Program-made: the position numbers and the translations under genes
Notes under the pieces: generated by a model
The model's database searches: none
What the model saw: only the letters and a program-made list of their open reading frames with translations
Told to the model about the DNA's origin: nothing
Source of the DNA: Jatrophihabitans sp.
Lineage (GTDB): Bacteria; Actinomycetota; Actinomycetes; Mycobacteriales; Jatrophihabitantaceae
DNA: 11,294 nt
Assembly: GCA_036488285.1 (NCBI GenBank)
Contig: DASXHV010000153.1
Location: 1-11,294 of the forward strand
Direction of reading: 5' to 3'
In this document: piece by piece, positions 1 through 11,294 of the stretch
Layout: every line of letters begins with the position of its first letter
How positions within the stretch are numbered: position 1 is the first letter of the stretch

Positions 1-56
1 CCCTTGTCGGCCACCTCCCCGGAAGAAAAGTGGGTGCGCGAGGCGTCTGTACTCAT
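1..56 (-). CDS. Possible 5' end of a minus-strand gene running off the window start (translates MSTDASRTHFSSGEVADK...)
   Basis: The complement of 54-56 is ATG. A GGAG lies about 7 nt upstream on the minus strand (complement of about 63-66). The frame stays open to position 1. Only 18 codons are visible, so no product can be assigned. Confidence 0.25.
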   Translation of the reverse strand, partial: MSTDASRTHFSSGEVADK

Positions 57-204
57 CGGCAACTCCAGGTTCCGGGCCTGATCGAACTACCTCCAGCGCA
101 TGGCTGGCACAGTAAACGTACCTCGCGTGATGATCTGCTACCTGCGTTTGCCGCCCTCGACACGCGCTGTGGGCAAAGAGGAAAGTGGAAGAAATTCTCG
201 CAAG

Positions 205-1380
205 TCAGCCTTCCCCGGGCGCGTCGAGAGATCGCTGCGCGCGCTGCGGAGCATCGGCGTCGCTCTTGCCTGCCTCGTCGACGAAGCTGTCACCAATAGT
301 GCCGGCAAGACCGTTGCGAACCGAGTCGAGCAAGGCCATCCCCTGACCGGCCAACGACGCCACCACGCCGCCCAATCCGTCCGCGCCGTTGAGGACGGTC
401 AGATTCGCGCCCTGCAATCCCTCCGCTGCAGCGCGAAGCATGTCCGGGAGTTGCTCGATAACTCGCTGATCCAAGGCGATTCGGTCCTGCGCAGCGGCAG
501 CTTCTGCCGACAGTTTGGTCGCGTCGGCCTGCGCCCGGGCCAGGGTGATGATCCGTTCCGCTTCGGCCTGCGCCGGTTTGACCACCTCGGCGATGAGTTC
601 GGCCTCGCGTAGTTCGGCATTCTTCTGCGCGACGAGGGACCGTTCCACCAGCACGGCCTGCTGTGCCTGCGCGGCGGCAAGCGGTCCGGCCTGGGCCGCC
701 TTCTGCTGAGCCTGATCGATCTCGGCCTGGTACTGCGCCCGGGCTACCGCGGTTTGCCGGGCGTACTCGGCTTGGTTGCGGGCACTCTCCTGTTGAGCCA
801 TCGCGCTGGCCTGATCGGCGGCAGCCTGCGCCACGTGAGCTGCCTGGTTGACCGCTGCCTGGTGTGGCGCTGCGAGGGCCTGGATATATCCGACGCCCCG
901 GTCATCGATGCTGCTGATCTGCAGCGAATCGACCGCCAGTCCGATCTTTCCCATCTCGCCCTTGCTTGCGTCCAGGATCGCCTCGCCGAGCGTTTGCTGC
1001 TCTCGGATGATGGCCTCAACGGTCATGCTGCCGATGATGCTGCGCAGATGGCCGCTGAAGATTCGTCCTACCAACGTTGCCATTTGTGATTGATCGCCCT
1101 GGAACCGTCGCGCGGCCGCGGCGATGGATTCGTGGTCGTCGCCGACCTTGAACGCGATCACTGCCTGCACGGCGAGCGTCAGTCCCTGCTTGGTGTAGCA
1201 GTCTTCGATCACCTCGGCTTCCTGCATAGCCAGTGTCAACGTCGAGGCGCGAGAAACGATCGGCATCACGAACACGCCGTGACCGGTTACGATCTTGAAC
1301 TGCAATCCCGTCTCGCCGCGCTGCTTCTTTCCACTGATGAGCAAGGCCTCGTTGGGCGCAGGAACGCGATATCCGAACAT
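205..1380 (-). CDS. Flotillin-like SPFH/band-7 protein (391 aa) with an Ala/Gln/Glu-rich C-terminal coiled-coil region
   Basis: The N-terminal about 160 aa align by eye with bacterial flotillin SPFH domains (PNEALLISG...KIVTGHGVFVMPI...YTKQGL). A long AQQA/AEAE-rich region follows, typical of flotillin EA-repeat coiled coils. The ATG at 1380-1378 lies 2 nt after the stop of the upstream gene, and an AAGGG sits about 10 nt upstream. There is no N-terminal hydrophobic segment. Confidence 0.85.
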   Translation of the reverse strand: MFGYRVPAPNEALLISGKKQRGETGLQFKIVTGHGVFVMPIVSRASTLTLAMQEAEVIEDCYTKQGLTLAVQAVIAFKVGDDHESIAAAARRFQGDQSQMATLVGRIFSGHLRSIIGSMTVEAIIREQQTLGEAILDASKGEMGKIGLAVDSLQISSIDDRGVGYIQALAAPHQAAVNQAAHVAQAAADQASAMAQQESARNQAEYARQTAVARAQYQAEIDQAQQKAAQAGPLAAAQAQQAVLVERSLVAQKNAELREAELIAEVVKPAQAEAERIITLARAQADATKLSAEAAAAQDRIALDQRVIEQLPDMLRAAAEGLQGANLTVLNGADGLGGVVASLAGQGMALLDSVRNGLAGTIGDSFVDEAGKSDADAPQRAQRSLDAPGEG

Positions 1381-1382
1381 TT

Positions 1383-1637
1383 TCAGAACCCTTCATGTGG
1401 GCCGACGACATCGGCGATGCCCAATCCCGGTTGATCCCATGGCTCGACGTCGAGTTGGCGCGAGCCTCTGTTGTTGATGACGAGTACCTGCTGACCCACG
1501 GCGAGAGGCTCGCGATGGTAGGCGATGTAGTAGTGCGGCAGTCCTTCGACGACCACCCGCACCTCCCCGGGTAGGTCACCGCCACGAACTGGCGTGGTCA
1601 CGATGCCGACGCACCCGACCAGGGCAGTTTCGCTCAT
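1383..1637 (-). CDS. NfeD-like OB-fold (beta-barrel) domain protein, 84 aa, without a membrane anchor
   Basis: The alternating hydrophobic pattern LVGCVGIVTTPVRGGDLPGEVRVVVEGLPHYYIAYHREPLAVGQQVLVINNRGSRQLDVEP matches the C-terminal OB-fold of NfeD/YuaF-type proteins that partner SPFH proteins. The gene sits immediately upstream of, and 2 nt from, the flotillin gene. An in-frame stop (complement of 1644-1646) closes the frame just upstream of the ATG at 1637, so no TM region can be appended. Confidence 0.6.
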   Translation of the reverse strand: MSETALVGCVGIVTTPVRGGDLPGEVRVVVEGLPHYYIAYHREPLAVGQQVLVINNRGSRQLDVEPWDQPGLGIADVVGPHEGF

Positions 1638-1696
1638 ACCTGCTATCTAACAGGCCCGCCAAGGCGACCGGGTTGATTCGGGCTTTCGATATGAAC

Positions 1697-2359
1697 TCAT
1701 AGGTTGTCGCTCGGCTGGCTCGGGGAGGCCATCGCGCCATGCTCCGACGAGCGGGCTTCTGACATCGCATAGCCGCCGGAGGCGACCGCAGCGACCCCGA
1801 TTACACCCAAGGCGGTGGCCAACACCATCAGCGCGCCCGCGACGTCGGTGCCGGCGTCCGCAGCGTCGTCCACGAACACCCGAGCGAGTCCAGTGCAGCT
1901 GATGTGCACCGGACCGGTGCTAGCGGCCTGGAAGGTAGCGAACTCGGTGAGATCTCGCGGGTCGTCCTTGGTCGACTGGATGCTCAGCTGCGTCTCGACG
2001 CCGGTGGGGTCGGTGGCGTGGCAGTTCAGTGCGGCGCCAGTCGTCAACAACCCCAACTTGGTCAACGCAGCGACACCGCCCGGCGCCGACAACTGATAGA
2101 CCTTGCCCGCTGTGAGCTGATAGGTCGCAGGGGGTATCGCGCCCTTGTCATAGGCATGGCGCTGGCCAGCGGCAAGCACCCGGGATCCACCGAAGGCAAC
2201 CAGCCCCAGCAACAGCACAACGACACCTGCGCCGAACCGCGCGGCGGGGGCCAGCCGCGGCCGTCGCGCAACCGAAGACCGCGGCGCGCCGGAGTAACCC
2301 GCGCGGTGCGGTTCAGGTCGTTCGATGTCGGCCATCTCCCAGATCCTCTCGTACGGCAC
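1697..2359 (-). CDS. Hypothetical membrane protein (about 212-220 aa) with two predicted TM helices flanking a roughly 130-aa extracytoplasmic domain containing two Cys
   Basis: The ORF has two hydrophobic stretches, GAGVVVLLLGLVAFGG and GALMVLATALGVIGVAAVASGG, separated by a polar domain. The start is uncertain: GTG at 2359 or ATG at 2335-2333 (MADIERPEP...). It lies 59 nt upstream of the NfeD-like gene on the same strand. Confidence 0.5.
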   Translation of the reverse strand: MPYERIWEMADIERPEPHRAGYSGAPRSSVARRPRLAPAARFGAGVVVLLLGLVAFGGSRVLAAGQRHAYDKGAIPPATYQLTAGKVYQLSAPGGVAALTKLGLLTTGAALNCHATDPTGVETQLSIQSTKDDPRDLTEFATFQAASTGPVHISCTGLARVFVDDAADAGTDVAGALMVLATALGVIGVAAVASGGYAMSEARSSEHGAMASPSQPSDNL

Positions 2360-2371
2360 GATGGACGTCTT

Positions 2372-3577
2372 GTGCGAGTTCTGATGGTGTCATGGGAGTT
2401 CCCGCCGGTCATCGTCGGCGGGCTGGGTCGTCATGTCTCAGATCTGGCTAACGCGCTGTCCGAGCAAGGCCACGACGTCCGGGTATTGACCAGAGGTACT
2501 GCCCGGCACTCAGTCACAGAGTCTGTCGATGGCGTGCCGGTGACCAGGGCCGCCGACGACGAGCTTGACATCGGTCTGGCCGCCGAATCGATCCTCGCCT
2601 GGACGCAGGCGTTCGAACATGCGCTGATCCGCGCCGGTCTGCAACTGCTCGATGCCTGGCGGCCCGACGTCATTCACGCCCATGACTGGCTGGTGGCTCA
2701 GACCAGCCGCACCCTGCAGGGGCGGTGTGGCGCTCCGCTCGTCGTCACGATGCACGCCACCGAATACGGTCGCCAGCAGGGCTGGCTCCAACAGCCGGTG
2801 CCGCGTGCCATCCATTCGGTCGAACGATGGCTGTGCCGTCGTGCCGACCGCGTCATCGCGTGCTCGCGATTCATGGCTGACCAGGTCGCGGCCATCGTCG
2901 ACCTTGCTCCCGGTTCAGTGGCCATCGTCGGCAACGGCATCGATCCCGCGCAGTGGAAGCCGGCCGGAGCCGACATCGAGGCGGCCCGCCGCCGGTACCT
3001 CACGGACGGGGCCACCGGCCCGTTGATTGCCTTCGCCGGCCGGCTCGTGCATGAGAAGGGCTTGCAGGAACTCATCAAAGCCTTGCCCCTGCTGCGTCCG
3101 GACCATCCCGGTCTGCGCGCCGTCGTCGTCGGACGAGGGCCGGACGAGGACGATCAGCGCGACCGGGCGCATCGCTACCAGGTCGCCGACCTGATCAGCT
3201 GGCCCGGATTCCTGCGCACCGCCGAACTCGCGGCGGTTCTCGGTGCCGCAGACGTCGTCGTGGTGCCTTCGTTGTACGAACCGTTCGGCATGGTCGCGTT
3301 GGAGTCCCAGGCCGTCGGAACGCCGGTCGCGGTCTCAGACACCGGCGGCCTGCGCGACCTGGTGGCCGACGGGCGCACCGGAGTTCGATTCGCGTCGAAG
3401 AATCCGGCCGCGATAGCCGATGCCGTCCGAACGCTGCTGGCCGATCCTGCGCGCACTGCGACGATGGCGGCCACCGCGCGCGATCACGCCCGGACTCGAT
3501 TCAGCCATGCGTCGGTGGCATCCCGGGTCGCTGAGATCTACTCCTCGGTCCAGAATGCGCCGTCCAGCACTCGCTGA
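2372..3577 (+). CDS. GT4-family (GT-B fold) retaining glycosyltransferase resembling actinobacterial Rv3032-type alpha-1,4-glucan glucosyltransferases
   Basis: The E-X7-E motif EPFGMVALE is present. The N-terminus ([22 protein letters not shown]) matches the Glyco_trans_4 / Glycos_transf_1 architecture, as do the HAHDW and ATEYGR motifs. The ORF is open from 1904, but the sensible start is GTG 2372 ([11 protein letters not shown]) or ATG 2384. The 3' end overlaps the convergent PLP-enzyme gene by 40 nt. Confidence 0.85.
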
Positions 3578-4632
3578 AGCTGCTCGGTGTGCGGGGCAAG
3601 GTCCATGCCACGCTCGGCTATCCAGTCGTCGGAGTAATACGTCTGGAGATAGCGCTCGCCGTTGTCGCAGATGAGCGTGACGATCGAGCCCGAAACACCG
3701 GCCGCACGCATCCCGGAGGCAACCCGCAGCGCGCCGACGAAATTCGTTCCGGTGGAGGCTCCGACCCGTTTGCCCAGTGCCTGCTGGAGCAACCGCATCG
3801 CTGCGATCGAGGCCGCATCGGGTACTGCGATCATCCGGTCCACCACATCACCGACGAAGCTCGGCTCGACACGAGGCCTTCCGATGCCTTCGATACGGGA
3901 ACCCTTGCCGGTCACGACCTTGTCACTGTTGGCCTGCCAGCCAGGCAGGAACGCCGAGTTCTCCACGTCCACGACACACAGCCGGGTCGCCAGCCGTCGG
4001 TAGCGGATGTAACGCCCGATGGTTGCCGACGTCCCACCGGTACCGGCGCCGACGACGACCCACTCCGGCACCGGGTGCCGTTCCAGGGCCAGCTGGGCAA
4101 AGATCGACTCGGCGATGTTGTTGTTGCCACGCCAGTCGGTGGCCCGTTCGGCAAAGGTGAACTGATCGATGTAGTGGCCGTTGCAGTCAGCGACCAGTCG
4201 GGCGGCCTCCGAGTACACGGTGTTCGGGTCCTCGACGAGATGGCAGCGGCCACCTTCGCGTTCGATCAGCGCGATCTTTTGCTCCGACGTCGATCGCGGC
4301 ATCACCGCCACGAACGGCAGTCCGAGCATCCGAGCGAAGTACGCCTCGCTGATCGCGGTCGATCCGGATGACGCCTCGACGACGGTAGTGCCCTCGCGCA
4401 GCCAGCCGTTGGCGAGGGCGTAGAGGAACAGCGATCGGGCCAGGCGGTGCTTCAGCGAACCGGTGGGGTGAGTGGATTCGTCCTTGAAATACAGGTCGAT
4501 CCCCCAGTCAGTTGGTAGCTCGAACCGGACCAGGTGGGTGTCCGCCGACCGGTTGGCATCCGCCTCGACCTTGCGCATCGCCTCGTCGCACCAGGCACGG
4601 GCGCTGCGCGAACTGCGGTCGAGATCAGTCAT
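3538..4632 (-). CDS. Fold-type-II PLP-dependent enzyme of the cysteine synthase / cystathionine beta-synthase family (364 aa) with non-canonical active-site residues
   Basis: The PLP-lysine motif reads GSLKHR and aligns with SVKDR of CysK. The glycine loop GAGTGGT binds the PLP phosphate. The substrate loop is SSGSTA where CysK has TSGNTG. The ATG at 4632-4630 overlaps the upstream stop as ATGA. Confidence 0.85.
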
Positions 4633-5375
4633 CGTCGGCGTCCCTCACCCTCGTCGGCACTCTGATCGGCATCGGCGATCAGTGTGGCAGCCGGCTGGAC
4701 ATCGACGGCACGGGCATCGGCAGCGGCGGAATGCTCATCCCGCCGACTGCGCAACACCCGGGCCGGCACGCCCGCGGCAATCGAGTACGCAGGCAGATTC
4801 CGGGTGACGACGGCGTTGGCCGCAACCACGCTCCCTTGCCCGACAGCGGAGCCGCGTACCACGGTGGCTTTGGTGCCGAGCCACACGTCGGCACCGATGC
4901 GCACCGGCGACTTGGCGATGCCCTGATCCTTGATCGGCACGTCGGCGTTGTCGAAGATGTGGTCGAAGTCGGCGATGTACACCATGTCGGCGATGATGGA
5001 CGCCGCCCCGACGCTGACATCGAGGTAGCAGTTCACGACGTCATGCCGGCCGAACACCACCTTGTCGCCGATCTGCAAGGTGCCCTCGTGGCAGCGCAGC
5101 GACGTCCCGTCGCCCAGATGCACCCAGCGACCAAGAATCAGCCGGCCGTAGCCGGGCCGCGCATAGAGCTCGACGCCCCTGCCGATAAAGACGAAACCTG
5201 CCGTGGTGATGTGCGGGTTGGCGATCCTGAAGCGCAGGAAGCGCCAGTACCGCAACAGATACCACGGTGTGTACGCGCGGTGTTCGAGCACCCACCGCAG
5301 GCTGGCGAGGGTGACGAATCGAGCTTGTCGCGGGTCTCTCGAGGTCGCTCGCCAGGCCCGCCACCGGTCGAACAT
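4629..5375 (-). CDS. Left-handed beta-helix (hexapeptide-repeat) O-acetyltransferase, LacA/Mac/NodL-like
   Basis: Hexapeptide repeats are followed by [32 protein letters not shown], which aligns with the catalytic His loop and the VW(I/L)G hallmark of sugar O-acetyltransferases. The ORF track extends the gene to 5441, but the ATG at 5375-5373 sits 2 nt after the upstream stop (5380-5378), which favours the shorter 248-aa form. Confidence 0.8.
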
Positions 5376-5377
5376 GA

Positions 5378-6073
5378 TCAGTTGGTGGTGGCGATCCGCG
5401 GGTACAGGATCTGATCGACCAGGTCGGCGGCCCGCTGGCACAACCAGGCGGCGCCGGCCTCCGTCAACTCCTCGACGGAGCCGTAGCCCCAGAGCGCGCC
5501 CGCGCAGGCGATCCCGTGCGCGGCGGCACCCAGGACGTCTTGGCTACGGTCGCCGACCATCAGGACTGTGCCCGGATCGGGGTTGCCCAGTCGGTCGAGC
5601 ACCGCGCCGATCACGAGCGCCTTGGAGTCGCGCTGCCCGTCCAGGGTGTCGCCGCCGATCGTCTCGAAGTGACCGGCCAGACCGAGATGTCCCAGGATCT
5701 CGGTGGCATGCTGCTCGGGCTTGCTGGTCGCGACCGCAAGTCGAATACCCTTGTCCGACAAGGCCTTCAAGACTTCTGCGATGCCATCGTAGACGGAGGT
5801 TTCGAACATCCCGCCATCGTCGACGTAATGCCGGCGGTACGCCGCGACCGCCTCCTCGACGCGATCCTTGCCGACCAGTGGCGGCAAGGTGTGCCAGAAC
5901 GGAGGACCGAGCAGCGAACGTGCTGTCGGCTCGTCCAGCCATGGCAGGCCAAGGTCGGCGAAAGCTGCCTCCAGGCAGCGGAGAATGCCGGGCGAGGAGT
6001 CGCTGAGCGTGCCGTCGAGATCGAACAGCACGGTGTCATAGATCGCGTGCGGGTTTGCTGCCGGCTCATTCAT
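5378..6073 (-). CDS. HAD-superfamily phosphatase (phosphoglycolate-phosphatase-like subfamily IA), 231 aa
   Basis: The HAD motifs are present: motif I FDLDGT, motif II ATS, motif IV GDRSQD. The ATG at 6073-6071 overlaps the methyltransferase stop (6072-6070) as ATGA. The upstream part of the 359-aa ORF lies in an alternate frame of the MTase gene and is rejected. Confidence 0.8.
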   Translation of the reverse strand: MNEPAANPHAIYDTVLFDLDGTLSDSSPGILRCLEAAFADLGLPWLDEPTARSLLGPPFWHTLPPLVGKDRVEEAVAAYRRHYVDDGGMFETSVYDGIAEVLKALSDKGIRLAVATSKPEQHATEILGHLGLAGHFETIGGDTLDGQRDSKALVIGAVLDRLGNPDPGTVLMVGDRSQDVLGAAAHGIACAGALWGYGSVEELTEAGAAWLCQRAADLVDQILYPRIATTN

Positions 6074-7044
6074 TCCGGCTTCGTCCCGGTGATTTCCAGG
6101 TTGTAGAACAGCCCGGCGGGCACCACTCTGGCCAACAGGTTCGAGTCGGCCGCATGCAGTCTCTTCCACATGCTGAAAGCGAAGTTCGCCCACCCGAATC
6201 CGAGCTTGCCTGGCGGCACGGCCGCCTCGAAGGTACGGACCGGCCAGCCGAACCATGCCGCGGTGAGTTCGTCGGTGCGGCTCTGAACGTCGATCGCTCC
6301 GGACCGCAACGCGGTTCGTCGTAGCTCGCCGGGGTCGAAGGTGTGGATGTCCACGACCGCCTCCAGCGCTGCTGCCCGAGAGGATTCGTCCAGCTCGGCC
6401 TTGGGCCGCGCCCATTGCCGCAGCTTGGGCAGCCGGGTCACGCGGGTGGTCGCCCACCAGGTGAATCGCGACAGCCGTCGCGCCACGATGTCGCCGTATC
6501 TCGTCGGTTCACCCGCGAAGACGAAGCGGCCACCCGGTTTGAGAACTCGAAGCACCTCGCGCAGGGCCTGCTCCACATCGGGAATGTGGTGCAGCACCGC
6601 ATGCCCGACCACCAGATCGAAACTGTCGTCGGGGTACGGGATCGACTCGGCGTCGGCCACTCGCCCCTCGATGTCCAATCCCAGCTTGGCGGCGTTGCCA
6701 GTGGCGACCTCGACCATGCCCGGACTCAGATCCGTGACATGCCCGGACTCGATGACGCCGGCCAGTTTGAGGTTCAGCAGAAAGAATCCGGTGCCGCAAC
6801 CCAGCTCCAGCGCCGAGGCGTACGGCCAGCCATCCGTGCCCGCGACGTGACTGAAGCGGTCCCGGGCGTAATCGATGCACCGTCGGTCGAAGCTGATGGA
6901 CCACTTCTCGTCATAGCTGCCCGATTCCCAGTCGTGGTACAGGACATTGGCGAGTTTCGGATCGCGCCAGGCCGCCTCGACCTGTTCGGCGGTGGCATGG
7001 GCACGAGGCTGGGCATGCGCCTGCGGCGCGGCTGCGGTCGTCAT
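6070..7044 (-). CDS. Class I SAM-dependent methyltransferase (324 aa)
   Basis: Motif I LELGCGTGFF is present, with an acidic residue downstream and the post-motif PGGRFVF. The ATG at 7044-7042 overlaps the echA stop (7046-7044) in a TGATG arrangement. The rest of the 544-aa ORF up to 7704 is an alternate frame of echA and is rejected. Confidence 0.85.
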   Translation of the reverse strand: MTTAAAPQAHAQPRAHATAEQVEAAWRDPKLANVLYHDWESGSYDEKWSISFDRRCIDYARDRFSHVAGTDGWPYASALELGCGTGFFLLNLKLAGVIESGHVTDLSPGMVEVATGNAAKLGLDIEGRVADAESIPYPDDSFDLVVGHAVLHHIPDVEQALREVLRVLKPGGRFVFAGEPTRYGDIVARRLSRFTWWATTRVTRLPKLRQWARPKAELDESSRAAALEAVVDIHTFDPGELRRTALRSGAIDVQSRTDELTAAWFGWPVRTFEAAVPPGKLGFGWANFAFSMWKRLHAADSNLLARVVPAGLFYNLEITGTKPE

Positions 7045-7823
7045 CAGTTTCCTACGAACTCGGCCTTGCCCGGTCCGTTCTCGATGAACGATTGGATGCC
7101 TCGCTGCTTGTCCTCGGTGGCGAACAGACTGGCGAACAAGTGGGATTCCAGCTTCAGCCCGGTTGACAGGTCGCTGTCGAGTCCTTGCTGGATAGCGGCT
7201 TTGGCGGCACGCAGAGCCAGCGACGGGCCGGCAGCGAACTTGGCCGCCATCGCGTGCGTGGTGCTGAGCACCTGATCGGCCTCCACGACGACGTCGACCA
7301 GGCCGATCTCGTGCGCCTCGGCAGCGTCGACGATCCGGCCGGTGTAGATCAGGTCCTTGGCCTTGGAAACCCCGACCAGGCGCGGCAGCCGCTGGGTGCC
7401 TCCCATTCCCGGGATGATCCCGAGCAGGATCTCCGGCTGACCCCATTTCGCGGTGTCGGCGCTGATGCGGAAGTCCGCGGTCATGGCCAGTTCGCAGCCG
7501 CCGCCGAGCGCAAAGCCGGTCACCGCTGCAATCACCGGCTTGGGGATCTGTGCAACCGAGTCGATCGAGCTCATGACCTCCTCGGCCCGCCGGGTGATGT
7601 CCTGCGGCGACATGGTGTGGAACTCCTTGACGTCCGCGCCTGCCACGAAGACCTTTTCGCCACCCCACAGGATGACCGCCCGGATGTCGTCGCGCCGGCT
7701 GCACTCCTCGGCGGCTGCACGCAGCTCTTGCTGCACCTGAGTGTTCAACGCGTTGACCGGCGGCCGATCGATCCGGATGGTGCCGACCGCGCCTTCGACC
7801 TCGAGGTGGACAAGTTCGCTCAT
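7044..7823 (-). CDS. Enoyl-CoA hydratase/isomerase (crotonase family), 259 aa
   Basis: The crotonase signature is present ([23 protein letters not shown]; GADVKEF). The ATG at 7823-7821 (MSELVHLEV...) is chosen over the ORF-track start at 7919. An AGG lies about 10 nt upstream. Confidence 0.85.
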
Positions 7824-7866
7824 GCGCCGGAGCCTACCTACTCGCCGGTACACCACGATTCGGGCG

Positions 7867-8694
7867 TCACTGTGCCCTGGCGTAGAAGCGGCCGGCGTCG
7901 TTGTCCACCGACAAGGCAAGCCCGAACGCCTCGGACAGGTTCTGCGAGGTGAGCACGTCGTTGATCAGACCTTGGCTGACGACCTTGCCGTCCCTGAGCA
8001 GCATCGCGTGGCTGATGCCGAGCGGGATCTCCTCGACGTGGTGGGTCACCAGGATCATCGTCGGCGCATCCGGATCCGCGGCAAGCTTGGCCAGTCGGCG
8101 GAGCAGATCCTCACGACCGCCCAGGTCCATCCCGGCGGCAGGCTCGTCCAGCAGCAGCAATTCGGGGTCGGTCATCATCGCCCGGGCGATCTGCACCCGC
8201 TTGCGCTCCCCCTCGCTCAGCGTGCCGTAGCTGCGCTCGGTCAGGTCGCCCACTCCGAAGCGAGCCAGCAGCATCCGGGCCCGCCGGACATCGAGGCGAC
8301 CGTAGGCCTCCCGCCAGCGCCCGATCACGGCGTAGCCGGCCGAGACAACCACGTCCAACACGTTCTCGCCGCCAGGAATGCGCTGGGCCAGTGCAGCTGA
8401 GGCCAGCCCGATGCGGGGCCGTAGTTCGAACACGTCGACTGCCCCGAGCTGCTCGCCCAGAACACCGACGGTGCCCGCGCTGGGATGCATCGTGGTCGCC
8501 GCCAGTTGGAGAAGCGTCGTCTTGCCGGCGCCGTTGGCCCCCAGGATCACCCAACGCTCGTCGTCCTCGACGGTCCAGTCGATGCTGTCGAGCAGCAGCT
8601 TGGAGCCACGCCGGACACTCGCCTGCCGCATTTGCAGGATCGCGTCCGGATTCAATTCATCTTCTGGTGCTGGCACTGCCCCATCCAACCGCAT
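7867..8694 (-). CDS. ABC-type ATPase (275 aa) with no transmembrane/permease partner in the window
   Basis: The canonical ABC motifs are present: Walker A GANGAGKTT, signature variant LSEGERKRV, Walker B LLLLDEPAAGMD, and H-loop VTHH. The ATG at 8694-8692 is preceded by GAGGTG with 5-6 nt spacing. The longer ORF-track start (8763) would overlap glgX and is rejected. Confidence 0.85.
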   Translation of the reverse strand: MRLDGAVPAPEDELNPDAILQMRQASVRRGSKLLLDSIDWTVEDDERWVILGANGAGKTTLLQLAATTMHPSAGTVGVLGEQLGAVDVFELRPRIGLASAALAQRIPGGENVLDVVVSAGYAVIGRWREAYGRLDVRRARMLLARFGVGDLTERSYGTLSEGERKRVQIARAMMTDPELLLLDEPAAGMDLGGREDLLRRLAKLAADPDAPTMILVTHHVEEIPLGISHAMLLRDGKVVSQGLINDVLTSQNLSEAFGLALSVDNDAGRFYARAQ

Positions 8695-8750
8695 CTTCAC
8701 CTCGGACGATCTCCGACATAGCCGTTTGTACAGCGTAGGGTGCCGATTCG
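8695..8750. promoter_or_regulatory. 56-bp divergent intergenic region between the ABC ATPase and glgX; presumed to hold both promoters
   Basis: This is the only sizeable non-coding gap between divergent genes. It contains a TAGGGT (TANNNT-type -10 candidate) 12 nt upstream of the glgX ATG. It also contains an inverted repeat TCGGA-CGATC-TCCGA (8702-8716) that overlaps the ABC gene's GAGGTG ribosome-binding site. Confidence 0.3.
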
Positions 8751-10914
<2,164 letters not shown>

Positions 10915-10922
<8 letters not shown>

Positions 10923-11294
10923 ACTCGATACCGACAGCATCGGCGGCCAGGGCCGGATCGCGATTCGCCCGGTCATCGAGCAAGACCTGACGCTGTTCTA
11001 TGAGTTCCAATCCGATCAGGCCTCGGCGGCGATGGCCGGCTTCACGTCACGAGATCGCGACGCCGACCGGGCCCATTGGCACCAGATCATGGCCGACGAC
11101 TCCGCACGGACGTTTGCGGTGACCTACGACGACGTCGTGGTGGGCAACGTGGTCAGCTGGGGCGACGAGGGCGAGCGTGACCTGGGCTACTGGATCGACG
11201 CCCGGTACTTCGGACGAGGCATCGCGACCGAAGCGGTCCGGTTGTTTCTGAACATCGAGACAACCCGGCCGCTGTTTGCCCATGTGATGAAGAC
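10915..11294 (+). CDS. GNAT-family N-acetyltransferase (RimJ/RimL-like), 5' partial: it runs off the window end
   Basis: The frame is open from GTG 10915 to the window end. It translates MAELDTDSIGGQGRIAIRPVIEQDLTLFYEF...VVGNVVSWGDEGERDLGYWIDARYFGRGIATEAV..., a typical Acetyltransf_3-type GNAT. The GTG overlaps the glgX stop (GTGGCTGA). An upstream in-frame start cannot be excluded. Confidence 0.55.

Follow-up and report, generated by a model that had tools for sequence, protein, structure and literature searches.

A compact, probable five-enzyme operon of Jatrophihabitans, a lineage-specific mosaic of known families, shares its frame with the mycobacterial methylglucose lipopolysaccharide region

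Introduction

A described counterpart lies in mycobacteria, in and beside the gene cluster for methylglucose lipopolysaccharide (MGLP). In Mycobacterium tuberculosis, rv3041c is the first gene of an operon containing echA17, and Rv3034c has been put forward as the MGLP short-chain acyltransferase, a role that is still a proposal in mycobacteria; Rv3038c is catalogued there among the genes of unknown function. We found no report in the literature consulted of a polymethylated polysaccharide from Jatrophihabitans.

Here we analyse a Jatrophihabitans MAG contig of 11,294 nucleotides (DASXHV010000153.1; hereafter the window). An earlier note on this DNA had described five enzyme genes running head-to-tail on the minus strand at 3538-7823 and had read their tight coupling as the mark of one shared pathway, offering an acylated, methylated glycan or a serine-derived beta-substituted alanine as its product. 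We find nothing out of the ordinary in the locus, which combines known families in a mosaic specific to its lineage.

Results

All five ORFs were recovered, and the window contains the following genes:

1697..2359, minus: membrane protein, 220 aa as listed (the actual start may be further downstream)
2381..3577, plus: GT4 glycosyltransferase, 398 aa (Pfam Glycos_transf_1 and Glyco_transf_4)
4632..3538, minus: PLP enzyme, 364 aa (Pfam PALP, 5e-56)
5375..4629, minus: LbH acyltransferase, 248 aa (Pfam Hexapep, 4e-7)
6073..5378, minus: HAD protein, 231 aa (Pfam HAD_2, 3e-27)
7044..6070, minus: methyltransferase (MT), 324 aa (Pfam Methyltransf_11, 7e-27)
7823..7044, minus: crotonase (ECH), 259 aa (Pfam ECH_1, 1e-67)
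7867..8694, minus: ABC transporter ATP-binding protein, 275 aa (Pfam ABC_tran, 8e-26)
8751..10922, plus: glycogen debranching enzyme GlgX, 723 aa (NCBIfam TIGR02100: score 963 bits, cutoff 641)

The junctions are as the earlier note described them, with start/stop overlaps or a 2-nt gap throughout: ECH and MT overlap by 1 nt (TGATG), MT and HAD by 4 nt (ATGA), and LbH and PLP by 4 nt (ATGA, also in the related loci L081 and L084), while HAD and LbH are separated by 2 nt when LbH starts at the ATG at 5375. We favour this start over the shorter GTG 5291 given by NCBI because the alignment of LbH is conserved from residue 19 on. The HMMER/Pfam check that the note had proposed gave a strong Pfam match for all five proteins; each has homologues in other genomes at 60-90% identity, and catalytic motifs are intact in ECH, HAD, MT and the PLP enzyme. 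For these reasons we judge the five ORFs to be genuine genes and exclude chance ORFs.

On the same strand, 43 nt separate ECH from the upstream ABC ATPase gene, which encodes Walker A (GANGAGKT) and signature (LSEG) motifs; homologues, also of 275 aa, occupy the same position in L081, L084, L089 and L093. The ABC ATPase gene is probably the first of a translationally coupled operon that has the five genes as its distal part and is probably co-transcribed in the order ABC ATPase, ECH, MT, HAD, LbH, PLP. GlgX is divergent from it across a 56-nt intergenic region. At the other end, GT4 is convergent with the operon, shares 40 nt with the PLP gene at the latter's 3' end, and scores under both the MshA and the GlgA cutoffs of NCBIfam. 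The membrane protein, which has no match in Pfam or NCBIfam, has orthologues (tblastn, 36-60% identical) at the corresponding position in L075, L084, L085, L089-L091, L093 and L094; its gene conservedly adjoins GT4, and in type B loci, from which GT4 has gone along with MT and LbH, it directly follows the PLP gene.

The crotonase retains both catalytic glutamates (E111 in GGGCE, E131 in PEI) and is of the crotonase fold, a predicted canonical short-chain enoyl-CoA hydratase; in PDB it matches EchA8 (213 bits) and EchA17 (197 bits), two proteins that the PDB profiles did not separate. MT, of the class I SAM-dependent family, carries the SAM motif ELGCGTG and a conserved C-terminal extension of ~140 aa, and orthologues 64-80% identical to it sit immediately behind ECH in many orders. 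All four HAD motifs are present in the HAD protein (among them DLDGT, TSK and GDRSQD). Its top PDB match is the HAD core of M. tuberculosis PtkA (6f2x, 140 bits), and against NCBIfam it falls under every equivalog cutoff, with SerB and MpgP unmatched; it resembles HAD-IA phosphatase-type proteins of the PtkA/phosphoglycolate-phosphatase kind.

LbH, with 585 relatives among species genomes and a conserved helical region at its N-terminus, finds its best NCBIfam matches in the WbbJ, WcaF and maltose O-acetyltransferase types and its PDB sequence matches in Vat and the galactoside and maltose O-acetyltransferases. Foldseek places its AF2 model (pLDDT 77.7) next to NeuO, OatWY, maltose transacetylase and AntD. 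Over sequence and fold searches, its neighbours are polysialic-acid, maltose and galactoside acetyltransferases. Serine acetyltransferase models score far lower than their cutoffs (cysE, 27 bits against 211; EpsC, 43 against 150), and no serine acetyltransferase occurs among the 33 PDB sequence matches or the top 50 fold matches. By sequence and model, LbH resembles sugar O-acetyltransferases (carbohydrate O/N-acyltransferases) rather than CysE.

The PLP enzyme passes the NCBIfam equivalog model for Cds1 (NF052478; score 611.9 bits, cutoff 600). CysK models gave 117-152 bits against cutoffs of 351-387, 152 being the next best score, and SbnA gave 141 against 350; its weaker matches include SbnA, O-ureido-serine synthase and CmnB, which are beta-replacement enzymes. 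With the Schiff-base Lys61 in SLKHR and GAGTGGT both intact, it is a fold-type II member of the L-cysteine desulfhydrase family of Cds1 (Rv3684). The individual substrates of the enzymes are predictions. Homologues of the PLP enzyme 70-84% identical to it occur across several orders, and those of 70-73% identity stand alone in unrelated surroundings in three other orders (Planosporangium, Actinoalloteichus and Allonocardiopsis).

We then compared the window proteins by tblastn with 80 actinobacterial species-genome loci anchored on LbH. An order recurs in Pseudonocardiales, Jiangellaceae, Frankia, Motilibacteraceae and Mycobacteriales MAGs: GlgX on the minus strand; ABC ATPase, ECH, MT, a variable segment and LbH on the plus strand; and GT4, GH57 and an Rv3030-like MT on the minus strand. 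MT is present in 44/80 of these loci, GT4 in 56/80 and GH57 in 43/80, and GlgX is conserved as the divergent neighbour in 22/80 and in all close relatives. The PLP gene was found by tblastn in 0/80 and the HAD gene in 1/80; the neighbourhood search proposed for a conserved five-gene order returned a patchwork. HAD represents an insertion specific to this lineage, placed between MT and LbH, and PLP represents another, placed between LbH and GT4.

The window order, GlgX, ABC ATPase-crotonase-MT-HAD-LbH-PLP and GT4, matches Rv3041c-echA17-Rv3038c...Rv3034c and Rv3032 of M. tuberculosis, beside the MGLP cluster; from GT4 through LbH, MT and crotonase to the ABC ATPase, order and orientation are those of the mycobacterial MGLP region. 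The likeness to Rv3030-Rv3034c that the earlier note had pointed out was a good lead. By position, the ABC ATPase corresponds to Rv3041c, ECH to echA17 (Rv3039c), MT to Rv3038c, LbH to Rv3034c, and GT4 to Rv3032, the MGLP alpha-1,4-glucosyltransferase; from position, orientation, family and length we infer one-to-one orthology for these five. In J. telluris and Saccharothrix the order runs on into GH57, the Rv3030-like MT and ETF, as in the M. tuberculosis order Rv3028c-Rv3041c. GH57 and the Rv3030-like MT are absent beside GT4 in the window, where genes for an NfeD-like protein and a flotillin are found instead. The M. tuberculosis gene order used here is that of the H37Rv annotation. What has been published about Rv3030-Rv3037c and about rv3041c-echA17 agrees with this synteny.

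Close relatives carry different subsets of the five genes. Among PLP-anchored loci the full set is present in the window, L081-83, L084 and L091. The five-gene order and its 4-nt overlaps recur in J. telluris, L081-83 and L091, whose proteins share 56-81% identity with those of the window. L085, L089, L090 and L093 (PLP-anchored, with identical flanks) have ECH-HAD-PLP without MT, LbH or GT4; L094 (PLP-anchored) lacks HAD alone, keeping MT, LbH and PLP; and L075 (LbH-anchored) lacks PLP alone, keeping MT-HAD-LbH. ECH occurs in loci of types A, B, C and D, including those where MT, LbH and GT4 were lost, and is missing from L024, which nevertheless has ABC, MT and LbH. Among PLP-anchored loci MT occurs exactly where LbH does. 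The co-variation of this pair with GT4 is imperfect, because L081-83 keep MT and LbH where mobile-element genes displace GT4.

In a neighbour-joining tree of GlgX, ABC, ECH and PLP (1353 columns), three loci without MT and LbH are each sister to a locus bearing them, at 99-100% bootstrap, and monophyly of the MT/LbH-less loci has 0% support. By this tree, MT, LbH and GT4 were lost jointly at least three times, "lost" here meaning from the locus only; no pseudogene remnants are found in the MT/LbH-less loci. Neighbours are tightly packed again after the loss, with HAD and PLP overlapping by 4 nt in L089. Because tight junctions re-form among whichever genes become adjacent, packing is a property of the locus and not of a pathway. 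In M. tuberculosis, too, cds1 overlaps the stop codon of an unrelated gene, rv3683. Overall, the ECH, HAD and PLP genes come and go independently, and MT and LbH co-vary, almost always with GT4.

Discussion

We think it likely that the operon is an evolutionary mosaic and not a single pathway, with MT, LbH and GT4 making an MGLP-type glucan and the other three enzymes acting independently. The Rv3038c-like MT and the Rv3034c-like sugar-type O-acyltransferase would act with the convergent Rv3032-like GT4 glucosyltransferase, and in relatives the GH57 branching enzyme and the Rv3030-like methyltransferase would belong to the same glucan set. GT4 would elongate an alpha-1,4 chain, MT would O-methylate glucose with SAM as donor, and LbH would esterify glucose hydroxyls with acyl-CoA as donor, giving a methylated and short-chain-acylated cytoplasmic alpha-glucan of the MGLP type. 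The PLP enzyme, being of Cds1 type, would convert L-Cys to pyruvate, NH3 and H2S, independently of the glycan, as would be the case for ECH and HAD. HAD and PLP would have been inserted, in the Jatrophihabitans lineage, into an older arrangement of ECH-MT-LbH facing GT4. The proposal of a glycan-tailoring module thus holds for MT and LbH and does not extend to crotonase, HAD or PLP, given the partial gene sets in close relatives and the PLP genes in unrelated surroundings.

Could all five enzymes instead serve one obligate pathway with a single product, such as an acylated and methylated glycan for which crotonase, phosphatase and PLP enzyme supply the acyl donor or aglycone? The overlaps or 2-nt gap at all junctions, the five-gene order kept with 4-nt overlaps in J. 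telluris, L081-83 and L091, and the ECH-MT adjacency conserved in several orders speak for it, and that adjacency could still point to a functional connection, one that becomes dispensable. But ECH-HAD-PLP occurs without MT or LbH in four loci through at least three independent events, L094, L075 and L024 do without HAD, PLP and ECH respectively, PLP is missing from 80/80 and HAD from 79/80 LbH-anchored loci, and tight junctions re-form between new neighbours, all of which makes a single pathway distinctly improbable. The earlier note had itself named absence of the cassette from related genomes with identical flanks as evidence against a shared pathway; because partial sets, lacking MT, LbH and GT4, occur in just such close relatives, that inference from tight coupling fails.

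A serine-derived route, in which HAD would be a phosphoserine phosphatase, LbH a serine O-acetyltransferase and PLP a beta-replacement enzyme whose product MT and ECH modify, draws on the membership of the PLP enzyme in the CysK/CBS fold-type II superfamily, on its weaker matches to beta-replacement enzymes, a reaction that a Cds1-type enzyme may also carry out, and on the 4-nt LbH/PLP overlap in the window, L081 and L084. We regard it as very improbable indeed: the Cds1 desulfhydrase model accepts the PLP enzyme, with SbnA and CysK far under their cutoffs, LbH misses the CysE cutoff (27 against 211) and has sugar acetyltransferases as neighbours, and SerB is not matched by HAD. The three genes also come and go separately: LbH orthologues lack a PLP gene in 80/80 loci, L094 has LbH and PLP but no HAD, and PLP is accompanied by HAD, not LbH, in four loci. 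It is also unlikely that ECH, HAD, PLP and the downstream membrane protein form a functional unit, for example in cysteine or thioester catabolism, with MT and LbH as interlopers. HAD is absent in L094 and PLP in L075, the PLP homologues of 70-73% identity are solitary in three other orders, ECH precedes MT in orders without HAD and without PLP, and four inserted genes split ABC from ECH in L085. Such a unit would nevertheless fit the compact same-strand run that persists with the membrane protein in the four loci without MT, LbH and GT4, the 4-nt HAD/PLP overlap in L089, and the sulfur-trafficking genes iscS and mnmA that lie a few genes away in those four loci.

Gene organization of the five-gene run

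The run lies in a genome of the order Jatrophihabitantales (class Actinomycetes, NCBI taxonomy), and the G+C content is even across the window at 60-70%. Its five genes and their neighbors, listed from the glgX end, are as follows.

8751..10922, plus strand: glgX (glycogen debranching enzyme), divergent from the ABC gene with 56 nt between
8694..7867, minus strand: ABC transporter ATPase gene (ABC), 43-nt gap to ECH
7823..7044, minus strand: crotonase gene (ECH)
7044..6070, minus strand: class I SAM methyltransferase gene (MT)
6073..5378, minus strand: HAD hydrolase gene (HAD)
5375..4629, minus strand: left-handed beta-helix acyltransferase gene (LbH)
4632..3538, minus strand: fold-type II PLP enzyme gene (PLP)
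2381..3577, plus strand: GT4 glycosyltransferase gene (GT4), convergent with the PLP gene
1383..1637: NfeD-like gene, 2-nt gap to the flotillin gene
205..1380: flotillin/SPFH gene

To the left of GT4 the window holds a membrane protein gene followed by the NfeD-like and flotillin genes.

The claim of the earlier note that the five genes are tightly coupled holds: they run head-to-tail with an overlap or a 2-nt gap at all junctions (ECH/MT, -1 nt, TGATG; MT/HAD, -4 nt, ATGA; HAD/LbH, +2 nt; LbH/PLP, -4 nt, ATGA), and each of the five proteins shows a strong Pfam match and keeps its catalytic motifs. The 2-nt HAD/LbH gap holds only if LbH starts at the ATG at 5375. Because conservation among 15 LbH homologues begins at residue 19, this start is better supported than the 220-aa NCBI call (GTG at 5291), which would omit an N-terminal stretch that is conserved and helical (residues 23-31 and 37-52 form helices in the AlphaFold2 model). 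A further alternative start, GTG at 5441, would create a 64-nt overlap with HAD and adds residues that are not conserved.

Terminator-like sites in a scan of the window did not exceed the shuffled expectation, lay within genes and fell at none of the junctions. The window scan also found no sigma-70-like promoter sites, including in the 56-nt ABC/glgX intergenic region, and an Rfam scan of the window returned no RNA family match. Given this junction geometry, the lack of junction terminators and promoter-like sites and the absence of RNA family matches, it is plausible that the five genes are co-transcribed and translationally coupled. If both annotated starts are right, the ABC and glgX promoters must overlap, because the intergenic region (8695-8750) is so short. 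At the other end, the 3' ends of PLP and GT4 overlap by 40 nt (3538-3577), so that a terminator cannot fit between them; J. telluris (34 nt) and the homologous locus L094 (28 nt) show this geometry too. Two antisense open reading frames, one of 658 aa opposite glgX (9000-10976, minus strand) and one of 300 aa opposite LbH and HAD (4512-5414, plus strand), lie wholly inside genes with strong homology on the other strand, and we read them as high-GC artefacts.

MT, LbH and GT4 were probably lost together from the locus in close relatives

We compared the window with contigs encoding the closest homologues of its PLP enzyme, an anchor that avoids bias toward loci with MT or LbH. In types A, B and C the flanking proteins share 73-87% identity with those of the window; the single type D locus comes from a separate, LbH-anchored scan.

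Gene content of homologous loci in close relatives (L numbers denote loci)
Type A: ABC, ECH, MT, HAD, LbH, PLP, converging on GT4. Window; L081-83; J. telluris (L084); L091
Type B: ABC, ECH, HAD, PLP-membrane protein; without MT, LbH, GT4, GH57 and the second MT. Jatrophihabitans sp. DSM 45814 (L085); Frankiales MAG (L089); L090; L093
Type C: ECH, MT, LbH, PLP, converging on GT4; without HAD. L094
Type D: ECH, MT, HAD, LbH, converging on GT4; without PLP. L075

MT and LbH are never apart in the close-relative loci, and HAD and PLP vary independently of both and of each other. In the Jatrophihabitantales, MT is present or absent together with the LbH acyltransferase (of the M. tuberculosis Rv3034c type) with no exception, and together with GT4 (of the Rv3032 type) except in L081-83. 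These three type A loci, in which mobile-element genes occupy the place of GT4, are the one exception to its co-variation. At positions 11957-15299 of L081, and likewise in L082 and L083, the PLP gene is followed directly by a GmrSD_N-domain gene and transposase fragments, which suggests that GT4 was displaced or destroyed in this lineage when a mobile element inserted. Outside this set, locus L024 carries MT and LbH without ECH.

In a neighbor-joining tree of concatenated GlgX, ABC, ECH and PLP proteins (1353 ungapped columns, support by explicit split counting), type A and type B loci form sister pairs, joining the window with L093 (100% bootstrap), L084 with L085 (99%) and L091 with L090 (100%); the split uniting all type B loci as a monophyletic group received 0%. 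MT, LbH and GT4 are present in all of the more distant lineages. Because type B is scattered in the tree and the distant lineages carry the three genes, the simplest reading is that MT, LbH and GT4 were removed together at this locus at least three times. Each of the three occupies a separate position between retained genes, and a search of the type B loci for pseudogene remnants of MT, LbH and GT4 gave chance-level matches only.

The earlier note had taken the five genes to serve one shared pathway. The relatives that keep ECH, HAD and PLP without MT and LbH contradict the idea that all five enzymes yield one product, by the refuting condition that the note itself had set. Where MT and LbH are gone, the genes brought together are once more closely spaced, with gaps of 4-84 nt and, for HAD and PLP in L089, a 4-nt overlap. 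[quoted passage not shown] This is a caution for high-GC actinobacterial operons, where such overlaps are no proof that the genes serve one pathway; the present operon interleaves two or more unrelated functions. In DSM 45814 (L085, 3847-6319), four unrelated genes (YjbR, GreA-like, adenosine deaminase and cold-shock protein) are inserted between ABC and ECH, and the ABC-ECH link is therefore not obligate either.

The neighborhood corresponds in gene order to the MGLP region of M. tuberculosis

For a broader survey, one genome per species was scanned with an alignment of LbH homologues, and the best 80 of 585 relatives were retained with 10-kb flanks and compared by tblastn of all window proteins. 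Among these 80 LbH-anchored loci the recurring order is glgX on the minus strand; ABC, ECH, MT and, after 0 to 6 kb of variable genes, LbH on the plus strand; then GT4, GH57 and a second methyltransferase gene on the minus strand. MT is present in 44 of the 80 best loci, GT4 in 56 and GH57 in 43; the HAD gene is found once (in L075) and the PLP gene in none (0/80). The arrangement ECH-MT-LbH converging on GT4 recurs in Pseudonocardiales, Jiangellaceae, a Frankia symbiont, Motilibacteraceae and Mycobacteriales MAGs, in several cases without the ABC gene.

In J. telluris and Saccharothrix, GT4 is followed by GH57, a methyltransferase of 246-248 aa and ETF genes, and Saccharothrix has a THUMP-like-domain gene between MT and LbH, at the position of Rv3037c. 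Order and orientation agree with the M. tuberculosis region Rv3028c/29c (ETF), Rv3030, Rv3031 (GH57), Rv3032, Rv3034c, Rv3037c, Rv3038c, Rv3039c (echA17) and Rv3041c. Rv3030-Rv3037c is the published cluster for methylglucose lipopolysaccharide (MGLP), in which Rv3032 elongates the glucan, Rv3030 is a probable 6-O-methyltransferase and Rv3034c is a proposed short-chain acyltransferase. In the literature, rv3041c is said to head an operon that also contains a conserved hypothetical gene and echA17. Rv3038c, listed as a gene of unknown function, we take from the H37Rv annotation to be a methyltransferase of roughly 327 aa.

The window shares with M. tuberculosis a strand carrying ABC (Rv3041c), a crotonase (echA17), MT (at the Rv3038c position) and LbH (Rv3034c), converging on GT4 (Rv3032). 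By position and family, GT4 is of the Rv3032 type and sits beside tailoring genes; by its domain, its sequence and fold neighbors and its position, LbH is a putative sugar-directed, LbH-fold acyltransferase of the Rv3034c type, convergent with GT4 as Rv3034c is with Rv3032. The window differs from M. tuberculosis in having no counterparts of Rv3035, Rv3036c, Rv3037c and Rv3040c and in having two extra interleaved genes, HAD and the predicted Cds1-type PLP gene. Orthology between the two sets of genes is putative and positional.

GH57 and an Rv3030-like methyltransferase come after the GT4 orthologues (42-62% identity) of L084, L092, L053, L055 and L049. Neither gene lies in the window, whose contig ends at base 1. 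The NfeD-like and flotillin genes (205-1637) occupy the place that GH57 and the Rv3030-like methyltransferase have in J. telluris and many other genomes. We also considered whether MT is a paralogue of the Rv3030-like methyltransferase and rejected this, as the two have in common only a generic SAM-binding core (28% identity over 108 aa).

Enzyme identities argue against a serine-derived pathway

One proposal of the earlier note was a serine-derived route to a beta-substituted alanine, with HAD acting like a phosphoserine phosphatase, LbH like a serine O-acetyltransferase and the PLP enzyme catalyzing beta-replacement. The arrangement does recall a CysE/CysK pair, in that an LbH acyltransferase gene adjoins a fold-type II PLP enzyme gene with which it appears translationally coupled. 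The likeness does not extend to the proteins. LbH falls far below the CysE models (TIGR01172, 26.9 bits against a cutoff of 210.65; PRK11132, 27.4 against 397) and resembles carbohydrate acetyltransferases: it matches WbbJ, WcaF and the maltose, galactoside and Vat O-acetyltransferases, its only Pfam domains are Hexapep, and the nearest folds to its AlphaFold model (pLDDT 77.7) are polysialic-acid O-acetyltransferases, maltose and galactoside transacetylases and the sugar N-acyltransferase AntD. Neither its PDB sequence matches nor its top 50 fold matches include a serine acetyltransferase.

The PLP enzyme, for its part, scores more than 200 bits below the CysK and CysM models, and its scores against cysteine synthase, SbnA and cystathionine beta-synthase (CBS) models (100-150 bits) are far under their cutoffs; its closest solved structure is CBS, at 95 bits. 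It passes the NCBIfam equivalog model for Cds1 (NF052478) at 611.9 bits over model positions 1-353 of 354, exceeding the cutoff of 600 by just 12 bits, and carries an SLKHR lysine motif and a GAGTGGT glycine loop. Model score and motifs place it among predicted Cds1-type L-cysteine desulfhydrases. Cds1 of M. tuberculosis (Rv3684) has been shown to convert cysteine to pyruvate, ammonia and H2S, with a reported Km for cysteine of 11 mM, and the physiological substrate may therefore differ. The window enzyme resembles Cds1 in passing the equivalog model, in its PLP lysine and glycine loop and in overlapping an unrelated upstream gene. It differs in context, which is ponA2-rv3683-cds1 in M. tuberculosis and LbH-PLP converging on GT4 here. 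PLP homologues with 70-73% identity lie in unrelated neighborhoods in Planosporangium, Actinoalloteichus and Allonocardiopsis. Also unlike a CysE/CysK pair, LbH and PLP are paired in one lineage only, and each is widespread without the other.

HAD is a COG0546-type, phosphoglycolate-phosphatase-like HAD-IA protein, and neither SerB nor MpgP/GpgP is among the 25 NCBIfam families that it matches at E<=0.001. It stays under every NCBIfam equivalog cutoff, the best being phosphoglycolate phosphatase (106 bits against 180). Its best solved-structure match is the HAD core of PtkA (Rv2232; 6f2x), which scores 140 bits across 195 residues and aligns at the DxDGT, TSK and GDRSxD motifs. Unlike PtkA, the window protein lacks an N-terminal disordered domain. 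None of the three proposed enzymes has the identity that the serine-derived pathway requires, and the three are distributed independently; the proposal therefore fails.

A 384-aa open reading frame on an 84,716-nt metagenome contig (P0042) joins the C-terminal half of HAD to LbH. We rejected it as a true fusion, and so as Rosetta-stone evidence, because its linker reads like a frameshifted HAD C-terminus; it is probably an assembly or frameshift artefact.

Judged by its sequence, ECH (259 aa; ECH_1, 228 bits) is a canonical crotonase. Its catalytic glutamates E111 (GGGCE) and E131 (PEI) are invariant in 14 orthologues, and like mycobacterial EchA8 and EchA17 it has both; its position after the ABC ATPase gene is that of echA17. 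It is equally close to the two, since sequence scores do not separate them, whether for the protein itself (EchA8, 213 bits; M. marinum EchA17, 197 bits) or for a profile of 14 syntenic orthologues against the PDB (267 and 260 bits), and it lies under all NCBIfam equivalog cutoffs. MT finds only generic class I matches in Pfam, NCBIfam and the PDB, and its AlphaFold2 model (pLDDT 57) is too low in confidence for a fold search.

A mosaic containing a candidate MGLP-type module

Together, these observations indicate that the five-gene run is a lineage-specific mosaic, ordinary in kind: a rearranged new instance of a known conserved neighborhood, composed of known enzyme families. MT and LbH would be parts of an MGLP-type module that also takes in the convergent GT4 and, in genomes that carry them here, GH57 and the Rv3030-like methyltransferase; this module would add methyl and acyl groups to an alpha-1,4-glucan. 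The crotonase would be an old neighbor independent of this glycan module, and HAD and the Cds1-type enzyme would be later insertions, each dispensable alone. The other proposal of the earlier note, tailoring of an acylated and methylated glycan, accordingly survives for MT and LbH, which co-vary with each other and mostly with GT4, and falls for ECH, HAD and PLP.

The close relatives amount to a natural experiment in which MT, the acyltransferase and GT4 were repeatedly lost together while the interleaved genes stayed. This repeated co-loss ties the Rv3038c-type methyltransferase to MGLP-type glycan genes, and retention of the crotonase through it argues that the echA17-type crotonase lies outside the MGLP pathway. 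It is possible, and we suggest it only tentatively, that the Rv3038c-type protein is a missing methyltransferase of MGLP-type polysaccharide synthesis. The gene rv3038c is predicted to be essential and belongs to the oleic-acid resistome of M. tuberculosis, reports with which the strict co-inheritance and co-loss of MT with LbH, and in most loci with GT4, fit. MGLP itself is proposed to be a fatty-acid binder that modulates fatty-acid synthesis; the paper on the oleic-acid resistome does not mention MGLP.

In the literature consulted, MGLP reports are confined to Mycobacterium and Nocardia, and methylglucose polysaccharides are not known from the Jatrophihabitans lineage. The module in Jatrophihabitans is predicted from genes, and the mycobacterial roles of Rv3034c and Rv3038c are themselves putative. 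If the prediction is right, MGLP-like fatty-acid-binding glucans would extend well beyond Mycobacterium and Nocardia, to Jatrophihabitans, Pseudonocardiales, Jiangellaceae and Frankia. J. telluris, with the module, and DSM 45814, without it at this locus, provide a strain pair in which to seek methylglucose polysaccharides outside mycobacteria.

What the first reader, a model, noticed from the sequence alone, without database searches (positions are those of the whole stretch)
3538..4632. Cysteine-synthase-family PLP enzyme with altered catalytic and substrate-loop residues and an N-terminal extension
Aligned by eye against CysK, the Schiff-base lysine motif reads S-L-K-H-R instead of S-V-K-D-R: His replaces the conserved Asp. 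The substrate alpha-carboxylate loop reads S-S-G-S-T-A instead of T-S-G-N-T-G: the conserved Asn is lost and Gly becomes Ala. The PLP-phosphate loop GAGTGGT is intact. About 40 extra residues precede the core ([32 protein letters not shown]...), including a Cys. These changes are in the positions that determine substrate and nucleophile specificity in the fold-type-II beta-replacement enzymes (CysK, CysM, CBS, SbnA). The enzyme is therefore probably not an ordinary O-acetylserine sulfhydrylase and may catalyse a different beta-substitution or elimination.
Basis: partly seen in the sequence, partly recalled or inferred. Interest (0 to 1): 0.55.

Follow-up and report, generated by a model that had tools for sequence, protein, structure and literature searches.

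The report
Ordinary Cds1-type L-cysteine desulfhydrase gene
This gene encodes an ordinary actinobacterial copy of Cds1, the known enzyme that breaks cysteine into hydrogen sulfide, pyruvate and ammonia.

Summary
The ORF at 3538-4632 (minus strand, 364 aa) is real and intact. The motifs are as described: S59-L-K61-H-R63, S88-S-G-S-T-A93 and G195-A-G-T-G-G-T201. The N-terminal extension exists but is about 17-19 residues longer than E. coli CysK, not about 40.

These features are not peculiar to this protein. It passes NCBI's curated model for "L-cysteine desulfhydrase Cds1" (611.9 bits, cutoff 600). It fails the CysK, CysM, CBS and SbnA models by a wide margin.

It is 64% identical over 356 residues to Mycobacterium tuberculosis Cds1 (Rv3684). 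That enzyme has the same three motifs and the same N-terminal segment. It was shown in 2021 to convert L-cysteine into H2S and pyruvate.

The motifs are invariant in 26 close homologues. They persist down to about 39% identity, including in Proteobacteria.

The enzyme family is already known, characterised and curated.

What remains open is small. No Cds1 structure exists, nobody has explained what His62, Ser91 and Ala93 do, and the Mtb enzyme's Km for cysteine (about 11 mM) is high. Interest is low.

The parts
3538..4632 (-). cds1: 364-aa fold-type-II PLP enzyme, orthologue of M. tuberculosis L-cysteine desulfhydrase Cds1 (Rv3684)
   Evidence: The ORF is listed. Pfam PALP gives E = 5e-56 over residues 32-323. 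NCBIfam NF052478 Cds1 equivalog gives 611.9 bits against a cutoff of 600. The protein is 64% identical over 356 aa to Mtb Cds1. The AF2 model has mean pLDDT 80.7 and its best PDB folds are the CysK, CBS and CmnB family.
4444..4458 (-). S59-L-K61-H62-R63: Schiff-base lysine motif, with His where most CysK/CBS enzymes have Asp
   Evidence: Translated and aligned to SVKDR of CBS and SVKCR of E. coli CysK. All five residues are invariant in 26 homologues and identical in Mtb Cds1. K-H-R is kept in nearly all full-length representatives down to about 39% identity.
4354..4371 (-). S88-S-G-S91-T-A93: the counterpart of the 'asparagine loop' (TSGNTG) that binds the substrate carboxylate. Asn is replaced by Ser and Gly by Ala.
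   Evidence: Translated and aligned to TSGNTG. It is invariant in 26 homologues, identical in Mtb Cds1 and kept across the clade. The role of this loop in CysK/CBS comes from PMC9547175 and PMC8225704.
4030..4050 (-). G195-A-G-T-G-G-T201: PLP phosphate-binding loop, intact
   Evidence: Translated and invariant in the 26-sequence alignment. It corresponds to G203-T207, listed as PLP-binding in Mtb Cds1 (Suppl. Fig. S3 legend).
4105..4149 (-). E162[14 protein letters not shown]176: family-specific conserved block after the conserved D-Q157-F, with no counterpart in CysK
   Evidence: Translated. Most positions are invariant in 26 homologues and the block is identical in Mtb Cds1. E. coli CysK has NPANPEIHEKTTGPE here. 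AF2 confidence is low in this block (pLDDT 54).
3745..3762 (-). G291-A-S293-T-G-T296: the loop whose Ser faces the PLP pyridine nitrogen (GISSGA in CysK)
   Evidence: Translated. G291, S293, T294 and G295 are invariant. The loop aligns to GISSGA of E. coli CysK. S293 corresponds to S299, listed as PLP-binding in Mtb Cds1.
4540..4632 (-). N-terminal segment (residues 1-31) that precedes the PALP core. Residues 12-31 are a conserved family element predicted to be a helix. Residues 1-11 are variable.
   Evidence: R12, W14, A18, R20, E23, A24, D25 and R28-S-A-D-T-H-L34 are invariant. The segment is homologous to '[22 protein letters not shown]' of Mtb Cds1, and peptides from that region were detected by LC-MS/MS (Suppl. 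Fig. S4). AF2 predicts a helix at residues 9-28, with pLDDT about 90 for residues 11-20. The NCBIfam Cds1 model starts at residue 13.
4629..5441 (-). Upstream hexapeptide-repeat acyltransferase gene. Its TGA stop overlaps the cds1 ATG (ATGA), so the two are probably co-transcribed and translationally coupled.
Evidence: The ATGA overlap is shown. Jatrophihabitans telluris has the same 4-bp overlap and gene order (L004).

Best explanation
The ORF encodes an orthologue of Cds1, the PLP-dependent L-cysteine desulfhydrase first characterised as M. tuberculosis Rv3684. It belongs to the cysteine-synthase/CBS fold (fold type II) but runs only the first half of the CysK reaction, in the catabolic direction.

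Proposed mechanism:
1. Lys61 holds PLP as an internal aldimine.
2. L-cysteine displaces Lys61 to form the external aldimine.
3. Lys61 removes the C-alpha proton and HS- leaves from C-beta, giving the alpha-aminoacrylate-PLP intermediate.
4. A nucleophile is not captured, as it would be in CysK or CBS. Instead Lys61 re-attacks, and aminoacrylate is released and hydrolyses to pyruvate and ammonium.
5. Net reaction: L-Cys + H2O -> pyruvate + NH4+ + H2S.

What is shown here: family membership, end-to-end orthology with the characterised enzyme, and conservation of every PLP-binding and family-signature residue.

What is shown elsewhere, for the Mtb enzyme: the products (H2S and pyruvate), PLP dependence, the kinetics and the knockout phenotype.

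What is inferred: that this Jatrophihabitans protein has the same activity. Also inferred is that the family-specific residues His62, Ser91 and Ala93, in and next to the loop that closes over and stabilises the aminoacrylate in CysK/CBS, bias the enzyme towards release of aminoacrylate rather than beta-replacement. The likely physiological role is cysteine catabolism or detoxification and endogenous sulfide production.
For: - **Family model:** NCBIfam NF052478 'L-cysteine desulfhydrase Cds1' (equivalog) gives 611.9 bits against a cutoff of 600, covering model positions 1-353 of 354. The next best family scores only 151.8 bits. The reconstructed Mtb Cds1 scores 703.8 bits and other Jatrophihabitans and Actinoalloteichus orthologues score 617-660 bits.
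- **Orthology:** BLASTP gives 64% identity and 76% positives over 356 residues with only 4 gap positions, including the N-terminal segment.
- **Shared motifs:[33 protein letters not shown] and G(A/P)STGT are the same in both proteins.
- **PLP residues:** The residues named as PLP-binding or catalytic for Mtb Cds1 are L66, K67, S73, G203-T207, S299 and D329. They correspond to L60, K61, S67, G197-T201, S293 and D323 here, all invariant in 26 homologues.
- **Biochemistry of the orthologue:** Purified Rv3684 makes H2S and pyruvate from L-Cys, with Km 11.26 mM and kcat 78.7 s-1. In Mtb lysate, H2S production depends on PLP and is blocked by AOAA. Deleting cds1 lowers H2S production (PMC8389258).
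- **Distribution already reported:** Orthologues outside Mycobacterium were already noted in that paper.
- **Fold:** The AF2 model has the CysK/CBS fold, with Foldseek probability 1.00 and TM about 0.7-0.8.
Against: - The score clears the equivalog cutoff by only 12 bits.
- No activity has been measured for this protein or for any non-mycobacterial member.
- The Mtb enzyme's Km for cysteine (about 11 mM) is high for a physiological substrate.
- M. smegmatis makes barely detectable H2S, although all mycobacteria carry a homologue of more than 76% identity. Presence of the gene therefore does not by itself predict sulfide production.
- Gene neighbourhood is not conserved between Mtb (ponA2-rv3683-cds1) and this lineage, so context gives no independent support for the function.
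- No Cds1 structure has been solved (best PDB sequence hit is E = 5e-26 to CBS). The proposed roles of His62, Ser91 and Ala93 are untested.
Confidence: 0.8

Rival explanations
1. The Cds1 clade's physiological reaction is not cysteine desulfhydration. The H2S and pyruvate formation seen in vitro would be a side activity. The real substrate would be another beta-substituted amino acid, or the enzyme would perform a beta-replacement with an unidentified nucleophile.
For: - The Km for L-Cys of the only characterised member is about 11 mM.
- From my own knowledge, not tested here: CysK, CysM and CBS-type enzymes also release H2S from cysteine as side reactions.
- The substrate-binding loop and a 15-residue family-specific block are strictly conserved across phyla. 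That suggests selection for a specific ligand.
- In Jatrophihabitans the gene is the last in a run of overlapping methyltransferase, HAD phosphatase and acyltransferase genes.
Against: - Deleting cds1 in Mtb reduces H2S production in cells and lysates and impairs growth in 4 mM cysteine. Complementation restores this.
- Pyruvate was identified directly as a product.
- The neighbourhood is not conserved outside the genus, so the operon partners are unlikely to define the chemistry.
Confidence: 0.15
2. It is an ordinary cysteine synthase (O-acetylserine or O-phosphoserine sulfhydrylase, CysK/CysM) with a few tolerated substitutions.
For: - It has the same fold and PLP-binding loops.
- Databases label it 'cysteine synthase A' or 'cysteine synthase family protein'.
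- The position after the catalytic Lys is variable even in true CysK (Cys in E. coli).
Against: - It scores far below every curated cutoff: cysK 117.1 against 350.95, cysM 102.7 against 394.2, cysKM 129.9 against 344.15.
- It is only 26% identical to E. coli CysK.
- The Asn of the carboxylate loop is lost throughout the clade.
- The characterised orthologue produces pyruvate from cysteine.
Confidence: 0.03
3. It is a non-functional relic or an annotation artefact of a high-GC genome.
For: The window has many spurious long ORFs on both strands because GC is about 65%.
Against: - It aligns over its full length with no frameshift or stop, and all catalytic and PLP residues are intact.
- Dozens of homologues of 70-84% identity are the same length.
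- It has a plausible ribosome-binding site and translational coupling to the upstream gene.
Confidence: 0.01

Closest known systems
M. tuberculosis Cds1 (Rv3684), L-cysteine desulfhydrase; NCBIfam NF052478
   Same: - 64% identity over 356 residues.
- The same length class (364 against 368 aa).
- The same N-terminal helix segment.
- Identical SLKHR, SSGSTA, GAGTGGT and [15 protein letters not shown] motifs, and G(A/P)STGT.
- It passes the curated equivalog cutoff.
- In both organisms the start codon overlaps the stop of the upstream gene.
   Different: - The host order is different (a Jatrophihabitans MAG rather than Mycobacterium).
- The neighbours are different: a hexapeptide acyltransferase upstream and a convergent GT4 downstream here, against ponA2-rv3683 upstream in Mtb.
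- The score is near the lower edge of the family model (611.9 against 703.8 for Mtb).
- The activity has not been measured.
CysK / O-acetylserine sulfhydrylase A (e.g. E. coli CysK, PDB 8zyc)
   Same: - The fold-type-II PLP fold.
- The Schiff-base Lys, the G-x-G-T-G-G-T phosphate loop, the Gln of 'QF' and the Ser facing the pyridine N all align.
- Both generate the same alpha-aminoacrylate intermediate (established mechanism, PMC9547175).
   Different: - Only 26% identity.
- The Asn loop TSGNTG is replaced by SSGSTA.
- The motif is K-H-R instead of K-D/C-R.
- It has 17-19 extra N-terminal residues and a different 160-176 block.
- It scores below the cutoff of the cysK models.
- The reaction runs as an elimination to pyruvate instead of a sulfide addition.
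Cystathionine beta-synthase catalytic domain (e.g. Toxoplasma CBS 6xwl, Mtb Rv1077)
   Same: It gives the best sequence hits in the PDB (E = 5e-26, about 29-30% identity) and aligns over the whole catalytic core, including the C-terminal 'SD.W' stretch. It can also release H2S from cysteine.
   Different: - CBS makes H2S by beta-replacement (giving serine, lanthionine or cystathionine), not pyruvate.
- CBS has SVKDR and TSGNTG.
- CBS has a C-terminal Bateman module that is absent here.
- TIGR01137 scores 117 bits against a cutoff of 510.
SbnA / CmnB / DcsD-type beta-replacement enzymes of secondary metabolism
   Same: They are structural neighbours in the same subfamily (CmnB 8if7, TMq 0.76; DcsD 3x43/3x44). 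They show that loop changes in this fold can retune substrate and nucleophile.
   Different: TIGR03945 SbnA scores 141.5 bits against a cutoff of 349.95. Those enzymes catalyse replacement with amine or ureido nucleophiles and sit in biosynthetic clusters. No such cluster is present here.

Membership tests
Cds1 L-cysteine desulfhydrase (NCBIfam NF052478, equivalog) | Whole-protein HMM score at or above the curated cutoff of 600 bits | tested here: met
   The score is 611.9 bits, E = 4e-184, covering model positions 1-353 of 354. This clears the cutoff narrowly. Mtb Cds1 itself scores 703.8. Proteobacterial relatives score 257-532 and fail.
Cds1 L-cysteine desulfhydrase | End-to-end homology with the characterised enzyme Rv3684, including the N-terminal segment confirmed by mass spectrometry | tested here: met
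   Identity is 64% over 356 residues, query 11-362 against subject 13-368. The Mtb sequence was rebuilt from the OCR text of Suppl. Fig. S4 of PMC8389258, using its DNA line to correct three OCR slips.
Cds1 L-cysteine desulfhydrase | Family signature residues: S-L-K-H-R, S-S-G-S-T-A and [15 protein letters not shown] | tested here: met
   All are present and identical in Mtb Cds1. SLKHR and SSGSTA are invariant in 26 homologues; in the [15 protein letters not shown] block all but two positions are invariant, and those two are at least 90% conserved.
Cds1 L-cysteine desulfhydrase | PLP-binding and catalytic residues named for Mtb Cds1 (L66, K67, S73, G203-T207, S299, D329) | tested here: met
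   The equivalents L60, K61, S67, G197-T201, S293 and D323 are all present and invariant.
Cds1 L-cysteine desulfhydrase | Catalyses L-cysteine -> H2S + pyruvate + NH3 | not testable with these tools
   This is known only for the Mtb enzyme. It requires an enzyme assay.
CysK, O-acetylserine sulfhydrylase A (TIGR01139 / NF007989) | HMM score at or above the curated cutoff | tested here: not met
   TIGR01139 scores 117.1 against 350.95 and NF007989 scores 151.8 against 387.
CysK / CysM / CBS | Asparagine loop T/S-S-G-N-T-G that binds the substrate carboxylate | tested here: not met
   The loop is SSGSTA: Asn is replaced by Ser91 and Gly by Ala93 in HMMER and BLASTP alignments.
CysM (TIGR01138), CBS (TIGR01137), SbnA (TIGR03945) | HMM score at or above the curated cutoff | tested here: not met
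   The scores are 102.7 against 394.2, 117.0 against 510.25 and 141.5 against 349.95. There is no Bateman/CBS-pair domain. PALP is the only Pfam hit.
Fold-type-II PLP enzymes (Pfam PF00291 PALP) | Pfam gathering score, a Schiff-base lysine and a glycine-rich phosphate loop | tested here: met
   The score is 190.6 bits against a cutoff of 35. K61 and GAGTGGT are present. The predicted fold matches CysK/CBS structures.

The most novel reading that the evidence does not exclude
The K-H-R / S-S-G-S-T-A clade is large and spans phyla. About 480 clusters at 50% identity match at E <= 1e-30, with members in Actinomycetota, Burkholderiaceae and Halomonadaceae. Only one member has ever been assayed, and only with cysteine, at a Km of about 11 mM. 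The evidence does not exclude that the clade's true reaction involves another substrate or nucleophile. In that case the strictly conserved His62, Ser91, Ala93 and the [15 protein letters not shown] block would define a specificity not yet described, and cysteine desulfhydration would be a side activity.
Probability: 0.12. Interest if true: 0.5.

Novelty: already known. Interest (0 to 1): 0.12.

Why it matters
It matters little as a discovery. The gene can be annotated with confidence as cds1 (L-cysteine desulfhydrase) rather than "cysteine synthase A", which is how most databases label its relatives.

The practical points are:
- The generic "cysteine synthase" label on thousands of actinobacterial and some proteobacterial proteins hides a catabolic, sulfide-producing enzyme.
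- K-H-R plus S-S-G-S-T-A is a simple signature that separates Cds1-type proteins from CysK, CysM and CBS.
- The structural reason why this clade eliminates rather than substitutes is still unexplained. A crystal structure and H62D, S91N and A93G mutants would answer it.

Tried and rejected
- **Solved Cds1 structure:** I looked for one and found none. The best PDB sequence hit is CBS at E = 5e-26, and Foldseek finds only CysK, CBS, CmnB and DcsD-type folds at 23-30% identity.
- **Later work on Cds1 mechanism or residues:** I found nothing beyond the 2021 paper. A 2026 review only repeats it.
- **AFDB50 fold search:** The library was unavailable.
- **Gene context as a clue to function:** The HAD-cds1-membrane protein arrangement and the acyltransferase-cds1 overlap are conserved only within Jatrophihabitans. 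They are absent in Actinoalloteichus, Allonocardiopsis and Mtb. I rejected context as evidence for chemistry.
- **A serine O-acetyltransferase partner:** I considered whether the upstream hexapeptide acyltransferase is a CysE that would pair with a cysteine synthase. I rejected this. It best matches WbbJ/WcaF-type sugar O-acetyltransferases (80 bits), and CysE models score 27 bits against cutoffs of 210-397.
- **A redox or metal role for the N-terminal Cys15:** Rejected, because the residue is not conserved.
- **An alternative internal start (Met19):** Rejected, because invariant family residues R12 and W14 lie upstream of it.
- **The 'about 40-residue extension':** Corrected to a net 17-19 residues.
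Full report
**1. The observation**

The window has about 65% GC and many spurious long ORFs. The ORF at 3538-4632 on the minus strand (364 aa) is nonetheless a real gene. It is identical to a deposited protein from a Jatrophihabitans sp. metagenome-assembled genome (P0001). It matches Pfam PALP (PF00291) over residues 32-323 at E = 5e-56.

- SLKHR at residues 59-63 (window 4444-4458);
- SSGSTA at residues 88-93 (4354-4371);
- GAGTGGT at residues 195-201 (4030-4050).

The substitutions survive proper alignment. HMMER pairs 'GSLKHR' with 'GSVKDR' and 'SSGSTA' with 'TSGNTG' of cystathionine beta-synthase. BLASTP against E. coli CysK puts K61 on K42 and SSGSTA on TSGNTG. I had verified that CysK sequence as a 100% match to PDB 8zyc_A.

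Three details need correcting:
- E. coli CysK itself reads SVKCR. The residue after the lysine is therefore not an invariant Asp even in bona fide CysK.
- The N-terminal excess over E. coli CysK is 17-19 residues, not about 40 (T32-H-L34 aligns to T15-P-L17).
- Cys15 in that segment is not conserved.

M1 is the only start upstream of the invariant residues R12 and W14. It overlaps the TGA of the upstream gene (ATGA) and has GAGGGA 8 nt upstream.

**2. What it is**

NCBIfam gives one hit above a curated cutoff: NF052478, 'L-cysteine desulfhydrase Cds1', an equivalog model. The score is 611.9 bits against a cutoff of 600, with E = 4e-184, covering the model nearly end to end.

Every cysteine-synthase-type model falls far short:

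| Model | Score (bits) | Cutoff (bits) |
|---|---|---|
| cysteine synthase A, PRK10717 | 151.8 | 387 |
| SbnA | 141.5 | 350 |
| cysK | 117.1 | 351 |
| CBS | 117.0 | 510 |
| cysM | 102.7 | 394 |

The family is named after M. tuberculosis Rv3684. Kunota et al. 2021 (PMC8389258) identified Rv3684 from an H2S-producing band on native gels and purified it. They showed that it converts L-cysteine into H2S and pyruvate (Km 11.26 mM, kcat 78.7 s-1). In Mtb lysate, H2S production depended on PLP and was blocked by AOAA. Deleting the gene lowers H2S production by the cell.

I rebuilt the full Mtb sequence from the paper's Supplementary Figure S4, using the DNA line to correct three OCR slips. The window protein is 64% identical and 76% similar to it over 356 residues, with only 4 gap positions.

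Mtb Cds1 has exactly the same SLKHR, SSGSTA, GAGTGGT and [15 protein letters not shown] motifs. It also has the same N-terminal 'W.D.A.R..EADA.RSADTHL' segment. The authors detected peptides from that segment by LC-MS/MS and used them to extend the annotated ORF by 22 residues. The reconstructed Mtb protein scores 703.8 bits on the same model. Other Jatrophihabitans and Actinoalloteichus orthologues score 617-660 bits.

**3. The 'altered' residues are the family signature**

In an alignment of 26 homologues of 70-84% identity, several elements are invariant or nearly so:
- S59-L-K-H-R63, S88-S-G-S-T-A93 and G195-T201;
- S293-T-G295 and D323;
- nearly all of the block E162-S176, which has no counterpart in CysK;
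- the N-terminal residues R12, W14, A18, R20, E23-A-D25 and R28-L34.

An exhaustive HMMER scan of 1.84 billion cluster representatives found 480 at E <= 1e-30. Among the full-length ones, K-H-R and (E/D)ASSGSTA persist down to about 39% identity, with few exceptions.

Named members of these more distant clusters come from Burkholderiaceae (58% identity) and Cobetia (39%). They score below the Cds1 cutoff and are labelled only 'PLP-dependent cysteine synthase family protein'.

The signature therefore defines a deep clade that spans phyla. The window protein is an ordinary member of its actinobacterial core.

**4. Structure**

An AlphaFold2 model built from the 26-sequence alignment has mean pLDDT 80.7 and pTM 0.79. 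It predicts a confident N-terminal helix at residues 9-28 in front of the PALP core. Confidence is lower in the family-specific stretches (161-170 and 221-260).

Foldseek against the PDB returns only CysK, CBS, CmnB, DcsD, Fn1055 and CysM-type structures, at 23-30% identity and TM about 0.7-0.8. No Cds1 structure has been solved.

**5. How it most likely works**

The established chemistry of this fold is as follows (PMC9547175; PMC8225704). Lys holds PLP as an internal aldimine. The substrate forms the external aldimine. The active site closes when the substrate carboxylate engages the asparagine loop. Lys then abstracts the C-alpha proton and the beta-leaving group departs, giving alpha-aminoacrylate. 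The asparagine loop is described as stabilising that intermediate.

In CysK and CBS a second substrate adds to the aminoacrylate. In Cds1 the product is pyruvate. The aminoacrylate must therefore be released by re-attack of the lysine and then hydrolyse.

My inference, which is not tested, is that three changes shift the partition from capture to release:
- loss of the Asn side chain (Ser91);
- the Gly-to-Ala change in that loop (Ala93);
- the imidazole next to the catalytic lysine (His62).

The PLP-anchoring residues are all retained: the phosphate loop, Ser293 facing the pyridine N, and Gln157 of 'DQF'.

**6. Surroundings**

The gene order on the minus strand, read in the direction of transcription (window coordinates running downwards), is:
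- ABC-type ATPase (7867-8763)
- enoyl-CoA hydratase (7044-7919)
- SAM methyltransferase (about 6070-7050)
- HAD phosphatase (about 5378-6100)
- hexapeptide acyltransferase (4629-5441)
- cds1 (3538-4632)

A GT4 glycosyltransferase on the plus strand converges on cds1, and their 3' ends overlap by 40 bp.

Jatrophihabitans telluris has the same order, with 4-bp overlaps linking methyltransferase, HAD, acyltransferase and cds1. Two other Jatrophihabitans contigs have ECH-HAD-cds1 followed by a small membrane protein. In Actinoalloteichus, Allonocardiopsis and M. tuberculosis the neighbours are unrelated.

Context is therefore lineage-specific and says nothing firm about the chemistry. The upstream acyltransferase is not a serine acetyltransferase. 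It best matches WbbJ/WcaF-type enzymes, and the CysE models score far below cutoff.

**7. Verdict**

The finding is not novel, for three reasons:
- the enzyme family was characterised in 2021;
- it has a curated equivalog model that this protein passes;
- orthologues outside Mycobacterium were already noted in that paper.

The residual uncertainties belong to the whole family and not to this gene:
- the Km for cysteine is high;
- M. smegmatis produces little H2S despite carrying a close homologue;
- there is no structure and no mutational analysis of the signature residues.

I rate interest as low. I estimate roughly a one-in-eight chance that the clade's physiological reaction differs from cysteine desulfhydration.

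Noticed in passing
window 1697-2359 (-); L001 9114-9704; L003 8098-8613; L004 9334-9903: A 220-aa predicted membrane protein has no Pfam or NCBIfam hit. It is 48-57% identical to the gene that follows cds1 on the same strand in three other Jatrophihabitans genomes or contigs. It is about 22% identical to the gene after cds1 in Actinoalloteichus. In the window and in J. telluris an opposite-strand GT4 gene sits between the two. This is a genus-level conserved neighbour of unknown function.
   Followed up: partly
window 4629-7050 (-) and L004 4496-8107: In J. telluris, cds1 is the last gene of a run of genes joined by 4-bp overlaps (methyltransferase, HAD phosphatase, hexapeptide acyltransferase, cds1). 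The window has the same ATGA overlap at the acyltransferase/cds1 junction. HAD-cds1 adjacency also occurs in two other Jatrophihabitans contigs. No functional link is evident.
   Followed up: partly
window 2351-3577 (+), 4629-5441 (-), 6070-7050 (-); L004 8074-12110: The window holds a GT4 glycosyltransferase, a hexapeptide acyltransferase and a methyltransferase, and J. telluris adds an adjacent GH57 enzyme and a second methyltransferase. From memory, this resembles the M. tuberculosis methylglucose-lipopolysaccharide gene cluster (Rv3030-Rv3037c). GlgX (8751-10922) is nearby, and a glycogen phosphorylase gene is nearby in the relatives. The resemblance was not tested.
   Followed up: no
window 3538-3577: The 3' ends of cds1 (-) and the GT4 gene (+) overlap by 40 bp, stop to stop. 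A similar 34-bp convergent overlap is called in J. telluris (L004 8074-8107).
   Followed up: no
window 205-1380 (-) and 1383-1637 (-): An SPFH/Band-7 flotillin-like gene (391 aa) is immediately preceded by an 84-aa ORF with no family hit. Its position is the one usually held by an NfeD-type partner of SPFH proteins. This was not checked further.
   Followed up: no
E. coli CysK, PDB 8zyc_A (comparison sequence, not in the window): Genuine E. coli CysK has S-V-K-C-R. The 'conserved Asp' after the Schiff-base lysine is therefore not universal in O-acetylserine sulfhydrylases. The Asn-loop change is the more diagnostic difference.
   Followed up: yes
P0122 (Burkholderiaceae), P0251/P0288 (Cobetia sp.) and other representatives: Proteins with the same K-H-R and SSGSTA signature occur outside Actinomycetota at 39-58% identity. 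They fall below the NCBIfam Cds1 cutoff (257-532 bits) and are annotated only as 'PLP-dependent cysteine synthase family protein'. None appears to have been characterised.
   Followed up: partly
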